A stretch of 59,079 nucleotides of DNA from the NCBI GenBank assembly GCA_964485625.1, contig CAZAJM010000005.1, positions 1-59,079 of the forward strand. The letters run 5' to 3'. Numbering within the stretch: position 1 is the stretch's first letter; every line of letters starts with the position of its first letter. Positions 1-59,079 of the stretch are shown here, one piece after another. Both the position numbers and the translations under genes were made by a program. Origin of the DNA: an uncultured Candidatus Saccharibacteria bacterium. Lineage in GTDB: Bacteria > Patescibacteriota > UBA1384 > JAGGWG01 > CAZAJM01. Under the pieces are notes generated by a model that worked only from the letters and a program-made list of their open reading frames with translations, was not told where the DNA came from and made no database searches.

Positions 1-112
1 AATCTTCGGAAGTGCCAAACATGTTAGGAGAGTTTTTAAAGTAAGCAACAATTGGAGCTAGAATTGGCGTTGAGAGCTGCCAACGAATAAGGTAGAGAAT
101 AAATTTAACCAT
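1..112 (-). CDS. small membrane protein, GtrA-like family (runs off window edge)
   Basis: ATG at 112 reads MVKFILYLIRWQLSTPILAPIVAYF, open to the window edge; RWQLSTP is recalled from small GtrA-like membrane proteins. Confidence 0.55.
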   Translation of the reverse strand, partial: MVKFILYLIRWQLSTPILAPIVAYFKNSPNMFGTSED

Positions 113-203
113 AGTTAGAAATTTAATATTAATAGTATAATTTTACTACTTTTTTAAGTTTTTTAAAATAAAAAAGACCAATTAGATATTAAGAATATAT
201 ATG

Positions 204-584
204 CTATACTCCCAAACCAAACTGGTCTTGGTCATCTTCTTCATCTTCAGTAATACAAGACCACTGACTTAAATCTATTTCAAAACCAAGTAGATCAACC
301 GTTTCTGCCCCTTCTCTAAATAACTGTTCTGCTTCTGCTGCTCTGGCCAGAAGGTTGATATATATCACATAGCCAAGATCGTTCCTATCACAAACACTGG
401 TCTCAATCATATCAAACTGGTCCTGAGCAAATATTTCATCTATCATATTTAAAACAAGTTCGTAGAGAAATTCATCTTCTAGTATAGAAGCTGGGTAACC
501 AACCCTTCTTTCATCAACCAAACTGTCGATAAATTTGTCTATCTTATCCTCCAATGCTTCTCTAGTTGCTACACTTACTCTCAA
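204..584 (-). CDS. acidic hypothetical protein
   Basis: 126-aa ORF with TTG start; followed by long-loop hairpin (AAGACCA 174-180 / TGGTCTT 223-229) and T-tract. Confidence 0.5.
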   Translation of the reverse strand: MRVSVATREALEDKIDKFIDSLVDERRVGYPASILEDEFLYELVLNMIDEIFAQDQFDMIETSVCDRNDLGYVIYINLLARAAEAEQLFREGAETVDLLGFEIDLSQWSCITEDEEDDQDQFGLGV

Positions 585-745
585 AGAACAACCCTTAGCC
601 TGCTTATTGGCATACTTAATCTATTAAATAGAATGAGTGCTTTCAACACTTATTAGCAACGTCTTGCTCCTAGAAACTTTCATCTAATTTCATGGTTAGG
701 TTCTGTATATACCATGGCGCATAGTATTTAAAAAAATAGTAACAA

Positions 746-763
746 TATGCTATAATAAGCATA
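746..763 (+). promoter_or_regulatory. extended -10 promoter overlapped by an inverted repeat (putative TA operator)
   Basis: TGcTATAAT at 748-756; TATGCT-N6-AGCATA palindrome at 746-763. Confidence 0.55.
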
Positions 764-775
764 CAATTAATATAA

Positions 776-1063
776 ATGATGGCAAAAATCATACCCCAAT
801 CAGTAAAAACTACGCTCTGGTCGTATAATACTGAAAAAATTGACTTAAAAGAACATAAAAGAGCAATTATTGGTCAAGTTTTAAATTATGGTGATAAACA
901 GGCTACTGACTGGCTTTTTAATACTTACTCAAAAAAGGTGTTAAAAGAAGAGGCTGGGCAGATACCACTAGGGCAATGGGACAAAAAATCATTAGCACTA
1001 TGGAAACTGATCCTAGATATAGATCCTAGGCCAAAATCAGAAAGGGTATTAAATGACAAATAA
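776..1063 (+). CDS. DUF6922-like putative antitoxin
   Basis: LWSY...IIGQVLNYGD...WLFNTY pattern; overlaps the downstream AbiEii gene. Confidence 0.65.
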   Translation: MMAKIIPQSVKTTLWSYNTEKIDLKEHKRAIIGQVLNYGDKQATDWLFNTYSKKVLKEEAGQIPLGQWDKKSLALWKLILDIDPRPKSERVLNDK

Positions 1064-1691
1064 AATCCATTGGAACATTTTAGACAAGAAACGCACAAAG
1101 CACCTCCCAAGGCTGTCAGCTTTTAATGATAGTTTTTACTTAGCAGGAGGCACGGCTTTAGCCTTGCAAATTGGGCATAGAGATAGTGTAGATTTTGATT
1201 TTTTTACAGAAAAATCTTTTGATACAGAAAAACTTGAAAATAAAATAAACAAAGTATTTTCAGGGTACAAGATAAAAATCTCCCAGAAAGAACCCAACAC
1301 TTTATCAGTAACAATCGACAGTGAAGTCAATCTAAGTTTTATAAGCTATAAATACCCTCTTCTAAATAAGCTGATAAAAACAAAGCATCTTAAATTAGCT
1401 TCTATTGTAGATATCGGTGCAATGAAGCTATCTGCTATTATTAGTCGATCAACAATAAAAGATTATGTTGATCTCTACTATATAATTAAAAACATTGGTT
1501 TAGAAAAATTAATTAGTAGTACTGAAATTAAATATCCGGAGATTGATACTAACTTGATATTAAAAAGTCTTGTCTATTTTAAGGATATCAAAAAAGAACC
1601 AATTGATTTTAAAGAAGACAAAGAAGTGAAATTATCTGAAATCAAAACTTTTTTAAAGAAGTCTGTTCAAATTTATTTAAAAAAGCAGTAA
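1053..1691 (+). CDS. AbiEii/AbiGii-family nucleotidyltransferase toxin (type IV TA)
   Basis: YLAGGTALALQIGHRDSVDFDFF nucleotidyltransferase motif; C-terminal KDYVDLY. Confidence 0.85.
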   Translation: MTNKIHWNILDKKRTKHLPRLSAFNDSFYLAGGTALALQIGHRDSVDFDFFTEKSFDTEKLENKINKVFSGYKIKISQKEPNTLSVTIDSEVNLSFISYKYPLLNKLIKTKHLKLASIVDIGAMKLSAIISRSTIKDYVDLYYIIKNIGLEKLISSTEIKYPEIDTNLILKSLVYFKDIKKEPIDFKEDKEVKLSEIKTFLKKSVQIYLKKQ

Positions 1692-1732
1692 TAATAGTGA
1701 GTACGGGTCTTATTTAATTAATATATTACTGC

Positions 1733-2206
1733 TTAATTTAGTTTCCTAAACCTGCCAACTCTATTAGGATTGTATCTCAAGATCAGCTCATTTCCATCAA
1801 TCCTATACTCTATCTTGTACTTTGCTCCATCAGATCTATCAGTAATTCTTATCTCACTACCATTAACATCGCGAATATCAGAAACATCTTGGCCGCCCAA
1901 GACATAGTTTTCAACCATAACCCCATCTTCTATCTCAATAGAGCCGATTCCGGCACTGGGGCCCACCCAAGCGCCCTCTAGCTGAACCTCCTCGCTTATT
2001 GCTGGAACATATTGCTCTCTTACCTGAGAGCTAAACTCGCTGTCCTTGTCATGAATACCAAATAAGACAAAGTGTGCACCAATTAGCAAGAATAATCCAA
2101 TTACAATCTTAGTCCAAAGAGGAAATTCTGAATCACTACTGTCATTAATATTTCTGTAATACTTTTTTCGTAAATATGTTTCCAACTGTCTGCTTTTCTC
2201 AGGCAT
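1733..2206 (-). CDS. single-TM protein with lipocalin-like beta domain (paralog A)
   Basis: TM helix, then LEGAW and EYRIDGNELIL; SD GAGGAG upstream. Confidence 0.6.
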   Translation of the reverse strand: MPEKSRQLETYLRKKYYRNINDSSDSEFPLWTKIVIGLFLLIGAHFVLFGIHDKDSEFSSQVREQYVPAISEEVQLEGAWVGPSAGIGSIEIEDGVMVENYVLGGQDVSDIRDVNGSEIRITDRSDGAKYKIEYRIDGNELILRYNPNRVGRFRKLN

Positions 2207-2228
2207 TGGCTTGCTCCTCTGAGGCCTT

Positions 2229-2291
2229 TTTTAGCTACGTGCTTAACTAGAATACTACTACATCTCCCTTATTAAGGCAAATAAAAAGAGA
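2229..2291 (-). repeat. 63-bp direct repeat copy 1 containing a promoter
   Basis: identical to 2805-2867; on minus strand TTGCCT (2275-2280), 17 bp, TAGTAT (2252-2257). Confidence 0.95.
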
Positions 2292-2333
2292 TCAAACAAT
2301 ATATTATTTTAGCCTAGCAATAGATTACTTGAC

Positions 2334-2783
2334 CTAGTTGCCCTTACCTTCAATGAACTTTGAATATAGGAGATGAGTGCCTTCACTGTCAATCAATAGC
2401 AGCCTATCCCCGTCCAAACTGTACTCCATCGCTACCAAATTTCCATTCTCATTTAGTACCAACTGATCTCCATCTATAAAGTAGTCCTGATAAACCCGAT
2501 CAAAGTTACCACTGAATTCAACTCTGCCACTACTATTAAAAGTAATCGTCTTGGGCCCGAGAAAAATACCTCCGTTCTCTAACTTCCAGACTCCTTCCAA
2601 TTTACTCTCTGTGCTTAAGGGAATATTAACTTCCCCATCAGCCATCGCGGAAGTGTAGGTATCAAAACTATGGTTAGCAACTATTAACGACACAAAGATG
2701 AAAGTCAAGCCAATTCCAAGACAGATATTAATATACAATCGCTGCGCTCCTTCTAACCTATCATACCAGACCAGAGGGTTCAT
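2334..2783 (-). CDS. single-TM protein with lipocalin-like beta domain (paralog B)
   Basis: TM helix, then LEGVW and EYSLDGDRLLL; SD GGAGGT upstream. Confidence 0.65.
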   Translation of the reverse strand: MNPLVWYDRLEGAQRLYINICLGIGLTFIFVSLIVANHSFDTYTSAMADGEVNIPLSTESKLEGVWKLENGGIFLGPKTITFNSSGRVEFSGNFDRVYQDYFIDGDQLVLNENGNLVAMEYSLDGDRLLLIDSEGTHLLYSKFIEGKGN

Positions 2784-2804
2784 TCAGAGTACCTCCAACT
2801 CTTC

Positions 2805-2867
2805 TTTTAGCTACGTGCTTAACTAGAATACTACTACATCTCCCTTATTAAGGCAAATAAAAAGAGA
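2805..2867 (-). repeat. 63-bp direct repeat copy 2 containing a promoter
   Basis: identical to 2229-2291; TTGCCT (2851-2856), 17 bp, TAGTAT (2828-2833). Confidence 0.95.
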
Positions 2868-2908
2868 CGAATAAAGTCAATAATATATTTTGGCTAACTA
2901 AATTCGTC
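2866..2908 (-). terminator. long-loop terminator of the 2898-3410 gene
   Basis: GACGAAT/ATTCGTC 7-bp stem, 29-nt loop, followed by TCTTTTT; one arm lies inside the last codons. Confidence 0.55.
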
Positions 2909-3410
2909 CGTCCCTACCATGCTTTGGTGCTTGCGGGCAACCACTTCTTAAGAACATAGCATCCATTCCTGCATATACAAGTGCCTCCTTCGACTCATCA
3001 CTAAAGATCTGATTAACCCTATCATCATCCAAGCCCCAAATCTCGATGAATAGCTTCCTGACCATTCCCCTAAGCCTTGGTGTGCTTAAAATACTCTGCC
3101 AATGCTCTTCCAAATATGGCAACAAACTGCCGACACAGAATCGATGAGCTTCAATTTTCATCGTCATAGGACTCCTGAATTGGTTATGGTCTGATTCCTC
3201 TGGACTAACATCAACATAGCAGAAATATGGGTCCCTAATCTCATCTCCACTCATTCCCAATGCGCCAGCAAGCTCAGCTAGAAAATCAAAGTGAGGACAT
3301 ACTTTTTCTTTACTCATATAGAGAAAATAACCTTTCATACCCCCAACCATATCTTCTGTTTGAACATTAACAAATGTAGTTCCTTCTCTAGGATCAGAGA
3401 CTATACCCAC
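2898..3410 (-). CDS. hypothetical protein
   Basis: 170-aa ORF; SD GGAGGTG 6 nt before GTG. Confidence 0.65.
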   Translation of the reverse strand: MGIVSDPREGTTFVNVQTEDMVGGMKGYFLYMSKEKVCPHFDFLAELAGALGMSGDEIRDPYFCYVDVSPEESDHNQFRSPMTMKIEAHRFCVGSLLPYLEEHWQSILSTPRLRGMVRKLFIEIWGLDDDRVNQIFSDESKEALVYAGMDAMFLRSGCPQAPKHGRDGRI

Positions 3411-3470
3411 TTACTCCACCTCCATGTCAAGCTGCTTGTTTGCTCAACTAAATATTAATACAAATTAAAA

Positions 3471-3494
3471 AGAGAAGCAAATATATACTTCTCT
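3471..3494 (-). terminator. intrinsic terminator
   Basis: AGAGAAG/CTTCTCT stem, 10-nt loop, flanked by A and T tracts. Confidence 0.6.
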
Positions 3495-3508
3495 CTTTAT
3501 TTTTTTTC

Positions 3509-4990
3509 TTAGATAACAGGCTCAACGTAGATCGGGCTATCGGTTAGTGTAATGTTTTTAGCATTTTTAATAGTTTGGCTGCCATAGATATCCGTCACTT
3601 TAACTTGGCCTTCATTTACTAACTCTTTTGGTAACTCAGCCTCTCCCCAGAGAACATAGGTCTCATAGCTACCATTAATAAACTTGTACTGGCCAATTTG
3701 ACTATCGGCAGTTGTCGCTCCCTCTTCGCTCTCAATCTGCTCATACTCTTCTTCTACTACCTCTACCTGATCAAAGTAGTTTAGCTTATCGATTAGAGTT
3801 AGATAGACCTTGTGAGTACTGCTATTTCGCTGCTCATCAGTTAGCTCTTCCTCCATAGGCTCTTTCTTCTCCTCCTTATCTTCATCCTCAGGTGGCTTTC
3901 TGTCCATCATCTCTTCTTGATCCATCCCCCAGAAAAGCCAGTTTTGAATATATACCAGCTTCTGGGCCCCCAAGCTATATGAAAGGGCGGTTGCCTTAAC
4001 CATCTGTTTTTCAATCTGTTCTTTCTCTTCTTGACTGGGCTCATCCATCAAACTGCCAAATTGAACTTCTGTAATCCAGACCGGCTTATCTTCCAAGCCA
4101 TATTTTTCTAAGAATTTATTAAACTCAATCATATAGAGATCATCCCTGGTATCTGGGGTTGAGATAGTATGGTTATTGGCAATATCAAAGTACTCTCCGC
4201 CACCTTTGGCTAAGATAGGTCCCCAAAAATCTTTAACTTCCTGTTGCATACCGGCCATGCCTCCATTTAAGACCATGGCGCTACTATCGGCCGCCTTAAT
4301 AGCTTGATAGCTATTCTTTAGGGTATCTAGGTAATCTTGACTGCTACCGACAAAGAACTTCAATTCCTCTCCGGCTCCGCCCGTGCCACCTCCCTGCATA
4401 ATTGGCTCATTTATTATCTCCCAATATTTTATCGGCTCAGTTAGTCCAGGCATATCATCAATGCCATCGCCATCGTACCTCTCTACTGCTGCCATTAGAA
4501 ACTCCCGATACTCTTCCATCGAGCATGGCTTGCCCATCTTTAAGTCTCCCCCACTCTTAGAGTGCTCAGGCGCTAAATACTCATCTCCTTGATGGCAAGT
4601 ATCTTGGTCCCAATTAACAAAAGGCTGGATAATCACAATTGGGTAGGCCTCTCTGGTCTCTAAGATCATCCTTACCTTATCGTCCATCATAGAGAAATCC
4701 ATCTGATCTTTTACTGGCTCAACTTCACTCCAATTTAGATCACACTCTCTCACCCAATAGGCACCCATAGTATCGGCTATTTTGTTCAATCTAGACTCTT
4801 TGATGTCTTCTGATAAAGTGATTGCCTCTTGAGTACTGCCCTCTTCTTCTACCTCATCTTCAATCAGGTAGTACTGGTAGAAAAAATATCCTCCAACAAG
4901 CAAGAGAATAACCACTAGCAAAGCAATTATTAGATTTGTTTTTGAGCTCCTTTTGCCCATCTGCTCAACCTCTTCCATCTCCTTTTTCAT
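3509..4990 (-). CDS. membrane-anchored clan GH-A glycoside hydrolase-like protein
   Basis: N-terminal TM; WEIINEP (acid/base) and PVWITE (nucleophile) motifs; DGDGIDD loop. Confidence 0.75.
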   Translation of the reverse strand: MKKEMEEVEQMGKRSSKTNLIIALLVVILLLVGGYFFYQYYLIEDEVEEEGSTQEAITLSEDIKESRLNKIADTMGAYWVRECDLNWSEVEPVKDQMDFSMMDDKVRMILETREAYPIVIIQPFVNWDQDTCHQGDEYLAPEHSKSGGDLKMGKPCSMEEYREFLMAAVERYDGDGIDDMPGLTEPIKYWEIINEPIMQGGGTGGAGEELKFFVGSSQDYLDTLKNSYQAIKAADSSAMVLNGGMAGMQQEVKDFWGPILAKGGGEYFDIANNHTISTPDTRDDLYMIEFNKFLEKYGLEDKPVWITEVQFGSLMDEPSQEEKEQIEKQMVKATALSYSLGAQKLVYIQNWLFWGMDQEEMMDRKPPEDEDKEEKKEPMEEELTDEQRNSSTHKVYLTLIDKLNYFDQVEVVEEEYEQIESEEGATTADSQIGQYKFINGSYETYVLWGEAELPKELVNEGQVKVTDIYGSQTIKNAKNITLTDSPIYVEPVI

Positions 4991-5087
4991 AGATATATAT
5001 TAATTAATTCCTATTACTAAGCATTATACCACATTTAAGCTTTTCTGGTTAAATAAAATAAGGAGCAAGAAGAGAAATATTATAGTT

Positions 5088-5852
5088 TTAGTCTCTAACT
5101 ACTCCCAAAGAATTAACCAGCTCAACAGTTTTTCTAACCGAGCCTTCTAAATCGTTTAATACCGTCCGGCGGTCGCTAGGTAACCAATCATTATGAAACA
5201 TCATCCCAACCGGCTGACAATCATCCACCCTGTCCATAGTTGGGTCATAGATACCAGCAATCTTGTCGTAGGTCCTTTGAATAATGCTGATCATATCCCC
5301 GCTATAGCTATCCTCTCTGCCATTAAAACAAATCCCAAAATGGCTAAGCTGGAAACGAAAGACTTCCAAATCAATACCTGGTATATAGGGATCGGGCATT
5401 GTTTGCTGGTGAAGAGCCAGGCCTAAAGTAGACCAAACAATATTTGCCACAGCATCGGCAGCTACAAAGGCATTGATCATTCTCTGCTCATCACCACTAA
5501 ACTCAACAAAATCAATTCGACCACAACTACTGCGAACATTTGAAGCTCTGTGTATATAAACACCCGAACCGGAGCATGCAACCACGCTACCAACCAACTT
5601 AGTCTCAAGATATCTAATCACCAGCGCACTACCATCCAAATCGATATCGGCTAAGACAATCACATAATCATGATGTTTCTGAGTATAGCCAAAAATGGCT
5701 TGTGCTGCCTGATCCATCTGATAAAGACTGCCACAGCCACTACTAACACAGCTATATGTATAATCTCCTTCTGTCTGGCAAAACTCATCAATTGCCAAAC
5801 TGGTGATATCATCAATCCTACCATCATCAACAAGCACCCAGATCATGGGCAT
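5088..5852 (-). CDS. hypothetical protein with N-terminal receiver (REC)-like domain
   Basis: WVLVDD, VIVLADIDLDG and VVACSG match REC beta1/beta3/beta4; SD AAAGGAGG. Confidence 0.55.
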   Translation of the reverse strand: MPMIWVLVDDGRIDDITSLAIDEFCQTEGDYTYSCVSSGCGSLYQMDQAAQAIFGYTQKHHDYVIVLADIDLDGSALVIRYLETKLVGSVVACSGSGVYIHRASNVRSSCGRIDFVEFSGDEQRMINAFVAADAVANIVWSTLGLALHQQTMPDPYIPGIDLEVFRFQLSHFGICFNGREDSYSGDMISIIQRTYDKIAGIYDPTMDRVDDCQPVGMMFHNDWLPSDRRTVLNDLEGSVRKTVELVNSLGVVRD

Positions 5853-5895
5853 GGATTGCCTCCTTTAGTCTTTTTAGGCTACAGTTCCAATACTT

Positions 5896-5931
5896 AACCT
5901 AATATATATTTATAATTTTGGCAAATAAAAA
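5896..5931 (-). promoter_or_regulatory. sigma70 promoter for 5088-5852
   Basis: TTGCCA (5919-5924), 17 bp, TAGGTT (5896-5901); shares the TTTTTATTTGCC core with the 63-bp repeats. Confidence 0.65.
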
Positions 5932-5941
5932 AGAAGGTAGA

Positions 5942-6484
5942 TCAATAGGTTTCTAGCCCTAAGTGGTTAACTGTGGCTTCATATAGCGCCTCTGGTGCTT
6001 CCGGGTTAAATTGAGCTAAATGTAATTGATCACTACCTTCCTGTTCAACTAAATCATCAAAAGACAGCCCATTTCTAATTAAATCTCCTAGAATTGGGTG
6101 GCCAAGCCCATCAAACCTGATTAGTTCAGAAGTATTTCTTTTCTGAGGATTTCTAAGTAAGTGAGCCAAGTCTCTAGAAAGGTTTCTGCTACTTACATCT
6201 ATCGCTGGCAGCAGTATTAATTCGGCTTGGTAATGGAGGTAACAGATACACTGACTCTTGCCTACTCCGATAATATGACCATCAGGCAATACCAGACAAT
6301 CATGGTATTCCATATGGCCAATGGTTCTATCTGAGCTTGAATCCAGGCTAAAAAAGATTGGTCGCCATAGAGTAGTATCTACTAATAGTCTAGCTGAATC
6401 TGTTCTTTCTTCAAGCATACAGATAAGTGAGTAGAGCAAGTAATAACAGTTTTTGGTTATTGCATCCCTTCTGGCTATAGCCAT
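5942..6484 (-). CDS. hypothetical protein
   Basis: 180-aa ORF; own promoter TTGACA (6556-6561), 17 bp, GACAAT (6533-6538). Confidence 0.6.
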   Translation of the reverse strand: MAIARRDAITKNCYYLLYSLICMLEERTDSARLLVDTTLWRPIFFSLDSSSDRTIGHMEYHDCLVLPDGHIIGVGKSQCICYLHYQAELILLPAIDVSSRNLSRDLAHLLRNPQKRNTSELIRFDGLGHPILGDLIRNGLSFDDLVEQEGSDQLHLAQFNPEAPEALYEATVNHLGLETY

Positions 6485-6580
6485 CTTTCTCTGCCCCCTT
6501 CGGCTCTAGTAGAAAGCTACAAGTCCATCTATATTGTCTCTAAATTTAATATAATTGTCAAAGAAATTTTCTAAGAAAAA

Positions 6581-6611
6581 ATCCCGAATTAAGGACTAAT
6601 AGATTCGAGAT
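6581..6611 (-). terminator. intrinsic terminator
   Basis: ATCTCGAAT/ATTCGGGAT 9-bp stem with one G-U pair, 13-nt loop, T-tract. Confidence 0.7.
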
Positions 6612-6623
6612 AAAAATAACTTG

Positions 6624-6950
6624 CTAGCAAACTAGCCAAAAATAAATGATGTAATCAAGAAAAGAGTCTTCGTTAACATGCTCAGGAGAGCCAAGCTCCC
6701 TCTCAAATGAATCGACAACTTTATTCCTTTCAGCTATTGTTGTTTCTTCTCGTTCAAAGACCAAGGCGTAGTAGATGTCATCTCCAAATTGAACCTTAAA
6801 CACTCGGAAAGGAACTTGATCAAACCTATCTTCATAGCCATTAAGTAGATTTAACTTATTCTGACGAGATCTGTCGGCAAATAAAGCAGAATCATAAATC
6901 TCAATCTCCTCCCCCTCAATCAATGTCTCCCAAGTGGCTGATACACTCAC
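6624..6950 (-). CDS. acidic hypothetical protein
   Basis: SD AGGAGGAGG 7 nt before GTG; promoter TTGAAC (7019-7024), 17 bp, TAGTTT (6996-7001). Confidence 0.65.
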   Translation of the reverse strand: MSVSATWETLIEGEEIEIYDSALFADRSRQNKLNLLNGYEDRFDQVPFRVFKVQFGDDIYYALVFEREETTIAERNKVVDSFERELGSPEHVNEDSFLDYIIYFWLVC

Positions 6951-7062
6951 TATTACTCCTCCTCCTACTTCAGTTTGTGGTGCGCTGTCAATTTAAAACT
7001 AACACAATCACCTTAATTGTTCAACCTTTTTTGTTATATATACTTAATGTATAATAATAACA

Positions 7063-8286
7063 ATGGCCATAAACCAAAAATCTCAAGACTATCAAAAACT
7101 TTTTTTGGATATGAACTCCTTCTTTGCTTCTGTTGAAAAGCAGGTTCAGCCAAGCATTAGAGATATACCTGTAGGCATCACTCCATACACCGGTGATACT
7201 GGCTGTATAATAGCGGCCTGCTATCAGGCTAAAGACTTTGGCGTCAAGACCGGTTGTCGGGTAGGTGAGGCCAAGAAGCTCTGTCCGGACATTAAGATCA
7301 TTGAGGCCCGTCCTGCACTCTATATCATCTACCATAAAGAGCTCAAGAAAGTAGTTGAGTCCTTCTCTCCCTTCTATACCCCTCTTAGTGTCGATGAGTT
7401 TGTTATCAATCTAGAAAGAAACGAACAGAACAGAAAAACTTCCCTGGAAATTGGCAGGCAGATTAAAGAAAAAATTAGAGAAGAGGTCGGAGACTATCTA
7501 ACCTGCTCGGTCGGTATTGGGCCTAGTAAGTTACTAGCTAAGATGGCTGCCGAATCTAAAAAGCCAGACGGCCTAACTCTTCTTGAATTAAAAAAATTAG
7601 AGAACTTCTACTCTACTCTGGAGTTAACAGATATTCCCGGTATCGCCAAAGGAATGGGGAGAAGGCTTAGTCAAATTGGAATTAACAGCCCGCTTGAGTT
7701 CTACCAAGCAGATCTAGGCCTACTTAAAAGACACTTAGGCGTAATTGGCCGCTCTTGGTATTTTAGCTTAAGAGGTTACGAGCTGGAAAGTAGAGTTAAG
7801 AATAGAAGCATTGGTCACTCCTCTGTTCTGGCTCCAGAAGACAGAAACAAGAGAAGAGCTACTCAGGTACTTAGAAAACTAGCCCATAAAGTTGGGGAGA
7901 GAATAAGAGAAAGGGATTGGTGGGCAGAAGGAGTCAGAGTTTCAGTCAGTTTTCTGGGTAAAGGCCAGTTTAGTAGGAGCAAAAAAATAGCCCCTTTTAA
8001 AGATAATAGGAGTCTAAACATTCATATCGATAGTATTTTAAAAAACTGCTCCTGGCCCAAACCACCCTTAAAGGTAAGTGTCTCTGCTTTTAATCTAACT
8101 AAGCAGTTTAATGGGCAGTTAAATCTATTTGAAGATATAGATAGGTCTCGGCAAATTTCTGAAATGATCGATCAGATAAATAGCAAGTTTGGCCGACAGA
8201 CAATTAGCACCGCCTCTGCTTTTCAAGCTAAAGATAAATCTCCTAACCGAATTGCTTTTGGCCAACCGAACTATGAGATGGATTAA
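7063..8286 (+). CDS. dinB: Y-family DNA polymerase (DinB/Pol IV-like)
   Basis: LFLDMNSFFASVE, SVDE, LLAKMA motifs; C-terminal QLNLF clamp-binding motif. Confidence 0.9.
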   Translation: MAINQKSQDYQKLFLDMNSFFASVEKQVQPSIRDIPVGITPYTGDTGCIIAACYQAKDFGVKTGCRVGEAKKLCPDIKIIEARPALYIIYHKELKKVVESFSPFYTPLSVDEFVINLERNEQNRKTSLEIGRQIKEKIREEVGDYLTCSVGIGPSKLLAKMAAESKKPDGLTLLELKKLENFYSTLELTDIPGIAKGMGRRLSQIGINSPLEFYQADLGLLKRHLGVIGRSWYFSLRGYELESRVKNRSIGHSSVLAPEDRNKRRATQVLRKLAHKVGERIRERDWWAEGVRVSVSFLGKGQFSRSKKIAPFKDNRSLNIHIDSILKNCSWPKPPLKVSVSAFNLTKQFNGQLNLFEDIDRSRQISEMIDQINSKFGRQTISTASAFQAKDKSPNRIAFGQPNYEMD

Positions 8287-8295
8287 ATAAAAAAA

Positions 8296-8325
8296 CCGTC
8301 TTAATCAAGGGGGAGAAAAAAGACG
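8296..8325 (-). terminator. intrinsic terminator
   Basis: CCGTCTT/AAGACGG stem, 16-nt loop, T-tract on minus strand. Confidence 0.6.
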
Positions 8326-8326
8326 G

Positions 8327-8632
8327 CTAGATGCCGGGCAAGATTGAACAAATTATTTCAAGTGCTTGGATGTCATTTTGGAAAAAACAGAGTAGAGAGA
8401 TAAGTACTAAATAGAGGACAAAAAATACCATCATAATCAAAACCATCCCACCTAAACCAGATAAACTCTTATCATCTTTCATCTGATTATATGACCAAAT
8501 AGCACCAAAAATAATTATTGGTATGGGTGTTAGTAAAGTCAAACCAATAAGAACTCTATGGTTAATATTAGGCACAACGAGTAAAAAGACAAAACCAAGC
8601 AAATATGCAAGCAGGCTGATCACTAGTCTCAT
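8327..8632 (-). CDS. small multi-TM hypothetical protein
   Basis: start moved to ATG 8632 (SD GGGGAGG); promoter TTGAAA (8695-8700), 17 bp, TAGGTT (8672-8677); about 3 hydrophobic segments. Confidence 0.65.
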   Translation of the reverse strand: MRLVISLLAYLLGFVFLLVVPNINHRVLIGLTLLTPIPIIIFGAIWSYNQMKDDKSLSGLGGMVLIMMVFFVLYLVLISLLCFFQNDIQALEIICSILPGI

Positions 8633-8707
8633 GATTGCCTCCCCTGACTGTGAAGTTCCGAACATAAGTACAACCTAGCAAAAATATATTTTCTTTTCAA
8701 CCAAAAA

Positions 8708-8729
8708 GCCCGGTAGTAATTTACCGGGC
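8708..8729 (-). terminator. tig terminator
   Basis: perfect GCCCGGTA/TACCGGGC stem followed by TTTTT on minus strand. Confidence 0.85.
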
Positions 8730-8740
8730 CTCTTCTTTTG

Positions 8741-10084
8741 CTATTTTTTCTTACTTTTACTCTTACTTTTTTTCTTCTCCTTCTTTTCGCCTTTTTTCTT
8801 ATTGAGTTCTTTTAAGGCCTCTAGGGTCTTCTCGTTTCGTAAGACATTACTAATAAAGTTCTGGCCTTGCTCAGATTCGTAGTGTTCTCTAAGCTCATTC
8901 TTATCACCACCCTGCATCATTCCCTGACTGATCATTGATTCAGTTTTAGCCTTAATATCTTTATCAGTTGGCTTAACATCCTCTTCTTTGGCTAGCTGGT
9001 TAAGAACTAGAGCCACCTTAACGTTCTGCTCAGCAGACTCCTTAAGCTTCTTCTCATAGTCTTTCTCATCGATCTTAAACTTCTTGAAGTACTGCTCTTT
9101 GGTCATGCCTTGTTGGGCCAACTGACTCTCTTGCTCCTGGCTAATTCGGCTATACTCCTGTTCAACTAAGGCCTCAGGTAATTCAAACTTGGCCTTATCT
9201 ACTAGCTTGGCAATTAGGTCTTGTTCGTATTTCTTCTCTATCTCAGTCTCCATCTGTTTCTCTTGAGCTTCCTTAAACTTAACCTCAAGGTCTTCTTTGT
9301 CTTTAGCACCCATCTTCTTGGCTACCTCATCCAAACTTGCCTCTTTAACCTTCTTAACACCGTTAATCTCTACCTCAAATTCAACTTCTTTGCCTGCCAT
9401 CTCTTTATCAGGATGGTCTTTGGGAAGCTTTAGTTTAAAGCTCTTCTTCTCGCCTTTCTTCATTCCCTCAATCTGATCTTCAAAGCCATCGATAAAGCCA
9501 CCCTGGCCAATAACGAAAGGGTGATTCTGGCTAGAGAGCTGATCTACTTTAGCTCCTTTCAATTTACCTTCAAAGCTTACCTCTACCCAATCGCCTTTCT
9601 CGGCTTTTCCGTCTTTATCTTCATAGTCGGCCATTCTTTTCTTTAGGCTATCTAAGCCCTGCTTAATATCTTTCTTAGTTAGTTTAGCCTCTTCTTTTTT
9701 CACTTTTAAGTTCTTGTAGTTTGGCAATTTAATCTCAGGCATCAGATCAACCGTGTAAGACAGCTTAACTGGCTTATCTTCTTCAAACTGCTTGACATCA
9801 ACCTTTGGCTGACCGACTGCTTTTAAACCTTCATCCATAACCACCTTGCCATATACCTCCGGCAATGCCATCTGTAAGGCCTCTTGCTCAATCTTGCCCT
9901 CCTCTAAATGTTTCTTGGCAACTTTAGCAGGAACCTTACCTTTGCGAAAACCTTTAACTTCAACTTGCTTAGCTAGCTTCTCTAGAGCATCTTTCTTAAA
10001 CTCTTCAAATACCTTGACCGGCACCTCAACCAGAAGCTTAACTTTAGTCTTTTTAATCTCTTCTTTTTTAACTTTTAGATCCAT
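8741..10084 (-). CDS. tig: trigger factor
   Basis: GFRKGKVP ribosome-binding motif, FKBP-like domain, SurA-like C-terminal domain. Confidence 0.95.
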   Translation of the reverse strand: MDLKVKKEEIKKTKVKLLVEVPVKVFEEFKKDALEKLAKQVEVKGFRKGKVPAKVAKKHLEEGKIEQEALQMALPEVYGKVVMDEGLKAVGQPKVDVKQFEEDKPVKLSYTVDLMPEIKLPNYKNLKVKKEEAKLTKKDIKQGLDSLKKRMADYEDKDGKAEKGDWVEVSFEGKLKGAKVDQLSSQNHPFVIGQGGFIDGFEDQIEGMKKGEKKSFKLKLPKDHPDKEMAGKEVEFEVEINGVKKVKEASLDEVAKKMGAKDKEDLEVKFKEAQEKQMETEIEKKYEQDLIAKLVDKAKFELPEALVEQEYSRISQEQESQLAQQGMTKEQYFKKFKIDEKDYEKKLKESAEQNVKVALVLNQLAKEEDVKPTDKDIKAKTESMISQGMMQGGDKNELREHYESEQGQNFISNVLRNEKTLEALKELNKKKGEKKEKKKSKSKSKKK

Positions 10085-10149
10085 AGAATTTAAAATATTT
10101 AATTTAATTTTTGTTTACATCCTGTACAGCTTAACAAGAAAATGGCTTT

Positions 10150-10205
10150 TTGTAAAGAAAAAAGACGCTAATAACAGTAGAAATTAATACTACCTAACTA
10201 GCGAC
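10150..10205 (-). repeat. 56-bp terminator/-35 block A, copy 1
   Basis: 55/56 identical to 10781-10836; imperfect hairpin plus T6 running into TTTACA. Confidence 0.9.
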
Positions 10206-10719
10206 TGAACTTCATGCTCTCTATCAAGGTCCCTAACTGATCTTCACTGTATTTAACAGCGCCATAATACATATCATCAATAGCATCTTGTTGACGCTCT
10301 AAACAATAATTGATCTCACTGACTCTATCTGAGGTATAGACTATAACTCTAATCATAGGTCCAAAATCTCCAGTAACCTTAACTGCCTGAAACTGGTAGC
10401 AAGACCCAGAGTTAGGATAGAATACCTTATAGGCTTTAACAACCTCGCCTTCATTGGTCTTCCAACCTTCAGATTCATGAACAAATATCTCCGGACAATT
10501 AGCACGTATCCACTCTAAGGAAGCAATATCAAGATTATCTACTTCACCAATACCAACTCGGTAATAATATCTCTTCATGCCACGTATAATCATTATTACT
10601 CCAAATAATGCTAAAAACCCAAAAATGATAAGGTCATGAGTAGCCAACCAAACAAAGGCCAAAATAACTGACACTAGAATTAACTGAATATACAAGTACC
10701 TCCATGCCCTTGGGAACAT
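10198..10719 (-). CDS. 2-TM hypothetical protein (cassette paralog 1)
   Basis: start moved to ATG 10719 (SD GGGAGG 6 nt upstream); remote similarity to 10825-11331 (NL..LEWI..N.P.I, YKVFY). Confidence 0.7.
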   Translation of the reverse strand: MFPRAWRYLYIQLILVSVILAFVWLATHDLIIFGFLALFGVIMIIRGMKRYYYRVGIGEVDNLDIASLEWIRANCPEIFVHESEGWKTNEGEVVKAYKVFYPNSGSCYQFQAVKVTGDFGPMIRVIVYTSDRVSEINYCLERQQDAIDDMYYGAVKYSEDQLGTLIESMKFSR

Positions 10720-10729
10720 ATTTTTCCTC

Positions 10730-10794
10730 CCGTACTTCAAAGATCGATGCTGAATAAGATACTACACTAAATATTAGTTATTGTAAAGAAAAAA
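10730..10794 (-). repeat. 65-bp promoter/5'UTR block B, copy 1
   Basis: 64/65 identical to 11345-11409; TTTACA (10782-10787), 17 bp, TAGTAT (10759-10764). Confidence 0.9.
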
Positions 10795-10836
10795 GACGCT
10801 AATAACAGTAGAAATTTATACTACCTAACTAGCGAC
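10781..10836 (-). repeat. 56-bp terminator/-35 block A, copy 2
   Basis: 55/56 identical to 10150-10205; overlaps block B by the 14-bp core TTGTAAAGAAAAAA. Confidence 0.9.
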
Positions 10837-11331
10837 CAGTTGGCGTGCTTTTTCAAGATTAAGCCTACTTAGCTTAATAGCACTTTTATGAGCTGCAGCT
10901 AACGCTTTTCTTCTGTCTTCAATTGGATATCGCTCTTGATGGATATTACCCTCATCGTCGACCACATCAACAGTGATCTCATCTTTGCTTGGATTAAACT
11001 TTGCTTCAACGACTCGGAAATGGTCCTCGAAATACACTCTATACCTAGTTGTCAGGTTATCACAAAAAAGTTTATCGGCTAGTATCCCTGGCCTATTTTC
11101 TATTAGCCACTCAATATCTTCGGAAGACAAATTTAGTGTATCTTCTCTAATAGTTCTAAAATTTCGATCCAAGATTATCAACAGGGTGAGTATCAACGGA
11201 ATAAATATAATTATCACAATGGATAAACATAAATCACCAATACCGAAATCTAATCGAATTTTCAAAACAAAAAGTATCAACATACAAGTTGCTATCAATA
11301 TCACAAAGAGCTTTCTTTGGCTTGGCAACAT
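10825..11331 (-). CDS. 2-TM hypothetical protein (cassette paralog 2)
   Basis: likely ATG at 11331 (alternatives 11340, or TTG 11355); remote paralog of 10198-10719. Confidence 0.7.
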   Translation of the reverse strand: MLPSQRKLFVILIATCMLILFVLKIRLDFGIGDLCLSIVIIIFIPLILTLLIILDRNFRTIREDTLNLSSEDIEWLIENRPGILADKLFCDNLTTRYRVYFEDHFRVVEAKFNPSKDEITVDVVDDEGNIHQERYPIEDRRKALAAAHKSAIKLSRLNLEKARQLVAS

Positions 11332-11344
11332 GCTCCTCATCCTT

Positions 11345-11409
11345 CCGTACTTCAAAGATCGATGCTGAATAAGATACTACATTAAATATTAGTTATTGTA
11401 AAGAAAAAA
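11345..11409 (-). repeat. 65-bp promoter/5'UTR block B, copy 2
   Basis: 64/65 identical to 10730-10794; TTTACA (11397-11402), 17 bp, TAGTAT (11374-11379). Confidence 0.9.
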
Positions 11410-11472
11410 AGCTTCAATAAAGGTGTAAAAAAGTGCGGATCTAGTAACTGACCTTAAATTAAAGCTTGATAG

Positions 11473-11631
11473 TTAGTGCTCGTTATACCATTTCTGATTG
11501 TTATGACGACTATGAGGTAGCTTTCTTGGAGAGGTGCTCCCACATGTTACAATCTGCTCACAATAACTCTTAAATGATATACGATTAGTCTCCCCCTGCT
11601 TTCTGCTTCTTTCTTCTGTTGCCAACTTCAT
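11473..11631 (-). CDS. putative small protein of 50-52 aa (not in ORF track)
   Basis: MKLATEERSRKQGETNRISFKSYCEQIVTCGSTSPRKLPHSRHNNQKWYNEH; GGAGG 7 nt before in-frame TTG 11625; upstream TGaTATAAT (11667-11675); downstream hairpin 11410-11466 plus T-tract. Confidence 0.35.
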   Translation of the reverse strand: MKLATEERSRKQGETNRISFKSYCEQIVTCGSTSPRKLPHSRHNNQKWYNEH

Positions 11632-11814
11632 TCCTCCCTCTGCTGCCTTCCTAACGGCTTGAATATATTATATCAAACATTTATTAAGCCAGACTGTGGA
11701 TAGCTTTGAATAGTAGTAGTTTAAATTAAAAAAAGACAGTAAATATATACTAAAGATTAGTTTATGTAAAGAAAAAATAGCTGGTTTAACCTGTCTTCAG
11801 CTATTTAATCGATA

Positions 11815-12648
11815 TTACCTTATCTTCCAGTTTTTAATCACCATTTCATAGCTCTCCGGTGTGCCTGTGTCATACCAAACCCCGTCAAAAGGGTAGCCGT
11901 GTAATTCCTCGTCATCAACTAGGTTGGGGTAGACATCCTGCTCGATCATAGAAAAGCCGGTCTGGGGAATATATTTAATCACCTCCGGCTCAAGCATAGC
12001 TATCCCGGCATTTACCAAATTAGAGGGCTCCTCTCCTTTCTTTGGCTTCTCTACAAAATTTACTATTTGATTACCTCTCATCTCAACTACGCCAAGCTGA
12101 CTTACATCATCAACGTTAGCCAGAGCCATAGTTGCCAGTCCGGGATGGCTCTTGTGGAACCGGCTCATCTCTTTTAGATCAATGTCAGCCAAAATATCAC
12201 ACCAGATAAGCAGAAAACTATCTTTTAGCTTGTTCTCTATTTTTCTCAAAGGTCCAGCTGTGCCAAGCTTGTCTTTCTCCACAATATACTCAATATCTAA
12301 ACCATAGTTGCTACCATCTCCAAAGTGATCCATTATCTTATCGGCCATATAGCCGACAGAGATAAATATCTTCTCAAAACCATATCTTTTCAGTAATGCT
12401 AGGGTATGCTCGGTTAGGGCCTTGCCTTTAACCGGGATCAGGGGCTTGGGAACTTCATAAGTAAACGGTCGCAGTCGAGTGCCTCTACCTCCGGCCTGAA
12501 TCACCGCTGTCTTAACACTATGTAGGCCCATGCCCTCTTTTAGATGCCTCTCAATAGCTTGGGAGCGGTTCTCTCCTTCTTTAGTTGATTGGTTTAATTT
12601 CTTTAGTAGGTTTTTGTCAATTGAAAAACTAATACGTTGTTTACTCAT
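11815..12648 (-). CDS. ribbon-helix-helix / sugar-phosphate nucleotidyltransferase fusion
   Basis: N-terminal RISFSIDKNLLKKL...NRSQAIE (CopG-like RHH); AGGRGTRLRPFTYEVPKPL NTP-transferase motif. Confidence 0.85.
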   Translation of the reverse strand: MSKQRISFSIDKNLLKKLNQSTKEGENRSQAIERHLKEGMGLHSVKTAVIQAGGRGTRLRPFTYEVPKPLIPVKGKALTEHTLALLKRYGFEKIFISVGYMADKIMDHFGDGSNYGLDIEYIVEKDKLGTAGPLRKIENKLKDSFLLIWCDILADIDLKEMSRFHKSHPGLATMALANVDDVSQLGVVEMRGNQIVNFVEKPKKGEEPSNLVNAGIAMLEPEVIKYIPQTGFSMIEQDVYPNLVDDEELHGYPFDGVWYDTGTPESYEMVIKNWKIR

Positions 12649-12651
12649 AAA

Positions 12652-12680
12652 TGTATTACTTTGTATTACGTATGATTATA
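12652..12680 (-). promoter_or_regulatory. tandem GTA-N-TAC boxes downstream of a -10 (putative RHH operator)
   Basis: TGTATTAC at 12652-12659 and 12662-12669 (10-bp period); TATAAT at 12675-12680 on minus strand. Confidence 0.6.
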
Positions 12681-12682
12681 TC

Positions 12683-13078
12683 CTACTTTTCTATCACTTT
12701 CCAGCCCGATCGATCAGACTTATCCACAGTTATAGGAGAAAGGTATCTTTTAAGCTCTGAGAGAAAAATTATTGATCCGTAGTTGGCCTTATCTCTAATG
12801 CGCCAAAACTTATTAGTTGTTTTAGATTTTGATTGGTATCGTTTTTTTAATTGAGTAAGTTTCTGACCATCCAGCCTATCAAAAAAGAGCACGTTCTCAA
12901 TCCGTGCTTCTCCATAGACCTTGCCGCCCGATTTTTTGATTAAGATCAGCTCACCTCTTCTAGCCTGTTGGTAGGGAGCGATAGCCTTTTTAGAGAGCCT
13001 AATATCTACTCTTTTATCGGCCCTAAAAACCTTATCAATTTGATCTTTGCTAAAAACAGCAATATGTTTCTTGCTCAT
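12683..13078 (-). CDS. ASCH/PUA-like domain protein
   Basis: HIAVF...KRVDIRLS...PY...GELILIKKSGGKVYG pattern. Confidence 0.65.
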   Translation of the reverse strand: MSKKHIAVFSKDQIDKVFRADKRVDIRLSKKAIAPYQQARRGELILIKKSGGKVYGEARIENVLFFDRLDGQKLTQLKKRYQSKSKTTNKFWRIRDKANYGSIIFLSELKRYLSPITVDKSDRSGWKVIEK

Positions 13079-13115
13079 CTGACTTGAACTATTTAGTTAT
13101 TCAAGCCCCAGTCCT

Positions 13116-14069
13116 TTATATCTCTTCTTTACTTATCTTGACTTTATCTTCTGCTACTCTTTCTAAAACCTCACCCTTTGTTAAGAGACCTTTCTGAGCG
13201 CCAAACTTGGAGACTGCTCCTGCTGAATTAACAATACCCCACTTTAGGGATTGTTCTAGATCACCAGATTCCATAAAAGAAGCCAGAAAACCGCTACCAA
13301 AACTATCGCCTGCTCCAATGGCATTGATCTTGTCTTTAGGATAGGTAGAGGCCTTGATTAGCCCCTTGCCGCCATAGACCGCCGCTCCATCTCTTCCTCT
13401 AGTAATAGTAACTATCTTGGGGCCCATACCAACTAGCTCCTTAAAAACATCATCACCTTCTACTCCCGACAAACTCTCTGCTTCAGATTGATTTAACATT
13501 AAAATATCGGTTGAGAGTAGAACGCTGCTTAACTTCTCCCGTCCTATTTTAAGTTGCAATCTACCCGGGTTAAAGACCAGCCTAGTATTATGTTTCTCTT
13601 TCCGCCGAGCAATCTCATTGAGTAGCTCCACATCAGGGTTACCAACAGAGAGCAAGTACCAGTACTTAGCCTGACTAGCCTCCTGCCATCTAATCATATC
13701 ACTATCAAGCAGCTTATTAGCTCCGGAATAGACATAGGCAAGATGCTCTTTCTTCTTGTTCTGAATAATCACAGAAATGCCTGAAGAGGTGTCAGAATTC
13801 TCGCTGATCATAGAGGTATCCACTCCTCTGCGCTCCAACCTATTTCTAATCTCCTCTCCCTCAGGATCTTCACCTAGAACAACTGCCGGCGCTACGCTAT
13901 AGCCTAGCTTAACCAAACCGACTGCCACATTGGCTGCACCGCCGCCAACATCTAAGTGTGATTTTTTTACAATAACTTTCTCCTGAGGTATTCTCTCAAA
14001 ATTTTCTTGGTCGGTCTCTAAGATAATATCTCTAATTGCTTTGCCAAAGGTAACCACATCTAGTTTCAT
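13116..14069 (-). CDS. PfkB-family carbohydrate kinase
   Basis: GGGAANVAVGL and NAIGAGDSFGSGF signatures. Confidence 0.9.
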   Translation of the reverse strand: MKLDVVTFGKAIRDIILETDQENFERIPQEKVIVKKSHLDVGGGAANVAVGLVKLGYSVAPAVVLGEDPEGEEIRNRLERRGVDTSMISENSDTSSGISVIIQNKKKEHLAYVYSGANKLLDSDMIRWQEASQAKYWYLLSVGNPDVELLNEIARRKEKHNTRLVFNPGRLQLKIGREKLSSVLLSTDILMLNQSEAESLSGVEGDDVFKELVGMGPKIVTITRGRDGAAVYGGKGLIKASTYPKDKINAIGAGDSFGSGFLASFMESGDLEQSLKWGIVNSAGAVSKFGAQKGLLTKGEVLERVAEDKVKISKEEI

Positions 14070-14075
14070 AAAATT

Positions 14076-14885
14076 TTAGTTATTTACCCAATTAATCTTC
14101 TGCTTTATTACCTCTTTCATCTCCATCATCGAAGCAGACAAGACTCTTCTGGGATCAGACTCGTTAATATTCTCTCGCAGACCCTCCATAAAGGCGGCTC
14201 TAATCTCTGAGTCAAAATTAAACTTATTCGCCCCGCTGGCAACTAGTTTTTTAATCTCCTTCTCTTCTAAGCCCGAACAGCCATGGATTACTAGAGGAAC
14301 ATCTACTTTCTCTCTAATCTCTTCTAAGCGTTTAAAATCAAGTTGTTGGTCCTTAACAATTCCATGAACACTACCGATAGAAACTGCGATCGTATCGGCA
14401 TTAGTCTGCTTGATAAACTCTTCCACATCCTCCGGCTGACTGAGTAGGCCCTCATCTCCACTTAGTTTACCAACATGACCAATCTCAGCCTCCAAAACAG
14501 TATCCTTCTCGCCGATCATCTTCTTTATCTCTTTGGTTTTAGCAATGTTCTCACTTTCCGGCAGTGATGAGCCATCATACATAATAGAGTTAAAACCGGC
14601 CTCAATCGCCTTTTTTATTACACTTTTACTCTTGCCATGATCTAGGTGCAAGAAAAGATCTGTTTTAGATAGCTTACCGGCAGTCTTAACAATATCAACT
14701 AAATACTCAAAGCCGGCATACTTAATAGCATTCTCGGTTATGGCCAAGAAGGCGGGCTGGCTCTTCTCATTTACTACCTCAACAACAGACTTAACCATCT
14801 CTAAGTTATTAACATTAAAATGAGGTAGAGCGGTAAAATTGCTCTTCGCTTCTTCTAAATGTTTTTTAGGACTAATTAGTGGCAT
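14076..14885 (-). CDS. fba: class II fructose-bisphosphate aldolase
   Basis: HLDHG, GSVHG, LVIHGCSG zinc-binding motifs. Confidence 0.9.
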   Translation of the reverse strand: MPLISPKKHLEEAKSNFTALPHFNVNNLEMVKSVVEVVNEKSQPAFLAITENAIKYAGFEYLVDIVKTAGKLSKTDLFLHLDHGKSKSVIKKAIEAGFNSIMYDGSSLPESENIAKTKEIKKMIGEKDTVLEAEIGHVGKLSGDEGLLSQPEDVEEFIKQTNADTIAVSIGSVHGIVKDQQLDFKRLEEIREKVDVPLVIHGCSGLEEKEIKKLVASGANKFNFDSEIRAAFMEGLRENINESDPRRVLSASMMEMKEVIKQKINWVNN

Positions 14886-14899
14886 AGATATTTTTTTAA

Positions 14900-16111
14900 T
14901 TATTCAAACTGCTTGCTGGAAAAAACTGCTAAAGTTTTACCGGCTAGATAATCAAGCGCGGCACTGCCTCCGGTAGAGATGAAGTCAAAATCACTTAGAT
15001 GCTCAAGCTGCTTAATAGCCCGATGAGTATCACCTCCGGCAGCGTAGGCCTTGACCTGTGATTTTTTAATTGCTTCCATCAATCTTGCCGTCCCCTTGGC
15101 ATAATCCTCATTCTCAAACATACCCATCGGACCAGCCCAGAAAACGGTCTTAGCCTTGCTAATTATCTGGGAATACTTTTTGATTGTCTTAGGACCAATA
15201 TCCCTTACTTCAGGGATAAGATGGGAGGTTCCCTGCCTAACACTCTCCATCTCTATTATATCACCTTCTTCCAAATTACCATCAACAGGTAGGTTAATTG
15301 AGCTCGAGGTTAATAGCTCCTCTACGGGGTCATCTCTTTTTTTAACCAGCTCTTTCTGCTCCATCTCTTCAAGAAGCAATCTTACCTCGCTCTTATCTTG
15401 AATGGAAAATCGAGACTCATAGAGACTATTGGCAATTTTTCCACCTATTAAAACCTGATCGGCAATCTTAGATAGATTAACAATCACCGGTTGCTTGTCA
15501 GGTATCTTGGCCCCACCAATTAGAACCACCAAAGGTCGTTCCGGTTCTTCTTTGATCTTGCTAAGCTCCTTGATCTCTTTCTGGCAGCGCAAACCTAAAT
15601 ATGAGGGTAAGAACTTCTGAACACCCTTAGTTGAAGCATGGGAACGATGAGAGCTAGCAAAAGCATCAAAAACAAACAAATTGGCTAGCTTAGAAAGGGC
15701 CTTAGCCAAACTATCCTCATTTCTTCGCTCCCGCCAATGAAAACGAATATTTTCAAGTAAATAGATATCTTTGCTTACCCGATAGACGATAAAATCATCG
15801 ATCTTAGTCTCCTCTACCGGCTGGTTGTAGTCAAGCAGTTCATTAAGTCTCTGGGCAACGGGCTTTAGAATTAAGCCCGGGTTGTTACCTCGCACCTCTT
15901 CTGGCTCTTCCTGGCTCTTTATATTAGGCCGACCCATATGACCAACGATCATAATACGGTCTGGCTCTCTCTGATCTAGATATTTAAGCGTCGGCAACAA
16001 GGCCTTGAGGCGATAGTCATCATAGACCTTACCGTCTTTTAGTTCAACATCCGTATCAGCTCTAAGTAGAATTCGCTTACCCTTTATCTCTGCTTTTTGA
16101 ATCTTTTCCAT
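14900..16111 (-). CDS. pgk: phosphoglycerate kinase
   Basis: GHMGRP, LLENIRF, DAFASSHRSHAS, GGDT, STGGSA motifs. Confidence 0.93.
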   Translation of the reverse strand: MEKIQKAEIKGKRILLRADTDVELKDGKVYDDYRLKALLPTLKYLDQREPDRIMIVGHMGRPNIKSQEEPEEVRGNNPGLILKPVAQRLNELLDYNQPVEETKIDDFIVYRVSKDIYLLENIRFHWRERRNEDSLAKALSKLANLFVFDAFASSHRSHASTKGVQKFLPSYLGLRCQKEIKELSKIKEEPERPLVVLIGGAKIPDKQPVIVNLSKIADQVLIGGKIANSLYESRFSIQDKSEVRLLLEEMEQKELVKKRDDPVEELLTSSSINLPVDGNLEEGDIIEMESVRQGTSHLIPEVRDIGPKTIKKYSQIISKAKTVFWAGPMGMFENEDYAKGTARLMEAIKKSQVKAYAAGGDTHRAIKQLEHLSDFDFISTGGSAALDYLAGKTLAVFSSKQFE

Positions 16112-16187
16112 ATATAATCAAAAATTAAGCTTGTCTTTCTAGCTACTAGAACAATTTTATCTTAAATATTTCTACAAGTAAAGCAAC

Positions 16188-17948
16188 TTAATACCTATAT
16201 CTCTTCCAGACAAGACATGAAATCAATACTAACAATATTAAGACTACAGCTAGTAAATATGGCCATTGCCAAAATTTTGAACCATCCTGTTTGTTGTCAT
16301 CGGCGGAGGCAACTTGGACTTGAAACTTTTCACTTTTAATATTTCTATCCGACAACTCAGTCCATAACTCATAGTTCCCCGGATTAATATCTGAAAGTTC
16401 AATCTCCCAGCTACCAGATTGATCAGAGTAGGTACAGACTCTCCTCTCTTCTCCGTTGTTAAATATTAAGCAGATTTCAGTATTTGGATCTGTCTCACCT
16501 CTAAATTTGAACCTGTCCCCTCTGAGATAACTGTCTTTTTTGAGTTGATGGCTATTATTATCTGGATCAATAACTATTATTCTAACATCACTACTATCAC
16601 TACTTTCCTCTTTACTATCAACGCTCTTTTCATCTTGACTATCTTCTGTCTGACCGCTGCTTGGGATAAACTCTATCTCATCATCATTATTTGGAGGATT
16701 AATGATTAAACCCTCGTTATCCGTCTTAAATGAGTAGTTCTGCGTTGATCCGGTATTATTGTAAGCATCTCTTACCGAAACCATAAAATTATACTTTGTC
16801 CCGGGAGAAAGATTGATTAATTTCTTGTCATGTGTTGTTTTTAAAGTAGAATCGGTATACTGATTACCATAAGCAGTTGTCTTGCCCCAATTAATTATCG
16901 TTCTAGAGGGTTTAGAGGTTTGCCAACTGATAATGGCTGAATGTTTTTTAATACTACTAGCTTTAAGGTTGCTAACTGATGGAGCCTGGCCAATAGTAAT
17001 ACTATCACTATTTGAATCCATCTCTCCCCAAGTACTAACAACTACGTCTTTAGTGCCTGAACTGACCCCGGGCACAATCACCTTAATCTCAGTCTGAGAC
17101 CAAGAGCTAATTGTTGCTGATGTACCACCAACAGTGACGGTTGAATTATCACTTGGCCCAAAATCACTGCCTGAGATAGTAATAATATCTCCCTGATCCG
17201 GATTTGAAGGTGAGATTGAGATAATTGTAGGCGACCAACGTTGATCATATATTTTTACTTCATCAATAATTCCATTGGCTGAAAGACTAGAAGAATCGTT
17301 TTTATTTCCAACAAAAAGATTGGTTGGAGCGTTCAAGTTTTTGTAATCCCCATTGTGAGTAAATTCAGCCCCTTCACCATTAACTAATATCTGGGGAATT
17401 ATTATTGTAGCCGGGTCAGGATTAGCAACAAACTGATCATACCAGTATGCTTGAATATGGACCCAATCTCCTGCTTCCCAACCGATAGAGTGTTTAGTTG
17501 CCAAACTCATATCAAAAGTAGAAGAAAGTTTGATAAAAAGCCTAACAGAATTATCTGAGTTTAAATACTTAATATAGAAACGTTCACTTGAGTCAGAGAG
17601 TAAAAAATGATCGCGAGTATCATCATCTTGGTCATAATTGGGCTTATACCAAAAATCTATCACTCTCTCCTCTGGTATATCTCCATCATCTGATTGAAAA
17701 ATGCTGTCAGTTGGGTAGTAAAGATAGTCTGTATCAGAGCTAAAACTAGCACCATTACCGGAATAACCGGGGATAAAATCGCCGGCACCTAAATTAGTAG
17801 TGCCAGAAGGACCGGTGGTAGGAGTTTGAGCGGCCGACAATGAGTCAAGAGATGTATAGAGTAAAAGATTGTTGGCCAAAACGCTATCAACAAAAACCAA
17901 GCAAGCAAGAACAAAAATAATTACTAAAACAAACAGCGTTTTTTTCAC
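16188..17948 (-). CDS. cell-surface protein (LamG-like, IPT/TIG, FN3, Ig-like; C-terminal TM)
   Basis: signal peptide; GIIDEVKIYD (LamG), PNQGDIITISGSDFG (IPT), ISWQTSKP (FN3); C-terminal hydrophobic anchor plus basic tail. Confidence 0.75.
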   Translation of the reverse strand: MKKTLFVLVIIFVLACLVFVDSVLANNLLLYTSLDSLSAAQTPTTGPSGTTNLGAGDFIPGYSGNGASFSSDTDYLYYPTDSIFQSDDGDIPEERVIDFWYKPNYDQDDDTRDHFLLSDSSERFYIKYLNSDNSVRLFIKLSSTFDMSLATKHSIGWEAGDWVHIQAYWYDQFVANPDPATIIIPQILVNGEGAEFTHNGDYKNLNAPTNLFVGNKNDSSSLSANGIIDEVKIYDQRWSPTIISISPSNPDQGDIITISGSDFGPSDNSTVTVGGTSATISSWSQTEIKVIVPGVSSGTKDVVVSTWGEMDSNSDSITIGQAPSVSNLKASSIKKHSAIISWQTSKPSRTIINWGKTTAYGNQYTDSTLKTTHDKKLINLSPGTKYNFMVSVRDAYNNTGSTQNYSFKTDNEGLIINPPNNDDEIEFIPSSGQTEDSQDEKSVDSKEESSDSSDVRIIVIDPDNNSHQLKKDSYLRGDRFKFRGETDPNTEICLIFNNGEERRVCTYSDQSGSWEIELSDINPGNYELWTELSDRNIKSEKFQVQVASADDNKQDGSKFWQWPYLLAVVLILLVLISCLVWKRYRY

Positions 17949-18085
17949 CTCAACAATATTAAATATGTTTTGTTAATTATATCACAATTACAATTAAATT
18001 TACTACTATCAACAGATTAAGCTTACTTAATTAATATCTATAATATTTTGTGCTATAAGTAATTTTGAGGTAAAATAGATAGGTA

Positions 18086-19093
18086 ATGATCAAAAGGCTT
18101 GAAAAAGAAGAGCTGGTTAAATTTTTAAATAAAATTAGATCAGATTATCCAGTCTACCTACCAGAAGAGACTAAGGAGGGCCATTTTAATTTCTCTAAAG
18201 CAGTTGATGTTGATTTTAATCATATTAATCTAGAGAACTCTGCTACTATGACTCCCCCAACCACCTTTCTCTTGCCCTACAGAGAAGATCTACTAAAATA
18301 CGATAAAGGTGATTTTAGAAACATCGACGGCAAAGAAAGAAAGGCCTTAGTTGATGTTAAAGAGTATGACCTAGAAGCAATTAACCGGCTTAAGAAGATA
18401 TTTAAAGATGATCAGTTCTTTACTAGAAATGCTGACAATCTGATATTGATCACTAGCGAGACTGGTCAGCAAAGCCCCTTTGACAAAGCGATGCTAGAGA
18501 GAGATATTGAAGGCTTCGATATCAGAATAAATCAGATTGGCTCTGATTTTCAACTAGAATCAGGTTCTAGCTTAGGAGATCAGCTACTGGAAAACTACCT
18601 GCCAATGATTGCTAGCCAAGAAGAGATATATTTTTCTAAAAAGAAAAAAGCAAGCAAAGAGCCTATATTAAACCTAGACAAAATCAAGTGGGCGGTGGAG
18701 AAGACCAAGCCTGATAGGGATGATAAGAGCAAGGGTAAAGTTTGGCAGAAATGGGCAGAAGTCTGTCTGGGTTGTGGCAATTGTAGCTATGTCTGCCCAA
18801 TGTGCTTCTGTTACCGAATGGAAGATAAGGTTGATTTTAAAGGTCAGGTTACTAGAGAGCGCCGTCTTAGCAGCTGCTTTCTCTACTCTTTCGACAAGAT
18901 GGCTGGAGGCAATCCTAAAGAAAATTTTGTGGATCGGTTCTACCACTGGTACTATCACAAGTTTGTTGCCATGCCCGAGCAGTACGGTTTCTCAGGCTGT
19001 GTTAACTGTGGCCGGTGTATCAAGTACTGTCCTGTTAATATTAACTTTAGAACTGTGATCAAAGAGGCGATAGAGGAGGCGGAAAATGGCTAA
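18086..19093 (+). CDS. hydB: group 3b-like NiFe hydrogenase beta subunit (4Fe-4S dicluster)
   Basis: CLGCGNCSYVCPMCFC and CVNCGRCIKYCP motifs; first gene of the four-gene operon. Confidence 0.85.
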   Translation: MIKRLEKEELVKFLNKIRSDYPVYLPEETKEGHFNFSKAVDVDFNHINLENSATMTPPTTFLLPYREDLLKYDKGDFRNIDGKERKALVDVKEYDLEAINRLKKIFKDDQFFTRNADNLILITSETGQQSPFDKAMLERDIEGFDIRINQIGSDFQLESGSSLGDQLLENYLPMIASQEEIYFSKKKKASKEPILNLDKIKWAVEKTKPDRDDKSKGKVWQKWAEVCLGCGNCSYVCPMCFCYRMEDKVDFKGQVTRERRLSSCFLYSFDKMAGGNPKENFVDRFYHWYYHKFVAMPEQYGFSGCVNCGRCIKYCPVNINFRTVIKEAIEEAENG

Positions 19094-19910
19094 AAATATG
19101 CTAAAACCGATGCCGGCCCAGATTACAGATATCAGACCCGAAACCAAATGGGCCAGACTTTTAAAGATTAAGTTGAAGAATAGTTCTGATCGAGAGAACT
19201 TTATCTTCAAACCCGGTCAGTTTATTCAGCTCTCCCTGCCCGGCTTTGGAGAGGCGCCTTTCTCAATCTGCTCGAGTCCAAAAAAGAAAGAGCGTTTTGA
19301 AATATTGGCCCAGAAAGTCGGCAGTCTAACTAACAAACTTTTCACTCTTAGCCCCGGTGATGAAATTGGTATTAGAGGCCCCCTTGGCAATGGCTTCCCC
19401 TTGGAAGAAATTAGAGGTAAGAATATCTCTCTTATCTCCGGAGGCTGCGGCCTAGCTCCAATGAGATCAGTAATTTTAAGCCTATTACCTAAAGCAGATG
19501 AATACGGCAAGATCAAAATCTTCTACGGCAGCAAGAGCCAATCCAGCTTCTACTTTAATAACGAATTTAAGGATTGGTCCAAAGGTGCACAATTAAACTT
19601 AATAGTTGAAGAGAAAGACGATAGCTGGGAAGGTCAGACCGGTTATGTTAGCGATCTACTTAAGAAACAAAAATTTGGTTTTAAAGATATAGTTATGATC
19701 TGCGGCCCCCACCCTATGCTAGCTCCAACGATAAAAAACCTAAGAGATCGAGGTGTTAGAGATAAAAATATCTATCTATCTTTAGAGAGAAATATGTCTT
19801 GTGGTGTTGGAGTCTGTCAACACTGTAACTTTGGCACCAAATATGTCTGCAAAGATGGACCAGTCTTTAGTTTAGAAGAGATATTAAAAGAAGACCCTAA
19901 CTTTTTATAG
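19086..19910 (+). CDS. hydG: hydrogenase gamma subunit (FAD/NAD(P)-binding, 2Fe-2S)
   Basis: PFSICS, IRGPLGNGF, GGCGLAP, CGP, ERNMSCGVGVCQHC. Confidence 0.85.
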   Translation: MAKNMLKPMPAQITDIRPETKWARLLKIKLKNSSDRENFIFKPGQFIQLSLPGFGEAPFSICSSPKKKERFEILAQKVGSLTNKLFTLSPGDEIGIRGPLGNGFPLEEIRGKNISLISGGCGLAPMRSVILSLLPKADEYGKIKIFYGSKSQSSFYFNNEFKDWSKGAQLNLIVEEKDDSWEGQTGYVSDLLKKQKFGFKDIVMICGPHPMLAPTIKNLRDRGVRDKNIYLSLERNMSCGVGVCQHCNFGTKYVCKDGPVFSLEEILKEDPNFL

Positions 19911-20645
19911 ATGAACAATATTCGTAAACCAAAATTAGCTATCGTTGATCTAACAGACTGCGAAGGTTGCCAGGTAGAGTTCTTCGCTCTCAAAGATAGA
20001 CTACCCAATCTCTGGCAAAAGTTTGATATCATCTCTTGGAGGATGGGCCAAGACCAATCCAACCTGGAAAATATTGATGTCCTGCTGATTGAAGGAAGCC
20101 CAATTAAAAAAGAGAGTCGGGAAAGAATAATAGAACTTCGAAAGAAAGCAACTCTCGTCGGCACCCTAGGAAGCTGTGCCGATCTAGGCGGGATTAATGC
20201 TATACTCAAAGGCAGAGAGAGAACCAAAGCATTTAGAAGAGTCTACTCAAAAAACAAACCCCTGGGCAGAGAGGTGAAGCCACTCTCACAGTATATTAAA
20301 ATAGATTTTAGAATACCGGGCTGCCCGATCAGGCCCAACTACCTGGCAGAGGTTCTATCAGACCTACTTATCGGTAAAAACCCCCAGCCTAAACCCTACC
20401 CCGTCTGCTTTGAGTGCAAGCTTAGAGGAAATGAGTGCTTACTACTAAAGGGTGAGCCATGTCTGGGACCAATTACTGCCGGGGGTTGCCAGGCAATCTG
20501 CCCAAGCCAGAACCATCCCTGCTTCGGTTGCTTTGGGCTAATTGAGGGCGCTCAGACCAAGCAGATGAAGAATCATTTGGAAAAAGTTTTTGGCAAGAAA
20601 GAGGCCAGCAAAGTTTACAAGTTATTTTTAAATAATTTTAATTAA
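19911..20645 (+). CDS. hydD: NiFe hydrogenase small (delta) subunit
   Basis: DCEGCQ, GSCA, IPGCP, VCFEC, CLGPIT, CFGC motifs. Confidence 0.88.
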   Translation: MNNIRKPKLAIVDLTDCEGCQVEFFALKDRLPNLWQKFDIISWRMGQDQSNLENIDVLLIEGSPIKKESRERIIELRKKATLVGTLGSCADLGGINAILKGRERTKAFRRVYSKNKPLGREVKPLSQYIKIDFRIPGCPIRPNYLAEVLSDLLIGKNPQPKPYPVCFECKLRGNECLLLKGEPCLGPITAGGCQAICPSQNHPCFGCFGLIEGAQTKQMKNHLEKVFGKKEASKVYKLFLNNFN

Positions 20646-20652
20646 ATACATT

Positions 20653-21909
20653 ATGAAAGATAATTTTACTAAAAGAATAGAGGGCCACGGCAATTTACAC
20701 GTTGATTATCGTAATCACAGCGCCAAGGTAGTGGTAGAAGAAGAAGAACGTCTTTTCGAGCAACTGATCGTTGGCTACCCATATAAACGAGCTCCCTTTA
20801 TCACCGCCAGAATCTGCGGCATCTGCCCAACTGCACATTATCTTGCCAGTATTAAGGCAGTAGAAGCCGCTTTTGATATCAAGCCAAACAAAACCGTAAT
20901 CAAGCTAAGAGAGGCTCTACTCGCGGCCCAGATAGCTCAGAGTCACACTCTTCATCTTTTCTTCCTAGTTCTACCAGATTATCTAGGCACCAAGACAGTC
21001 AAAGAGATGGCACAGAGATACCCGGCCGAGTTTCATTTAGGTCTAAATTTAAAAAATACCTCCGACAAGATAGTCAAAGTGCTAGGCGGCCGAGAGGTAC
21101 ACCCCCTAACACCAGTGGTTGGCGGCTTTAATAAAGAGATTAAAGTAGAGGAGATCAGTGGCCTAACCGAAGAGATAGATAGCGTTCTTGATGAGGCCAG
21201 TGATACCGTTAAGTTAGTAAGCAAAATAGAATTTCCTGAGATACACCAAGACGGTCGAGCCTACTTATCTCTTGAGAGTAAAGAGTACCCTCTCTTGACA
21301 GGCAGAAAAGTTACAGGCAATCAAAACGAAGAGTTTGAGACCAAAAACTACCAAAAACATATTAGAGAGCACGAGAGAAAAGGAACTCTGGTCAAACTTT
21401 CTCAGTACAAAAACAGAAATAGCTCAAAGCTAATTATGGTTGGAGCTCTAGCTAGACTTAATAAGGCCAGTCAGAGACTAATGCCTAAAGCTAAGAAGTT
21501 ACTGGATAAATCTAGATTGAACCTGCCCTCCACTAACCCTTTTAACAATATCCTAGCTCAGGCAATAGAGATAAATCACTACCTTGAAGTTGCTAAAGAA
21601 AAATTAGGTTCTATTAAAGAGAGTGAATTAAATAATCTTGGTCAGGAAATCAGGCCCAAAAAAGGCATCGGAGTCGGTGCAGTCGAGGCACCCAGAGGTA
21701 CTCTCTACCACCAATATCAAACAGATAATAAAGGCCGTATTATTAAAGCAGATATCATCACCCCTACCGCCTCTTTCATGCTCTCCCTTGAAGATGATGC
21801 TGATAAGATTGTTAAATTAAACAAAGGCAGTAAACAATCAGACCTAGAACAGCTAGCAGAGAGTCTGATCAGGGCCTATGATCCCTGTCTGACCTGCAGT
21901 GTTCATTAA
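20653..21909 (+). CDS. hydA: NiFe hydrogenase large (alpha) subunit
   Basis: L1 RICGICPTAH, EAPRG, L2 DPCLTCSVH ending directly at the stop. Confidence 0.92.
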   Translation: MKDNFTKRIEGHGNLHVDYRNHSAKVVVEEEERLFEQLIVGYPYKRAPFITARICGICPTAHYLASIKAVEAAFDIKPNKTVIKLREALLAAQIAQSHTLHLFFLVLPDYLGTKTVKEMAQRYPAEFHLGLNLKNTSDKIVKVLGGREVHPLTPVVGGFNKEIKVEEISGLTEEIDSVLDEASDTVKLVSKIEFPEIHQDGRAYLSLESKEYPLLTGRKVTGNQNEEFETKNYQKHIREHERKGTLVKLSQYKNRNSSKLIMVGALARLNKASQRLMPKAKKLLDKSRLNLPSTNPFNNILAQAIEINHYLEVAKEKLGSIKESELNNLGQEIRPKKGIGVGAVEAPRGTLYHQYQTDNKGRIIKADIITPTASFMLSLEDDADKIVKLNKGSKQSDLEQLAESLIRAYDPCLTCSVH

Positions 21910-21996
21910 GGTCAGTTGCTAAAGATACAAATATTAGTTACTCTAGACAAGAAAGTAAACAGAGTCGCACCCCAACAAGAAAGGAGGTGGTGTTTG

Positions 21997-22734
21997 ATGA
22001 GCGGAAACATACTCGAAAGTGCCAGTCAAATTGGAGTAACAGAAGCAGCAGAAGATACGCTTGGAAAGATTTATGTAAGCTGCCCCATAACCTCTTCTAA
22101 TTTTGGCCGATTTAAGTCGATAAAAACCTTGGCAGATCTAGACAATATTGCCCGGCTATCAATGATCAGCTTGGTTAATATTGCGCAGGAGTCAGGCAAA
22201 GAACAGATCGATGCTGATGATATTGCCAGACTATTTGGTGGAAAGATTCATTTAGAGAACCTAGAGCTAAGAGCTAGTGGGGAAGGACTAATTTCAACCG
22301 GCAAAAGCTATAGGGAGAGATTAGAGAAGCTTGAGATAAGCGTTTTAACCAAAGAGAATGAGGCAGAGTTTGCCGTGATTGATATGCTTGTTGATGGAAT
22401 AGTTGGAGATATAAGAGGTGAAAGAGCGATAGTTACAAGTACGGTTGCTGGCGAGAATGTTGTTTTTGAGAATATCTACTTAGCTGGTGATGAAAGAGTG
22501 GGAATAGGCTCAACTGTGCTTGTTCATTACGGTATGGTGATTGGTCTAGTTGGTGAAGATGTCAACTTAGATGTTATTGGGAAAAACAGAGAAGACCAAG
22601 AAAAGAACAGTTACTTCCAAGAGCAGGCAAGCAACTTAGTCGGTACTATTGATTGTGAGCAAATTTGTGCAGATAAGAGTAGAGATATGACTGGTTTTGA
22701 TATAGCTCAGTGGGCTAGGCCCCGTCTTAGATAA
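21997..22734 (+). CDS. unknown protein with a HypC-like OB-fold segment
   Basis: start moved to ATG 21997 (SD AGGAGGTG 21982-21989); own promoter TTGCTA (21916-21921), 17 bp, TACTCT; GIVGDIRGERAIV...VGIGSTVLVHYGMVI. Confidence 0.65.
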   Translation: MSGNILESASQIGVTEAAEDTLGKIYVSCPITSSNFGRFKSIKTLADLDNIARLSMISLVNIAQESGKEQIDADDIARLFGGKIHLENLELRASGEGLISTGKSYRERLEKLEISVLTKENEAEFAVIDMLVDGIVGDIRGERAIVTSTVAGENVVFENIYLAGDERVGIGSTVLVHYGMVIGLVGEDVNLDVIGKNREDQEKNSYFQEQASNLVGTIDCEQICADKSRDMTGFDIAQWARPRLR

Positions 22735-22767
22735 TCAATCTTTGATGAGGTTTAGTCCACATTTTAT

Positions 22768-23010
22768 TTAATGGCTATGAGCGTGCTCGTGAGTATGATC
22801 ATGGTGATGATGGCAGTTTCCAACAATCTCTTTTATCTTCTCGGCCTCTTTTTTAGGTAAAGTATTTACTGCTAGATCATCATGAACCAATAAATATGAT
22901 CCAGGTCTAACTTTCTCTTTTATTAGTGAGATATCGATCTCCTTGCCACTAACATCAATAGCTGTGTCCTTATCTACTTCTTTCACCTTCAATGGTATTG
23001 CTAAACACAT
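22768..23010 (-). CDS. hypC: HypC/HybG chaperone with His-rich tail
   Basis: MCLAIP N-terminus, PGSYLLVH; tail CHHHHDHTHEHAHSH. Confidence 0.9.
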   Translation of the reverse strand: MCLAIPLKVKEVDKDTAIDVSGKEIDISLIKEKVRPGSYLLVHDDLAVNTLPKKEAEKIKEIVGNCHHHHDHTHEHAHSH

Positions 23011-23021
23011 TTTAAAATTAT

Positions 23022-24035
23022 TTAACTAGATTGAATATATTTAATAAACTTGGCCATTCTTATGGAGTAGCCCATCTCATTATCATACCAAGCAATAATT
23101 TTTGCTAGATTGCCCTTGTTTACCTGTAAGCAATTTAGATCAACTACTGCTCCATGGGGAGCTGCTTTTAGGTCACTGCTAACCAAAGGTTCTTCGGTCG
23201 TACTAATAATGCCTTGGTAGTCTTTTTTCTTAGCTGCCGCTGTAAATATTTGAGCTATCTCTTCTTTATTGGTCTCTCTTTTAAGTAGTGCTACCAGATC
23301 AACCAAGGAGACAGTCGGGTTAGGCACTCTTATAGCCATAGCACCGAGCTTGCCTTTAGCTTTGGGATAGGCAATCTCTGTCGCCTTATTAGCCCCGGTA
23401 GTAGTTGGCACAATATTCTCTGCCGCTGCCCTACCTCTTCTATAGTCTTTGCTGCTAGGGCTATCTTGAAGAGCTTGGCTAGAAGTATAGGAATGAATAG
23501 TGGTAGCAAAAGAGTTCTCTACTCCAAAATTCTCTTCTAAGACCATCATCAGCGGAGTTAGACAGTTAGTAGTACAGGAAGCTAGAGAAACTACCTCATC
23601 TTTTTCTTTATCAAAATCTTTATTATTGACTCCGTGAACAATCGTTTTAACAGCTTCCTCTCCTTTTGCCGGGGCAGTAATAATTACTTTTTTGGCTCCT
23701 ACCTTTAGATGAGCCTCAGCCTCTTTTTTAGTTCTAAAAACACCGGTCGACTCAACCACAACATCAACATTCAGCTGTGACCACGGTAGCTCTGAAGGGT
23801 CTTTAAGATTGGTTACCGGAATTAGCCTGCCATCTACTTGAAGCCCTTTCTTCCTGGCCAAAACCTCACCTTGATAAGGCCCATAACTAGAATCATACTT
23901 AAGCAAGTAGGCAAGTTGACCAGGATCTTGTAAGTCATTGATGGCCACCACCTCAAGATCTTCTTCCTGGGCAGCCCGAAAGAAAGTTCGGCCAATTCGG
24001 CCAAAGCCATTGATAGCGACTTTTACTTTTTCCAT
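23022..24035 (-). CDS. gap: glyceraldehyde-3-phosphate dehydrogenase
   Basis: AINGFGRIGR, ASCTTNCL, WYDNE motifs. Confidence 0.97.
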   Translation of the reverse strand: MEKVKVAINGFGRIGRTFFRAAQEEDLEVVAINDLQDPGQLAYLLKYDSSYGPYQGEVLARKKGLQVDGRLIPVTNLKDPSELPWSQLNVDVVVESTGVFRTKKEAEAHLKVGAKKVIITAPAKGEEAVKTIVHGVNNKDFDKEKDEVVSLASCTTNCLTPLMMVLEENFGVENSFATTIHSYTSSQALQDSPSSKDYRRGRAAAENIVPTTTGANKATEIAYPKAKGKLGAMAIRVPNPTVSLVDLVALLKRETNKEEIAQIFTAAAKKKDYQGIISTTEEPLVSSDLKAAPHGAVVDLNCLQVNKGNLAKIIAWYDNEMGYSIRMAKFIKYIQSS

Positions 24036-24056
24036 TATCTCCTCCTTTATTATTAT

Positions 24057-24824
24057 CTAATTGTTCTCTTTGACGCTTTGACAAATTTTAATAAATTCCT
24101 CTGCCTCAAGACTAGCATTACCAACCAAGACGCCATTGATCTCGGGTTGATCCTGGTAGTTAGTTACATCACTAGAGTCGACACTACCTCCATAGATAAT
24201 TGGCACTTTGTAGGCCAGCTCTCGATTATATATCGCTGCTAATCCTTGACGCAAGAGCATAATAATCTGGTTGGCATAGTCGGCATCAGCCGGGTTTTTG
24301 CCCTTCTCGCTACTTATAGCCCAGATAGGTTCGTAGCAAATTGTTACCTTACTAATATCATCTCTGCTAACATTTTTTAGACAACTCTTCATGTGCTCAA
24401 CAACCAAATCGGACTCTCCTTTTCGATAATCCTCTAAACTTTCTCCCAAACAAACTATCGGTCTAATATCCTGATCAAGTAATGTTAAGACCTTTTGATT
24501 TACCTCTTCATTATTCTCACCTCTCTCCGCTCTTACTTCAGAGTGACCTACTAGAGCATAACTACAATATTCCTTTATCATAGAGGCGGAAATTTCACCT
24601 GTGAATCTACCTGATATTTTACTGTGAATATTTTGAACTCCCAGATCAATAGAGGTTAATTTTAGCTCCTTACTAATGGTAGGGATGTAGACAGAGGGAG
24701 GCAACAGAGCAAGGTCGTAGCCAACAATGGGGATTACACCATCTTTAATTTTAGTAGCCAAAGAGTTAGCCTCCTTAAGAATAGATGGATTCATCTTCCA
24801 ATTGGCAATTATTTTGAATTTCAT
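24057..24824 (-). CDS. tpiA: triosephosphate isomerase
   Basis: ANWKMN, GHSE, YEPIWAI, YGGSV. Confidence 0.96.
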   Translation of the reverse strand: MKFKIIANWKMNPSILKEANSLATKIKDGVIPIVGYDLALLPPSVYIPTISKELKLTSIDLGVQNIHSKISGRFTGEISASMIKEYCSYALVGHSEVRAERGENNEEVNQKVLTLLDQDIRPIVCLGESLEDYRKGESDLVVEHMKSCLKNVSRDDISKVTICYEPIWAISSEKGKNPADADYANQIIMLLRQGLAAIYNRELAYKVPIIYGGSVDSSDVTNYQDQPEINGVLVGNASLEAEEFIKICQSVKENN

Positions 24825-24833
24825 TTTTGTATA

Positions 24834-25025
24834 TTAATGGCAAGTTGAGCAATCACTCCTACAGGCCTGACAGGCTGAACTGTTCTTAACGGAAACACTG
24901 GTTGGCTGTTTTTCCAGCTTAGCTTTATTACATTTTGGACAATCTTTCTCGACCTCCTTCTTGTCCAAGACCAGTTCTTCACTTTTGTAACTGCAATTTG
25001 GACACTGATAGATATATATTGGCAT
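24834..25025 (-). CDS. FmdB-family zinc ribbon protein
   Basis: MPIYIYQCPNC...CPKC plus a Cys-rich tail. Confidence 0.85.
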   Translation of the reverse strand: MPIYIYQCPNCSYKSEELVLDKKEVEKDCPKCNKAKLEKQPTSVSVKNSSACQACRSDCSTCH

Positions 25026-25077
25026 TTTATGCTATTAATTTTTATTTAATTGTAAAGCCTGTTTAATAATATTTCAA

Positions 25078-28000
25078 TCATCTCCCAAATAAATCCCTAA
25101 TATTAGCTAGGAAGCCAAAGGTGTCTTTAAGTTTGGTAATGATAATATCTAATACTGAGTCTTGAGCTTGGCCAGTAATAACTACATTGTCACTGCCTAC
25201 CGCTTGGTTGCCGGCAGAATCACTACTAACCGGTCTTAAATGGTAGGTTCTAGCTGGGTCTAACTCAGAGATAATAACGGTATGGTTCTCCCCTAGTGAA
25301 CTGTCTAAGGTGGTTCTGGATTGATAGGTAGAGCCGCCTACTCCTTGGCCATACTCAACTTGAGAGGTGGCTGGCTCATCCGTCTGCCAAGATACCACAA
25401 TCTGAGCCTTGGAATCAGTTCCTGTGCCGGTGATAGAAGTCTCCAATTTAATATCAGATATTTGGGGTGGACGAGAATCTTTAGCTGTTTTAAAGCTAGC
25501 AACTGAAGAGGTAGTTTGGTTACCATATTCATCTCTGCCACTGGCTACCAACTGATATTCTGTTTGATCGGCCAGGCCTTCTATGGTTAGATTATGATCT
25601 GTCTTAAGTCTAGCATCAGAGACGCTCTTAGGCTTGCCTCTATTACTTGAAGGGCTAACAGTTAGGGCAGAGGAGGTCTTAACATTGGTCTGCCAACTTA
25701 CCTTAACAGTAGCTGAGGGGGCGTCTTCAACTGACTGATAGCTCATATTAGAAATTGCGGGCAAGTCGGGAGTAGAAAAAGTAGCACCGCTAGAATATTC
25801 TGTACCATCAATAGTAGTCATCTTAACCCTTAGCTGGTAATCTTTTCCAGCCTGTAAGTCATTCAATGTCTTTGAGAAAGAGGTGGCATTGCCATCGATA
25901 GAGTCGGATTGATTGTATGAACCAACACCATATTCAATATCAGTGCTTGAGCTATAGTTTGTCAGCCAACTAGCAAGAACTTTTGTTGGTGATATAGTCT
26001 CAACTTTTAAATCTGTGACTTGAGGAGTCTTTTTAGTATTGGTCTCATACCACTGACTTTCTCCTAAATTACCATTATTATCCGTCCAAACTAGTTTGTA
26101 TCGGTAACTGGTCTCTGGTTTTAAACCTACCACATCTACCTCATGAGATTGACTGTAACCGGTATGGCCCTGCTCACTGACATATTGATTACCTTGATAG
26201 ACCTTAACGTAACTAGTAGTCTGTTTGGAAGAGGTCCAGCTGACATTAATTGAGCTGGGACCGGCCTCAATCTCAGGGCCGTCTACCACTTGAGCTACTC
26301 CAGTAGAGCAATAGACTGCTGTCTGCCAGTTAGAGCTATTACCTGCTCCGTCAACACTTCTTAGATAGAAAACATTGTCTCCTTCTTGATAACTGGCAGC
26401 TGATATCTCTAGGCTATCTGGATCGGCAATATCAATTATCGACCCGGTCGAACCAAGCTTGTATTGATATTTAGCTAACTGAGATCCGCCGGTGTCGGCT
26501 GGCTTGCTCCAACTAAAATCAAAACTATTGCTGGTAGAGCAGCCGGTTGGAGAGACATTGATGTATTCAGGAGAGCTAGGATTGGTTGGATCGTAGGAGT
26601 AGGTGAAGTAGGTCTGAGAAGCGGATATATTATTAATATCAGCATTGTTCTCGGTTTTAAGAATGAAGTAATATGTCTGACCGGCTTCCATTCGATCACT
26701 AATTGCCGGACTAACGCTCAAGTTAGTCTCTGCTTGAAACTGGACTGCCTCACCGGCGTTAATAATACCACTTGTAACTTCGGGATCAGCAGTATCGTCA
26801 GTACCAAAGTAAAGATAGTACCCCTCAACACCGGACTCTGGGTCAGAGGCACCCGACCACTCAAAGTACGGCTGATTATGATAATTCCACCCCGAAGACA
26901 GTTCTTGGTCTTGACTATCGGAGTTATAGGCGATAAAAGAAGTAGGATTATTAGGAGGGGTAGAGTCACCCTGCTCTTGACTTGCAAGTTCATAGAAGGT
27001 TCCAGGTGAACTGTTATTGTTATACTCAGTAGTTACCCAGCCTGTTGATCTAACATCGTGGACAATCAACATCCTCTCGATCTTTCCGTCGAAATCATAA
27101 CTTGTTTCGTTATGCCTTCTAGCCATACAAACTTGAAGATTTGATTCAGGTAAAGTGCCTCCCCAACCACCATCTACATTCTCTAAATTATCATCCAAAT
27201 AAATACTGGCTTCACCAGTTGCACCATTCCAAACACCATAACCTAAATACCATTGACCAGCGTTAAGCGTAGTGGTACCTCTAACGGGGCTAGCAGTTAG
27301 ATCCATAGCATTAAGATGTAATTTTGGAAGATTTGATGTCCCAGCGCTATTTTCAACATATAGCTGCCAGTTACCCGTTGTCCAAGCAGATCTAGCACCA
27401 ATAAAGGCGAAAGTTGAGCTTAGCGAATTGCTATCCGCAACAAAACTTGCCGATACCGATAAAGCCGTAGTGCTATCAGTAATAGGTGATCCATCACCAA
27501 AAGCAACAAATTCGTTGTTATTTTTGTCAAATTCTAACGCATAACCATTATTGTATTCCACCCAATCGGTTCCAGGGTCCATGTTGGTTAGAGTTCCATC
27601 GTTACCATTACCTGTATAGTCTGTTACTGTGCCACCGCTTCCTTCATTGAGTAACCAAACTCCAACATAACCGTTACTCCAAACATCAGCAACATTTTCC
27701 TGACTGCCAACATCGCTATTACCATAGTAGAGATTAATAGTAGTATCACTCGAATCTGTTAAATCAGCTTTGACCCAAGCTCTAAGCTTACCAGTACTGC
27801 CATCAAATACTTCAATTTGGTGAGAGAGAGTGTTGTCGCTACTATCGGTAAAGATAATATCATCACCATTATCTTGCGCATTAGCTGCTAACTCAGCATC
27901 AAAGTCAAGGTTAATTAAAACCGGAAAATCTGTTAAATCAGCATCCACTTGTTCATGCTGAATAGTAATAACTTTCCTATAGGCCCAACTATAATCGTAC

Positions 28001-28125
28001 CAAGCAGCAACTTCACCGCTCTCTTTTTCTCTGATATGACCAATAACTAATGAAGTCAAAACAAAAGCTACGAGCAAAGTAGCTAGCAAAAAATACTCTT
28101 TATTTTCACCAAAAAAATCTCTCAT
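25078..28125 (-). CDS. large surface protein (DUF2341, LamG-like, multiple FN3)
   Basis: YRKVITI...DFPVLI...DIIFTD (DUF2341); repeated SW.T...(S/T)..EYG FN3 units; start at ATG 28125 (7 nt after TATAAT) or 28134. Confidence 0.8.
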   Translation of the reverse strand: MRDFFGENKEYFLLATLLVAFVLTSLVIGHIREKESGEVAAWYDYSWAYRKVITIQHEQVDADLTDFPVLINLDFDAELAANAQDNGDDIIFTDSSDNTLSHQIEVFDGSTGKLRAWVKADLTDSSDTTINLYYGNSDVGSQENVADVWSNGYVGVWLLNEGSGGTVTDYTGNGNDGTLTNMDPGTDWVEYNNGYALEFDKNNNEFVAFGDGSPITDSTTALSVSASFVADSNSLSSTFAFIGARSAWTTGNWQLYVENSAGTSNLPKLHLNAMDLTASPVRGTTTLNAGQWYLGYGVWNGATGEASIYLDDNLENVDGGWGGTLPESNLQVCMARRHNETSYDFDGKIERMLIVHDVRSTGWVTTEYNNNSSPGTFYELASQEQGDSTPPNNPTSFIAYNSDSQDQELSSGWNYHNQPYFEWSGASDPESGVEGYYLYFGTDDTADPEVTSGIINAGEAVQFQAETNLSVSPAISDRMEAGQTYYFILKTENNADINNISASQTYFTYSYDPTNPSSPEYINVSPTGCSTSNSFDFSWSKPADTGGSQLAKYQYKLGSTGSIIDIADPDSLEISAASYQEGDNVFYLRSVDGAGNSSNWQTAVYCSTGVAQVVDGPEIEAGPSSINVSWTSSKQTTSYVKVYQGNQYVSEQGHTGYSQSHEVDVVGLKPETSYRYKLVWTDNNGNLGESQWYETNTKKTPQVTDLKVETISPTKVLASWLTNYSSSTDIEYGVGSYNQSDSIDGNATSFSKTLNDLQAGKDYQLRVKMTTIDGTEYSSGATFSTPDLPAISNMSYQSVEDAPSATVKVSWQTNVKTSSALTVSPSSNRGKPKSVSDARLKTDHNLTIEGLADQTEYQLVASGRDEYGNQTTSSVASFKTAKDSRPPQISDIKLETSITGTGTDSKAQIVVSWQTDEPATSQVEYGQGVGGSTYQSRTTLDSSLGENHTVIISELDPARTYHLRPVSSDSAGNQAVGSDNVVITGQAQDSVLDIIITKLKDTFGFLANIRDLFGR

Positions 28126-28147
28126 CCCCTCCATTATATCACTTACA

Positions 28148-29803
28148 CTAAAGCTTAACTAGTTCTTCCTTCCCACTCTCTCTATCCTTCTGTTCAACCT
28201 TATCTTTTTTAACTGTTTTAGGGCTGACTATCAATATTTTAGGGCAGCCGATTAGGTCTCCATCATTAAACTTGACACCCGGACTTTCATCTCGGTCATC
28301 ATAGATTACCGATTCTCCTGCCTTGGATAATTTCTGATAGAGCTTATCAGCATAATTTATTACTTTTTCCTCCTGACCAATAGTTATTAGATAGTACTTA
28401 GCTGGAGCAATCTCCTCGGGCCAAATAATCCCTTTCTCGTTATAATTACTCTCTACAGAAGCCGCCATTAGTCTTTCTAGGCCGATACCATAGCAACCCA
28501 TCTCAGGAACCTGTTCTTTGCCGTTCTTGTCTAGATATTTAAGATTGAAGCTCTTTGAATATTTCTTACCTAGTTTAAAGATATGACCAACCTCGATTCC
28601 TCTCTCTTCTTCTAAACTCATCTGGCATTTAGGACAGGTTAGACCGGCTTTAGCTTCGGCTATATCAACAATCTCTGCATTGCTACCTTTGTAGTCTCTG
28701 GGATAATTATAATTTTTTAGATGATAACCTTCTTTGTTTGCTCCAATCACTAAATTTTTAGTCTTCTCCACAGTTTTATCAATAAAAATTTTAGCTTTAA
28801 TATTGTTTGGATTAGCATAACCTGGCTGAGCACCGGCCTTCTTGATCTCATCTTCACTTGCATTTTCAAGCTCATTTACTCCCAAATAATTTAACAATTT
28901 TGTTTCACTTACTTCCAGGTCCCCTCGTACGACAACGGCTACGAGTTGGTTATTAGCTTTGTAAAAGACCATCTTGGCAGTCTGGCTAGGGGTAATTTTC
29001 AAAAGCTTGGATAGTTCCTCAATCGTCTTGGTCTTTGGCGTCTTAACCTCTTCAAGTTTTTTCTCTTTCGAGCCATCCTTCTCTACTCTAAACTCAGCCA
29101 CCTCCACATTAGCCTGGTAGTCACCACCTGGGCAGATAATCAATCGATCCTCACCCTTATCATTTAGAACCATAAACTCCTCTCCACCATAACCGCCCAT
29201 TGCCCCAACATCACTATCAACCATCAGGGTCTCCAGACCGCATCTCTTGAATATATTCTGATAGACCTCTCTTACCTTCTCATAACTTCTATCCAAGCCC
29301 TCTTTATCAGCATCAAATGAGTAGGCGTCCTGCATGATAAACTCTCTTAATCTAACCAAACCACCTCTTGGTCGAGGTTCATCTCGATATTTTGACTGAA
29401 TCTGATTAACAAGCAAAGGCAGATCCCGATAGGACTCCAAGTTAGCCGAAACCAAATCAGTGATCGCCTCTTCATGAGTAGTGGCTAGAACCAAATCTTT
29501 GCCTTTGCGGTTCTTAAACTGAACTAACTCCGGGCCAAAATCCTCTAACCTGCCAGATTCCTGCCAGAGACTGGCCGGCTGAACCATTCTACCCAATACT
29601 TCTTGAGCACCGGCCTTAGCAAACTCAGCTCTAATAACTTCCTCAATATTTTTTAGCACCTTAAAACCAAGAGGCAGAAAAGCGTAGCTGCCACTGGCCA
29701 CTTTATGGATAAACTTAGCTTGAAGAAGAAGCTTGGCTGAAACTAGTTCCTCTTCAGCCACCTCATCTTTGCTCGGTTTAGTTAATAGTTTTGATAACCT
29801 CAT
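28148..29803 (-). CDS. proS: prolyl-tRNA synthetase (with INS editing domain)
   Basis: LWQESGR, THEE, RGGLVRLREF, EVGHIFKLG, MGCYGIG. Confidence 0.96.
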   Translation of the reverse strand: MRLSKLLTKPSKDEVAEEELVSAKLLLQAKFIHKVASGSYAFLPLGFKVLKNIEEVIRAEFAKAGAQEVLGRMVQPASLWQESGRLEDFGPELVQFKNRKGKDLVLATTHEEAITDLVSANLESYRDLPLLVNQIQSKYRDEPRPRGGLVRLREFIMQDAYSFDADKEGLDRSYEKVREVYQNIFKRCGLETLMVDSDVGAMGGYGGEEFMVLNDKGEDRLIICPGGDYQANVEVAEFRVEKDGSKEKKLEEVKTPKTKTIEELSKLLKITPSQTAKMVFYKANNQLVAVVVRGDLEVSETKLLNYLGVNELENASEDEIKKAGAQPGYANPNNIKAKIFIDKTVEKTKNLVIGANKEGYHLKNYNYPRDYKGSNAEIVDIAEAKAGLTCPKCQMSLEEERGIEVGHIFKLGKKYSKSFNLKYLDKNGKEQVPEMGCYGIGLERLMAASVESNYNEKGIIWPEEIAPAKYYLITIGQEEKVINYADKLYQKLSKAGESVIYDDRDESPGVKFNDGDLIGCPKILIVSPKTVKKDKVEQKDRESGKEELVKL

Positions 29804-30879
29804 AGTATAAATTGTACAATATCTCGGTAAGTAATCAATATGATCAGAAGAATTAGTAGAGCAAAACCGATAAATTGCAAGACACCGACCACCTCTTCCT
29901 TGGCCTTCTTGCCCCTAATTTTCTCAAAAGCCAAAATTACTAGCTGACCACCATCCAGAGCTGGAATAGGGATTAAATTAATCACTGCTAGATTCATGGA
30001 GAGAAAACCAACAAGCTTTAATATCGGACCAATACCAAGCTTAACTATCTCACTGGTTAGCACAAATATTCCGACCGGACCGACCACTCCCTCTTGAACA
30101 GTCTGCTCTACAAGAAGCTTAGAAATTATTTGATAGAGGGTAACAAAGATTAAGCCGACTATCCGAACCGATTCTTCCAGAGCAATTAGAGGCACCTGAT
30201 AGAAAGCATAGTCCATCTGGCCATAACCCTGGCCAATCACCGCTCCGATCTTTCCCTCATCAGTTATATTAACCTCTTTCTCTACCAACTGGTTATCCTG
30301 ACTACTGTCCTTAAAAATAATCGTACTCAACTTACCCGGGTTCTCTTTGGTGTAGTTAATCAAATCTTCAACTTTACCAATCTGTTGGTTATCAACTCTG
30401 GTGATAAGATCTCCCTGCTCTAGACCAACCTGCTCAGCCGGACTGCCTGCTTGAGACTCAATCACAATCGTTTGATAAGCAATCTTCTCTTCAGGTAGAT
30501 AACGAGCCGGATCGGTTACGGTCGGGGGGTTGCCTAAAGAGAAATAGATAGCAAATATCAAAAAACCAAAAAGAAAATTCATTAATACCCCGGCAAAGAC
30601 TACCTTAGCTCTCTGCCAGACTGATCGGGAGGCAAAAGAATCCTCATCCTCTTCATGTCCGCCACCTTCACCATAGAGACTAACATAACCTCCAAGAGGA
30701 ATTAGGTTAAGAGAGTACTTGGTCTCACCATATTTCTTACTAAATACCCTAGGCGGGAAACCTATACCAAACTCTTCCACCTTTATTCCTTGGATTTTGG
30801 CAAATAAAAAATGCCCCAACTCATGAACAAAGACCAATACTCCCAAAGTGAGAGCGAAAACTATAATTGTTAAAACCAT
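29800..30879 (-). CDS. rseP: RIP metalloprotease RseP
   Basis: HELGH, PDZ domain, NLIPIPALDGG. Confidence 0.93.
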   Translation of the reverse strand: MVLTIIVFALTLGVLVFVHELGHFLFAKIQGIKVEEFGIGFPPRVFSKKYGETKYSLNLIPLGGYVSLYGEGGGHEEDEDSFASRSVWQRAKVVFAGVLMNFLFGFLIFAIYFSLGNPPTVTDPARYLPEEKIAYQTIVIESQAGSPAEQVGLEQGDLITRVDNQQIGKVEDLINYTKENPGKLSTIIFKDSSQDNQLVEKEVNITDEGKIGAVIGQGYGQMDYAFYQVPLIALEESVRIVGLIFVTLYQIISKLLVEQTVQEGVVGPVGIFVLTSEIVKLGIGPILKLVGFLSMNLAVINLIPIPALDGGQLVILAFEKIRGKKAKEEVVGVLQFIGFALLILLIILITYRDIVQFIL

Positions 30880-31443
30880 CTAGATATTCCTTAAGTTTGA
30901 AATTTTCTCCTCGGCCAGCTCATCGAGCTGCGTGTTATAATCCCCAACTAGACTATCAAGTTTATCTTTGCCTGTGTACCTATCATCTTCTGTCAGCTCA
31001 CCACTCTTCTCCATCTCCTGAATCTGACCCCAAACCTCTTCTCTTGCTTGCCTAATACTTAGTTTAGCTTGTTTTACTTTTTCCTTAACCAACTTAACTA
31101 GCTCCTCTCTTCTCTCACTAGACAGTGGAGGCAAATTAAGAATCAACCTCTGCCCATCATCGCTTGGATTTAGGTTTAGATCAGAGTTTTGAATAGCTAA
31201 AGAGATCTCCTCCTTGGCATTCTGGTCATAGGGAGTAATAAAGATCGTCTTTGGATCGGGTGTATTAATAGAGGCCATCTCCTTAAGAGAGACCTTAGAG
31301 CCATAATAGTCAACTTTTAAATCTTCGACCAAGCCGGAACTAGCCTGACCGGCTCTAACTTTTTTTAGTTCTTCACCAACAAACTCGAGAGCCTGGTCCA
31401 TTTTTGGTCTGGCACTGTCAATGAGATCGTTTAACTTAGCCAT
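30880..31443 (-). CDS. frr: ribosome recycling factor
   Basis: VRAGQAS, YYGS, LNLNP, PPLSSERR. Confidence 0.95.
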   Translation of the reverse strand: MAKLNDLIDSARPKMDQALEFVGEELKKVRAGQASSGLVEDLKVDYYGSKVSLKEMASINTPDPKTIFITPYDQNAKEEISLAIQNSDLNLNPSDDGQRLILNLPPLSSERREELVKLVKEKVKQAKLSIRQAREEVWGQIQEMEKSGELTEDDRYTGKDKLDSLVGDYNTQLDELAEEKISNLRNI

Positions 31444-31461
31444 AGTTAAAAATATTTAATT

Positions 31462-31914
31462 TTAAATTTCGTATCTTGTAAACTCAACTACTTCAATACG
31501 CTCACCAATCTTAGCGACTAACTCATCTAGAAGTTCCCTAACAGTCTTATCTTGGTCTTTGATATAGTTTTGCTCTAACAAACTATCTACATCCTCCGGG
31601 TTCATTGATGCAATCTGAAGAGTTAGATCGTGAGCAAACTCCCTGAAGTCATCATTTTTAGCAACAAAATCGGTCTCCGTGCCCATCTTCAAAAGCACAC
31701 CGACTCTACCGTCATGAGAGTAGGTGTCAATAAATCCGGCCTTGATCTCCCTCTCCTTCTTCTTGGCAGATTTGCTAGCCGCCTTCTTGCTTAAGACCTC
31801 TTTAGCCTTACTAAAATCTCCACCTGCTTCCTTTAAGGCCTCTTTAGCAGTCATCATGCCTACACCGGTCTCGTCTCGCAATTTGGCGACATCCTTAGCA
31901 TTAATTTTACTCAT
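31462..31914 (-). CDS. tsf: elongation factor Ts (short form)
   Basis: LRDETGVGMMTAKEAL, ETDFVAKN, KIGERI. Confidence 0.93.
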   Translation of the reverse strand: MSKINAKDVAKLRDETGVGMMTAKEALKEAGGDFSKAKEVLSKKAASKSAKKKEREIKAGFIDTYSHDGRVGVLLKMGTETDFVAKNDDFREFAHDLTLQIASMNPEDVDSLLEQNYIKDQDKTVRELLDELVAKIGERIEVVEFTRYEI

Positions 31915-32638
31915 CCTTCTTTCCTTTCTTTTCTTTTTTATCTTCTTTCTTCTTTTTTGATTTTTTGCCTAAACTGTAGGCCTTGCCAATAAGCTTTAGA
32001 ACCATCTCAACTGCCTTAATAGCATCATCGTTGCCTGGAATAGGATAATCAATCTCAGAAATATCAACATTGGTGTCAGTAAGGGCAATTACAGGAATAT
32101 CGAGCTTCTTAGCCTCCCTAATCGCTAGATCATCTATCCGCGCATCCATAACGATAACTAGATCCGGAACTTTACTCATCTCCCTAATGCCATCATAGAT
32201 CTGAGACTTCTCTTCAATTTCAAACCTCATCTCATTCTGCTCTCTTTTAGTATAATGGTCGAGGTTGCCCTGTTCAAGGTCCTCTTCCATCTTCTCAAGT
32301 CGATCGATGTTCTTCTTAATCGTATCAAAGTTAGTCAGCATGCCTCCCAGCCACTTGTAGCTAATGTAGAACATACCACTCTTTTCACCGACTTTCTTAA
32401 CGAGATCCCCAACTCTTACCTTGGTACCGACCAATAGAACCCTTTCATCTTTAGACCCAGCCTCCTTAATCCGCTCTAAGGCCTCCTTGATCTTTTCTCT
32501 GGTCTTAGTTAGATCAATAACATGGACTCCTTTTTTACTAGCAAAAATGTAAGGCTTCATGGTTGGATGCCACTTACCTTCACGGTGACCAAAATGTAGG
32601 CCAGCCTCGGCCAATTTTTCTTCACTTGGAATTTTCAT
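31907..32638 (-). CDS. rpsB: 30S ribosomal protein S2
   Basis: AGLHFGH, KWLGGMLTNF, PGNDDA. Confidence 0.97.
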   Translation of the reverse strand: MKIPSEEKLAEAGLHFGHREGKWHPTMKPYIFASKKGVHVIDLTKTREKIKEALERIKEAGSKDERVLLVGTKVRVGDLVKKVGEKSGMFYISYKWLGGMLTNFDTIKKNIDRLEKMEEDLEQGNLDHYTKREQNEMRFEIEEKSQIYDGIREMSKVPDLVIVMDARIDDLAIREAKKLDIPVIALTDTNVDISEIDYPIPGNDDAIKAVEMVLKLIGKAYSLGKKSKKKKEDKKEKKGKKDE

Positions 32639-32644
32639 TGTTTA

Positions 32645-32753
32645 CTCCGCCAACTGACGGACTCCTTGGTTACTACTACTCTCATCAACCCATCTCATAG
32701 CTCTTAAAATTAAGTTCCAATAACCTTAAGAGAGGAGTGATGGTCAAAGAGTA
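32645..32753 (-). promoter_or_regulatory. structured rpsB 5' leader (putative S2 autoregulatory RNA)
   Basis: long nested hairpin 32677-32753 and small hairpin 32646-32661; promoter TTGAAA (32798-32803), 17 bp, TAGATT (32775-32780). Confidence 0.55.
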
Positions 32754-32845
32754 TGATTTGTTATTAACAACATTAATCTAGCACATCTCTTGAATATTTT
32801 CAAGGTTTGTGTAATAATATCAATCAGTTAACTATAATAGAAAAC

Positions 32846-33103
32846 ATGAAAGAAAAAATACATCCAGATTACCAACAAGTAGAAGTCGAGTGCGATTGCG
32901 GCAACTCATTTAAAGTAGGCTCAACCAAGAAAGACAAGATCCATATTGAGGTCTGTGCTGCCTGCCATCCACTATATACCGGCAAAAAGAAATTAGTCGA
33001 CTCAACTGGTAGAGTTAAGCGCTTCCAAGAGATGGTAAAGAAAGGTAAGCAACTAAAATCAGGCAAAAGCAAGAAAAAGCAATCTAAGAAAAAAGAGAAA
33101 TAG
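32846..33103 (+). CDS. rpmE: 50S ribosomal protein L31 (zinc-binding type)
   Basis: MKEKIHP, CDCG, CAACHPLYTG, GRVKRF; ATG 32846 is 7 nt after TATAAT. Confidence 0.95.
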   Translation: MKEKIHPDYQQVEVECDCGNSFKVGSTKKDKIHIEVCAACHPLYTGKKKLVDSTGRVKRFQEMVKKGKQLKSGKSKKKQSKKKEK

Positions 33104-33160
33104 CTAACCTAAACCTATAAGTACCTAGTTTTTAAGGTACTTTTTTGATAAACTAAAATA

Positions 33161-34228
33161 ATGAAACAATTACAGCCAAAAATTAAAGAAATAAAAGGTC
33201 GAGCTGAAGAGGTAAACAATTTGCTCTCTAATCCAGACAAACTGACCTCCAACCAAATTAAAAAACTCTCTAAAGAACAAGCTGCCTTAAGTGAGACTAT
33301 GACTTTGGTTAGTCAATATGAAGAAGCTCTAAATCAAATCAATGATAACCAAGAGATTATCAAGACTGAGCCGGAGATGGCAGAGATGGCTAAAGGAGAG
33401 AACAAAGAGCTAGAGAAGAAAAAATCAAAACTAGAAGAAGAGCTTATCTCCCGCTTACTAACTAGCGACCCAGATGATAGCAAAGATGTAATTTTAGAGA
33501 TTAGAGCCGGTACGGGCGGACAAGAGGCTGAGCTTTTTGCCAGCGACTTGTTTAGGATGTACCAACGCTACTCAGCTAACAACGGTTTTAAGTTTAAGGT
33601 CCAGAGTAATAAAAGAAGTGAGTTGGGCGGACTAAAGGAAGTATCTGTTGAAATTAGCGGACAAGAAGTTTATAAAAACCTTAAATATGAGGGAGGAGCT
33701 CACCGAGTGCAGAGAGTTCCAGAAACAGAAAAATCCGGCCGAATCCACACTTCAGCCGCCACTGTTGCCGTTCTGCCACAAGCCGAAGAAGATGAAATTA
33801 AAATTAAACCAAACGATCTAGAGATCGAATCATTCCGCTCCTCGGGCCCTGGAGGACAATCGGTCAACACTACAGATTCAGCCGTAAGAGTAACTCATAA
33901 GCCAACCGGAGTTAGCGTTAGTTGCCAGGACGAGAAGTCTCAGCTGAAAAACAAAGAGAAAGCCTTAAAAATTTTAAAGACCAAGATTAAAGAACAACAA
34001 GCTAAAGAGAAACAAGAGAAAGAAGGAGAGGCCCGAAAGATGATGGTCGGTAGTGGAGATAGGAGCGAGAAAATACGAACCTATAACTTTCCTCAAAACA
34101 GAATCAGCGACCACAGAATTAACTTTACCACACATAAACTTGAGCAGGTCTTAGACGGCCAGCTAGGCATCCTGATTAAAAAACTTCAAGAAGAGGACCA
34201 GAAACGCAAACTAGCCCAAATTTCTTAA
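33161..34228 (+). CDS. prfA: peptide chain release factor 1
   Basis: EIRAGTGG, HRVQRVPETE (PxT), GPGGQ. Confidence 0.96.
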   Translation: MKQLQPKIKEIKGRAEEVNNLLSNPDKLTSNQIKKLSKEQAALSETMTLVSQYEEALNQINDNQEIIKTEPEMAEMAKGENKELEKKKSKLEEELISRLLTSDPDDSKDVILEIRAGTGGQEAELFASDLFRMYQRYSANNGFKFKVQSNKRSELGGLKEVSVEISGQEVYKNLKYEGGAHRVQRVPETEKSGRIHTSAATVAVLPQAEEDEIKIKPNDLEIESFRSSGPGGQSVNTTDSAVRVTHKPTGVSVSCQDEKSQLKNKEKALKILKTKIKEQQAKEKQEKEGEARKMMVGSGDRSEKIRTYNFPQNRISDHRINFTTHKLEQVLDGQLGILIKKLQEEDQKRKLAQIS

Positions 34229-34268
34229 TATCGGAAGTAATGTCGGAAGTCGGACTTCCGATTTATTA
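34226..34268. repeat. short palindromic element between prfA and prmC
   Basis: ATCGGAAGT (34230-34238) / ACTTCCGAT (34254-34262); left arm duplicated at 34243-34250; same ends as 34604-34674. Confidence 0.75.
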
Positions 34269-34274
34269 AGCTGA

Positions 34275-35180
34275 ATGAAAATAGCTGAAATTATAGCAAA
34301 AACAACCAAAAAACTATCAGTCCCTGCCTTTGTCGATCAACCCGATCTAGAGGCAGAGGTTTTGGCTATGTTTGTTTTAAATAAAGAGAAAGAATATATC
34401 TTCTCTAACCTAGATCATGAAATTACCAAAAATCAGGTCAAATTGCTGGACAAATTGGTAGATCGCCGGCTCAAAGGAGAGCCAATTGCCTATCTTCTTG
34501 GCCGGAAAGAGTTCTACGGATTAGATTTTCTGGTCAATAAAGATGTTCTAATTCCCCGCCCAGAAACTGAATTAATTGTAGACTTAGTTTTAACTCAAAT
34601 CGGTAAAATCGGAAGCCTGCTCGCCATCAGCAAAGCTTCAGTCTTTGGCAGGCGGGGTCCGACTTCCGATTTTAAGAATATCAAAATAATTGATGTTGGT
34701 ACGGGCTCCGGCTGTATTCCCATCGCTATTGCTAAAAATACTCTAAAAGATACTAATCTCTTAATATCTGCCTCTGATATCTCAGAGAAAGCATTAAATG
34801 TAGCTAAAATGAACGCTAGAAACCATCAAGCTAAAATCAATTTTATTAAATCAGATCTACTTAGAGATGTTAAAGACAGGTTTAATATAATAACTGCCAA
34901 CCTGCCATATATACGCTCAAGTGAAGCCAGCTCAATTGCCAAGCTGATTCATCATCCTAAGCTCTCTCTGGATGGCGGAAAGGATGGCCTAGAGCTAATC
35001 AAAAAGTTAATCCGGCAATCTAGAGATAAATTAGCAACTAAAGGAGTAATTTTATTAGAAATTGCACCTGAGCAGAAAAAAGAAATATATAGATTTACAA
35101 AAGAGATATTTAAAGATCCCAAAATTAATACTTATCAGGATTTAGCCGGCATAGACCGAGTAGTTGAAATTACTATTTAA
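34275..35180 (+). CDS. prmC: release factor glutamine methyltransferase with a ~23-aa palindrome-derived insertion
   Basis: GEPIAY, LIPRPETE, DVGTGSG, ANLPY motifs. Confidence 0.93.
   Translation: MKIAEIIAKTTKKLSVPAFVDQPDLEAEVLAMFVLNKEKEYIFSNLDHEITKNQVKLLDKLVDRRLKGEPIAYLLGRKEFYGLDFLVNKDVLIPRPETELIVDLVLTQIGKIGSLLAISKASVFGRRGPTSDFKNIKIIDVGTGSGCIPIAIAKNTLKDTNLLISASDISEKALNVAKMNARNHQAKINFIKSDLLRDVKDRFNIITANLPYIRSSEASSIAKLIHHPKLSLDGGKDGLELIKKLIRQSRDKLATKGVILLEIAPEQKKEIYRFTKEIFKDPKINTYQDLAGIDRVVEITI
34604..34674. mobile_element. MITE/RPE-like palindromic element inside prmC
   Basis: 12-bp perfect terminal inverted repeat TAAAATCGGAAG/CTTCCGATTTTA; GC-rich internal stem; 71 nt including both TA ends. 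Confidence 0.7.
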
Positions 35181-35183
35181 TTA

Positions 35184-36416
35184 CTAGAACTTATCGTGTC
35201 TGGCTAATTTAACATCTACTTGGCTCTCATCGCCTTCCCTAACATAAGTAATGGTGATGGTATCTCCTGGAGCATAATTTTGAAGTAAAATTGAAAGAGA
35301 GTTCTGGGGAGTTATTTTTTTATCATTTATTTTGGTAATAATATCTCTCTCTTTTAATCCGGCCTCATCAGCAGGAGAGTCAGAAACAACTGCCGGGTTT
35401 TGCAAACTGCCAGAATAGATTATCGCTCCTTCTTTTACAGAAAGATTATTCTTCTCAGCTAATTCAGGCGTAACTGCTAAATAGTGGACTCCCAAGAAAG
35501 GGCGAACAATCTTATCATATCTATTTAGAGACTCTATTGCAGACTGTAGTACAGAAGATGGAATAGCAAAACCAATATTATCTGCCAATTGAGCCTTAGC
35601 CACATTAACTCCAACCACCTGACCGTCTAAGTTAGCTAGTGGGCCACCTGAGTTGCCACTATTTATAGCGGCATCTACCTGGAGCAGACCTTCTAGATTG
35701 TCTGTCTCACCTGTCGCTCCCTGGGCACTGATATTTCTATTTTTTGCTGAGATAACACCATAGGTAACAGTGTTTTGAAACTCTCCCAGAGCATTACCAA
35801 CAGCGATTACATTTTGGCCAACTTTTAAATTACTGCTTGAGCCGATCTCTACCACAGGCAAGTTATCTGCCTTAATCTTTAGAATTGCTAAATCATTAAA
35901 AGGATCTCTAGAGAGAACTTTAGCGTTATACTTACTACCATCACTGAGATATACCTCATAGCTTAAGTTCTGATTACTAACAACATGTTTGTTAGTAACA
36001 ATATTGCCATCACTAGTGATAATAAAGCCGCTACCACCGGAAACCTCCGTGCTAACATCACCAAACAGATTCATCACTCTCTCCTTTGCCACAATTGAGA
36101 CCACTGAAGGCCTAACCTTCTCTACTGCATCGATCACCGCTGAAGACTCCTCAACTGTAATCTGTTTTTTCTCCGTAGTTGGTATAGATACCTCACCGGC
36201 TATGCCTAAGTTTTTAAGCAAATCTTGATCTTGATTGGCAAGTAGAACCAAGCCTCCCACCCCACCAACAGCTCCGGCAATTAACGAAAAAATTAGCAGA
36301 AAAACCACCAATCCACAGCCTACCTTCTTCTTTTTACTAAAAGGGTTTGTCTTTTTAGGGCTCTCTTTGCTGCCCCTAAACTTAATTCCTTCAATATTAT
36401 TATTCTCTTTGTCCAT
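35184..36416 (-). CDS. htrA: HtrA/DegP-like serine protease with PDZ domain
   Basis: TNKHVV, DLAILKI, GNSGGPL catalytic triad; TM anchor; PDZ. Confidence 0.92.
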   Translation of the reverse strand: MDKENNNIEGIKFRGSKESPKKTNPFSKKKKVGCGLVVFLLIFSLIAGAVGGVGGLVLLANQDQDLLKNLGIAGEVSIPTTEKKQITVEESSAVIDAVEKVRPSVVSIVAKERVMNLFGDVSTEVSGGSGFIITSDGNIVTNKHVVSNQNLSYEVYLSDGSKYNAKVLSRDPFNDLAILKIKADNLPVVEIGSSSNLKVGQNVIAVGNALGEFQNTVTYGVISAKNRNISAQGATGETDNLEGLLQVDAAINSGNSGGPLANLDGQVVGVNVAKAQLADNIGFAIPSSVLQSAIESLNRYDKIVRPFLGVHYLAVTPELAEKNNLSVKEGAIIYSGSLQNPAVVSDSPADEAGLKERDIITKINDKKITPQNSLSILLQNYAPGDTITITYVREGDESQVDVKLARHDKF

Positions 36417-36437
36417 ATCTACCTCCTTAATATATTA

Positions 36438-37835
36438 CTAGGATATTTTATTTTCTATTAATTCTTTTACCTGACTCGGATCGGCCTGCCCTTTAGTCTT
36501 AGCCATCACCTGGCCAATTAAATATTGAATAGAGGCCTTATTGCCCTGCCGATACTCCTCAACCGCCGAACTGCTCTCTTCTATTACTTCATCAATTACT
36601 TTTTCTAACTCATCTCCGGTCTGGGCAGAAAGTCCGGCTGACTCCATTAAGCTTTTAGGCTTTTTATTTGGCTCTTTACTCATTAACTCTAGTAATTGCT
36701 TAGCCATCGGACCGGGTAGTTTGCCCTTACTTCTTAATACAATAAACTGGCCGAAATATTTCGGGTCTATCTCTAAATTGACTTTCTCATTGGCTAGCCA
36801 GTTGATTAACTCTTTCTGGTCAACTTTTTCATTACTACTCACAACCTGACCATAGTATTGATAGAGCTTAGGTCGCTTAACGATTGACCAGAAATCTTCA
36901 TCGGTTAACCCAAGTTTCTCAAACTCTTCTCTAATCTCTAAAGGAGTTACCGGCAGACCCTCTCTTATTTTCTCTACTTCATCTTTATCAAACCTTAAAG
37001 GTGGAATATCCGGTTCGGGGAAATATCGATAGTCGGCCGCCTCTTCTTTCTCTCTTTGAGGGCTGGTCTCTTTCTTATCTGCCTGCCAACCTCTAGTCTC
37101 TTTGCGGGTCTTTTTGGAGAAATCTTCAAAATCCTGACTCAGTCTCTCCTGCTCATAATTTAGAGCCTGCTCAACTGCCTTAAATGAATTCATATTCTTA
37201 ACTTCAACAATGTTGGTGCTTTTCTTGCCCTTTTGAACAGAGATATTAGCATCAACCCTAAGATGACCTTTCTCCATACTAGCATCAGAAACTCCAAGGT
37301 AGATAACTAAATATTTAAGTAACCTTAAAAACTCCTTGGCTTGGGCTGGAGAGCTGATATCAGGCTCCGTTACTACCTCCATTAGTGGTGTGCCGGCTCG
37401 ATTTAAGTCAACCAAACTGCTCTCACCATCTTTTGGATGAACTAGCTTACCGGCATCTTCTTCCAGATGAACCCGATTAATACCGATCACCCCCTGACTG
37501 GTCTTAAGTTGACCATTCTTAGCAATAGGCTGATCGTACTGAGATATTTGAAAACCTTTAGGTAGATCGGGGTAGAAGTAGTGTTTGCGATCGAACTTAG
37601 ATTGAGCATTAATCTTACAACCTAAAGCTAGGCCAGTCTTAGCCGTCCAGTTAACTGCCTTGCTATTGGTAACGGGCAGAGTGCCGGGCATACCCAAACA
37701 GATCGGGCAGACATTGGTATTGGGCTTGGCATCTGCAGAGAAATTAGAGCAGCGACAGAACATCTTTGTTTCAGTCTTAAGCTGCACGTGTATCTCTAAG
37801 CCAATAGTAGTCTTAAACTCATTTAAACTATTCAT
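36438..37835 (-). CDS. gatB: Asp/Glu-tRNA amidotransferase subunit B
   Basis: IGLEIHVQL, YFYPDLPKGFQISQ, HLEEDAGK, YRYFPEPD. Confidence 0.97.
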   Translation of the reverse strand: MNSLNEFKTTIGLEIHVQLKTETKMFCRCSNFSADAKPNTNVCPICLGMPGTLPVTNSKAVNWTAKTGLALGCKINAQSKFDRKHYFYPDLPKGFQISQYDQPIAKNGQLKTSQGVIGINRVHLEEDAGKLVHPKDGESSLVDLNRAGTPLMEVVTEPDISSPAQAKEFLRLLKYLVIYLGVSDASMEKGHLRVDANISVQKGKKSTNIVEVKNMNSFKAVEQALNYEQERLSQDFEDFSKKTRKETRGWQADKKETSPQREKEEAADYRYFPEPDIPPLRFDKDEVEKIREGLPVTPLEIREEFEKLGLTDEDFWSIVKRPKLYQYYGQVVSSNEKVDQKELINWLANEKVNLEIDPKYFGQFIVLRSKGKLPGPMAKQLLELMSKEPNKKPKSLMESAGLSAQTGDELEKVIDEVIEESSSAVEEYRQGNKASIQYLIGQVMAKTKGQADPSQVKELIENKIS

Positions 37836-37862
37836 TACAAAAACTCCTTAATAAGTATCTTG

Positions 37863-37927
37863 CCCCGCTAATTACGCTTCTGAAATAACTGAATGTAATC
37901 CGTTTTTCAGAAAGTAATTTTGTGGGG
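37863..37927. repeat. 65-nt imperfect palindrome (REP-like)
   Basis: CCCCGC/GTGGGG, AATTAC/GTAATT and TTCTGAAA/TTTCAGAA nested stems. Confidence 0.7.
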
Positions 37928-37960
37928 TGTATTTCCAAACCAATAGTTGTCTTAAAATCA

Positions 37961-38395
37961 CTACTGTTCATTTTTATTAGATAATTTAATAATCAGAAAA
38001 CCTATTGCCCAATCTAGAATATAGCCGATCAAGGCAGCAATTGGTACTAAAATAACCGAACAAAGTAAAGCAAAAGGAATGCCAGTAAGAATTAAAAACG
38101 AAGTTTCTCCTCCTCCAATTGGCGGTGTAAAGCCAAAGTCGGCTGAGAGCAGTAACATTAAAGTCATCAACCACTTTCTAGTAAAACTTTTTTTCTGCCA
38201 ACTTTCGATTATCCAGTAAAAAATTGAAGGAAAAATAAGAAAGGGAATAAACAAAATTAATAAATAAAAGTAATCCTCAGACCCACCAGGCCTTAGCTGA
38301 CTACCAGATAAAATATATATTAGAAAAAGATTAATCAATCCAGCAACTGTAGAAATTATAGTCCATACTAATAATTTTTTTCTGACATCTTTCAT
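37961..38395 (-). CDS. 4-TM hypothetical membrane protein
   Basis: AT-rich, four hydrophobic segments; start overlaps the upstream stop. Confidence 0.65.
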   Translation of the reverse strand: MKDVRKKLLVWTIISTVAGLINLFLIYILSGSQLRPGGSEDYFYLLILFIPFLIFPSIFYWIIESWQKKSFTRKWLMTLMLLLSADFGFTPPIGGGETSFLILTGIPFALLCSVILVPIAALIGYILDWAIGFLIIKLSNKNEQ

Positions 38396-38781
38396 AATAT
38401 CCTTAATTCTTTTAAGCCCCGGCGATATTTAGCTATATTTGCTTTGGCTTGATATGAGTGAAGTTCATCGTTCTCATCATGAACCAATTGATTACGAAGT
38501 TTGTGAGCTGACCAAATGCCATTTCTTGTAGAACTAGAGAGCCTGTCTTGAGCCTTAGCCATAGACTTGGCCCAAGTCTCCTCATTATAGCCAAGCTCCT
38601 TTAAAACTCTGCCAAACAGTTTATCGGCCTCGATTAAACTTAATTTGAAATTACTCTCTCCACCTTGTTTAACCTTTTCCTCTATCTTTTGCCAATTACT
38701 TCTTATCTGCTCTTTTCTTCTTTGATTAAGAGTATCTTTCTTGGGGAAGAGCCAGTTTTTTAATATGTTTCTCAATCCCAT
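38392..38781 (-). CDS. hypothetical protein with HEPN-like RNxxxH motif
   Basis: start moved to ATG 38781 (SD GGAGGT); LIEADKL...AHKLRNQLVH. Confidence 0.65.
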   Translation of the reverse strand: MGLRNILKNWLFPKKDTLNQRRKEQIRSNWQKIEEKVKQGGESNFKLSLIEADKLFGRVLKELGYNEETWAKSMAKAQDRLSSSTRNGIWSAHKLRNQLVHDENDELHSYQAKANIAKYRRGLKELRIL

Positions 38782-38782
38782 T

Positions 38783-40264
38783 TTAAACCTCCGGCTTTCT
38801 ATCAATAGCCAGCTTATCTTCCAAAAGATCAGCTGCTGCTAAAATACTTTCTTCATCTTTCATTTTGCCAATTAGTTGAGCTCCAATCGGCAGACCAGAC
38901 TTACTAAAACCAGCCGGCAAAGATATAGCCGGCACACCAGCCACATTAATCGGTGTAGTATCGACATCAACCAAATACATAGCCAAGGGATCATCCAGGT
39001 TTTCTCCTAGTTTAAATGGTAGAACCGGAGCAACAGGGGTTAACAGTAGGTCATATTTTTCTAGCTTGTCCTCAAATTCTTTCTTAATCAGCGTCCTAAT
39101 TTGAGCTGCTTTCTTGTAATAGGCATCATAGTATCCGGCCGATAGAGTGTAGGTGCCCAACATAATTGAACGTTTGGCCTCATCGTCAAAACCGCTCTGG
39201 CGACTTCCTGTATAGACTTCTTCTAGGGTAAGTTTCTTGCTGTTAGTCTCTTTTAATTTGGAGTAGCCGTATTTAATACCATCATAGCGAGCCAAATTAG
39301 AGGAGGCTTCTGCTTTTACTAAAATATAGTAGACGGCAATAGCTTGCTTAACTGAAGGTAGGCTCATCTCTTCTACCTTGCCGCCTAAATCTTTAATTAC
39401 TTTAATCAAATTATTAATGGCCTGCTCTACTTCAACATCGGTACCTTTACCCATAAACTCAACTGGCAGACCGATAGTCTTGCCTGTCAAATCTTTCAAG
39501 CTGCTAATAGCCTGACTATATTTTCTAACACTATCCTGAATAGTTGTTGAATCATAGTAGTCCTGACCGGCTAGTTCTTCTAAGATAATAGCACTATCCT
39601 GAACTGATTTGGTAATTGGACCGATCGTATCAAAACTAGAAGCATAACTAATCACGCCAAATCGGCTAATTAGTCCGTAGCTAACTTTCATACCGACAGC
39701 CGAGCAGAAACTACTAGGTTGGCGAATGGAGCCTCCAGTATCAGTGCCCAAAGCAAAGGTACAAAGGTCGGCTGCTAGAGCTGCTCCACTACCACCGGAG
39801 GAGCCACCAGGTACTCGCTGCTTATCCCAAGGATTTTTAGTTGGACCAAAATGAGAGGTTTCTGTTGAGGAACCCATAGTAAACTCATCGGTATTAGTCT
39901 TGCCTAAAAGAACAGCCCCTTTGGCCTCTAAATTTTTATAGACTGTTGAACTATATGGTGGGATAAAATCATTTAAAATTTTTGAACCGGCAGTAGTCTT
40001 AATATCTTTAGTCAAAAAAACATCTTTTAAGCCATAAGGTATACCGTCTAATATCGAAAGGGGCTCACCTAAAGTTAGCCGTTTATCAGCAGCCTTGGCC
40101 GAATCAAGAGCTTTTTCTTTAGTGACAGTTATATAACAATTAAGCTCTTTGTCTATTTTTTCAATTCTATCTAAATAATATTTAGTTAAATCTAAAGAAC
40201 TAAATTTACCTGAATCCAGGCCTTGTCTGGCCTGCTTGATTGTCAAATTTGAAAATTTACTCAT
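38783..40264 (-). CDS. gatA: Asp/Glu-tRNA amidotransferase subunit A
   Basis: amidase signature PGGSSGGS, GTDTGGSIRQP. Confidence 0.97.
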   Translation of the reverse strand: MSKFSNLTIKQARQGLDSGKFSSLDLTKYYLDRIEKIDKELNCYITVTKEKALDSAKAADKRLTLGEPLSILDGIPYGLKDVFLTKDIKTTAGSKILNDFIPPYSSTVYKNLEAKGAVLLGKTNTDEFTMGSSTETSHFGPTKNPWDKQRVPGGSSGGSGAALAADLCTFALGTDTGGSIRQPSSFCSAVGMKVSYGLISRFGVISYASSFDTIGPITKSVQDSAIILEELAGQDYYDSTTIQDSVRKYSQAISSLKDLTGKTIGLPVEFMGKGTDVEVEQAINNLIKVIKDLGGKVEEMSLPSVKQAIAVYYILVKAEASSNLARYDGIKYGYSKLKETNSKKLTLEEVYTGSRQSGFDDEAKRSIMLGTYTLSAGYYDAYYKKAAQIRTLIKKEFEDKLEKYDLLLTPVAPVLPFKLGENLDDPLAMYLVDVDTTPINVAGVPAISLPAGFSKSGLPIGAQLIGKMKDEESILAAADLLEDKLAIDRKPEV

Positions 40265-40554
40265 AAAATTTTAGGTACTACTATATAGCCGTCCTCACTA
40301 ATAGGGGCGTTTTCCAATAGCTTGTCCCGACCTACTTTAATTCTACCTTTTAAACTATCTTCAACCATTACATCTTCCAAGCCAGTTACCTGGGCGCTAA
40401 CTACCACGCCTTTGGTTTCTACTTGGTCAACAGAAGAAAAATTAGCTAGAACACCTGCCAACTGCTTGCCAAATTTTTTAACCTCATCATCAGCTAGATT
40501 TAATTTAGCTAAAGCAGCGGTTTTGACAACATCTTTTCTGGAAATTTTGCTCAT
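40261..40554 (-). CDS. gatC: Asp/Glu-tRNA amidotransferase subunit C
   Basis: AALAKL...VPKIL; overlaps gatA start. Confidence 0.88.
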   Translation of the reverse strand: MSKISRKDVVKTAALAKLNLADDEVKKFGKQLAGVLANFSSVDQVETKGVVVSAQVTGLEDVMVEDSLKGRIKVGRDKLLENAPISEDGYIVVPKIL

Positions 40555-40634
40555 AATAAAAACCAAGAAAATTATATTTACAACAACATCTTATCAGTAT
40601 TAACTAAAAATTTCAATCTTAGATTAATCAATAA

Positions 40635-43223
40635 CTAACTTTTAGCTTGTCTACCAGCCATAAACTTTGGTTTAAATGATTTAACAATCTCAACAATAAA
40701 ATAGGAGACTGTAGTGATGCTTAGTATCATCAACCATTCCCAAGCAACCAGTGGGGTGGTTCTTAATAGGTTGCCCAATGGCGAATAAATAGCTAGTAGC
40801 TGTAAAGAGGTAGAAAATAGTACCGCTAAAACCAATAGTCTGTTTTTAAATGGACTCTCTTGCCAAAAAGGTTTGTCCGACCTAATAGAGAAAACAATAA
40901 ATAATTGAAAGAAAGCTGTTAGAGTGAAAACGTAGGTTCTTAAGCGATCAACTTCAATATCTCTAAAGACGATTAAAATAATTAAAGAAAAGAAGAGAGA
41001 GATAAAACCAATAAATATGGCGTGCTTAATTATGGGCTTAATAATACTGCTGTTGGGGTCTCTTGGCTTGCCCAACTCCTTATCATCTGGAGATTCAAAA
41101 GCTATGGCTAGAGCCGGGAAGGAATCAGTAATTAAATTAACCCACAAAATCTGGGCAGCAGTCAAAGGTTGGGGTAAGTTAGCTAAAAAAGCAATTATTA
41201 TTAGAAATATCTCATCAAAATTAACTGAGAGAAAGAAAGTTAGAAATTTTCTGATATTATCATAGATTGTCCGACCGTATTTAATCGCTGAAATAATACT
41301 ACTAAAACGATCATCCTTAAGAACAACATCGGCCGATTGGCGAGCAACATCGGTGCCCTGTTTACCCATAGCAATGCCCACATGAGAAGCCTTGAGGGCC
41401 GGGGCATCGTTGACCCCATCTCCCGTCACTGCTACTGACCAACCTTTTTTTATCATGGCCTTAACCAATCTCTGTTTCTGCACAGGAGTAGTCCTAGCCC
41501 ATAATTTAATCTGCTCTATTTTTCCAGCCAACTCTTTGTCACTCAGCTTGTCCAGCTTGTCCCCAACCTCAATTTGGCTATCATCAAGTTTAATGCCCAT
41601 ATTTTTAGCCACCCATTTAGCAGTCAGTTGATGATCACCGGTCACGATCACTGTTCTAATCCCTAAAGCTTTGGCTTCACGCAAGGATTTAGTAGCATCA
41701 GGCAATGGTGGGTCAACCAAACCAGTTAAACCGGTAAAAACTAAATCCTGCTCATGCTGATCGTCTCTGCCAGTCTTCTTAAGAGCAAAGGCTAATACTC
41801 GGAAACCTCTCATTGCCATCTTTTTTGAGTTTTCGAGCCACTCTTCTTTCTGCTTTTTACTAAAAGGCTTAATCTGACCATCCACCATTATCCGTCTGGA
41901 CCGATCGATAATAATTTCCGGAGCCCCTTTAGAATAAGCAATATATTCTCGATCTTGGTCAACAACTACCGTCATCATCTTTCTTTCCGAAGTGAAAGAG
42001 TACTCTTTAACAATCTCAATATCTTGCCTGGCTTGACCTAAGCCAGTTTTCTTGGCCAAGACCAACAAGGCTCCTTCCGTTGGGTCACCAATAATTTGCC
42101 AATCTTGAGTTTTGCTAGATTTGGCCAAATCAGCCGAATTACAGATAGCGCCAATTTCAATCAATTTGCTTAAATTGTTAACCTCCTTTGAATCAACAAA
42201 GTCGCCGTTAGAATCTATTAAGCGACCGATCGGCTCATAACCTGTTCCCTCAACCTGGTAATGATCATCTTCTGTCCAAATCTCTTTGACCGTTAACTCG
42301 TTTCTAGTAAGAGTGCCTGTTTTATCGGAGGCAATAAAATTGATTGTGCCCAATGTTTCGATAGCTGGCAAGTGCCTGACCACTGCTTTCTGCTGACTCA
42401 TTTTAATCACCCCTAGAGCCAAAGCTAAAGTTGTGACAATAGGCAGGCTCTCTGGTACGGCCGAAATCATTAAAGCTACAGCGTAAATTAAAATCTCTGT
42501 TAAAGGAAACCCCCTAATCACACCTAAAATAAAGACCACCAAACAGAGAGAGCCGGCTACGATAGCAATAATCTTGCCTAAATAGTTAAGCCTCTTTTGA
42601 AGTGGAGTGGCCTTATCTTTAATATCAATATGAGCTGCAATCTCGCCAATTTTAGCCCGAACTCCGGTTTGAACAACCTCGGCCAGACCATGACCTTTGA
42701 CAATGATTGTGCCTGAATAGAGTTGATTATCTTTCTCTATCGACTTTCTAACCGGTACCGATTCCCCAGTTAAAATTGCTTCATCAACTCTTATTTGGGT
42801 CGACTCAAGTAATTTGGCATCGGCCGGAATGCTATCGCCTGAATCTAAAATAATAATGTCACCGGGCACTAGATCGGAGGCAGGGATAATATCCTTCTCG
42901 CCATCTCTTATTACTTTCACCCTTAAAGGCAGCATCTTTTTTAATGAATCCAAAGCTTTCTCCGCTCGATACTCTTGAATAGCCCCCATAGAAGTATTGA
43001 CAATCACAATGATGATTAAGATATAGAAATCGACCATATCTTTAACCAACAAGGAAATAATACTGGCAGCTATCAATAGCAGTATCAAAAAATTACTCAA
43101 TTGACTGAGTATGATTTTGAATAAACTGCGCCCCCCCTTATCCTCAATTACATTTTTACCAAATTGAGCAGTTCTTTTCTTGACTTGGGCTTGAGTCAAG
43201 CCCTTGAAACCCTCCTTCTTCAT
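40635..43223 (-). CDS. P-type cation-transporting ATPase (P2A-like)
   Basis: TGES, PESLP, DKTGTLT, KGAPE, GDGVNDAP. Confidence 0.93.
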   Translation of the reverse strand: MKKEGFKGLTQAQVKKRTAQFGKNVIEDKGGRSLFKIILSQLSNFLILLLIAASIISLLVKDMVDFYILIIIVIVNTSMGAIQEYRAEKALDSLKKMLPLRVKVIRDGEKDIIPASDLVPGDIIILDSGDSIPADAKLLESTQIRVDEAILTGESVPVRKSIEKDNQLYSGTIIVKGHGLAEVVQTGVRAKIGEIAAHIDIKDKATPLQKRLNYLGKIIAIVAGSLCLVVFILGVIRGFPLTEILIYAVALMISAVPESLPIVTTLALALGVIKMSQQKAVVRHLPAIETLGTINFIASDKTGTLTRNELTVKEIWTEDDHYQVEGTGYEPIGRLIDSNGDFVDSKEVNNLSKLIEIGAICNSADLAKSSKTQDWQIIGDPTEGALLVLAKKTGLGQARQDIEIVKEYSFTSERKMMTVVVDQDREYIAYSKGAPEIIIDRSRRIMVDGQIKPFSKKQKEEWLENSKKMAMRGFRVLAFALKKTGRDDQHEQDLVFTGLTGLVDPPLPDATKSLREAKALGIRTVIVTGDHQLTAKWVAKNMGIKLDDSQIEVGDKLDKLSDKELAGKIEQIKLWARTTPVQKQRLVKAMIKKGWSVAVTGDGVNDAPALKASHVGIAMGKQGTDVARQSADVVLKDDRFSSIISAIKYGRTIYDNIRKFLTFFLSVNFDEIFLIIIAFLANLPQPLTAAQILWVNLITDSFPALAIAFESPDDKELGKPRDPNSSIIKPIIKHAIFIGFISLFFSLIILIVFRDIEVDRLRTYVFTLTAFFQLFIVFSIRSDKPFWQESPFKNRLLVLAVLFSTSLQLLAIYSPLGNLLRTTPLVAWEWLMILSITTVSYFIVEIVKSFKPKFMAGRQAKS

Positions 43224-43237
43224 ATATCTCTATTATA

Positions 43238-46155
<2,918 letters not shown>

Positions 46156-46225
46156 ATCAAAATTAAAAATTTAACCTATTACTGGTCAAATTATACATAA
46201 TAAAGGGGGTCAATTCAAGTTAATT

Positions 46226-47935
46226 TTAGCTAGCGCCGGCTCCACCACCGCCTCCACCTCCACCGGCACCTCCACCAGAGAAACCCGAACCTCCGCCATA
46301 ACCACTACCTCCAGATGGGCTGGAGAGCATAGTCGAACCGGCCGAAGTGTTTAGACCTGAAATGCTACTGGCCATAACAGCCGCGTTATAGCTGCCAATA
46401 TCCCCTTCTAACCAATCGGGTTGATTAAGTTTAAAATCTTTAAATCGATTGGCCCAAGCATCGGCCACGCCCAAGGCAATGGCGTAGGGCAGATACTCTT
46501 CAAAAACGCCCTCACCTACCTGAGACGACTTCCCTTTATCTTCAATCTCACTCATCTTGAATCTCTCCGTTTTACCTAAAAACATCTTAAATCCTTGCCA
46601 TTTCTGCCAACTTGAGACACCTTCAGCGGTTTTCTTGGTATTGGCTGCACCATAGATTAGCCAAATAATTAGTGATAGGCCCAAACTACCCACCAGATAA
46701 CCAACACCTCTTATTAAAATAGTCTCTAAAAATGTCGCTAAAAAGATTATACCTGGCAGCAGAAATGCAGTTAAGGCAATATATATTCCTCTTAAATTGC
46801 TTGGCTTATGATGAAACCACTTCAGACTAATCATCTTATCAGTAGCACTATCAACAATTTTCTTATAGTCCTTATAAAAACTATTCTTTAGGTCATCTCC
46901 CTTGACCTCATCTTTTCCGTCAAACATATCATCAGCTAATCTCCTTTCCAATTTGGTTAAGCCCTCAAAACTGCTCTTGGTTTTCTTAAAAATATATTCC
47001 TTACCCCGGCTGAAAATACCCTGCTTCTCTTTCTGAATAATCTTAATATATCCCTTGCGGGCAATATTAATTAGGCTCGAAGTCAGACCTGTCGAACCGA
47101 TCATCTCATTAGTTAAGCCTTCCACTAAGATAGGTTCTCTTTCTTTTGGAGGAGCAAACTCAGGCGCTATACTCCGGTTAAAGCCCAGCGCTTTCTTTTT
47201 ACGATAGTGATAAACGATTAAACCAACAATTGAAAGTATGGGTAGTATAAGAGCAATTATTTGAAAAAGTTTGGTCCTATTTAAACGATAATCAACTATC
47301 TCTTTAGGCCAGCCCAAGACGATGGTAAAATCCTCTCCAGGACCAAGCTCCGAGGAACTAAATCTAACACTACTATCACCAGCAACTTCAAAATTAGTAT
47401 TATCGGCCTGAGAATATATCTGATGACGCCAAGCCTGGCTATCTACTTCTGAGGGCAGATTAACTACAAGTGAAGCAGAGTTTATGGGCACATCGATCTG
47501 GCTGGGGGTAACATTCCAATAGAGTTCATCCCAACTCTCCTGATAGGTAACAACGCCATGGACAGTATAGTTAAGCTGATATTTCTTGACCTCTGAATTA
47601 ATCTGGTCATTAATAGTAATTTTCATCTCAGATAGATCACGGCTAACCTCATAATCGACCGGAACATTTCCAGAATCAATTATCTCTCTAACCGAAATAT
47701 CTTTGATGCTATCCAGACCTCGGTACTCAATGGAGCGCCAAAATTTAGAGAAACTACCATCAAAATCAATTTCAATAACTTCTCTAAAATCAATAGTACT
47801 ATCCTGGTTGATTGTCGCCTCCGCCTGCCAGCTTTCAAATTGATAACTCTTGGCGCTAGCAATATTAGGATTTAGAAGAAAAAGGCCTAGCAAAAACAAT
47901 GTTAGGCTAAAAAATATATATGATATTTTTCTCAT
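46226..47935 (-). CDS. DUF2207 domain membrane protein
   Basis: ELYWNV, WQGFKMFL, YLPYAIALG, Gly-rich C-terminus; lies between lemA and htpX. Confidence 0.85.
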   Translation of the reverse strand: MRKISYIFFSLTLFLLGLFLLNPNIASAKSYQFESWQAEATINQDSTIDFREVIEIDFDGSFSKFWRSIEYRGLDSIKDISVREIIDSGNVPVDYEVSRDLSEMKITINDQINSEVKKYQLNYTVHGVVTYQESWDELYWNVTPSQIDVPINSASLVVNLPSEVDSQAWRHQIYSQADNTNFEVAGDSSVRFSSSELGPGEDFTIVLGWPKEIVDYRLNRTKLFQIIALILPILSIVGLIVYHYRKKKALGFNRSIAPEFAPPKEREPILVEGLTNEMIGSTGLTSSLINIARKGYIKIIQKEKQGIFSRGKEYIFKKTKSSFEGLTKLERRLADDMFDGKDEVKGDDLKNSFYKDYKKIVDSATDKMISLKWFHHKPSNLRGIYIALTAFLLPGIIFLATFLETILIRGVGYLVGSLGLSLIIWLIYGAANTKKTAEGVSSWQKWQGFKMFLGKTERFKMSEIEDKGKSSQVGEGVFEEYLPYAIALGVADAWANRFKDFKLNQPDWLEGDIGSYNAAVMASSISGLNTSAGSTMLSSPSGGSGYGGGSGFSGGGAGGGGGGGGAGAS

Positions 47936-47951
47936 CCAAAAAACTTAAAGA

Positions 47952-48512
47952 TTAAAAATCCACTTCAGGATTCTTTTTAACTGCCTCGGCTTGAGACTCA
48001 TCAATCTGAAAAAGCTCCTTCTTCTTAAAACCAAACATATTAGCAACGATGTTTGAAGGAAAGCTCTCAATCTTAATGCTTAAGTCTCTAACATTGGCAT
48101 TGTAGAACCTTCTGGCCGCCTCAATCTTATCTTCCGTGTCGGTCAGTTCATCTTGAAGTTTCTGAAAGTTATCACTGGATTTAAGATCAGGATAGCTCTC
48201 CGAAACGGCAAAAAGGCTTTTAAGAGCATCTGATAATTGGTTCTCAGCTTTCTGCTGCCGTTTTACTCCACTGGCATTAATTGCCTCACTTCGAGCCTTG
48301 GTAACCTTCTCAAAAACCTCTTGCTCTTGCTTGGCATAACCTTTTACCGTCTTAACTAAATTAGGGATCAGGTTATACCTACGTTTAAGTTGAACATCGA
48401 TATCGCTCCAAGCCTCTTCAGCTCGGTTATCAAGTGAAACCAGTGAGTTATAGTAGCCGACAAAGACCAGGCCAACCACTACCACCAAACCGATAATAAT
48501 CCAAGTAATCAT
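47952..48512 (-). CDS. lemA: LemA family protein
   Basis: YNSLV, WSDIDVQLKRR, ESYPDLKS, RRFYN. Confidence 0.95.
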   Translation of the reverse strand: MITWIIIGLVVVVGLVFVGYYNSLVSLDNRAEEAWSDIDVQLKRRYNLIPNLVKTVKGYAKQEQEVFEKVTKARSEAINASGVKRQQKAENQLSDALKSLFAVSESYPDLKSSDNFQKLQDELTDTEDKIEAARRFYNANVRDLSIKIESFPSNIVANMFGFKKKELFQIDESQAEAVKKNPEVDF

Positions 48513-48543
48513 AATATTAACTTAATTAATTATTAAATATATC

Positions 48544-50091
48544 TTACTCTGTCGAAGTTAATCTGTAAAGATAGATACCATTTATCTGCTCTGCCTCCTT
48601 ATCATTCTCATTTTCAATCACACAGCTTAGGGTGTAGCTCTCCCCATCGCTAGTATAGCCGTAGAAGTGTCGATCGAAGAGCGGATCTTGGGGAATCTGA
48701 GTAATACTATCAGGAATCAACTTATCGGCAACCAAACTACCGGTCCGATCAATCTGATCAAGCTCCTCTGCCTGAGGATAACTCTCATTATCCTGATAGT
48801 AAGATTCTAGAGCACTCTGAATCTGAGCCAGATCTTCCTTTCTCATCTCGTCTCTAGTCTTAGTAGTCTTTTTCATATTCACAACTAGGTCTAACATACT
48901 CAAAGAACTTACCTTATCGCTAGCCTCTATCTCTCCTTCTAAGCTTTCCACACTATTGTACTCTGTGTATCTTTTCTTAAATGTCAGCTCTCCTTTAGAA
49001 AAAGTCCCTTCAAAATCAAGCTCTTGGGGCAAGTTACTCTCAACAGAAGAGTAAATTGTGACTTTTAAACTACTGGCCTGTCCTAAGCTATCATCAACAA
49101 TACTGCTACCATCTAGAACAATCTCATACTTATCAAGTTCTCCCTGACTATCTTTACTAACACTATTTAGCCCCCCTGAAGTTAGAGAAAGAAGCTGAAA
49201 GGAGCTAATAAAATCATCTTCAACTATTTCAACCAGATTATCTTCGAAGAAGAATTTACTACTCTCCAGTGCCAATCGATCTTCTCTCATCTTGGCCGAG
49301 ATTAACTCACTAGCAAAATCGGAGTAAATAGTATTGCTATTAGCCTCATCACTATCAAGGGATATTAATAGGTCGGCCCCTTGACTATTAACACTTCCCC
49401 TAGCACTGCCGCTAATTGTAGAAAGGCTATCTCCACCCTCCTGGCCCGGATAGCTAATAGAGTATTGGGCCTCAAACTTATGAGAGTTAGTTGACTGATA
49501 GGCCTGCCTTATCTCAACTAGATCATCTATTGGGTTGGCATCTTCCTGGGCAAAAGGCAGACAGCCTCCCTCCATACCAAAGCTAGTACAGATTTGATTA
49601 ACACCTAGATTAAGATAGCCCTTAGCATCTACATAGGCTAGACCGAAGAATATTATCATTACAGCTAGAATCGTAGCCCCGGCCAAACCTAAATATCTCC
49701 AAACTGATTCGCCTGACCCTCTTCTATCTGGATAATTAAAATCTTTCTTAGACTCTGACTGATCCTGACTTTCTTGTTGATTAACTTTAACTGGCTCAGG
49801 TCGCCAAGGCTTGGGCTGATCCTGAGGAGAACTTGAAATAGCCGGATGACGGCCCGATCTAGAGGATTTTTCTTTAGGCTTCTTTTGCTCTGGCTCAGCT
49901 TTCCTAGGAAAACTGCTCTCAGCCTTATTGTTCTTACTATTGTCACCCTCTAGAGCCATCTCTTCTAACTCTTCCTGTTCGGCCTGAGTAAGCTCCTCTG
50001 GCTCAACATCCGAGCCTAAACTTTGATCTAATTCTTCTTTCTCTTTATCGGTTAGACTATCTAAACTCTTCTTACTTGGTTCTTGTTCCAT
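48544..50091 (-). CDS. membrane protein with acidic disordered N-terminus and C-terminal GspG/pilin-like domain
   Basis: RDEMRKEDLAQIQSALESYYQDNESYP and PQDPL...YGY pattern. Confidence 0.65.
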   Translation of the reverse strand: MEQEPSKKSLDSLTDKEKEELDQSLGSDVEPEELTQAEQEELEEMALEGDNSKNNKAESSFPRKAEPEQKKPKEKSSRSGRHPAISSSPQDQPKPWRPEPVKVNQQESQDQSESKKDFNYPDRRGSGESVWRYLGLAGATILAVMIIFFGLAYVDAKGYLNLGVNQICTSFGMEGGCLPFAQEDANPIDDLVEIRQAYQSTNSHKFEAQYSISYPGQEGGDSLSTISGSARGSVNSQGADLLISLDSDEANSNTIYSDFASELISAKMREDRLALESSKFFFEDNLVEIVEDDFISSFQLLSLTSGGLNSVSKDSQGELDKYEIVLDGSSIVDDSLGQASSLKVTIYSSVESNLPQELDFEGTFSKGELTFKKRYTEYNSVESLEGEIEASDKVSSLSMLDLVVNMKKTTKTRDEMRKEDLAQIQSALESYYQDNESYPQAEELDQIDRTGSLVADKLIPDSITQIPQDPLFDRHFYGYTSDGESYTLSCVIENENDKEAEQINGIYLYRLTSTE

Positions 50092-50164
50092 AAAAGAGAC
50101 CCTCCATTTATTAAATAACTTCTATCTACCCCTATTATACCATCTCTAAGACAAATAATTAAAC

Positions 50165-50620
50165 CTACTCTTTCTTATCTTCTTTCAAGCCTTCTACCTT
50201 TAGGCCAATTTTTGCCGAAACTTTTGAAGTTAGGTTAATCTCCACCTCATAGTCCCCGGTCTTTTTAATTTCTTCTTCAAAAACAACCATGCCTGGCTCG
50301 ACATCATCTACTCCAACAACTTCAATAACCTCTTCCGGGCTAACCTTGGCATAGAGTTGTCCATCTGCTGTAGCGGTCTTTTCCAGAACAAAATCTTTCT
50401 TGGCCAGTTTTTCAGCTAGCTCTTTGGCCTCTTCCTCTCTCTTCTCCTTTCTCTTCTTAATTTCGGTTGCTTTCTTCTTCGCCCTCTCAATCTTGGCCTC
50501 TGTTGCCTTACTAGCTAATCCCTTAGGAAAAAGGTAGTTAAAAAAGTAGCCGGGAGCCACCTCCTTAATCTCTCCTTTAACACCTAGATTTGGTACGTTC
50601 TTCTCCAAATATACTTTCAT
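50165..50620 (-). CDS. rplI: 50S ribosomal protein L9
   Basis: LGVKGEIKEVAPGYFFNYLFPKGLA, LYAKV, IKKTG. Confidence 0.93.
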   Translation of the reverse strand: MKVYLEKNVPNLGVKGEIKEVAPGYFFNYLFPKGLASKATEAKIERAKKKATEIKKRKEKREEEAKELAEKLAKKDFVLEKTATADGQLYAKVSPEEVIEVVGVDDVEPGMVVFEEEIKKTGDYEVEINLTSKVSAKIGLKVEGLKEDKKE

Positions 50621-50634
50621 AAAATCTATTTAAA

Positions 50635-51840
50635 CTATTTTAATATCTCTAAAGCTTTCTCTAGCTGCTTATCATTATCACTGCCCACCTTACTGGCTTT
50701 CATCTCAAGACTTAGATCCGGCTTTAACCCCTTGGAGTTAATCAGTTGTTTTTCTGGGGTTAGCCACCTACCTGAGGTAATTCTTAAACTACCCCAATCT
50801 TCAATATTTTTCAAGTCTTGAACGCTGCCCTTGCCAAATGTCTTAGCCCCAACTAACTTAGCACCTTTCTGATCACGAAGAGCCCCAGCCATAATCTCAG
50901 CCGCTGAAGCAGAGCCCTCATTAATCAAAACGACTAAATCATAATCACTCATGGTAGCTTTACCAACTGCCTCAAAGCCTTCTGTCTGATCTTGGTTCTG
51001 TTGGTAGACAATAACCCCGTCTTCGATAAACTTACTACTGACCCTAACTGCCACATCAAAAAAGCCACCGGGGTTGTTACGCAAGTCAACTACCAGCTTT
51101 TGGGCTCCCTGATCACTAAAAAACTCAGAAGCATTATTTATTAAATCTAAAGTGTCGTTACCAAATTGGTTAATTCGCAAATAGCCGATATCGCCTTCTA
51201 TCATTTTGTAATTAACGCTCTCTACCACAATCTCTTCTCGAGTGATATTAAACTTTAATTGCTCATTATCTTCTGGCCTAAAGACAGTTAAAATAACATC
51301 GGTGCCAATCTCACCCCTAATATTACTGACCATCTCATCAAAGCTCATCTCCTCAACCAATTGGCCGTCAATCTTAACAATAATATCCTCAGCGACTAGA
51401 CCGGCCTCTTCTGCCGGAGATCCTTCAAGAGGTGAAGTGACGGTTAAATTGCCATCAACCAGCTCTATCATAATGCCAACACCACCAAAACTACCGTCTA
51501 GATCTTGAGAAAATATCTCTGATTGGTTAGGAGGCATAAAGGCAGAATATGGATCATCTAGAGCTCCGACCATACCCTCAATCGCCCCTCTAACTAACTC
51601 TTTATCATCGATCTCATTAGGGTTAACATAGCGCTGGTGAACCTGATCCCAGACCTGCCAAAAAACAGAAAAATCCAACTCTTCCGGTTGACCCTGCTCC
51701 TTATTAACAAGCTGATAGCTACCACCAACTGAGGCCTTACTAGCACCAAGATAATATCCAACTCCCAAAAACACCAAAGAGACAACCAAAACAGCCAAAG
51801 TCAAAAATATGGATTTTGCTAATCGTTTCTTTTTGCTCAT
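50635..51840 (-). CDS. ctpA: C-terminal processing protease (S41) with PDZ domain
   Basis: LDDPYS, PDZ, DLRNNPGG, SASAAEI, KTFGKGSVQ. Confidence 0.92.
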   Translation of the reverse strand: MSKKKRLAKSIFLTLAVLVVSLVFLGVGYYLGASKASVGGSYQLVNKEQGQPEELDFSVFWQVWDQVHQRYVNPNEIDDKELVRGAIEGMVGALDDPYSAFMPPNQSEIFSQDLDGSFGGVGIMIELVDGNLTVTSPLEGSPAEEAGLVAEDIIVKIDGQLVEEMSFDEMVSNIRGEIGTDVILTVFRPEDNEQLKFNITREEIVVESVNYKMIEGDIGYLRINQFGNDTLDLINNASEFFSDQGAQKLVVDLRNNPGGFFDVAVRVSSKFIEDGVIVYQQNQDQTEGFEAVGKATMSDYDLVVLINEGSASAAEIMAGALRDQKGAKLVGAKTFGKGSVQDLKNIEDWGSLRITSGRWLTPEKQLINSKGLKPDLSLEMKASKVGSDNDKQLEKALEILK

Positions 51841-51954
51841 AGCTATATCTTAAGTCATACAGATATATATTTCAACTCCAAAAATTTGAAAATATTTTAA
51901 ATACTAATATACTAATAATTAGTACGAACCTGTCCTAAACTGGGAGGAACTAGA

Positions 51955-52191
51955 ATGTCAGCACCCTGTCCTAATTGCGGATCTCCAGTTAAAACAACAG
52001 AAAAAGGAAACTGTAGCAATCAAGGCTGTGGTTGTCTTCTAGTTACTTTATCTATTTTTGTTTCACTATTTCTCTTCCCGATCGGTCCGATAATAGGAGT
52101 TGTATTTTTTGGAATGGGTCTTTGGATTATCTTAACATCAAAAAAAGAAACTACACCAAGTTGCACAAACTGTAACTGGGAAGGAAAATAG
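51955..52191 (+). CDS. LITAF-like split zinc ribbon with membrane hairpin
   Basis: CPNC - hydrophobic hairpin - CTNC; SD GGGAGG. Confidence 0.65.
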   Translation: MSAPCPNCGSPVKTTEKGNCSNQGCGCLLVTLSIFVSLFLFPIGPIIGVVFFGMGLWIILTSKKETTPSCTNCNWEGK

Positions 52192-52193
52192 TT

Positions 52194-52244
52194 AGCCCCT
52201 GATTATTATACCTATACACTACAATCATTATTGGGGCTTTTTTT
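52194..52244 (+). terminator. long-loop terminator abutting the next -35
   Basis: AGCCCC/GGGGCT stem, 33-nt loop, T6, then TTGACA. Confidence 0.6.
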
Positions 52245-52246
52245 AC

Positions 52247-52329
52247 TTGACAACAGAATTAAAAATACTATATTTAAGCTAGAATTTATCTTAGCGAATC
52301 GCACCTATCCTAGACAAGAATAGGAGGTG
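52247..52329 (+). promoter_or_regulatory. promoter and SD-sequestering leader of the HxH peptide gene
   Basis: TTGACA (52247-52252), 16 bp, TATATT (52269-52274); CACC-TA-TCCT (52302-52311) complementary to SD AGGAGGTG (52322-52329). Confidence 0.6.
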
Positions 52330-52335
52330 AATCCG

Positions 52336-52548
52336 ATGGGTCTTTTTGGTGGTAAGAGTGGTAGCAACCACTACCACAGAGGTGGCAAAGGCACGCACTC
52401 TCACGGCAACAAGCAGGGAGGCGACCACAAGCACACCTCGAGCAACCCCCGTGGCACCCACGGCCACCGCAGTGGCCAGACTCCTTCCGGTGGACACATC
52501 CATCGAGGTGGAAACACCGGAGGCACGCACTCTCACAAGACTCGCTGA
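52336..52548 (+). CDS. 70-aa Gly/His-rich peptide with six HxH motifs
   Basis: ATG 6 nt after AGGAGGTG; HYH, HSH, HKH, HGH, HIH, HSH; 16-nt internal repeat at 52389-52404 and 52521-52536. Confidence 0.75.
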   Translation: MGLFGGKSGSNHYHRGGKGTHSHGNKQGGDHKHTSSNPRGTHGHRSGQTPSGGHIHRGGNTGGTHSHKTR

Positions 52549-52567
52549 CCTCCTCCGGGATCCACAA

Positions 52568-52607
52568 GTGGGGCGTATCGAACCAGAAACAAAAACATAC
52601 GCCCCAC
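52568..52607 (+). other. GC-rich 11-bp hairpin without U-tract
   Basis: GTGGGGCGTAT/ATACGCCCCAC, 18-nt loop. Confidence 0.75.
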
Positions 52608-52631
52608 CCCATCCTCTTCTTAAATTAAACT

Positions 52632-53906
52632 ATGAATTATTTAATAAAAAAACTAGGCAATGGACTTAAATTACTAGTAATAAGCGATAAGAGTATAGAT
52701 GATATTAATATCTCCCTTACTATTAAAGCTGGTTCATTTAATGAAGAAAAATCTAATAATGGCGTAGCTCATTTAATAGAACATCTAATTCTGCCTAGCA
52801 CGGAGACTGACCATGGTTCCAATTTAAAAGAGATTACAGAACTAAAAGCAGAACTAGATCTATCAATTGATAAAGAATATGCTTACTTTAATGGTGTTTT
52901 TGGCAATAAAAGCCTGGAAAAAACTCTTATATATTTAAAAGATATGGTTTTCAAGCCAAAATTTAGAGATGAGACGATAGAGAGAGAAAAGAATATAGTA
53001 TATCAAGAGATTGAAAGATCTGAAGATGATGTAATATACCAAATAGAAGAACTTGCTGATTCGAATATCTTTAAAGAGAAACACGGCTTTAAATTACCAT
53101 TACTGGGTAGCAGGGAAAGTATAGAAAAAATAACCACGGGACAGGTAAAAAAATACCATCAAAAACACTATATCCCCAGCAACACTACCTTAGCTATTGC
53201 AAGCAGTTACACTAGAACCAAAGCCTTTAATATAGTTAAAGAAATATTTAGTAGCCTAAAAAAACAGGAGCTAGCTAAAACAAAAAGCCAGGAAACAACG
53301 AAGCAAAGTATTACTACTAAAGACTACAATCGAAATAACCGAGTCTATTTAAAATTAGACTTTAACTCTTTTGATATTAATACACCACTAAAAAATAAAA
53401 TAATACTAGGGTTGTTGAGTGAATATTTAACTGAATTCCAAAACTCACCCCTAATCCAAAAATTAAGAGTAGAGAACAATCTAATCTATGATATCTATAC
53501 CCAAACCCAATACTACGATCAAGTAGGAATCTTTAGCATAATTACCGACGTAAACAAAAAAGATACAGTAAAGGTAATCAAAACCATACTTAAAGAGCTA
53601 GATAAGTTAAAGATAGAAACAAATATTAACAAAGACTTACTAACCCAAGCCAGGCAATATTTAAACCGAGAAAACTTAAAAGCAGAGAATGATCTAGAAA
53701 CGAAAACAAACTGGCTACAGGAAGAAGTAATGGCCTATGGTAAACTTAAAAACTCACCCAAAAAAGTAATCAATATTAGAGAAAAAATAACAAGAAATGA
53801 TATTTCAAAAACAGCCAAACAAATATTCAACACTAAATATCTCCACATCTCAGCCTTGGGGCCAACTAGCAGGAAAGAAATAGAAAAAGCCTTAGAAAAA
53901 ACTTAA
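52632..53906 (+). CDS. M16 (pitrilysin-family) zinc peptidase
   Basis: inverted zinc motif HLIEH, downstream EKNIVYQE, LRVENNLIYDI in the C-terminal half. Confidence 0.88.
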   Translation: MNYLIKKLGNGLKLLVISDKSIDDINISLTIKAGSFNEEKSNNGVAHLIEHLILPSTETDHGSNLKEITELKAELDLSIDKEYAYFNGVFGNKSLEKTLIYLKDMVFKPKFRDETIEREKNIVYQEIERSEDDVIYQIEELADSNIFKEKHGFKLPLLGSRESIEKITTGQVKKYHQKHYIPSNTTLAIASSYTRTKAFNIVKEIFSSLKKQELAKTKSQETTKQSITTKDYNRNNRVYLKLDFNSFDINTPLKNKIILGLLSEYLTEFQNSPLIQKLRVENNLIYDIYTQTQYYDQVGIFSIITDVNKKDTVKVIKTILKELDKLKIETNINKDLLTQARQYLNRENLKAENDLETKTNWLQEEVMAYGKLKNSPKKVINIREKITRNDISKTAKQIFNTKYLHISALGPTSRKEIEKALEKT

Positions 53907-53960
53907 ACAACAACTAATTTTGTGCTATATTAAACTTAACCAAGAGAGAAAGATTTACTC

Positions 53961-54025
53961 TTGACAAACACCACTATAACTAGTATAGTGGAAGCAGAAC
54001 TCAACTACTCCTGTGAGGGGTAGTT
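53961..54025 (+). promoter_or_regulatory. consensus sigma70 promoter and 5'UTR hairpin
   Basis: TTGACA (53961-53966), 17 bp, TATAGT (53984-53989); stem 54003-54012/54016-54025. Confidence 0.7.
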
Positions 54026-54070
54026 ACGACGTACCGTACTCGAACAACAGTCGCAAGAGAGGTGAGAAAA

Positions 54071-55339
54071 ATGCAGAAGGCAGTTGTTGACACAGGACAA
54101 GACCGAAGTAAGATAGCTGAAAAGTTCGCAGCCATCATTGCAGTAATCATTGCCGCTGGCAAGATGGACCTCACAAAGACCTGGCTGGGCAAAATCCTCA
54201 AGGGTATTGCCTACACCGTTCTTGGCATCTTCGTCCTGGCGGCTGTTTTCGCAATCGTTTTCCTTGCCGTACCCCTTCTCTGGGGCTGGAGCGGACACTT
54301 TACGCTCCTATTTGACCAATCCTGGTCAATGGCTAACCCTGTCGAACAGGGTGCCATCATGCCTCTCTCAATCTACTACACTACCCCAACTGAAATCTAC
54401 CAAGAGGGTGACGTAGTAGTCTTTGACGATGAGGCGGGCCAGAACGGAAAAGACGGATCAGTCAAGCAGATTGTCGAAGTTCAGCAGTCTGACTATCTGG
54501 TCCAAGGTCTCAACGAAAAAAATACCGATGGCCCCTTCCCGGTCCCCAAGGACCTAGTTGAGGGTAAGGTGATCGCTGGCCGCCGAAGTCTGCTCCCAGT
54601 AAGCTTCTGGGACTGGTTGTCGATGGGCTTTACGCTCAATGACAACCATATCAAAGAACGTTTCTGGGACATCTTTTCACTGAGGACAGTTCTGGCTTCA
54701 CTAACCAACCCCTTTAGGAACCATGTCGTTCTTACATACCCGCCTCAAAATGTTCACAGGCTAGCGGGCAAGTATGTAATCGAACAGCCTGCCCAAGAGC
54801 TGGTGGAGATCTACTCAACCAATGGCCAACTACTCTATCACTTTGAGGGATCACTGCACAGCACAGATCAGAAGAGTGCAGTTATCCTCTCAAGATGGGA
54901 GAATGAGTGGACGGCCAACTACACCAAATATGATCTCACGACAAATGAAATCATTGAAGGTGTAGGCTCAGATGGCAACCCCCTGCCTGAGAACGCCAGC
55001 AACAAGAAAGTCACGCTGGCAGATGGCACCACAATCTCAGGCAACCTCACCGAGGTGGTAAAAGGTGGCAGCTGGATAGTTTCAGCCGCTACCGAACACG
55101 TCCAGACCTCTACCATCAACCCCGGCGGAGATAGTGTAAGCTCAATAACAATTTCCGGCGGCGGAGAAGCAGACGTCATAACTGAGATCAAGGTGGGTGA
55201 TGAAAATGTGGAGACGTTATATGGTAGCTCGTGGACACACCGCATTGATCACCCTCGTGAACTAGTCACTATAACCCTCAGTCGTAACGCACAACACCAT
55301 CACTCAGAAGGAGGAATTAATGAGATCATCGTCGACTGA
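54071..55339 (+). CDS. S26 signal peptidase I-like domain fused to a long extracellular region
   Basis: start moved to ATG 54071 (SD GAGGTG); TM, then QSWSMANP, EGDVVVF, SVKQIV, YLVQGLN, VEGKV. Confidence 0.6.
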   Translation: MQKAVVDTGQDRSKIAEKFAAIIAVIIAAGKMDLTKTWLGKILKGIAYTVLGIFVLAAVFAIVFLAVPLLWGWSGHFTLLFDQSWSMANPVEQGAIMPLSIYYTTPTEIYQEGDVVVFDDEAGQNGKDGSVKQIVEVQQSDYLVQGLNEKNTDGPFPVPKDLVEGKVIAGRRSLLPVSFWDWLSMGFTLNDNHIKERFWDIFSLRTVLASLTNPFRNHVVLTYPPQNVHRLAGKYVIEQPAQELVEIYSTNGQLLYHFEGSLHSTDQKSAVILSRWENEWTANYTKYDLTTNEIIEGVGSDGNPLPENASNKKVTLADGTTISGNLTEVVKGGSWIVSAATEHVQTSTINPGGDSVSSITISGGGEADVITEIKVGDENVETLYGSSWTHRIDHPRELVTITLSRNAQHHHSEGGINEIIVD

Positions 55340-55346
55340 GCACTGC

Positions 55347-55393
55347 CCCCTGGGCTTAGAATACTATTTCTACCGCCCAGGGGCACTTTTTTT
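55347..55393 (+). terminator. intrinsic terminator
   Basis: CCCCTGGGC/GCCCAGGGG stem, 19-nt loop, T7. Confidence 0.8.
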
Positions 55394-55401
55394 AATTAAA
55401 A

Positions 55402-55437
55402 TTGCCCAATTAATTCAACTGGGATATAATATATATA
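55402..55437 (+). promoter_or_regulatory. promoter of a probably leaderless transcript
   Basis: TTGCCC (55402-55407), 17 bp, TATAAT (55425-55430), 7 nt before ATG. Confidence 0.7.
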
Positions 55438-58400
55438 ATGAAGAAAAAGATATATATCTCATTATTTGCACTTTTTCTAATAGCACTGGGGCTATTTCTG
55501 ATTAACGATTCTTTTAAAATAAATAAGGAAGCTCTATCGGGGAGTCAAACCTACACTCTATCTTCTCAGGCCCAATGGCAAGCAGGATCAAATGAAAATA
55601 CCGATCTCACGTCAAGCCCCGGATCAATCCTTATTGATAATAAATCTGATCCAGTGAGACTAGACATAAGCGATGGAAGCGTAACCACTACCAGAGATGA
55701 TGGCGGAACAGCCAATCAAATTATTGACGGAATAGATAATGCCGGCTGGTGGTTTCAAGCATCTTCAACAACAAAACAATATGCAACGATAGATTTAGGC
55801 GAAACTAAGACTTTTTCTATTTACAAAATTAATCCCGGAGGAGATGCTGGAGGTAATTATTGCTCTTACTATAGTACTGACAACAATAGTTATACACCTT
55901 TATCAGGCGATATTGAAGCCTGGGGTGATGATACAAATTGTGTTGCAGGCGGAAATTGGACTCTTGACTCAATGAACGATGAGTATGGAATGGGTTTTTA
56001 CGCCGACTTAATCCCGGCTGTTGAGGCCAGATATATACAAATTGAAGCATGGTCAGGATCAGGTTCGGACTTGGTTGGGGTGACTAACATTGACCTCTAC
56101 ATTAACTCTGAAGCAACACATACGTCTTCTAGTTCACAGCTAGACTGTGGTGAAAACATCACCAGCTGGGATAGCCTCACTCCCACTCAAACCACTCCTA
56201 CTAATACTTATATTTCATATGAGTTTCGCTCTAGTAGTGATGGAGCTACCTGGACTGATTGGTCTAGTGCTCAAGAATACTCAGGTACACCCTTGGATCT
56301 AAGTGGTTTAATTGCTAATAGGTACTTACAAGTCCGCTCTACTCTCTCTACTACTAGCTCTGGCTCTACTCCCAGTATCGATGAGTATGATATCGCCTAT
56401 ACAGTTTCTGATGCTGATCCCTGTGCTGATTTTGATCACTTGAATAGCTATGTTAGCCCGGCCGGAAGTGTAAGTAGCGCTAGTGAAGGTGACGAATTTG
56501 TCTTCACGTCCCATGCCGTTGACGGTGGCGGAGGATATATAGATACGTCTCATAGCTTTGAGATAAGTCCTATTGTAGATGGTTTCTCTACAAGTGTTTC
56601 TAGTGGAGAGATAGGCGAGGCGGTCTGGAACGTGCCCAATGATATTGCCCCGGGAGAGTACACTGTTACCATTAGCTCGGGTTGTGGGGGTTCTAGCACA
56701 ATTGTTCTAGAAGTGCCAAATGATGATGACCCGGATCCTGATCCAGAACCCGACCCTGATCCGGTTGATGTTTGTGATAGTTTTAAAAATATTAAGCTAG
56801 ATCCAGCTGGAGGAACCTACGCTGCCGGTAGAAAGATAGAGCTTAGTGGTTATGCTATTGATGAGAGTGATTCCAAGATGAGTGGCTCTCTTAGCTACTC
56901 TCTAGTCTCAGGCTCTGGCAATGCCTCTCTTTCTGACTCAGGTCTTCTGACTATGCCCTTGGCTGGGGAGAAAGCAATAGTTAGTGCTAGTCATACCTGT
57001 GGCTCCCGCTCATATACTTTTAGCTCCTATGAGATAGATTGTGATGAACTTGACCATATAGAGCTACTCCCCTCTTCTAAGGAGCTGGGTAAGTCTCAAG
57101 GCTATGACTTTGATGCTTTTGCTTACAGAACCGATGGTAGTAGATACTCTAGTTCTCAAATTGGTTTTAACTACACTGCCAGTAAAGGTAGTATCAACTC
57201 TTCAGGTTATCATATTGCCAGTTCTACTCTTGGCGAGTATCAAGTTGGAGTAGAAGATAATGGAGGCTGTGGGGTTAGTGATAACTCTAGAGTAACTGTA
57301 GTCTCTAATCCCGGACCAGATCCTAGTGGTAAAGGTAAGCTTAGTATAGAGAGTCCGGGAGGAGCTTTAGATGAGAGCGGGTCGGTCTACACAGCCTACT
57401 TAGATGCTAATAACTACTCTGGAGAGACTGAGACCTGTGTTAATATCACTCCTAAGATGACCTATGCGGGTAGGGATGTTACTAGTAAGACTAATTTTAA
57501 CTATGAGCTTATCTATCCTACTGGTGTTAGCCGAGTAGATGATCAAGGAATATATTGTACTAGTGATATCTCTAAAGTTGGTCGGGTTGATGTAGGGGGT
57601 ATCTATGGTGGTAGGAGTTACTTAGTTAGCCAAAAGATAAACTTCTATGAGAGTGATAATGATTACTTTAAAGTAACCAGGCCCAATGAGAATAGTATCT
57701 GGAGTATTGATAGCCGGGAAGATATTAACTGGACTAGTAGTGAGCTAGAAGAAGCAATAGAGCAGGTTAAGATAGAGTACTCAAGCAATGGAGGTAGAGA
57801 GTACTTAGGAGTAGTAGATAACTTCCCTAATACTAATAACTACTCTTGGCAGATACCAAATGACTCTAGCTATGCTAGTAGTGAGGCTAAGATCAGAGTT
57901 AGTGGCTATGATAGCTGGGGTAACTATGTTATTTCTGATGAGTCAGATCAATTTATCATTAAAGATAAGAGAGATAGAGTCTCTCCTCTTGATCTAAAGG
58001 TAGATATGAGTAAACTAGCAACTACTGCAGCTGCCCAGGCTCCTTTGATGGGTTTAGCTCTAATTGGTCTAGCCTGGCCTTACTTAATTGGGGCGATTGG
58101 TAAGAACAACTTTAGTTTGTTAACTAACTTCTTTGGCTACTTATTCCAAGAGCTTAAGTACCTACTCTCTCCCTACTCCAAGCGGCCTAAGAAGTGGGGT
58201 ATAGTCTATGACTGGGATGATAAGACGCCCGTGGCCTATGCTAAGCTAATGCTCTTTGACGGGGAGAGCGACAAGCTTAAGCAAGTATATTACTCCAACT
58301 CTAAAGGTGAGTTTGGCTTTAAGATAGAAAAAGAGGGAGAGTACTATCTGGAGGTAGAGAAGCCGGGCTATGTTATAGAGAATAAATGTCAATTTGCGCC

Positions 58401-59016
58401 TAATAATAGCCAGGTTGGTAAACCAGGCAAGCAGAGAGATGAATTTAAAATAGGCTTAAGCGACAGCTACTACTCCAACCTCTACTTTGGCCAGGTTTTT
58501 AAAGTTGAAGATAAGGAAGACTCTGCTGTTAAGATGTCAATTCCTTTAAAGCTAGAAGAGAGAAGCTGGTTTAGTTACTTATTAGTCTGGCTTAGAAGAC
58601 TATCTAACTTCTTCTATCTTATCCGCATACCTGTCTTAATCGTTGGTAGTTTACTAGCGCTCTACTTGCTTGTAACTCAAAGAACAATTATTGATCTAAT
58701 AGTAATTGGACTCTATCTAATCTTCTGGTTAATAGAGATCCTAGCTGCTAAGAAGGTTAGAGGCTATGGTTTAGTAAAAAGTGAAGATGATAAGCCCTTA
58801 GATCTAGTTATGGTTAGAGCCTATGATAGTACTGGCAGATTAGTTCAGACCGTTATTACAGGACCGGATGGTAGGTTTATGTTAAATATTGATCCGGGAG
58901 ATATTATCTTAAAAATTAAAAAACCCGGCTATGCTTCTAAGATAGTCGAGATGGATCTAAAGTCGGTTAAGGATTTAAGTGGGGTTAATATTAGACTAGA
59001 ACAAACTAGTAGCTAA
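55438..59016 (+). CDS. large cell-surface protein (discoidin-like, three Cys-paired Ig-like repeats, TM segments, carboxypeptidase-regulatory-like domains)
   Basis: signal anchor; ATIDLG...ARYIQI (F5/8C-like); DP-repeat linker; C-terminal TMs; SNSKGEF and TGPDGRF. Confidence 0.78.
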   Translation: MKKKIYISLFALFLIALGLFLINDSFKINKEALSGSQTYTLSSQAQWQAGSNENTDLTSSPGSILIDNKSDPVRLDISDGSVTTTRDDGGTANQIIDGIDNAGWWFQASSTTKQYATIDLGETKTFSIYKINPGGDAGGNYCSYYSTDNNSYTPLSGDIEAWGDDTNCVAGGNWTLDSMNDEYGMGFYADLIPAVEARYIQIEAWSGSGSDLVGVTNIDLYINSEATHTSSSSQLDCGENITSWDSLTPTQTTPTNTYISYEFRSSSDGATWTDWSSAQEYSGTPLDLSGLIANRYLQVRSTLSTTSSGSTPSIDEYDIAYTVSDADPCADFDHLNSYVSPAGSVSSASEGDEFVFTSHAVDGGGGYIDTSHSFEISPIVDGFSTSVSSGEIGEAVWNVPNDIAPGEYTVTISSGCGGSSTIVLEVPNDDDPDPDPEPDPDPVDVCDSFKNIKLDPAGGTYAAGRKIELSGYAIDESDSKMSGSLSYSLVSGSGNASLSDSGLLTMPLAGEKAIVSASHTCGSRSYTFSSYEIDCDELDHIELLPSSKELGKSQGYDFDAFAYRTDGSRYSSSQIGFNYTASKGSINSSGYHIASSTLGEYQVGVEDNGGCGVSDNSRVTVVSNPGPDPSGKGKLSIESPGGALDESGSVYTAYLDANNYSGETETCVNITPKMTYAGRDVTSKTNFNYELIYPTGVSRVDDQGIYCTSDISKVGRVDVGGIYGGRSYLVSQKINFYESDNDYFKVTRPNENSIWSIDSREDINWTSSELEEAIEQVKIEYSSNGGREYLGVVDNFPNTNNYSWQIPNDSSYASSEAKIRVSGYDSWGNYVISDESDQFIIKDKRDRVSPLDLKVDMSKLATTAAAQAPLMGLALIGLAWPYLIGAIGKNNFSLLTNFFGYLFQELKYLLSPYSKRPKKWGIVYDWDDKTPVAYAKLMLFDGESDKLKQVYYSNSKGEFGFKIEKEGEYYLEVEKPGYVIENKCQFAPNNSQVGKPGKQRDEFKIGLSDSYYSNLYFGQVFKVEDKEDSAVKMSIPLKLEERSWFSYLLVWLRRLSNFFYLIRIPVLIVGSLLALYLLVTQRTIIDLIVIGLYLIFWLIEILAAKKVRGYGLVKSEDDKPLDLVMVRAYDSTGRLVQTVITGPDGRFMLNIDPGDIILKIKKPGYASKIVEMDLKSVKDLSGVNIRLEQTSS

Positions 59017-59078
59017 CTATCTTCAATCTCGATCTCTATTCCACTAGCTTCTAAGTTCTCTTTTGCGCCCGGACCAAT
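59013..59078 (-). CDS. 3' end of a partial gene, possibly NifB/NifX-family
   Basis: IGPGAKENLEASGIEIEIEDS then stop; only 21 residues visible. Confidence 0.3.
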   Translation of the reverse strand: MGPGAKENLEASGIEIEIEDS

Positions 59079-59079
59079 C

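Follow-up and report, generated by a model that had tools for sequence, protein, structure and literature searches.

The window, i.e. the whole contig of 59,079 nt (59 kb) analyzed here, belongs to an ultra-small CPR-type bacterium with a metagenome-assembled genome (MAG) of ~0.72 Mb (724 kb) and contains an array of ~12 kb in which every gene has its own predicted promoter and terminator. Positions 1733-11328 form the longest monocistronic run of the 724-kb MAG (12 genes, compared to seven in the runner-up), and the array region holds eight complete units per 11.6 kb, versus six in the next-best stretch of the whole genome. An earlier note on this DNA had described the array as one of ORFan units; it does not consist of ORFans alone, since tig, dinB and the gene for a conserved protein of 493 aa lie interspersed among the small genes. 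The unit ORFs gave no match in Pfam, NCBIfam, PADLOC or PHROG, the AF2 model of a unit ORF was weak (pLDDT 57) and no toxin gene was seen in the flanks of the array. The following features were identified:

166..229, minus strand: predicted terminator of the 126-aa ORF, a long hairpin (dG -22.3) with T-tract and the 5' arm in the last codons
204..584, minus strand: 126-aa acidic ORF, with an ortholog in relative L036 (42% identity)
776..1691, plus strand: DUF6922 and AbiEii toxin-antitoxin pair, low GC (0.33)
1684..1733, no strand assigned: predicted terminator for both directions, a long-loop hairpin that separates AbiEii from ORF_B
1733..2206, minus strand: ORF_B, 157 aa, TM helix and 8-stranded beta domain, weakly DUF5640/calycin-like
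2226..2291, minus strand: promoter block copy 1 (T-tract, TTGCCT-17-TAGTAT, 5'UTR)
2334..2783, minus strand: ORF_A, 149 aa, remote ORF_B paralog
2801..2867, minus strand: second copy of the promoter block, with a terminator at 2868-2912 ahead of it
2898..3410, minus strand: 170-aa ORF
3509..4990, minus strand: conserved membrane-anchored 493-aa protein, not an ORFan (81% identity to L036)
5088..5852, minus strand: 254-aa ORF, a true ORFan (self-match only in 5.8e9 proteins)
5942..6484, minus strand: 180-aa ORF, with an ortholog in relative L050 (52% identity)
6624..6950, minus strand: 108-aa acidic ORF unit
7063..8286, plus strand: DinB (Y-family polymerase), a core gene within the run
8327..8632, minus strand: 101-aa multi-TM protein, with a diverged L050 ortholog (26% identity)
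8741..10084, minus strand: trigger factor (tig), a core gene whose promoter and terminator follow the same grammar
10147..10205, minus strand: copy of the terminator block, sharing 97% identity with 10778-10836
10150..10163, minus strand: junction core copy 3, TTTTTTCTTTACAA, comprising the U1 terminator T-tract and the -35 of the tig promoter
10198..10719, minus strand: U1, 173-aa 2-TM protein
10725..10836, minus strand: middle junction of terminator block, core (10781-10794) and promoter block
10825..11328, minus strand: U2, 167-aa 2-TM protein
11340..11409, minus strand: U2 promoter block, with core copy 1 at 11396-11409
11473..11631, minus strand: 52-aa basic ORF with its own extended -10 promoter, Cys/His-rich in relatives
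11720..11800, minus strand: orphan junction module, i.e. hairpin, T-tract and TTTACA-17-TATATT block followed by a T-tract, without ORF
52194..52252, plus strand: the same grammar outside the array, i.e. long-loop hairpin, T-tract and TTGACA-16-TATATT, then the SD of an HxH mini-protein gene

All promoter sites with a 17-nt spacer that had been listed for this region exist: TTGCCT-17-TAGTAT upstream of 2206 and 2783, TTGCCA-17-TAGGTT upstream of 5852, TTGACA-17-GACAAT upstream of 6484, TTGAAA-17-TAGGTT upstream of 8632, TTTACA-17-TAGTAT upstream of 10719 and 11331 and TTTACA-17-TATATT at 11742-11770; ahead of 6950 there is only a weak site, either TTGAAC-17-TAGTTT or, in overlap with the SD, TTGACA-17-GTAGGA. 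Their match to the consensus is 7.5-10 of 12, and strong SD sequences of the GGAGG type were found, as described before, ahead of nearly every ORF of the array. A raw scan of both strands of the region detected 39 promoter matches at an expectation of 34.9, which is at chance level. When the 241 same-strand intergenic regions of the whole genome were analyzed, a promoter match was present in 114 sense, 54 antisense and 64 shuffled sequences, and the 17-nt spacer predominated only among the sense matches; as far as can be judged from the sequence, the genome-wide promoter signal is real. The sigma-70-like promoter and intrinsic terminator consensus sequences occur in the right position and orientation and above controls, and are predicted to be active.

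A hairpin with T-tract was detected 3' of 12 of the 14 genes of the array, compared to 147 of the 328 other genes (p=0.004 by Fisher test; 31% in the antisense control). The array hairpins span ~45 nt; many have long loops, and one arm frequently lies within the last codons. Such terminators, which the earlier note had pointed out, are common throughout the genome, the median span elsewhere being 42 nt. As the intergenic spacers of the array measure only ~90-130 nt, the terminator T-tract runs straight into the next -35, and direct abutment was found in eight of nine cases in the array versus 36 of 189 elsewhere (p=2.6e-5). The genome-wide scan for hairpin, T-tract and promoter that had been suggested detected 44 of these junctions throughout the genome, including those of ftsK, leuS, class II aaRS, cca, tig, YkuD and M23 genes, and the recurrence of the grammar at 52194-52252 was confirmed. 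Since the grammar is found genome-wide and also ahead of core genes, it is on sequence grounds a mark of a compact genome, not of cassettes.

These results would agree with an ordinary architecture, in which monocistronic accessory genes of a compact AT-rich genome undergo generic gain and loss, the junctions have no special role and the duplicated blocks are young local duplications. The 36 further sites with the same grammar, core genes among them, speak for this explanation, as do the genome-wide occurrence of long-span hairpins, the chance-level outcome of the raw promoter scan and the distance of the relatives (71-81% tig identity), which is sufficient for much turnover. Against it stand the unit density of the region, which is the highest of the genome, and the sequences of the junctions described below, so that we regard it as the foremost alternative, albeit an improbable one.

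Comparison of the left part of the array with L036 revealed differences of whole units. The AbiE pair has no counterpart at the equivalent position (a unit-level indel), and ORF_B has an ortholog of 53-54% identity, whereas ORF_A is without counterpart and constitutes an extra unit of 576 nt flanked by both promoter-block copies; the terminator at 2868-2912 is orthologous to that of the relative. The L036 homolog of the 170-aa ORF contains a stop codon that divides it into parts of 105 and 65 aa, and the 493-aa protein gene has DNA-level matches in other genomes of the same class. The slot of the 254-aa ORF is occupied in a relative by an unrelated ~107-aa ORF (a replacement). In L050, the 108-aa unit is missing between dinB and the 180-aa gene; TTGACA, which flanks this unit on both ends here, is present there as a single copy. 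The term indel carries no polarity, as the direction of each event is not readable at a backbone identity of 71-81%. The breakpoints of such presence/absence differences must fall into intergenic DNA, which here is almost entirely terminator and promoter.

The slot upstream of tig was compared with contigs of four metagenomic genomes (L050, L051, L052 and L057), which are related at the genus level only (tig identity 81% to L050, the nearest relative, and 71% between two others). In all four a positional counterpart of the 52-aa ORF was found, and the number of 2-TM units between this small ORF and tig is zero in L050, one in L057, one in L051, two in the present genome and at least two in L052. 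The 2-TM family is hyper-divergent, its members having a common architecture and a conserved Trp. The units are bracketed by the 14-nt core TTTTTTCTTTACAA, which combines the terminator T-tract with the next -35 and is kept in eight junction promoters of four genomes, with the exception of one right-hand joint in L051 that has diverged from it. The 14-mer occurs three times in the genome at an expectation of 0.03, each time at the tig locus. Alignment with one relative uncovered an exact empty site, where the left and right flanks meet at a single copy of the core, while the present genome contains at this position 1,246 nt, including two units, between 14-nt direct repeats; on the tig side, and only there, the joint is resolved at the nucleotide level. 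An empty site bounded by a direct repeat found nowhere else in the genome, and units bracketed by the same core in several genomes, would not be expected from generic gain and loss. The orphan junction module is extra relative to L051 and L052.

Further evidence against ordinary architecture comes from the discordance between flanks and ORFs. The promoter blocks of pair 1 (2226-2291 and 2801-2867) share 98.5% identity over 67 nt and those of pair 2 (10725-10794 and 11340-11409) 97% over 70 nt, and the terminator blocks of pair 2 are 97% identical over 59 nt. Within the genome, promoter and terminator blocks of 97-100% identity thereby surround ORFs that are only 23-25% identical (U1/U2 23%, ORF_A/ORF_B 25%) and whose DNA identity is at random level. 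This would be unusual for plain duplication and divergence, and gene conversion or allele swapping would be needed. The orthologous promoter of the relative is ~70% identical (hand count of the block in the alignment), versus 66/67 between the own copies, a comparison which shows that the flank identity would derive from recent duplication or conversion and not from constraint. The blocks matched only each other locally and belonged to no dispersed repeat family in a genome-wide comparison, and none were found in public genome and metagenome collections. The convergence of the junction sequences noted earlier is real, but partly the product of two local duplications of promoter/terminator blocks.

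Taken together, we consider it probable, though far from certain, that this part of a compact CPR-type chromosome is a hotspot at which genes turn over as whole units, and not a dedicated cassette machine. The small lineage-specific genes would be autonomous units, each equipped with a sigma-70-like promoter (spacer of 17 nt), a strong SD sequence and a terminator of the intrinsic type, and neighboring units have only their junctions in common, namely the 14-nt core, the promoter blocks of 63-70 nt and the terminator block of 59 nt. Recombination between junctions may duplicate, delete, stack or exchange whole units, either RecA-dependently between the longer blocks or by slippage or microhomology at the core, which at 14 nt is short for RecA-dependent recombination. 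RecA and ComEC are encoded in the genome, and because of the latter imported DNA may contribute. Selection would spare only those events that restore the terminator of the upstream and the promoter of the downstream gene, and survival of only these events would give the array its plug-and-play look. The ORFs, comprising the 2-TM family, the family with TM and beta-barrel and several acidic cytosolic singletons, would evolve or be exchanged very fast. A conflict-type function in immunity or exclusion would fit this turnover and is put forward tentatively.

The cassette system proposed by the earlier note was borne out with respect to whole-unit differences in content between relatives and joints located at terminator/promoter, but not with respect to a dedicated system, as the grammar is spread over the entire genome and core genes are preceded by it too. 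A site-specific system, integron-like or new, would require a recombinase that recognizes the T-tract/-35 core or the hairpins and inserts or excises promoter-bearing cassettes. The conserved core that exactly frames the units, the single-core empty site resembling a target/att arrangement, the imperfect long hairpin 3' of each unit, superficially like attC, and the orphan module without ORF could be read in this way. However, the 59-kb contig encodes no recombinase, in agreement with the absence of an integrase already noted, and the proposed search for a tyrosine recombinase or HUH nuclease identified one Xer-like and one Y1/RAYT gene, both on other contigs. The only PF00589 match of the genome (contig C7) scored best as XerD/XerC (251/246 bits) and reached 132 bits with the integron integrase model TIGR02249 (cut-off 265), the Y1_Tnp gene is single copy (contig C2) and a serine recombinase is absent from the genome. 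Inspection of the stems of ten array hairpins detected no attC-like core; the stems are unrelated and all are followed by T-tracts. Moreover, the joints differ by slot (TTTACA core, TTGCC block, TTGACA) and the blocks are missing from dispersed repeat families and from the genome and metagenome collections, which makes a site-specific system very unlikely. As no dedicated cassette enzyme was seen, the unit differences are likely due to ordinary recombination where joint sequences are repeated, and recombination driven by homology and microhomology suffices to account for the data.

Integron cassettes depend on IntI, attI and attC with RYYYAAC ... GTTRRRY core sites, and are mostly promoterless and transcribed from a common Pc promoter. 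The array resembles them in its single-gene units of one orientation with a 3' imperfect hairpin each and a content that varies between relatives; in contrast to integrons, IntI is absent, the hairpins are without conserved R/L core sites, the units carry their own -35/17/-10 and SD, the joints are slot-specific and core genes are interspersed. The lack of IntI, the lack of attC cores on inspection and the promoter of each unit speak against an integron, and an integron-like system is not supported. Like the REP/RAYT and MITE repeats of this genome, the junctions are short, repeated between genes and potentially hairpin-forming, whereas blocks and core are local only and match no dispersed family.

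That an assembler joined alleles of co-existing strains in tandem through flanks exceeding its k-mer, as the repeat blocks of 59-70 nt in a MAG with contig-end overlaps of 55 nt and the Logan contigs of two sister runs ending inside the blocks might suggest, is least probable of all, since the middle junction of terminator, core and promoter is expected in neither allele, the 14-mer in common is much shorter than the k of any assembly, pair 1 has different terminators on either side and similar arrays lie within single contigs of relatives from independent JGI and NCBI assemblies (L052 with at least two units).

Recombination at junction homology blocks is best read by analogy with the S. aureus esaG/lpl and streptococcal tipC genes, which form variable-copy tandem paralogue arrays (Garrett et al. 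2022, PMC9484751) and whose copy number is changed by recombination between homology blocks, 3' intergenic ones included (PMC9484751). There as here, non-identical small paralogs are arranged in strings whose number varies between related genomes (here 0, 1, 1, 2 and at least 2), conserved blocks, among them the end of the gene with the intergenic region downstream, alternate with variable sequence and no dedicated recombinase is involved. Expansion or deletion of units by recombination between blocks would, in the present case, be deduced from genus-level relatives. The present blocks differ in that almost none of their sequence is coding; they consist of terminator, T-tract/-35 core, promoter and 5'UTR. 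Moreover, the present ORFs have diverged much further (18-34% identity), the units are autonomous in transcription, the host is of CPR type and no linked toxin or secretion system was seen.

Near-identical promoter regions of at least 50 nt before coding sequences without nucleotide similarity have been described as putative mobile promoters (Matus-Garcia, Nijveen and van Passel 2012; PMC3575422); these have no IS association, and constraint versus recent duplication was left open (PMC3575422). With 98.5% over 67 nt and 97% over 70 nt, both promoter pairs exceed the identity of 80% over 50 nt used there. Unlike the dispersed putative mobile promoters, the present copies lie side by side and occur only locally, the ORFs behind them are remote paralogs that share one architecture, which departs from a promoter moving alone, and in pair 2 a terminator block has been co-duplicated.

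Region 170-11780 of the window holds the longest monocistronic run of the source genome (12 genes, against 7 in the next), and complete promoter-ORF-terminator units are densest here in a genome-wide comparison. The genome is a MAG of 723,905 bp in 31 contigs (GC 0.39, 95.7% complete), for which our gene call gave 751 genes and a coding fraction of 88.6%; the window comprises its contig C5 in full. The genes of the region, mostly on the minus strand, are in order:

First, a 126-aa ORF
Plus strand, DUF6922/AbiEii pair
1733-2206, ORF_B, 157 aa
2334-2783, ORF_A, 149 aa
2898-3410, ORF of 170 aa
3509-4990, minus strand, ORF of 493 aa
ORF of 254 aa
ORF of 180 aa
6624-6950, ORF of 108 aa
Plus strand, dinB
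101-aa TM protein
Trigger factor (tig)
10198-10719, unit U1, 173 aa
10825-11328, unit U2, 167 aa
11473-11631, minus strand, basic small ORF, 52 aa
Beyond the 52-aa ORF, RHH-nucleotidyltransferase and pfkB

The earlier note had described an array of ORFans; a run of ORFans is present, but core genes are interspersed. The unit ORFs gave nothing significant in Pfam, NCBIfam, PADLOC or PHROGs, and the 254-aa ORF matched only itself among 5.8e9 proteins.

All predicted promoters listed in the earlier note were found, each with a 17-nt spacer. Several have a weak -10 (TAGGTT, TAGTTT, GACAAT). When both strands of the region were simply scanned, 39 promoter matches were obtained compared with 34.9 in shuffles, which is not above chance. 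In the 241 same-strand intergenic regions of the genome, a promoter match was detected in 114 in sense orientation, in 54 in antisense and in 64 after shuffling; the 17-nt spacer was dominant in sense orientation only and the -10 lay mostly 25-45 nt upstream of the start codon, and the genome-wide promoter signal is real. A hairpin with T-tract was found 3' of 12 of 14 genes in the region and of 147 of 328 elsewhere (p=0.004). The hairpins extend over ~45 nt, with one arm often within the last codons, and such long spans are typical genome-wide. The T-tract directly adjoins the -35 at 8 of 9 promoters here and at 36 of 189 in the rest of the genome (p=2.6e-5); among the 36 are junctions of ftsK, leuS, a class II aaRS, cca, an L,D-transpeptidase and an M23 peptidase, and the recurrence at 52194-52252 was borne out. 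The original observation stands, and the grammar is a property of a compact genome that is concentrated in this region because it holds many short same-strand genes, each with its own spacer.

The region has two pairs of neighboring units in which near-identical junctions enclose dissimilar ORFs. Around ORF_B and ORF_A, 2226-2291 and 2801-2867 are identical at 66 of 67 positions, comprising the T-tract, TTGCCT-17-TAGTAT and the 5'UTR. Around U1 and U2, the promoter blocks (10725-10794 and 11340-11409) show 97% identity over 70 nt, and the terminator blocks (10147-10205 and 10778-10836) 97% over 59 nt. The DNA of the ORFs between the repeated blocks shows about random identity (7-17 of 30 per compared segment), and protein identity is 25% for ORF_A and ORF_B (E=3e-4) and 23% for U1 and U2. 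No further copy of the junction blocks was found anywhere else in the source genome, scans of both promoter blocks against public genome and metagenome contig collections gave no matches, and the blocks are not members of the dispersed REP/MITE-like families of the genome. The core, a 14-nt junction sequence of terminator T-tract and next -35, has three copies in the genome, all at this locus, with 0.03 expected.

The age of the flanks was compared with that of the ORFs. The orthologous promoter of the ORF_B/ORF_A pair in a relative is only ~70% identical (our own count, alignment A5), and ORF_B shares 53-54% identity with its ortholog, against 25% with ORF_A, indicating from sequence that the split of ORF_A and ORF_B is older than that of ORF_B and its ortholog. 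Near-identical flanks together with this ~70% promoter identity and an older ORF split argue that flank identity reflects recent recombination, by duplication, conversion or allele stacking/exchange, and not constraint. The relatives L051 and L057 share 34% identity in their unit ORFs and 71% in tig; their promoter blocks are clearly alike by eye.

The nearest species genomes available for comparison were of the same order only. Contigs of related metagenomic genomes were found by homology: L036 was reached via one outside homolog of the ORF_A/ORF_B family, L050, L051 and L052 via the 90% cluster of the nucleotidyltransferase, and L057 via profile search. L050 and L036 come from the same metagenome, and the end of L050 overlaps the start of L036. 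Backbone identity to relatives is 81% for tig and 81% for the 493-aa protein, and small ORFs common to window and relatives are 26-54% identical. Logan contigs of SRR15425350/51 represent the same strain and are broken at repeats, hence uninformative; U1, U2, ORF_A and the 493-aa protein, looked up by exact match, are not on record among public assemblies. When the ORFans were concatenated and compared with 162 genomes of the same class, only a 131-aa gene (12683-13078) matched; the first-look filter reduces the sensitivity of this search, and the source genome itself gave back only 3 of the 12 pieces.

The relatives differ from the window by whole units. Between the basic small ORF and tig lie no unit in L050, one in L057, one in L051 (plus a 96-aa ORF), two in the window genome and at least two in L052. 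In alignment A6 the left flanks of relative and window match up to TTTTTTCTTTACAA and the right flanks match from the core onward; the flanks meet at one core copy, and therefore a stretch of 1,246 nt in the window, comprising two units, is bounded by direct repeats of 14 nt. The core is kept in 8 junction promoters of 4 genomes and brackets the single L057 unit on both sides, and the right-hand joint of L051 has diverged from it (TTGAAG). L036 has no counterpart of ORF_A and one promoter-block copy, and it also lacks the AbiE pair; the terminator upstream of ORF_A is orthologous to that of the relative. L050 lacks the 108-aa unit between dinB and the 180-aa gene; TTGACA stands at both ends of this unit in the window and once in L050, with the left breakpoint poorly resolved. 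In the slot preceding the 493-aa gene, the window has the 254-aa ORF and the relative an unrelated ORF of ~107 aa, and homology resumes at the extended -10. An orphan module at 11720-11800 (hairpin, core, promoter block and T-tract, without ORF) is an insertion relative to L051 and L052. At the left edge, the 125-aa ortholog of the 126-aa ORF is followed in L036 by S9 peptidase and RadC genes (4051-5679), for which tblastn gave no match anywhere in the 95.7%-complete source genome; therefore synteny ends also at this edge.

Best fitting these data is a variable array, or turnover zone, evolving by recombination between junction homology blocks, which would be analogous to the known esaG, tipC and lpl arrays (PMC9484751). 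New features are the predicted double role of the homology blocks as terminator/promoter joints, the hyper-divergence of the ORFs, and a host of CPR type. Less plausibly, indeed improbably, the T-tract/-35 core could truly be the site at which promoter-splitting cassettes insert in ultra-small bacteria, catalysed by an unrecognised activity on the core, e.g. that of Xer or of a host factor. A unit would then split a resident promoter between -35 and spacer, supply a spacer and -10 of its own, and regenerate with its 3' end a terminator and -35 for the displaced gene; if true, this would amount to an integron analogue that is recombinase-poor and expression-ready. The dedicated cassette system of the earlier note is unsupported in its integron-like version, because the sole tyrosine recombinase (on contig C7) is Xer-like, scoring 132 bits with the integron-integrase model against a cut-off of 265, no serine recombinase was found in the genome, and the terminator hairpins have no common core sequence. 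One Y1_Tnp (on contig C2), RecA and ComEC are also encoded. A prophage or genomic island was rejected, given no phage matches, normal composition except for the AbiE pair, and interspersed core genes.

CPR/Patescibacteria genomes are tiny and rich in small proteins of no assigned role, to our knowledge they are almost free of classic mobile elements, and how their accessory genes are renewed is poorly understood. Turnover by recombination between junction blocks would make this locus a concrete, nucleotide-resolved example of such renewal, in which whole units of one gene each, predicted to be expression-ready, are stacked, lost or exchanged at terminator/promoter joints beside essential genes, presumably leaving the transcription of neighbors undisturbed. 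The duplicated promoters match putative mobile promoters (PMC3575422) by the sequence criterion, and the locus offers an answer to an open question on that class, as the near-identical copies here point to recent recombination, not constraint. The predicted terminator-promoter junctions are compact insulating parts of possible use in synthetic biology.

The hyper-divergent 2-TM family upstream of tig (U1, U2) comprises 6 proteins among 1.84e9 cluster representatives and has a weak AF2 model (pLDDT 57); it is a candidate conflict or host-interaction locus of episymbiont-type bacteria. The model of the ORF_A/ORF_B family combines a TM helix with a beta domain of 8 strands, the latter confident; for this model Foldseek gave no significant match and a weak calycin/FABP/lipocalin-like similarity. 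The 493-aa protein is conserved and membrane-anchored, without a match in Pfam or among PDB sequences; two further genomes of the same class carry it at ~68% DNA identity. From its NEP and TEV motifs it may be a glycosidase resembling clan GH-A. In L036 (2062-2580) the homolog of the 170-aa ORF is broken by a single stop into 105 and 65 aa, which could reflect a pseudogene, read-through or a sequencing error. At 10875-11328 of L050, the nucleotidyltransferase is followed by a pair of small TM ORFs, of 86 and 53 aa, with an SD only and neither promoter nor terminator; in the window genome this position is taken by the orphan junction module.

Distinct from the junction blocks is a MITE/REP-like dispersed intergenic family of ~80-105 nt (91-97% identical), listed together with a shorter MITE/REP-like family (22-32 nt, also at C5:34219-34284) at:

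C1:52732-53197
C6:44706-45491
C4:11423-11747
C3:15265-15438
C1:138039-138267

Other local intergenic repeats (C1:50.5-52 kb, C1:93.8-95.7 kb, C1:140-143 kb, C8:16 kb, C4:59-61 kb), judged by gene listing and repeat membership only, were set aside as dispersed families or LAGLIDADG-type ORF regions, with no clear pair of conserved flanks and diverged ORFs seen. Window 1-55 is identical to C30 1611-1665, and the ends of C2/C4 and C7/C8/C11 overlap likewise; such 55-nt overlaps are an assembly k-mer signature, and several contig ends have one repeat in common. C30 probably joins the left end of the window contig.

The 131-aa protein (minus strand), which adjoins the RHH-nucleotidyltransferase and has no Pfam match, is encoded by a conserved CPR gene: of the 161 other genomes of the class, 46 contain a homolog, with E-values as low as 1e-34. 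The basic small ORF (52-63 aa, Cys/His-rich in several relatives) was missed by the gene caller and keeps its position between nucleotidyltransferase and array in 5 genomes; its counterparts are:

L050 11456-11623
L052 2070-2243
L051 2926-3117
L057 ~313-476

Its extended -10 promoter reads TTTGATATAAT in 3 of 5 genomes, with variants in L050 and L051, and the leader, AGGGAGGAA, is conserved and rich in purines; the ORF may encode a small protein or act as a regulatory leader.

Follow-up and report, generated by a model that had tools for sequence, protein, structure and literature searches.

Why should two genes whose coding sequences match no better than chance sit under control regions that match at every position? 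The question is raised by a tandem pair of minus-strand ORFs in the window, the whole 59,079-nt stretch of Candidatus Saccharibacteria DNA analysed here. Gene B (2334..2783, 149 aa) lies downstream of one 63-nt block (copy 1, 2805..2867) and gene A (1733..2206, 157 aa) downstream of another (copy 2, 2229..2291), and direct comparison on the minus strand bore out the 63/63 identity of the two copies claimed in the original prediction. Copy 1 comprises a T-tract, a -35-like TTGCCT (2856 to 2851), a -10-like TAGTAT (2833 to 2828) and a conserved leader, TTAAGCACGTAGCTAAAA (2822 to 2805), and the same parts are found in copy 2 (TTGCCT, 2280 to 2275; TAGTAT, 2257 to 2252; leader, 2246 to 2229). The copies are direct repeats offset by 576 bp, with the Shine-Dalgarno sequence and ATG following 22-23 nt after the block. 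The repeat can be widened to 76 nt at 92% identity (2216-2291 vs 2792-2867), the added matches being mostly the Shine-Dalgarno GAGG. The edges of the identity are sharp on both sides and it ends before the start codon; outside the block, one copy resembles the other at chance level (149/2000 shuffles upstream, 658/2000 downstream and 437/2000 for the 3´ flanks). A 576-bp unit can be drawn on the minus strand from 2292 to 2867 (equivalently 2229-2804), consisting of copy 1, the leader, B and a 42-nt spacer that separates the B stop codon from copy 2 (2292..2333). The spacer showed no significant similarity to the copy 1 flank, the A 3´ flank or the related locus L005 (149, 1264, 437 and 1999 of 2000 shuffles). 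We also considered an older, larger duplication and rejected it (spacer vs upstream flank, p ~0.07; 3´ flanks, p ~0.22; leaders plus first codons, p ~0.33).

The block had been described as carrying a full promoter. TTGCCT-17-TAGTAT is present in both copies, but it is a weak match, agreeing with the consensus at 8/12 positions and falling under the threshold of the promoter scanner; in the L005 block the match is weaker still (6/12, by eye). Canonical TATAAT and TTGACA are over-represented in upstream regions across this genome (6.5x and 5.3x, respectively). A promoter role for the block is thus plausible at most. The stem-loop that was part of the original comparison with phage cassettes did not hold up: the block folded no better than shuffled sequence (z-scores -0.96 to +1.38, both strands and full leaders), its lone hairpin is not kept in L005, and the promoter/terminator scanner listed no terminator at the block. 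A search for RNA elements in Rfam at E <= 1 gave just a chance snoRNA match elsewhere.

The proteins themselves are only distantly alike. Over 122 aa the two share 25% identity (BLASTP E 3e-4), and this pairing is the sole non-self match among the 1409 ORFs of the genome (phmmer E 0.008); hhalign returned a probability of 21%. At the nucleotide level A and B are 49% identical, compared with 48.7% for A and shuffled B. The short motifs quoted earlier are present in both proteins (LEGAW/LEGVW and IEYRIDGNELIL/MEYSLDGDRLLL). The resemblance of B to A is weak in sequence and clear in architecture, each having an N-terminal membrane anchor, followed by a predicted eight-strand beta domain in A and a beta-rich domain in B. 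To judge by these scores, A and B would be remote paralogs at best; the homology is marginal and their description as an old tandem pair insecure. Only one homolog of A was found (P0003), and an A profile had no matches in 100 relatives. Pfam gave nothing above a family cut-off for A, only a sub-threshold Hexapep match. The structure model of A is moderate (C-terminal domain pLDDT 70-84), and compared with the PDB it found nothing at E <= 0.001, the list being headed by small beta-barrels, lipocalin and FABP. B is an orphan, with no homologs in searches of 5.8 billion clusters and of 1.84 billion representatives; it scored 22.5 bits (E 1e-4) against DUF5640, under the 28.5-bit cut-off of this Pfam family, and its model is poor (pLDDT 51). 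HMMER matches of B to WD40, calycin and cadherin proteins were dismissed as beta-repeat noise. The composition of B (GC 0.41, GC3 0.45) lies within ~1 SD of the genome; these values were uninformative as to a foreign origin. Neither protein has a lipobox cysteine at its N-terminus. The claim that these are surface proteins draws on the N-terminal anchor and a low-confidence beta-barrel model; the surface exposure of A and B is putative, suggested by the anchor.

How widely the block occurs bears on what it might do. A BLAST search of the 724-kb assembly with the 63-mer, a check proposed with the original prediction, recovered both known copies (E 1e-30) and no further identical one. A third, diverged promoter/leader member is found on the minus strand at 5853..5942 (family D6), ahead of the unrelated ORFan p254 (5088-5852), where the layout is TTTTTATTTGCC, 37 nt, GTAGCCTAAAA, 20 nt and ATG. 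A 12-mer of the family occurs 4 times vs 0.23 expected, and the leader motif has 3 matches vs 0.1 expected, each 20-23 nt ahead of a start codon. The nhmmer E value of the third copy is 1.5e-16, a value that is not independent, as this copy is one of the four rows of the model. The p254 copy has the same internal spacing of 37 nt and the same distance to the ATG as the other members; that it has diverged yet keeps both suggests that the module is functional and drifts when not homogenised. These matches place the block in a small family of putative promoter/leader modules, local to this ORFan island and three members strong. Wider searches, by BLASTN in 60 relatives, by nhmmer with the four-sequence model and with degenerate patterns in GTDB species genomes (two scans) and IMG/VR (one scan), sets that may lack this genome or close relatives, returned nothing past the three local copies. 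A dispersed family of blocks was not borne out.

A related locus was found in L005/L006 only. The gene order p493-p170-block-A-p126 is kept there (as p496-p170-block-A-p125), with one block and with B absent. Conservation of the neighbours ranges from 81% aa identity for p493 through 53% for A to 42% for p170, and the upstream flank together with p170 (2868..3410, minus strand; p170 itself 2898-3410) is orthologous to L005 2062-2580. The copy 1 flank and the A 3´ flank are each orthologous to L005 (0/2000 shuffles each), and no match to B was detected in L005 by tblastn, among its ORFs or in the alignment. Read from this alignment, the 576 bp of B plus one block form an indel whose ends coincide exactly with the repeat, although the comparison with a single, distant lineage neither polarises nor dates it. 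Fixed synteny across relatives, which the original prediction had named as speaking against exchange, is not what we observed, the relative being without B and one block. Gene-for-gene swapping was not seen at this locus either; the difference is presence or absence of B. Relatives of p493 at ~50% identity (L007, L008) are followed by unrelated genes, and no 90%-cluster mates or strain variants were on record. The single L005 block matches the window block at 45/63 positions (71%), with changes throughout the spacer. As the orthologous block is only 45/63 identical, the identity of the two copies points to recent copying and not to constraint, which cannot explain 63/63 given that 0.71^63 is ~4e-10. 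The idea that the block is a substrate for recombination was strengthened by this contrast between 100% identity within the genome and 71% to L005, with chance-level similarity outside.

Further repeat-bounded differences lie nearby. An AbiEii/DUF6922 toxin-antitoxin (TA) pair identified by Pfam (725..1696, with genes at 776-1691 on the plus strand) is absent from L005 and has as its boundaries a 23-nt direct repeat (1674-1696 and 725-747, 20/23 identical, 0/2000 shuffles), which corresponds to the end of the terminator of A and is single-copy in L005. The GC of the pair is 0.29/0.34, compared with 0.40 +/- 0.04. At the tig promoter (10138..11778, minus strand), two genes for TM proteins (10198-10719 and 10825-11340) have no detectable similarity to each other; each is preceded by a promoter/leader block that is 68/70 identical and followed by a terminator/-35 block that is 57/59 identical, the junction blocks as a whole being 97% identical around unrelated genes. 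The relative L019, in which the neighbouring gene is 88% identical in aa, has other genes at the tig promoter, under two promoters unlike each other. The repeat-bounded signature of the A/B locus recurs twice nearby, in the TA pair and in the tig-promoter cluster. The A/B pair itself lies on a chromosomal contig near tig, dinB-like and glycolysis genes, and the locus had no phage match. Neither a transposase nor an integrase was found near it, and no recombinase: the lone tyrosine recombinase of the assembly is on contig C7, and a serine recombinase is absent.

Several explanations of the repeat were weighed against each other. The genome is metagenome-assembled, in 31 contigs, and strain variants block-A and block-B could have been chained through the common block by the assembler. 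Such an artefact is very improbable in view of the Logan contigs, which come from two runs and a different assembler and match the window exactly. L016 (SRR15425350) and L017 (SRR15425351) end at 2838, 30 nt into the copy before B, and L004 (SRR15425350) begins at 2258, 30 nt before the end of the copy before A. Breaks at 30 nt (k-1) on both sides indicate a repeat with two entries and two exits, and they require that a second sequence, the spacer after B, runs into the block and that another one leaves it; moreover, the junction from spacer to block exists only where a block follows B. The assembly passed smoothly through the parallel structure at 10-12 kb. Equally little can be said for purifying selection alone, under which the promoters would both be old, with every position needed by a regulator or the polymerase and no recombination between them. 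Some constraint is visible, in that TTTTTATTTGC and GTAGC(C)TAAAA are conserved in L005 and before p254 with a fixed 37-nt spacing and the motif stands at a constant distance from three start codons. However, the L005 ortholog differs at 18/63 positions and the p254 copy at more, and most of the spacer within the block is free to vary. Constraint fails to account for 63/63 identity because of this divergence and the random-level similarity of the coding sequences, and the L005 comparison appears largely to refute purifying selection as the whole explanation.

Insertion with a long target duplication is unlikely, though it deserves more weight than either of these. A "naked" leader-B-spacer would have landed just downstream of the promoter of A, with an insertion or repair process, such as staggered nicks or replication template switching, duplicating 63 nt of target sequence, such that B gained a promoter and A kept its own. 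The sharp edges of the repeat and the chance-level similarity beyond them would fit, as would the adjoining TA pair, with its 23-nt target duplication and foreign-looking GC, but the two lengths (23 vs 63 nt) are unlike the product of a single enzyme and no transposase or integrase is nearby. Nor would the likeness of B to A be expected of a random import, and the duplicated segment coincides with the functional module common to p254. A dedicated cassette system, integron-like or of the phage kind with a helper protein, in which the block would be the site and ORFan cassettes would move as circles, seems highly doubtful to us. It could draw on the relative lacking exactly one unit, on the cassette-like conserved ends in the second cluster and on the precedent of T4-type phages with demonstrated mini-circles (PMC2839356), and it is opposed by the tally of two identical copies and one diverged copy with none in the 60 relatives, GTDB genomes or IMG/VR, by the lack of a stem-loop or conserved palindrome at the block and by the lack of a recombinase nearby. 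The explanation we favour, and think somewhat more likely than not, is RecA-type recombination at a common control module, by gene conversion or by cassette gain/loss.

Under RecA-type recombination, the 63-nt block would serve as a control module in which the T-tract and a weak promoter of the sigma-70 type precede the opening ~18 nt of the mRNA leader, and homologous recombination would recently have copied its two identical members onto each other. This could have happened if the promoters of an old tandem pair underwent non-allelic gene conversion, or if a crossover at the block inserted a 576-bp cassette (leader-B-spacer-block), and we consider the two routes about even. Several points tell against this reading: conversion between blocks already diverged to ~70% would be very inefficient, 63 nt is hardly above the minimum length for efficient RecA recombination in E. 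coli (MEPS), and B, which the insertion route would have to bring in, is an orphan. By either route, the two direct copies would make B a loop-out/loop-in cassette, and the state of the relative, with one block and no B, would be the other side of that single recombination step. The supporting pattern consists of a block identity that is higher within the genome than between orthologs, the sharp edges, the exact indel and the presence of RecA (481 bits, contig C1). The direction of the event, as gain or loss, and a role in varying exposed proteins are both matters that we infer.

The locus can be compared with the promoter-early stem-loop (PeSL) cassettes of T4-type phages (Arbiol et al., 2010, PMC2839356; Comeau et al., 2014, PMC4122927), for which mini-circles were demonstrated and for which an ORFan flanked by two modules in RB49 (ORF192) has as its counterpart in the relative phi1 a single module with the ORFan missing (PMC2839356). 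A comparable short module can be made out here, in which AT-rich sequence, a putative sigma-70-like promoter (17-nt spacing), a Shine-Dalgarno sequence and a start codon lie between ORFans in a variable region. In both, copies flank an ORFan indel between related genomes: B and one block are missing from L005/L006 while the flanks are orthologous, exactly the RB49 ORF192/phi1 pattern of two modules plus gene vs one module. The proposed step, a crossover between direct copies that is reversible through a circle, is also the same. Unlike PeSL, the locus is on a cellular chromosome and not a phage genome, has two identical copies and one diverged copy in 724 kb where PeSL has dozens, is without a supported stem-loop/terminator element, has a weak promoter match and would rely on RecA only, the highly recombinogenic replication machinery of the phage being absent.

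A second likeness is to the upstream homology box (UHB) genes of Borrelia burgdorferi. A nearly identical promoter box precedes strongly diverged paralogs for exposed proteins there, and variant-generating recombination has been proposed; the UHB genes exist in many copies, carried by cp32 prophage plasmids, and their lipoprotein products have a leader peptide in common. The 63/63 box before A and B, with products 25% identical and exposure suggested by the N-terminal anchor, is similar, but this pair is chromosomal and in tandem, neither protein has a lipobox and the identity runs out ahead of the start codon. The UHB genes ospE/ospF/erp were reportedly described by Marconi and colleagues in 1996 and by Sung and colleagues in 1998 and 2000, papers found in the reference list of PMC10016077. 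In its workings, the proposed recombination would resemble T4 PeSL shuffling and the Borrelia UHB genes, while the locus is a member of neither family. Concerted evolution by gene conversion would likewise give 100% identity within the genome vs 71% between orthologs, and here RecA, direct repeats 576 bp apart and an identical tract bounded by diverged DNA are all in place; the same can be said of the second cluster, with 97% identity within the window and the two promoters of L019 unlike. Concerted evolution usually homogenises coding sequence, or coding sequence plus flanks, whereas here the identity is confined to 63 nt of control sequence, the coding DNA being no more alike than random sequence. 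As in integron cassettes (attC/IntI), single-gene units are stacked by a promoter, the tig-promoter cluster being the likest; unlike in integrons, neither IntI nor an attC-like structured site was found, the one tyrosine recombinase is that on contig C7, each unit would come with a promoter of its own, and the repeated element is a putative promoter, not a recombination site.

The process would be a familiar one, here seen in an uncultivated lineage of ultra-small CPR bacteria as one instance of ordinary recombination. CPR/Patescibacteria have small genomes with many fast-changing genes for orphan envelope proteins, the turnover of which is poorly documented, and this locus offers a clean, small example: a gene-sized difference with two copies of a control module as its end points. 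With the copies of the block as the ends of the indel, the sequence itself would give away the mechanism, crossover or conversion at a short stretch of promoter-level homology. More speculatively, and with considerable doubt on our part, in this CPR lineage ORFan islands may evolve like the hyperplastic regions of T4-type phages. If so, single-gene cassettes bounded by local terminator/promoter/leader modules would leave as small looped-out circles and insert again wherever a similar module occurs, in the same cell or, after DNA uptake, in another. Genes for orphan membrane proteins, and even TA pairs, would be gained, lost and stacked with the expression of their neighbours undisturbed, and a single process would account for all three of the repeat-bounded differences that lie within 12 kb, those of B, of the TA pair and of the tig-promoter stack. 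Should the pattern hold in more genomes of the lineage, T4-type modular shuffling would also shape cellular ORFan islands, and identical promoters before unlike genes would provide a rule for finding recently exchanged genes.

A minor observation concerns the expression of A. A strong sigma-70-like site, TTGACA-18-TATATT (2363..2392, minus strand, 11/12 consensus positions), lies inside the 3´ end of B. It is possibly an extra promoter for A, a candidate that would put block copy 2 in the 5´ UTR of A.

The same 63-nt block, TCTCTTTTTATTTGCCTTAATAAGGGAGATGTAGTAGTATTCTAGTTAAGCACGTAGCTAAAA, precedes two adjacent minus-strand ORFs, gene A (1733-2206, 157 aa) and gene B (2334-2783, 149 aa), with copy 1 running from 2867 to 2805 before B and copy 2 from 2291 to 2229 before A. 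Sequence comparison confirmed the identity noted for the two copies (63/63 positions); extension to 76 nt (92%) contributes just the Shine-Dalgarno region. BLAST of the 63-mer across the whole assembly (724 kb in 31 contigs, 39% GC, 95.7% complete), which has no own-family relative among the GTDB species genomes and of which the window forms contig C5, gave these two copies and no more. We considered whether an assembly artefact might account for the repeat. Three Logan contigs from two sequencing runs match the window exactly but break at both block copies as they would at a true repeat, two (L016 and L017) stopping at 2838 after 30 nt of copy 1, and the third (L004) starting at 2258, 30 nt before copy 2 ends. 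This is the expected behaviour of a k=31 graph at a repeat with two entries and two exits, and the second way into the block means that the reads connect it to a sequence besides the flank carrying the ORF p170, this being the spacer that follows B. The repeat is not the product of this assembly alone, and we regard an artefact as very improbable.

A homolog of A, denoted A', was found on two JGI contigs, L005 and L006, and the locus comparison rests on this one distant relative lineage; no strain variants of the locus were found. The gene order there is p496 (81% identical to the window ORF p493), a p170 homolog (42%), one block-like sequence, A' (53%) and p125 (42% to p126), with both gene B and a toxin-antitoxin pair absent. 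The flank 5´ of block copy 1 and that 5´ of the one block in L005 are orthologous (0/2000 shuffles), as are the 3´ flanks of A and A' (0/2000 shuffles), and the 42-nt spacer before block copy 2 matches none of the sequences compared. The genomes thus differ by exactly one 576-bp repeat-bounded unit, consisting of leader, B, spacer and block. Selection alone might be thought to hold the block copies identical, but the L005 block is identical to the window block at 45/63 positions, with changes spread throughout the promoter spacer. Since 18 changes are tolerated between lineages, the 63/63 identity within the genome is not attributable to constraint, leaving selection by itself a most unlikely explanation. 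The identity instead reflects copying after the L005 lineage had split off; either the coding divergence of A and B is far older than the block copying, or B is unrelated by descent at this site.

Two further features of L005 were noted. A decayed inverted copy (1615-1699 versus 3825-3907, 84-89% complementary, with stop codons within) of ~90 nt from the 3´ portion of p496 is placed downstream of p125, so that the p170-A-p125 segment is flanked by inverted repeats; no such copy was found in the window's genome. The p170 ortholog is broken into two ORFs of 105 and 65 aa (L005 2062-2580), a split that may reflect either pseudogenisation or an error in sequencing.

The block had been described as containing a full promoter, TTGCCT-17-TAGTAT. 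The hexamers are present but match the sigma-70 consensus at 8/12 positions and were not reported by the promoter scanner; the most enriched upstream hexamers in this genome are TATAAT and TTGACA, and the L005 version is a weaker match still. A promoter function is plausible from these elements. The block matched no Rfam family, and no RNA fold of it was better than those of shuffled sequences. A third, diverged copy (5853-5942, minus strand) lies before the unrelated ORFan p254 and is arranged as TTTTTATTTGCC, 37 nt, GTAGCCTAAAA, 20 nt and ATG; it shares with the other copies its T-tract/TTGCC, its distance from the start codon and a gap of 37 nt before GTAGC(C)TAAAA. The TTGC.-to-GTAGC spacing is 37 nt for A, B, p254 and A' alike. 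The 12-mer TTTTTATTTGCC occurs four times in the genome (0.23 expected), three times in these modules and once at 30799, and there are three instances of the leader motif (0.1 expected), all of them 20-23 nt 5´ of a start codon within the island. The shared spacing and motif excess make the block one of a few related promoter/leader modules in this area, and the p254 copy shows the appearance of the module without homogenisation. The Shine-Dalgarno-proximal part of the p254 copy, AAAAAGACTAAAGGAGG, is closer to the A' leader than the window A leader is. Additionally, an 11/12 sigma-70-like site, TTGACA-18-TATATT (2363-2392, minus strand), in the last codons of B and ~155 nt 5´ of the A start, could drive A as well.

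Other repeat-bounded differences were found nearby. The AbiEii/DUF6922 toxin-antitoxin pair (776-1691, plus strand, opposite to A and B), missing from L005, has a GC content of 0.29/0.34 versus 0.40 +/- 0.04 for the genome, and its borders are marked by a 23-nt direct repeat (20/23 identical; 1674-1696 and 725-747; 0/2000 shuffles). This repeat corresponds to the 3´ arm and T-tract of the A terminator and is present once in L005. In a second cluster (10138-11778, minus strand), the tig promoter carries a stack of two genes for two-helix membrane proteins between which no similarity was detected; both genes have a 68/70-identical promoter/leader 5´ and a 57/59-identical terminator/-35 block 3´. 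In L019, the relative compared for this cluster, the adjacent nucleotidyltransferase is 88% identical, yet the slot carries different genes (20% to one window gene), and the common part of its two promoters is limited to the T-tract and TTTACAA. Gene-sized, repeat-bounded differences are therefore the rule across this 12-kb ORFan stretch. In the second cluster the copies of the terminator/-35 block, and likewise those of the -10/leader block, are 97% identical, with the core TTTTTCTTTACA occurring four times. Local intergenic direct repeats of 95-100% identity were also seen on C8 (16142-16426, 119 nt), C3 (51085-51318, 52 nt) and C1 (1508-1815, 86 nt).

The presence of B between two blocks here, and of one block without B in L005, resembles RB49 ORF192/phi1, where an ORFan lies between two modules and the relative has one module and no ORFan (PMC2839356; PMC4122927). 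The proposed resemblance to T4-type promoter-early stem-loop cassettes holds for this layout but not for three defining features, as the locus lacks a stem-loop, a multi-copy family and a phage setting, and the block was rejected as such a cassette. Borrelia upstream homology box genes are multi-copy plasmid lipoprotein genes, with which the locus shares a single upstream box ahead of diverged genes for exposed proteins, putatively so here. Studies of these genes are among the references of PMC10016077. The locus is a fresh instance of an already known kind of process.

The simplest account would be general homologous recombination acting at the shared module; the genome encodes RecA. A and B may be an old tandem pair whose promoters are kept identical by non-allelic conversion, with B looped out in the L005 lineage, as favoured by the A-B resemblance and a weak sign of older similarity immediately 5´ of the block (p about 0.07). 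Alternatively, the B cassette may have been gained in the window lineage via a Campbell-type or unequal crossover at the block, as favoured by the sharp repeat edges, the adjacent insertion of the toxin-antitoxin pair, foreign in its GC, and a second cluster that looks like cassettes. These two versions fit the data about equally well, and in both the block would be a recombination handle, as originally proposed. Some other insertion process that duplicates its target is unlikely, and a dedicated cassette system considerably more so; a single tyrosine recombinase is encoded, on a different contig, serine recombinases are absent from the genome, and no transposase-like gene flanks the locus. 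Thus, the identical repeat is confirmed and its original interpretation partly supported: the block marks a recombination-bounded cassette but, with two identical copies in the genome, is not a dispersed mobile element, and the data give presence or absence of B rather than the proposed gene-for-gene swapping.

The A and B proteins each combine a basic N-terminus with one hydrophobic helix and a beta-rich domain of ~90 residues. They are 25% identical (BLASTP E 3e-4), in an alignment that includes the short motifs noted originally, and B is the sole match to A among the genome's ORFs (E 0.008). Profile comparison gave a 21% probability, a profile search with A at E 0.01 did not recover B, and DNA identity is 49%, versus 48.7% for A against shuffled B. 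The sequence case for relatedness is thin; A and B are probably remote paralogs. A has one homolog (53% identity), while for B, which scored below threshold against DUF5640, a search of 1.84 billion representatives gave no genuine homolog. The predicted model of A contains an eight-strand beta domain (pLDDT 70-84) with small beta-barrel matches, all non-significant, and that of B is of poor quality. These features suggest small, membrane-anchored, outward-facing beta proteins. Gene A also contains a GC-rich palindrome, TCTTGGCCGCCCAAGA (1887-1902); the matching codons of the L005 ortholog are not palindromic, and the palindrome occurs once in the genome.

Follow-up and report, generated by a model that had tools for sequence, protein, structure and literature searches.

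The interval between a small open reading frame (ORF) and tig in the 59,079-nt stretch of DNA analyzed here (the window) holds two predicted expression units, and we consider it probable that this interval is a recombinase-independent slot that gains, loses and exchanges units through recombination at a short core motif and in the blocks flanking it. Relatives carry variable content at this position, an exact empty site is found in two of them, and the genome encodes no dedicated recombinase.

Anatomy of the locus

Every gene of the locus lies on the minus strand, in the order NTP-transferase, small ORF, [B-ORF2-A], [B-ORF1-A], tig, where A and B are repeated blocks flanking the two unit ORFs. 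Upstream of the slot is a conserved RHH-NTP-transferase (11815-12648; 277 aa; Pfam NTP_transferase with a weak match to RHH_1), which is syntenic in the relatives L025, L026, L032 and L035; downstream is the conserved trigger factor gene tig (8741-10084; 447 aa; Pfam Trigger_N, FKBP_C and Trigger_C). The two units make up a 1246-nt segment (10164-11409) with cores, in the form of 13-nt direct repeats, at both ends, as delimited by the empty-site alignment and the junction table. The assembly as a whole is a 723,905-bp metagenome-assembled genome that is 95.7% complete.

The unit adjoining tig starts in block B copy 1 (10725-10794), which comprises core 2 (10782-10794), a promoter called by the promoter scan (TTTACA-17-TAGTAT), whose spacer contains the palindrome ACTAATATTTAGT, and a 5'UTR that extends to the Shine-Dalgarno (SD) sequence of ORF1 (GGGAGGA, 6 nt 5' of the ATG). 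ORF1 (10198-10719) encodes 173 aa from this ATG, with a TTG at 10740 as an alternative start, and runs into block A copy 1 (10147-10205), which comprises the 3'-terminal codons of ORF1 with their stop, a TAG in each of the three frames (CTAGTTAGGTAG), a predicted terminator hairpin, a U-tract and a -35 hexamer. Core 1 (10151-10163) belongs at the same time to the predicted tig promoter (10128-10163), in which TTTTTTC is followed by TTTACA as the -35 and, after 17 nt, by TAAGCT as the -10 (10128-10133). The second unit repeats this plan: block B copy 2 (11340-11409) contains core 3 (11397-11409) with the ORF2 promoter and 5'UTR, ORF2 (10825-11331; 168 aa from ATG) has the same architecture as ORF1, and block A copy 2 (10778-10836) takes in the 3' end of ORF2 with its stop, followed by a terminator hairpin and U-tract. 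Block A copy 2 and block B copy 1 overlap in the core only. On the far side of core 3 lies a conserved small ORF (11473-11631; 52 aa) with its own predicted promoter (TGATATAAT, at about 11665-11700) and a terminator hairpin (AAGCTTTAATTTAAGG...CCTTTATTGAAGCTT; 11410-11472; fold -12.4 kcal/mol) that ends at core 3.

A core motif specific to the tig locus

The core TGTAAAGAAAAAA, which reads TTTTTTCTTTACA on the minus strand, occurs at 10151, 10782, 11397 and 11765, exactly as the preliminary description of this DNA had reported, and no further copy exists anywhere in the 723,905-bp assembly. Four matches in the window compare with 0.4 expected, a count reached in 0/100 shuffles, and the 10-mer TTTCTTTACA occurs six times genome-wide, four of them at the tig locus. 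This specificity for the tig locus rules out that the core is a genome-wide promoter consensus.

By its sequence, each core joins the U-tract of a terminator directly to a -35 hexamer. At every junction a hairpin stem ends at the U-tract (fold z-scores of -2.1 to -3.9; -16 kcal/mol and z = -3.9 for block A copy 1, -14.2 kcal/mol for block A copy 2) and a -35/-10 pair is present at a spacing of 16-17 nt, as judged from the promoter scan and the sequence; hairpin, U-tract and -35/-10 thus follow one another in the predicted layout of an intrinsic terminator and a sigma-70-type promoter. A simple terminator scan, which considers only loops of 3-8 nt, made no call on the junction hairpins. The consensus promoter scan bore out the earlier claim that each core is a -35 at three of the four sites (TTTACA-17 nt-TATATT, TAGTAT and TAGTAT), with the tig-site promoter (TTTACA-17-TAAGCT) falling below the scan threshold. 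The proposal that this first core is tig's own -35 fits with conservation of the TAnnnT -10 and of the 17-nt spacing in five relatives (L025, L026, L027, L031 and L032), and the -35 itself is the same in L025, L026, L027 and L031. In L032 the -35 of tig is TTGAAG; this difference, together with unit flanks in L026 that are unlike one another, means that the core can vary and need not come with long flanks. Direct reading of the core showed neither dyad symmetry nor attC-like R/L boxes. As the presumptive working part of both a terminator and a promoter, the core could be preserved by purifying selection alone, and since only deletions that leave tig a promoter would survive, the exactness of the junctions could partly reflect survivorship.

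Variable content and an empty site in relatives

Relatives were identified through their tig homologues, which are 70-81% identical to that of the window (73-81% for L025, L026, L027 and L031) except in L035 (56%), and the comparison is therefore one of species-level relatives, not of strains of one population. The relatives in GTDB are distant, with tig at most 41% identical, and a tig-based scan of JGI metagenome contigs yielded one distant relative only. In L027, the sister lineage of the window by tig (100/99 support), and in L025 the small-ORF terminator, one core and tig follow one another with 0 units in between, an exact empty site. The left flank of the window through core 3 and its right flank after core 1 align colinearly with L027 and leave no gap where they meet, and the window thus differs from its sister by a 1246-nt indel between 13-nt direct repeats. 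L026 carries two different units, with the core at 3/3 junctions, L031 has the core next to a further, different left flank, and L032 has a 96-aa ORF and one unit between NTP-transferase/small ORF and tig; in L035 the motif follows both the NTP-transferase terminator and another ORF. The preliminary description had predicted 0-n cassettes with the core retained, and the counts agree (0 in L027 and L025, 2 in L026 and 2 in the window); the outcome named as contrary, an unchanged number and order of genes separated by intergenic DNA of normal divergence, was not seen in the relatives.

The 173-aa protein of the L032 unit and L026_172 are orthologues (43% identity) with the same flanks, and window ORF1, which occupies the position of these two proteins, has no detectable similarity to either. 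The units are best read as having been replaced rather than having diverged in place. Small-ORF homologues are found at the same place in L025, L026, L027 and L032, the terminator hairpin being conserved in L027 and L026, and they fall into two allelic types that are at odds with the tig tree. The small ORF pairs the window with L025, whereas tig and the terminator pair it with L027, indicating recombination mosaicism within the locus.

Near-identical flanks around dissimilar coding bodies

The A-ORF1-B/A-ORF2-B layout proposed earlier holds together with its coordinates and counts: the copies of block A (10150-10205 and 10781-10836) are identical at 55/56 positions (98.2%), and a repeat search extends the match to 59 nt at 97%, while the copies of block B (10725-10794 and 11340-11409) are identical at 68/70 positions, and at 64/65 over the inner 65 nt. 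Neither block has a further copy in the whole genome. Between these flanks (64/65 and 56/57 identical) the coding bodies of ORF1 and ORF2 show near-random identity (0.568 vs 0.514 +/- 0.014 for shuffles), and BLASTP of one protein against the other gave nothing significant beyond the N-terminal residues encoded by block B. The two ORFs end at different TAGs of the common CTAGTTAGGTAG and in different frames, which confirms the earlier reading, and homology in A stops and homology in B starts on opposite sides of the same 13-14 nt. Orthologous intergenic DNA is 76-80% identical between the window and L027, so that a recent homologous event must underlie the 97-98% likeness of the flanks. In-place divergence of a simple tandem duplicate is ruled out by flanks at 97-98% around saturated coding bodies.

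Elsewhere in the window, a second diverged gene pair encoding proteins that are 25% identical shares a promoter block identical at 63/63 positions (2229-2291 vs 2805-2867); local promoter homogenization thus occurs in this DNA without cassette turnover.

Unit proteins of shared architecture

ORF1 is predicted to encode two N-terminal transmembrane (TM) helices and a soluble domain of about 110 aa. AlphaFold2 models give the order TM-TM-helix-4 strands-helix for ORF1 (pLDDT 70) and TM-TM-helix-5 strands-helix for ORF2 (pLDDT 57), and the positive-inside rule places the soluble domain, tethered to the membrane, probably in the cytoplasm. With pLDDT values of 57 and 70, and with Foldseek against the PDB giving no match below E = 0.26, no fold is assigned. 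Both proteins are ORFans, each matching only itself among 5.8e9 proteins in a word-based search, and exact-match queries of public assemblies with ORF1 and ORF2 found nothing. A full HMMER profile search of 1.84e9 representatives recovered only the four input proteins and one orthologue of an L026 unit, a profile search of the window's own genome found no further members, and Pfam, PADLOC, PHROGs and NCBIfam returned nothing above noise for the unit proteins and the small ORF. An Rfam scan of the window gave 0 matches.

The units resemble one another in length, in having two TM helices and in the predicted helix-strands-helix order. Pairwise, hhalign probabilities between unit proteins are below 1%, and the best BLASTP result, for one pair, is a marginal match of ORF2 to the 196-aa unit of L026 (E = 7e-4). 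A shared architecture alone can be demonstrated with these models and alignments, homology being unproven, and the earlier designation of ORF1 and ORF2 as remote paralogs goes beyond this.

A proposed model for unit turnover

In the proposed mechanism, the interval between the small ORF and tig would serve as a variable slot for self-contained expression units, each with a promoter and a 5'UTR with SD in front of a coding sequence for a two-TM protein of roughly 170 aa, which is followed by a terminator hairpin and a U-tract. Each unit would start and stop in the same composite TTTTTTCTTTACA: the upstream U-tract runs straight into the next -35, which gives all junctions a direct repeat of 13-14 nt in common. 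Recombination between any two cores could then add, delete or reorder whole units and would leave the terminator/promoter junction intact every time, the promoter of tig included. The exchange might proceed by unequal crossover, by slipped or microhomology-mediated events, or on DNA taken up by transformation. The near-identical flanks may have arisen when two alleles of a one-unit locus were merged by a crossover at the core, when a coding sequence was replaced inside a duplicated chassis, or by conversion of the flanks. We infer from sequence that the core is where crossovers occur and not simply a motif conserved for its function, and the direction of the gain and loss events, like the working of the promoters and terminators, is to be read in the same conditional way. 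Efficient RecA-dependent recombination usually requires more than 13 nt. The preliminary description had units integrating or amplifying by crossover at the core, with a promoter regenerated each time; the variable number of units and the retained core in relatives support this in part; core 4 as a boundary does not stand, and paralogy of the proteins is not demonstrable. Integration of circular units is indistinguishable here from unequal crossover, deletion or allele merger.

The enzymatic inventory of the genome includes RecA and ComEC and a single tyrosine recombinase (PF00589; 315 aa; contig C7, outside the window), which is presumably the chromosome-resolving Xer. No serine recombinase (PF00239) was found in the genome, no integrase near the locus, and no transposase, integrase or terminal inverted repeats in the ORF list and repeat search of 9500-12500.

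A more far-reaching version, which we regard as unlikely, is that a CPR clade keeps a recombinase-free landing pad, in which the core is both unit boundary and crossover point and the chassis accepts any coding sequence. If true, the chassis of promoter/5'UTR and three-frame stop/terminator would take any coding sequence in any frame, ORFan membrane-tethered proteins, perhaps immunity or exclusion factors, would be swapped between lineages by transformation, and expression of the essential neighbour tig would never be disturbed by the swaps. The palindrome ACTAATATTTAGT, conserved in the unit promoters, could allow one repressor, possibly the adjacent RHH-NTP-transferase, to act on all units.

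Alternative explanations

Ordinary ancient tandem genes could also give rise to the locus, with the core kept only as U-tract and -35 and having no special role in recombination, differences between relatives caused by swapping of the whole interval through homologous recombination in its conserved neighbours (NTP-transferase or small ORF on one side, tig on the other), as in minimal mobile elements, and short-tract gene conversion between neighbouring regulatory regions as the source of the likeness between the copies of blocks A and B. We hold this account to be possible, if somewhat doubtful. Similarity is intermediate just inside the coding sequences (ATGTTSCCAAG...), the second pair in the window combines a 63/63 promoter block with proteins at 25% identity, the discordant groupings of small ORF and tig show flank-mediated exchange, the unit flanks of L026 are normally diverged, and RecA and ComEC are available, all of which this account would explain. 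It fits less well with breakpoints of the A and B homology that fall on the two borders of the core and with an indel relative to L027 that is base-exact at the core; moreover, replacement of the whole interval leaves the two-unit A|core|B arrays unexplained, the core is kept beside quite different genes even at 56% tig identity, and the other promoters of the genome do not use it.

Recombination at the core is also what would be seen if the units were mobile cassettes, excised as circles and reintegrated by a site-specific recombinase that reads the core as an att-like site. A short sequence shared by all junctions of several genomes, a slot occupied by units with no detectable similarity to one another and a locus-specific core are features of such a system, which we nonetheless judge improbable: the genome has one tyrosine and zero serine recombinases and no integrase near the locus, the core lacks dyad symmetry and attC-like R/L boxes, the units have promoters of their own, and blocks, core and family members are absent elsewhere in the genome. 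In addition, scans of viral contigs and GTDB genomes with the unit type of L026 and L032 found no relative, and this unit type has been vertically inherited between L026 and L032. The genome being metagenome-assembled, the two-unit array might instead be an assembly chimera of two strains, each with one unit (ORF1 or ORF2) in identical flanks, and two alleles would indeed show identical flanks around different coding sequences; we find this very improbable. Blocks A and B have 13-14 nt in common and no exact repeat exceeds 37 nt, against an assembler k of 55 (taken from the 55-nt overlaps at contig ends), and because repeats shorter than k cannot produce it as a graph artefact, the A|core|B junction requires real k-mers or reads. 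Independent Logan contigs (k=31) of two runs, SRR15425350 and SRR15425351, match the window at 100% identity, and their breaks fall exactly at the repeats that force breaks in a k=31 graph, as expected for two copies of each block.

Relation to known systems

The slot model has its nearest parallel in the lpl cluster of Staphylococcus aureus, whose tandem paralogs, in the account of Tsuru and Kobayashi (2008; PMC2568036), diversify by homologous recombination at a conserved segment. As that account describes lpl, both systems are tandem arrays varying in copy number and composition between genomes, a short conserved sequence in each unit is the recombination site (as proposed here for the core), and the evolving unit is composed of an ORF 3' end, intergenic DNA and the next ORF 5' end, comparable to A|core|B. 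The lpl site as described there lies mid-ORF and shuffles protein halves among clear paralogs, whereas the module here is intergenic, whole coding sequences are exchanged and homology of the units is unproven. Looking for the same hallmarks at the tig locus, we found every junction of the window, L026 and L031 to carry the core, blocks A and B to be conserved in the window, and rearrangement end-points to lie within the conserved segment (the L027 indel at the cores and the switch between A and B at the core).

Minimal mobile elements of Neisseria are exchanged via homology in flanking genes (Saunders and Snyder, 2002, cited in PMC1797815). On that description they too are alternative sets of 0-3 genes at a syntenic site between conserved flanking genes, lacking mobility genes of their own, in a host with DNA-uptake and RecA functions; it differs in naming no defined junction motif, where the tig locus has a 13-nt terminator/-35 composite and tandem stacking. 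Seen as replacement islets, the genomes contain 0 units (L025 and L027), 2 units (the window and L026) or a 96-aa ORF and 1 unit (L032).

Integrons have an adjacent intI, attC sites with R''/L''-L'/R' boxes and a GTTRRRY core, and cassettes that are mostly promoterless and driven from Pc. The tig locus resembles them in having single-gene units at one site, a repeated junction sequence and unrelated cargo, and differs in having no intI and no attC/attI and in units that each carry a promoter, an SD and a terminator. Reading and folding of 10725-10836 revealed no GTTRRRY/RYYYAAC pair and a terminator-like hairpin with U-tract. An integron is ruled out, the sole PF00589 match lying on contig C7, attC being absent and the units carrying -35/-10 and SD; an IS element or MITE is ruled out as well, there being no terminal inverted repeats and the apparent duplication being the same sequence across genomes and units. 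The vsp, vlp and vpma systems of Mycoplasma encode surface lipoproteins with a conserved signal peptide and switch by site-specific inversion or promoter slippage; they share with the tig locus neighbouring genes with near-identical promoter/5' regions and divergent bodies in a small reduced genome, and are distinguished by the invertase and inverted arrangement lacking here, where both genes have complete promoters.

CPR bacteria (Patescibacteria) have tiny genomes with many lineage-specific ORFans whose turnover is little understood. The locus offers a concrete and testable route for such turnover, in which units would be stacked, lost and exchanged beside a core housekeeping gene, with neither mobile-element enzymes nor polar effects involved. 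Should the core be a true crossover site, it would represent natural modular gene exchange in which a regulatory junction supplies the recombination homology. The family-like set of membrane-anchored, fast-turnover proteins provides candidates for interactions of these episymbionts with hosts, phages or competitors.

A fourth core in a window-specific insert

The fourth core (11765-11777) had been taken to bound a further cassette, which it does not: 11410-11700 holds a small gene, equipped with its own promoter and shared by all relatives. This core lies instead in a window-specific 114-nt insert directly 3' of the NTP-transferase stop (11701-11814), which is absent from L025, L026 and L032, where TCCACAG directly follows the TAA. 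The insert contains a hairpin, the core, a promoter resembling that of block B (29/32), a small hairpin like that of block A and a T-run, with no coding sequence, and looks like a module devoid of its coding sequence or a scar; the repeat search places its sequence in repeat family D1.

Results

The source assembly comprises 723,905 bp in 31 contigs (~39% G+C, an estimated 95.7% complete), of which the window is contig C5. The names of tig homologues point to CPR/Patescibacteria, and GTDB species representatives include no close relative, the top tig match there being 41% identical. The locus is encoded entirely on the minus strand; in coding direction, its genes are a ribbon-helix-helix nucleotidyltransferase (RHH-NTP-transferase, 12648..11815, the ribbon-helix-helix domain being N-terminal), a small ORF of 52 aa (11631..11473), ORF2 (168 aa, 11331..10825), ORF1 (173 aa, 10719..10198) and tig (10084..8741), and we refer to the interval between the small ORF and tig as the slot. 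As the preliminary description had it, the 13-mer TGTAAAGAAAAAA (the core) is found at 10151, 10782, 11397 and 11765, four occurrences in the window against 0.4 expected, and the whole genome contains no copies beyond these; the 10-mer TTTCTTTACA has six copies genome-wide, four of them at the slot locus. The coding-strand sequence of the core is TTTTTTCTTTACA. A hairpin abuts the T-run at all four sites (-11.5 to -16 kcal/mol, z -2.1 to -3.9 by folding), and TTTACA is followed after 17 nt by TATATT, TAGTAT, TAGTAT or TAAGCT, in keeping with the earlier placement of the core as the -35 of a promoter at each site, the first apparently that of tig. Because the hairpin ends at the T-run and TTTACA has a -10 element 17 nt on, the core is a predicted terminator U-tract fused to the -35 of the next promoter, these assignments being based on sequence and folding. 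Dyad symmetry is absent from the core.

Each unit consists of an ORF flanked by block B (5') and block A (3'). The two copies of block A are 55/56 identical (97% over 59 nt when extended) and those of block B 68/70, so the near-identical flanks described around unlike proteins are real, and neither block has further copies in the genome outside the locus. When the units were aligned with each other, their flanks matched at 64/65 and 56/57 positions, whereas the coding bodies of ORF1 and ORF2 gave 0.568 matches per position versus 0.514 +/- 0.014 for shuffled sequences, the drop from ~98% to near-random identity spanning a few bases at the block edges. Block B corresponds to a predicted promoter and 5'UTR, with homology ending at the Shine-Dalgarno sequence, while block A starts 2-4 codons ahead of the stop and holds three TAGs, the hairpin and the U-tract. 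The sequence CTAGTTAGGTAG, common to both units, provides a stop in all three frames, and ORF1 and ORF2 do terminate in different frames, at different TAGs of it. The unit promoters have a 13-nt palindrome between -35 and -10, ACTAATATTTAGT (ACTAATAATTAGA in relatives), located on the minus strand at 10763-10775 and 11378-11390 in the block B promoter spacers, with further sites at 11746-11758 and in two related contigs (L026:~1544-1556 and L032:~3545-3557). Conserved across genomes whose tig identity is merely 52-75%, this palindrome may be an operator. For a second pair of genes in the window (1733-2867), 63/63 positions agree between two minus-strand blocks, 2229-2291 and 2805-2867, each running from a T-run/-35 (TCTCTTTTTATTTGCC) to ~20 nt upstream of the start codons. 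The single-TM proteins encoded behind them (157 and 149 aa) share only 25% identity (E = 2.5e-4), and this second identical block before diverged genes suggests that promoter homogenisation or duplication is recurrent in the genome.

The proteins of ORF1 and ORF2 share no significant similarity past a few N-terminal residues. The best pair among unit proteins, including those from relatives, is ORF2 with a 196-aa protein of L026 (pairwise BLASTP E 7e-4), and hhalign gave probabilities <1% for the L026/L032 type against the others, so neither homology nor the earlier label of remote paralogs can be demonstrated. The proteins resemble each other in size (168-196 aa), in having two TM helices at the N-terminus and in the predicted succession of a helix, 4-5 strands and a helix. 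Under the positive-inside rule, basic residues after TM2 suggest a domain that is cytoplasmic and membrane-tethered. No family could be assigned to the unit proteins, nor did any fold match. Among 1.84e9 representative proteins, a profile search added a single match to its inputs, the L032 orthologue, and the window's own genome has no further members.

Relatives were found as tig homologues (73-81% identity) in public assemblies, at species or genus level rather than as strains, and their contigs were retrieved. L027 (tig 81%), the window's sister by tig (support 100/99), has the small ORF, its hairpin, TTTTTTTCTTTACA, the tig spacer and tig, with no units. The window's left flank through core 3 (11397) and its right flank from after core 1 (10151) are colinear with L027 across a gapless joint, the difference being a 1246-nt indel (10164-11409) between 13-nt direct repeats. 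L025 (75%) carries the NTP-transferase, the small ORF, a single core and tig, while L026 (75%) has the small ORF, a core, a 196-aa ORF, the core-like TTTTTTTATTTACA, a 172-aa ORF, a core and tig, the flanks of its two units being unlike except for the core. In L031 (73%) a core stands ahead of tig, again with a different left flank, and the contig stops there. L032 (55%) encodes an unrelated 96-aa ORF, then a 173-aa orthologue of the 172-aa L026 unit (43% identity, with promoter and 3' flank in common) and tig, and L035 (56%) has CTTTTTCTTTACA immediately past the NTP-transferase terminator and a similar motif past a different 114-aa ORF. The preliminary description had predicted a variable number of cassettes, from zero upwards, with the core retained, and the relatives bear this out (none in L027 and L025, two in L026); the contrary pattern, an unchanged gene number and order with normally diverged intergenic DNA, was not seen among them. 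Two metagenome contigs that encode one and the same tig protein (53% identity to that of the window) differ by a ~500-nt insert with a 155-aa ORF between an upstream 132-aa gene and tig (L029:1250-1470 versus L030:150-890), so the tig upstream region is variable in this more distant lineage too; no obvious core motif was seen near tig in either.

A small basic protein (52-63 aa, GS[TI]SP motif, no family match) is encoded between the NTP-transferase and the slot in the window (11473-11631), L025 (6562-6720), L026 (~590-763), L027 (~159-326) and L032 (2926-3117). As a correction to the preliminary reading, the stretch from core 4 (11765) to core 3 is not a unit of the same kind, since it holds this conserved 52-aa ORF with its own predicted extended -10 promoter. 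The protein falls into two deeply diverged types, window and L025 versus L026 and L027 (the window ORF is 71% identical to L025 and 53% to L027 in nucleotides), whereas the terminator, the tig promoter and tig group the window with L027. This conflict with the tig tree implies an old recombination break near the small-ORF stop codon, and judged by these alignments the slot locus is a mosaic. Core 4 itself lies inside a 114-nt insert (11701-11814), right behind the NTP-transferase stop, that is specific to the window in comparison with L025, L026 and L032. Within it are a hairpin, the core, a promoter that matches the block B start at 29/32 positions, a small A-like hairpin and a T-run. It is predicted to supply the NTP-transferase with a terminator hairpin and the small ORF with a second promoter, B-like, ahead of the one it already has. 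In composition the insert resembles a module that has no coding sequence, and it may be either the scar of a unit or an independent insertion.

Discussion

Orthologous non-coding DNA is 76-80% identical between the window and L027, and tig DNA 75-79%, so the 97-98% identity of the A and B copies within the window indicates that their likeness arose in an event much younger than the split. Near-identical flanks around coding bodies whose divergence is saturated rule out in-place divergence of a tandem duplicate; recombination therefore either homogenised the flanks or set different coding sequences into them. The L026/L032 unit, at 43% identity versus 52% for tig, evolves at about the pace of tig, hence ORF1 is not its diverged orthologue; another gene occupies that position in the window. 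Nor is the tandem arrangement an assembly artefact, a chimera being very improbable: contig ends overlap by 55 nt, which gives the assembler k, the repeats have no exact stretch in common longer than 37 nt, and the overlap of A with B is limited to the 13-14-nt core, so the A-core-B junction needs real k-mers, an argument that excludes a chimera in practice. Two runs yielded Logan contigs that match the window at 100% identity and end at 10179 and 11352, the predicted branch points of a k=31 graph at the repeats.

We consider it rather likely that units turn over by recombination at the core independently of a recombinase, since the genome has no dedicated enzyme, the core lacks a dyad and each unit comes with a promoter and terminator of its own. 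The single tyrosine recombinase gene is on another contig, no serine recombinase was found in the genome (estimated 95.7% complete), and RecA and ComEC are encoded. As every unit would begin and end in the same U-tract/-35 composite, a crossover between any two cores could gain, lose or reorder whole units and re-form a functional junction; its footprints would be the precise empty sites seen in L027 and L025, together with the A-to-B homology switch at the core. A site-specific mobile cassette, by comparison, is improbable, being without an enzyme, an att-like structure or any second site. Less doubtful, if still unlikely, is that the units are static old paralogs, with the core conserved for function alone and the flanks gene-converted, for which the second window case, a 63/63 promoter block before proteins 25% identical, offers a precedent, but which leaves the base-exact end-points unexplained. 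Under core recombination, the simplest history of the window would merge two one-unit alleles, with ORF1 or ORF2 between the same A/B flanks, by a core crossover; equivalently, a unit may have been duplicated and one coding sequence swapped by exchange through its A and B arms. As L026 and the more distant L032 have one unit type in common, we infer that the units are probably ancestral and would have been lost in L025 and L027.

The locus is not an integron, as it shows none of the three defining features that we examined. Among the accounts consulted, the nearest described match is the Staphylococcus aureus lpl tandem cluster, which diversifies via homologous recombination at a conserved segment, and whose conserved evolutionary unit begins at the 3' end of an ORF, takes in the intergenic region and closes with the 5' end of the ORF that follows (PMC2568036); at the slot, however, the conserved part is an intergenic regulatory module and the variable part comprises whole coding sequences. 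Minimal mobile elements of Neisseria are outlined as alternative small gene sets between conserved neighbours, with no mobility functions (PMC1797815), an outline that describes the slot, which goes beyond it in its defined junction motif and tandem stacking. The 192-kb contig of L028 (tig 53%) has the gene order pgk-fba-pfkB-135 aa ORF-tig (L028:5597-6004, cf. window 12683-13078), and its tig neighbourhood is without NTP-transferase, small ORF and units, so the whole NTP-transferase-to-slot segment may be a sub-clade addition. Separately, a dispersed repeat of ~80-105 nt is present in five copies at 88-97% identity in the genome (C1:53036-53113, C1:138072-138173, C3:15292-15395, C4:11445-11537 and C6:45014-45118) and may represent either a tRNA gene or some hairpin element.

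Follow-up and report, generated by a model that had tools for sequence, protein, structure and literature searches.

What is a long palindrome doing in the reading frame of an essential gene, and how did it get there? The gene is prmC, located in a window of 59,079 nt (the whole stretch of DNA that was analysed, contig C5) from a genome of 724 kb, 39.5% GC and 31 contigs, with a completeness of 95.7%. An intact ORF of 301 amino acids directly 3' of prfA matches the Pfam profiles PrmC_N (58 bits) and MTS (47 bits), which identifies its product as a release-factor glutamine methyltransferase. All invariant PrmC residues are retained, and the gene order rpmE-prfA-prmC-htrA-gatB agrees with that of relatives. 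The PrmC homologues carry Patescibacteria names, pointing to a CPR bacterium as host. A first-pass annotation, made from the sequence alone, had described a perfect 12-bp inverted repeat in frame in this gene, and we recover it: the arms TAAAATCGGAAG (34604-34615) and CTTCCGATTTTA (34663-34674) are 100% complementary, with 47 nt between them. Our analysis indicates that the palindrome is probably a selfish hairpin repeat of two layers, which landed in a permissive linker of PrmC and is tolerated because of that location. The features of the locus are collected in Table 1.

Table 1. Features of the prmC locus, in window positions.
Feature	Position	Strand	Remarks
prmC	34275..35180	+	ORF list, Pfam, AlphaFold mean pLDDT 94.4, synteny
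Whole composite palindrome, 69 nt, REP arms and GC core	34605..34673	+	Same build in 9 genome copies
Left REP arm AAAATCGGAAG	34605..34615	+	Equals left half of the 27-nt REP flanking the RAYT-like gene
GC-rich hairpin core, 41 nt plus G	34616..34657	+	Spans S114 to P129, both codons partial
REP loop remnant TCCGA and right REP arm CTTCCGATTTT	34658..34673	+	
Alternative 57-nt net insertion, I112-T130	34608..34664	+	Homologue linker length and Lys-Ser junction
AAATCGG, partial direct copy of left arm	34597..34603	+	Codons Q-I-G
Second, core-free REP in the prfA-prmC spacer	34226..34265	.	TAATATCGGAAG TAATGTCGGAAG TCGGACTTCCGATTTA

The nearest PrmC homologues, 50-59% identical and in conserved synteny, comprise P0002/3 (59% identity, 284 aa), P0004 (54%, 282 aa), P0005 (52%, 285 aa) and P0006 (50%, 282 aa). 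All are gapped exactly at the insert, by 17 or 19 residues. The residues that the first-pass annotation took to be added, and proposed to check by aligning orthologues, are thus absent from the nearest homologues. The linker from E99 (the Glu of RPETE) to D140 (the Asp of IDVGTG) has a length of 40 residues in this genome, whereas the most common length among 119 homologues is 19-20. A search of 5.8 billion proteins topped out at 59% identity and yielded no closer relative with an empty prmC site. PrmC of the GTDB relatives is at most 46-51% identical, with no empty site among them, and in the four other genomes that share the outer repeat described below the PrmC match is distant or absent.

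The 69 nt of the composite correspond to codons K111-F133, and their removal preserves the prmC frame, as had been stated. The GC-rich internal stem reported at the same time is present, but its pairing is not perfect: as RNA, CCTGCTCGCCA and TGGCAGGCGGG form two G.U pairs and one C.A mismatch. The RNA fold of a 91-nt stretch has an energy of -30.7 kcal/mol (z = -3.3), and one of 200 shuffles was equally stable. Three forward frames and one reverse frame of the composite are free of stop codons, and its survival in frame is therefore not surprising. The AAATCGG duplicate beside the left arm, also recorded in the first reading, is real. It looks native, judging from the IGK that P0006 has at the equivalent place.

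Listing the repeat copies genome-wide resolved two separate repeats, a 27-nt palindrome and a GC core. The first-pass claim of a dispersed palindromic family is borne out, with 36 occurrences of AAATCGGAAG in the 724-kb genome versus about 2 expected. The outer repeat is a 27-nt REP, AAAATCGGAAG-TCSGA-CTTCCGATTTT (consensus AAAATCGGAAGTCSGACTTCCGATTTT), with 11-bp arms and a loop variant GGTTACC. Twelve copies of the 27-mer are found at five or fewer substitutions; together with loop variants and nine composites, this gives about 25 REP-type hairpins in total. REP copies are intergenic except for those in prmC, valS and the RAYT-like gene, the latter two being free of the core. In prmC, the core splits a single 27-mer, leaving the left arm on one side and the loop and right arm on the other. 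The left arm of the spacer REP is accompanied by a 12-nt tandem duplicate, and the part of this REP at 34239-34265 lies three substitutions off the consensus. The first-pass annotation had overlooked that the element consists of two different repeats, one nested in the other.

A whole-genome profile search returned one Y1_Tnp (PF01797) match, with its domain at C2:91761-91994 on the minus strand and scores of 30 / 28.8 bits against a Pfam cut-off of 23 bits. The transposase ORF (C2:91497-92225, minus strand) shows an HYH (HUH-type) motif in its sequence. It is bracketed by exact 27-mers in opposite orientation, one at C2:91461-91487 (centre G), 10 nt past the stop, and the other at C2:92262-92288 (centre C), 37 nt ahead of the start; a further REP copy, ACGGAAGTCCGACTTCCGA, lies inside the ORF. 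Among the genomes of 185,579 species, just four others have the 23-nt centre of the REP. Three of these four encode RAYT-like homologues, 47-57% identical, and the gene for the 57%-identical one (L163) likewise has the hairpin on either side and within it. Comparison of the RAYT-like protein with solved structures gave no significant sequence match. Taken together, the genomic arrangement indicates that this single-copy Y1/HUH RAYT-like transposase has the REP as its cognate hairpin. The first-pass annotation had suggested looking for a matching IS630 or RAYT transposase; the former is absent, and the REP-bracketed gene described here answers to the latter. A 220-aa ORF that lies between prfA and prmC in the closest relative (L158) was also considered and proved unrelated to the RAYT-like protein.

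In REP/RAYT systems, or REPtrons, a Y1/HUH transposase gene is flanked by a palindrome (Nunvar 2010, PMC2817692; Bertels & Rainey 2011, PMC3116915; PMC3733652), and intragenic in-frame REPs have been reported in several species (Di Nocera et al. 2013, PMC3733652). The present system resembles them in its short dispersed palindrome, which is mostly intergenic, in a single-copy Y1/HUH gene bracketed by that palindrome in opposite orientations, and in occasional in-frame intragenic copies that encode extra residues. It differs in that the REP has neither the GTAG nor the CGTC tag of the Di Nocera superfamilies, in its low copy number (about 25), in its CPR/Patescibacteria host, in the hairpin copy inside the transposase ORF, and in the second, unrelated hairpin repeat that the REP carries in its loop. 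By its sequence features, the outer layer appears to be a REPtron in all respects except the GTAG/CGTC tag. The literature searched contained no paper combining RAYT or REP with Patescibacteria, and no description of a REP/RAYT-type system in essential genes of CPR. The locus thus presents an ultra-small CPR genome with an apparently recently active REP/RAYT-type system whose hairpins reach essential genes.

The inner repeat has the form CCTGCCCGCCA-N14-23-TGGCAGGCGGG (mostly N17-20), measures 36-45 nt (typically 41 or 42 nt) and occupies about 24 loci; TGGCAGGCGGG itself occurs 21 times in the genome. Five of the nine composites contain a single core (prmC, C1:5k, C1:81k, C1:83k and C3:3.6k) and four a double one (C1:138k, C3:15k, C4:11k and C6:45k), the prmC copy being the sole one within a gene. 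In all nine, the core directly follows the left REP arm, at the stem/loop junction, and in the four double composites an inverted second core directly follows the 5' arm of the first. REP hairpins make up about 0.1% of the genome, and nine of the roughly 24 core loci lie within them (binomial P ~7e-22). The cores at C1:81k and C3:3.6k are identical at 41 of 41 positions, yet their REP backbones differ in the loop; the C1:83k core is identical (42/42) to non-REP cores downstream of tRNA genes. The core has therefore been copied independently of the REP arms, and it appears from these comparisons to move on its own and to target REP hairpins. The idea that the core belongs to a tRNA gene was rejected, as ARAGORN and Rfam place tRNAs beside, not over, the cores; the tRNA-linked cores lie in downstream units that duplicate tRNA ends.

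The prmC core is identical at 40 of 41 positions to intergenic copies at C1:80991-81031 and C3:3606-3646, the one difference being a C>T at 34621. It must therefore be far younger than the split from the homologues, and its arrival in prmC appears to be recent. Known insertion sequences such as IS1397 and ISKpn1 in enterobacterial BIMEs and ISPpu9/10 in Pseudomonas putida target REP hairpins. The GC core likewise sits at a fixed position in the REP hairpin, in 9/9 composites, but it is only 36-45 nt long, encodes nothing and also nests in itself. We know of no enzyme for it. Here, one repeat occupies a fixed junction of another, with three levels of nesting, which makes this a clean case of a hairpin within a hairpin.

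The first-pass annotation had further proposed a family that builds protein loops. This is overstated: among the approximately 24 core loci and 25 REP-type hairpins, cores occur in coding sequence only in prmC and in a PEBP-family gene (C3:1086-1550). Compared with PDB 3N08, the latter has 13 additional residues (39 nt) from the core, placed between CPP and SGEHRY; the native Cys-Pro-Pro codons coincide with the core's 5' arm, CCCGCCT.

How much of the prmC palindrome was gained depends on how its ends are drawn. The first-pass figure of 23 new residues and 69 nt is probably too large; relative to the nearest homologues the net gain amounts to 17-19 residues, and an excision of 57 nt gives the best fit. 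Removal of 69 nt leaves a linker of 17 residues, which is shorter than in 118 of the 119 homologues, equal to the shortest and four residues below P0004-6. Removal of 57 nt gives QIGK|SDFKNIKIIDVG, a linker of 21 residues. The corresponding linkers of P0004, P0005 and P0006 read RIKKSQKTNLNIIDVG, IIKKSNKEKVEVIDIG and KIGKSIKKNIKIIDVG, and the 57-nt removal matches them in length and in the Lys-Ser junction. We prefer this account, in which the outer bases of the two arms would come from a native AAA|TCCGATTTT, with 15 nt added by the REP and 42 nt by the core. A third way of counting takes the 42-nt core together with a 9-nt repeat (CAAATCGGT/AAAATCGGA), which accounts for the 17 residues that separate this PrmC from P0003 in length. 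The linker DNA of P0003, the closest homologue, is somewhat similar to the REP, so the REP in prmC may in part be native or of older date. In the searched collections no true empty site was seen, which leaves the exact extent of the insertion ambiguous between 57, 69 and 42+9 nt.

We propose the following sequence of events. The REP would first have come to occupy the linker between the post-RPETE helix and strand beta-1 of the SAM-binding fold, probably using a native AAA-TCCGA-TTTT-like stretch. The 42-nt core would then have entered the loop of the REP, bringing the total net gain to 57 nt, or 19 codons; this order follows from the independence and hairpin targeting of the core. Later, the new peptide would have lost a proline through the C>T change, with a G.U pair retained in the stem. 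IS200/IS605 elements insert beside a short target sequence corresponding to the cleavage site at their own left end. By analogy with these elements and with REP/RAYT systems, the RAYT-like enzyme would act on hairpins in single-stranded DNA. The REP may have arrived by RAYT-mediated insertion beside a site mimicking the TCSGA unit, or by homology-guided copying. As its insertion site, the GC core would favour the junction of stem and loop in other hairpins, such as REPs and copies of itself. An enzyme would presumably have moved each layer. Each layer has a length divisible by three, and the frame that is read contains no stop codon, which would explain the survival of the open frame; the protein would survive because linker length varies widely across PrmC homologues. 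The insert would probably be neutral for the host.

Copying guided by homology throughout, that is, template switching or gene conversion seeded by the native arm-like stretch (AAATCG... / ...TCCGATTTT) with no transposition, is conceivable, although we consider it somewhat unlikely. The native prmC of P0006 reads GGT AAA TCG ATC..., which is already near the left arm, and the 57-nt model itself requires a native AAA|TCCGATTTT. Partial tandem copies of the arm lie beside several further REPs (C1:5060, C1:81k and 34226-34249). In valS, a REP 19-mer occupies native codons and encodes GAEVRLPI with the length unchanged; it presumably adds no residues relative to E. coli ValRS, and such a REP suits a conversion-like process better than simple insertion. 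Together with the native Cys-Pro-Pro codons under the core arm of the PEBP-family gene, with its insert of 39 nt, the valS case favours some role for short homology. On the other hand, no empty prmC site is found among the relatives, the microhomologies of 6-9 nt could equally reflect the target choice of an HUH enzyme, and the sample comprises three coding cases only.

A one-step origin appears unlikely to us. Here, a ready-made composite of REP arms and core cargo would have been mobilised by the RAYT-like enzyme in the manner of a MITE with 11-bp terminal inverted repeats. The 69 nt do make one continuous hairpin, and prmC, C1:81k and C3:3.6k share a core subtype that, as a single core, is found only inside REPs. 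Furthermore, a single complex architecture is common to the four composites with double cores, which implies that copying as a unit has happened for at least some composites. However, the three near-identical cores sit in different backbones (loops TCCGA, TCGGA and TTA), and one further REP contains a core that is also found, without any difference, outside REPs; cores and backbones therefore reassort. The short linker left by the 69-nt removal also argues against this origin. Prokaryotic MITEs, such as Correia elements (reviewed in PMC10969869), are similar in being small and non-autonomous, in having terminal inverted repeats and in being able to sit in frame in genes. The prmC element differs from them in having neither a target-site duplication nor a DDE transposase, and in that what look like terminal repeats are a single REP hairpin, divided into its two halves by the cargo.

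A native, lineage-specific PrmC loop, a functional RNA (pause site, attenuator or RNase site) or an assembly artefact joined at a repeat are each hard to reconcile with the data, and we regard this group of explanations as very improbable. Linker length does vary in many homologues, but the near-identity of the core to intergenic copies rules out an independent native origin. A stable hairpin followed by UUUU might also act at the mRNA level; Rfam, however, contains no family that matches the palindrome or the GC cores (nearby matches are only tRNAs and one group I intron), and a consensus scan for terminator-like sites called none at the prmC element. As for an artefact, both flanks are collinear with the prmC homologues, the frame is intact, and a typical read exceeds the 69-nt repeat in length. 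The IS630/Tc1-derived MITE with TA duplication, proposed in the first reading from an element that starts and ends with TA, is already contradicted and retains hardly any credibility: the search for DDE_3 (PF13358) found none in this genome and was positive in five control genomes, the flanks of other 27-mers (AC/AG, AC/AA, TC/GG, TT/GT, CT/GT) show no conserved TA, the arms belong to the hairpin found on both sides of a Y1 transposase gene, and the T and A at the ends of the palindrome are merely one extra chance base pair.

We return to the two-layer repeat and its effect on the protein. An AlphaFold2 model of PrmC from a 119-sequence alignment has a pTM of 0.90, with the mean pLDDT given in Table 1. 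The block-mean pLDDT is 80 for residues 111-120 and 59 for residues 121-130. In the model, the insert extends helix 96-121 and continues as a low-confidence coil, while strand 136-141 and the rest are confident. The fold of PrmC is thus predicted to be kept, with the insert forming a helix extension and a floppy loop. The C>T at 34621 changes Pro to Leu in the predicted helix extension. This single event may represent an amelioration of the new peptide and, with it, prmC offers a small, dated example of a new peptide derived from selfish DNA.

Rickettsia palindromic elements (RPEs) are 100-150 bp long, are confined to Rickettsia and add a surface peptide of about 20-50 residues while the fold is kept. 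They are said to have been described by Ogata et al. in 2000 in frame in essential genes. The likeness to RPEs drawn in the first-pass annotation holds for the effect on the gene: a palindromic repeat lies in frame in an essential gene, adds a surface peptide and leaves the predicted fold in place. There is probably no sequence relation, the CPR host and the absent Rfam match setting the element apart, and nearly all copies are intergenic and accompanied by a candidate transposase. The prmC element works like an RPE in effect but is not an RPE. RPEs are also mentioned in PMC3733652. Other bacteria already provide examples of palindromes lying in frame within genes. The novelty of the present case lies in its CPR host, in a REP without the tag and, most of all, in a second, cross-phylum hairpin repeat that is nested at a fixed position.

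Exact 11-nt arms of the core occur at more than 117 loci across phyla, from CPR to Desulfobacteria, Gammaproteobacteria, Bacteroidota and Actinomycetota. A literature search on the arm sequences returned no paper on the GC core, the only matches being irrelevant eukaryotic ones. In a sample of 22 inspected CPR core loci, three (L037, L053 and L088) again lie inside an outer hairpin, unrelated to the core, with runs of A and T on its flanks. We tentatively suggest that the GC core could be a protein-less mobile element of several phyla that homes to the stem/loop junctions of hairpins (REPs, terminator-like hairpins and itself) and builds Russian-doll palindromes. Microhomology between arm and target would open coding sequences to it, prmC by way of the REP and the PEBP-family gene by way of the Cys-Pro-Pro codons, and its copying would depend on an as yet undescribed enzyme or repair pathway. 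With these data, the target rule of this widespread hairpin becomes testable.

The PrmC linker itself appears to have received palindromes repeatedly, in no fewer than four lineages. Palindromic inserts at this position should be masked in alignments used for annotation and phylogenetics. In a relative of the same order (L008), PrmC has a 9-residue extra loop at this place, and no palindrome was detected in that loop. Palindromes unrelated to the one described here occupy the same linker in three other CPR lineages: one has 23-nt arms that are 87% complementary (L007), another has 29-nt arms that are 86% complementary (L172), and the third contains nested perfect arms of 12 nt and 11 nt (L173).

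The GC core, a 36-45-nt GC-rich hairpin repeat distinct from the 27-nt REP palindrome of this genome (G000), also lies in frame in a PEBP-family gene (coordinates of all features are collected in the table). By comparison with PDB 3N08, it contributes 13 extra residues (ATTESGDVGHGPP), placed between CPP and SGEHRY, and the native Cys-Pro-Pro codons coincide with the 5' arm of the core. The REP itself is represented in valS by a 19-mer encoding GAEVRLPI. Relative to E. coli ValRS, the length is unchanged, and the valS 19-mer looks like a case of overwriting and not of insertion.

A REP that lacks the core and whose left arm is repeated in tandem is located 340 nt upstream of the composite (REP plus core) in prmC, and similar partial arm duplications are found beside the copies at C1:5060 and C1:81k. 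In the closest relative (L158), the spacer corresponding to this REP-bearing one is occupied by an extra ORF, for which no Pfam family is on record. This ORF and the RAYT-like protein are unrelated. Three other CPR lineages have unrelated GC-rich palindromes in their prmC genes, again in the linker that joins RPETE to the GTGSG motif. This linker exceeds 24 residues in about 20% of 119 homologues, with a maximum of 89.

Repeats also lie between the genes of the uvrC-uvrA-uvrB region. REPs have been described within and around excision-repair genes of other phyla (Di Nocera et al., PMC3733652).

Around tRNA genes, structured units follow two tRNA-Arg genes and a tRNA-Leu gene, each unit terminating in a copy of the 3' end of the preceding tRNA. 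The insertion point of the GC core in these duplicated 3' ends follows TTCGARTCC. A duplicate of the 5' part of tRNA-Asp (ctttaaaccac...taagctacagcccc), adjoining that gene, is split by a double GC core. A match to the group I intron family, at 52.3 bits barely over the gathering score of 50, falls between tRNA-Val and tRNA-Leu(UAA), outside all ARAGORN-called tRNAs.

At more than 117 loci (among them L026-L105), the 11-nt arms of the GC core are present unchanged around a loop of 14-26 nt. Among the hosts are CPR groups, Desulfobacteria, Gammaproteobacteria, Bacteroidota, Actinomycetota and Chloroflexota, as well as an isolate (Roseomonas sp.), an unusual breadth for so short a repeat.

Repeats and other features in G000 (contigs C1, C2, C3, C8 and the window) and in other genomes (L007, L158, L172, L173)
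Feature	Position	Remarks
PEBP-family gene with in-frame GC core	C3:1086-1550 (L149:1086-1550)	core at 1367-1404
Core-free REP with tandem 12-nt copy of left arm	window 34226-34265	within 46-nt prfA-prmC spacer
REP 19-mer in valS	C2:71820-71838	valS ORF 70486-72573, minus strand
uvrC-uvrA-uvrB region	C1:79789-85550 (L145)	
Composite, uvr region	C1:80979-81043	
Plain REP, uvr region	C1:81080-81106	overlaps uvrA stop
Second composite, uvr region	C1:83637-83700	overlaps uvrB stop
Structured units after tRNA genes	C1:93568-95700 (L146); C8:16200-17100 (L155)	~150 nt each
Duplicate of tRNA-Asp 5' part	C1:52985-53125 (L144)	
Group I intron match, Rfam RF00028	C8:16563-16793 (L155:1564-1794)	minus strand
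Extra ORF between prfA and prmC	L158:2124-2786	220 aa, minus strand
prmC-linker palindrome	L007:2075-2146	
prmC-linker palindrome	L172:647-717	
prmC-linker palindrome	L173:576-673
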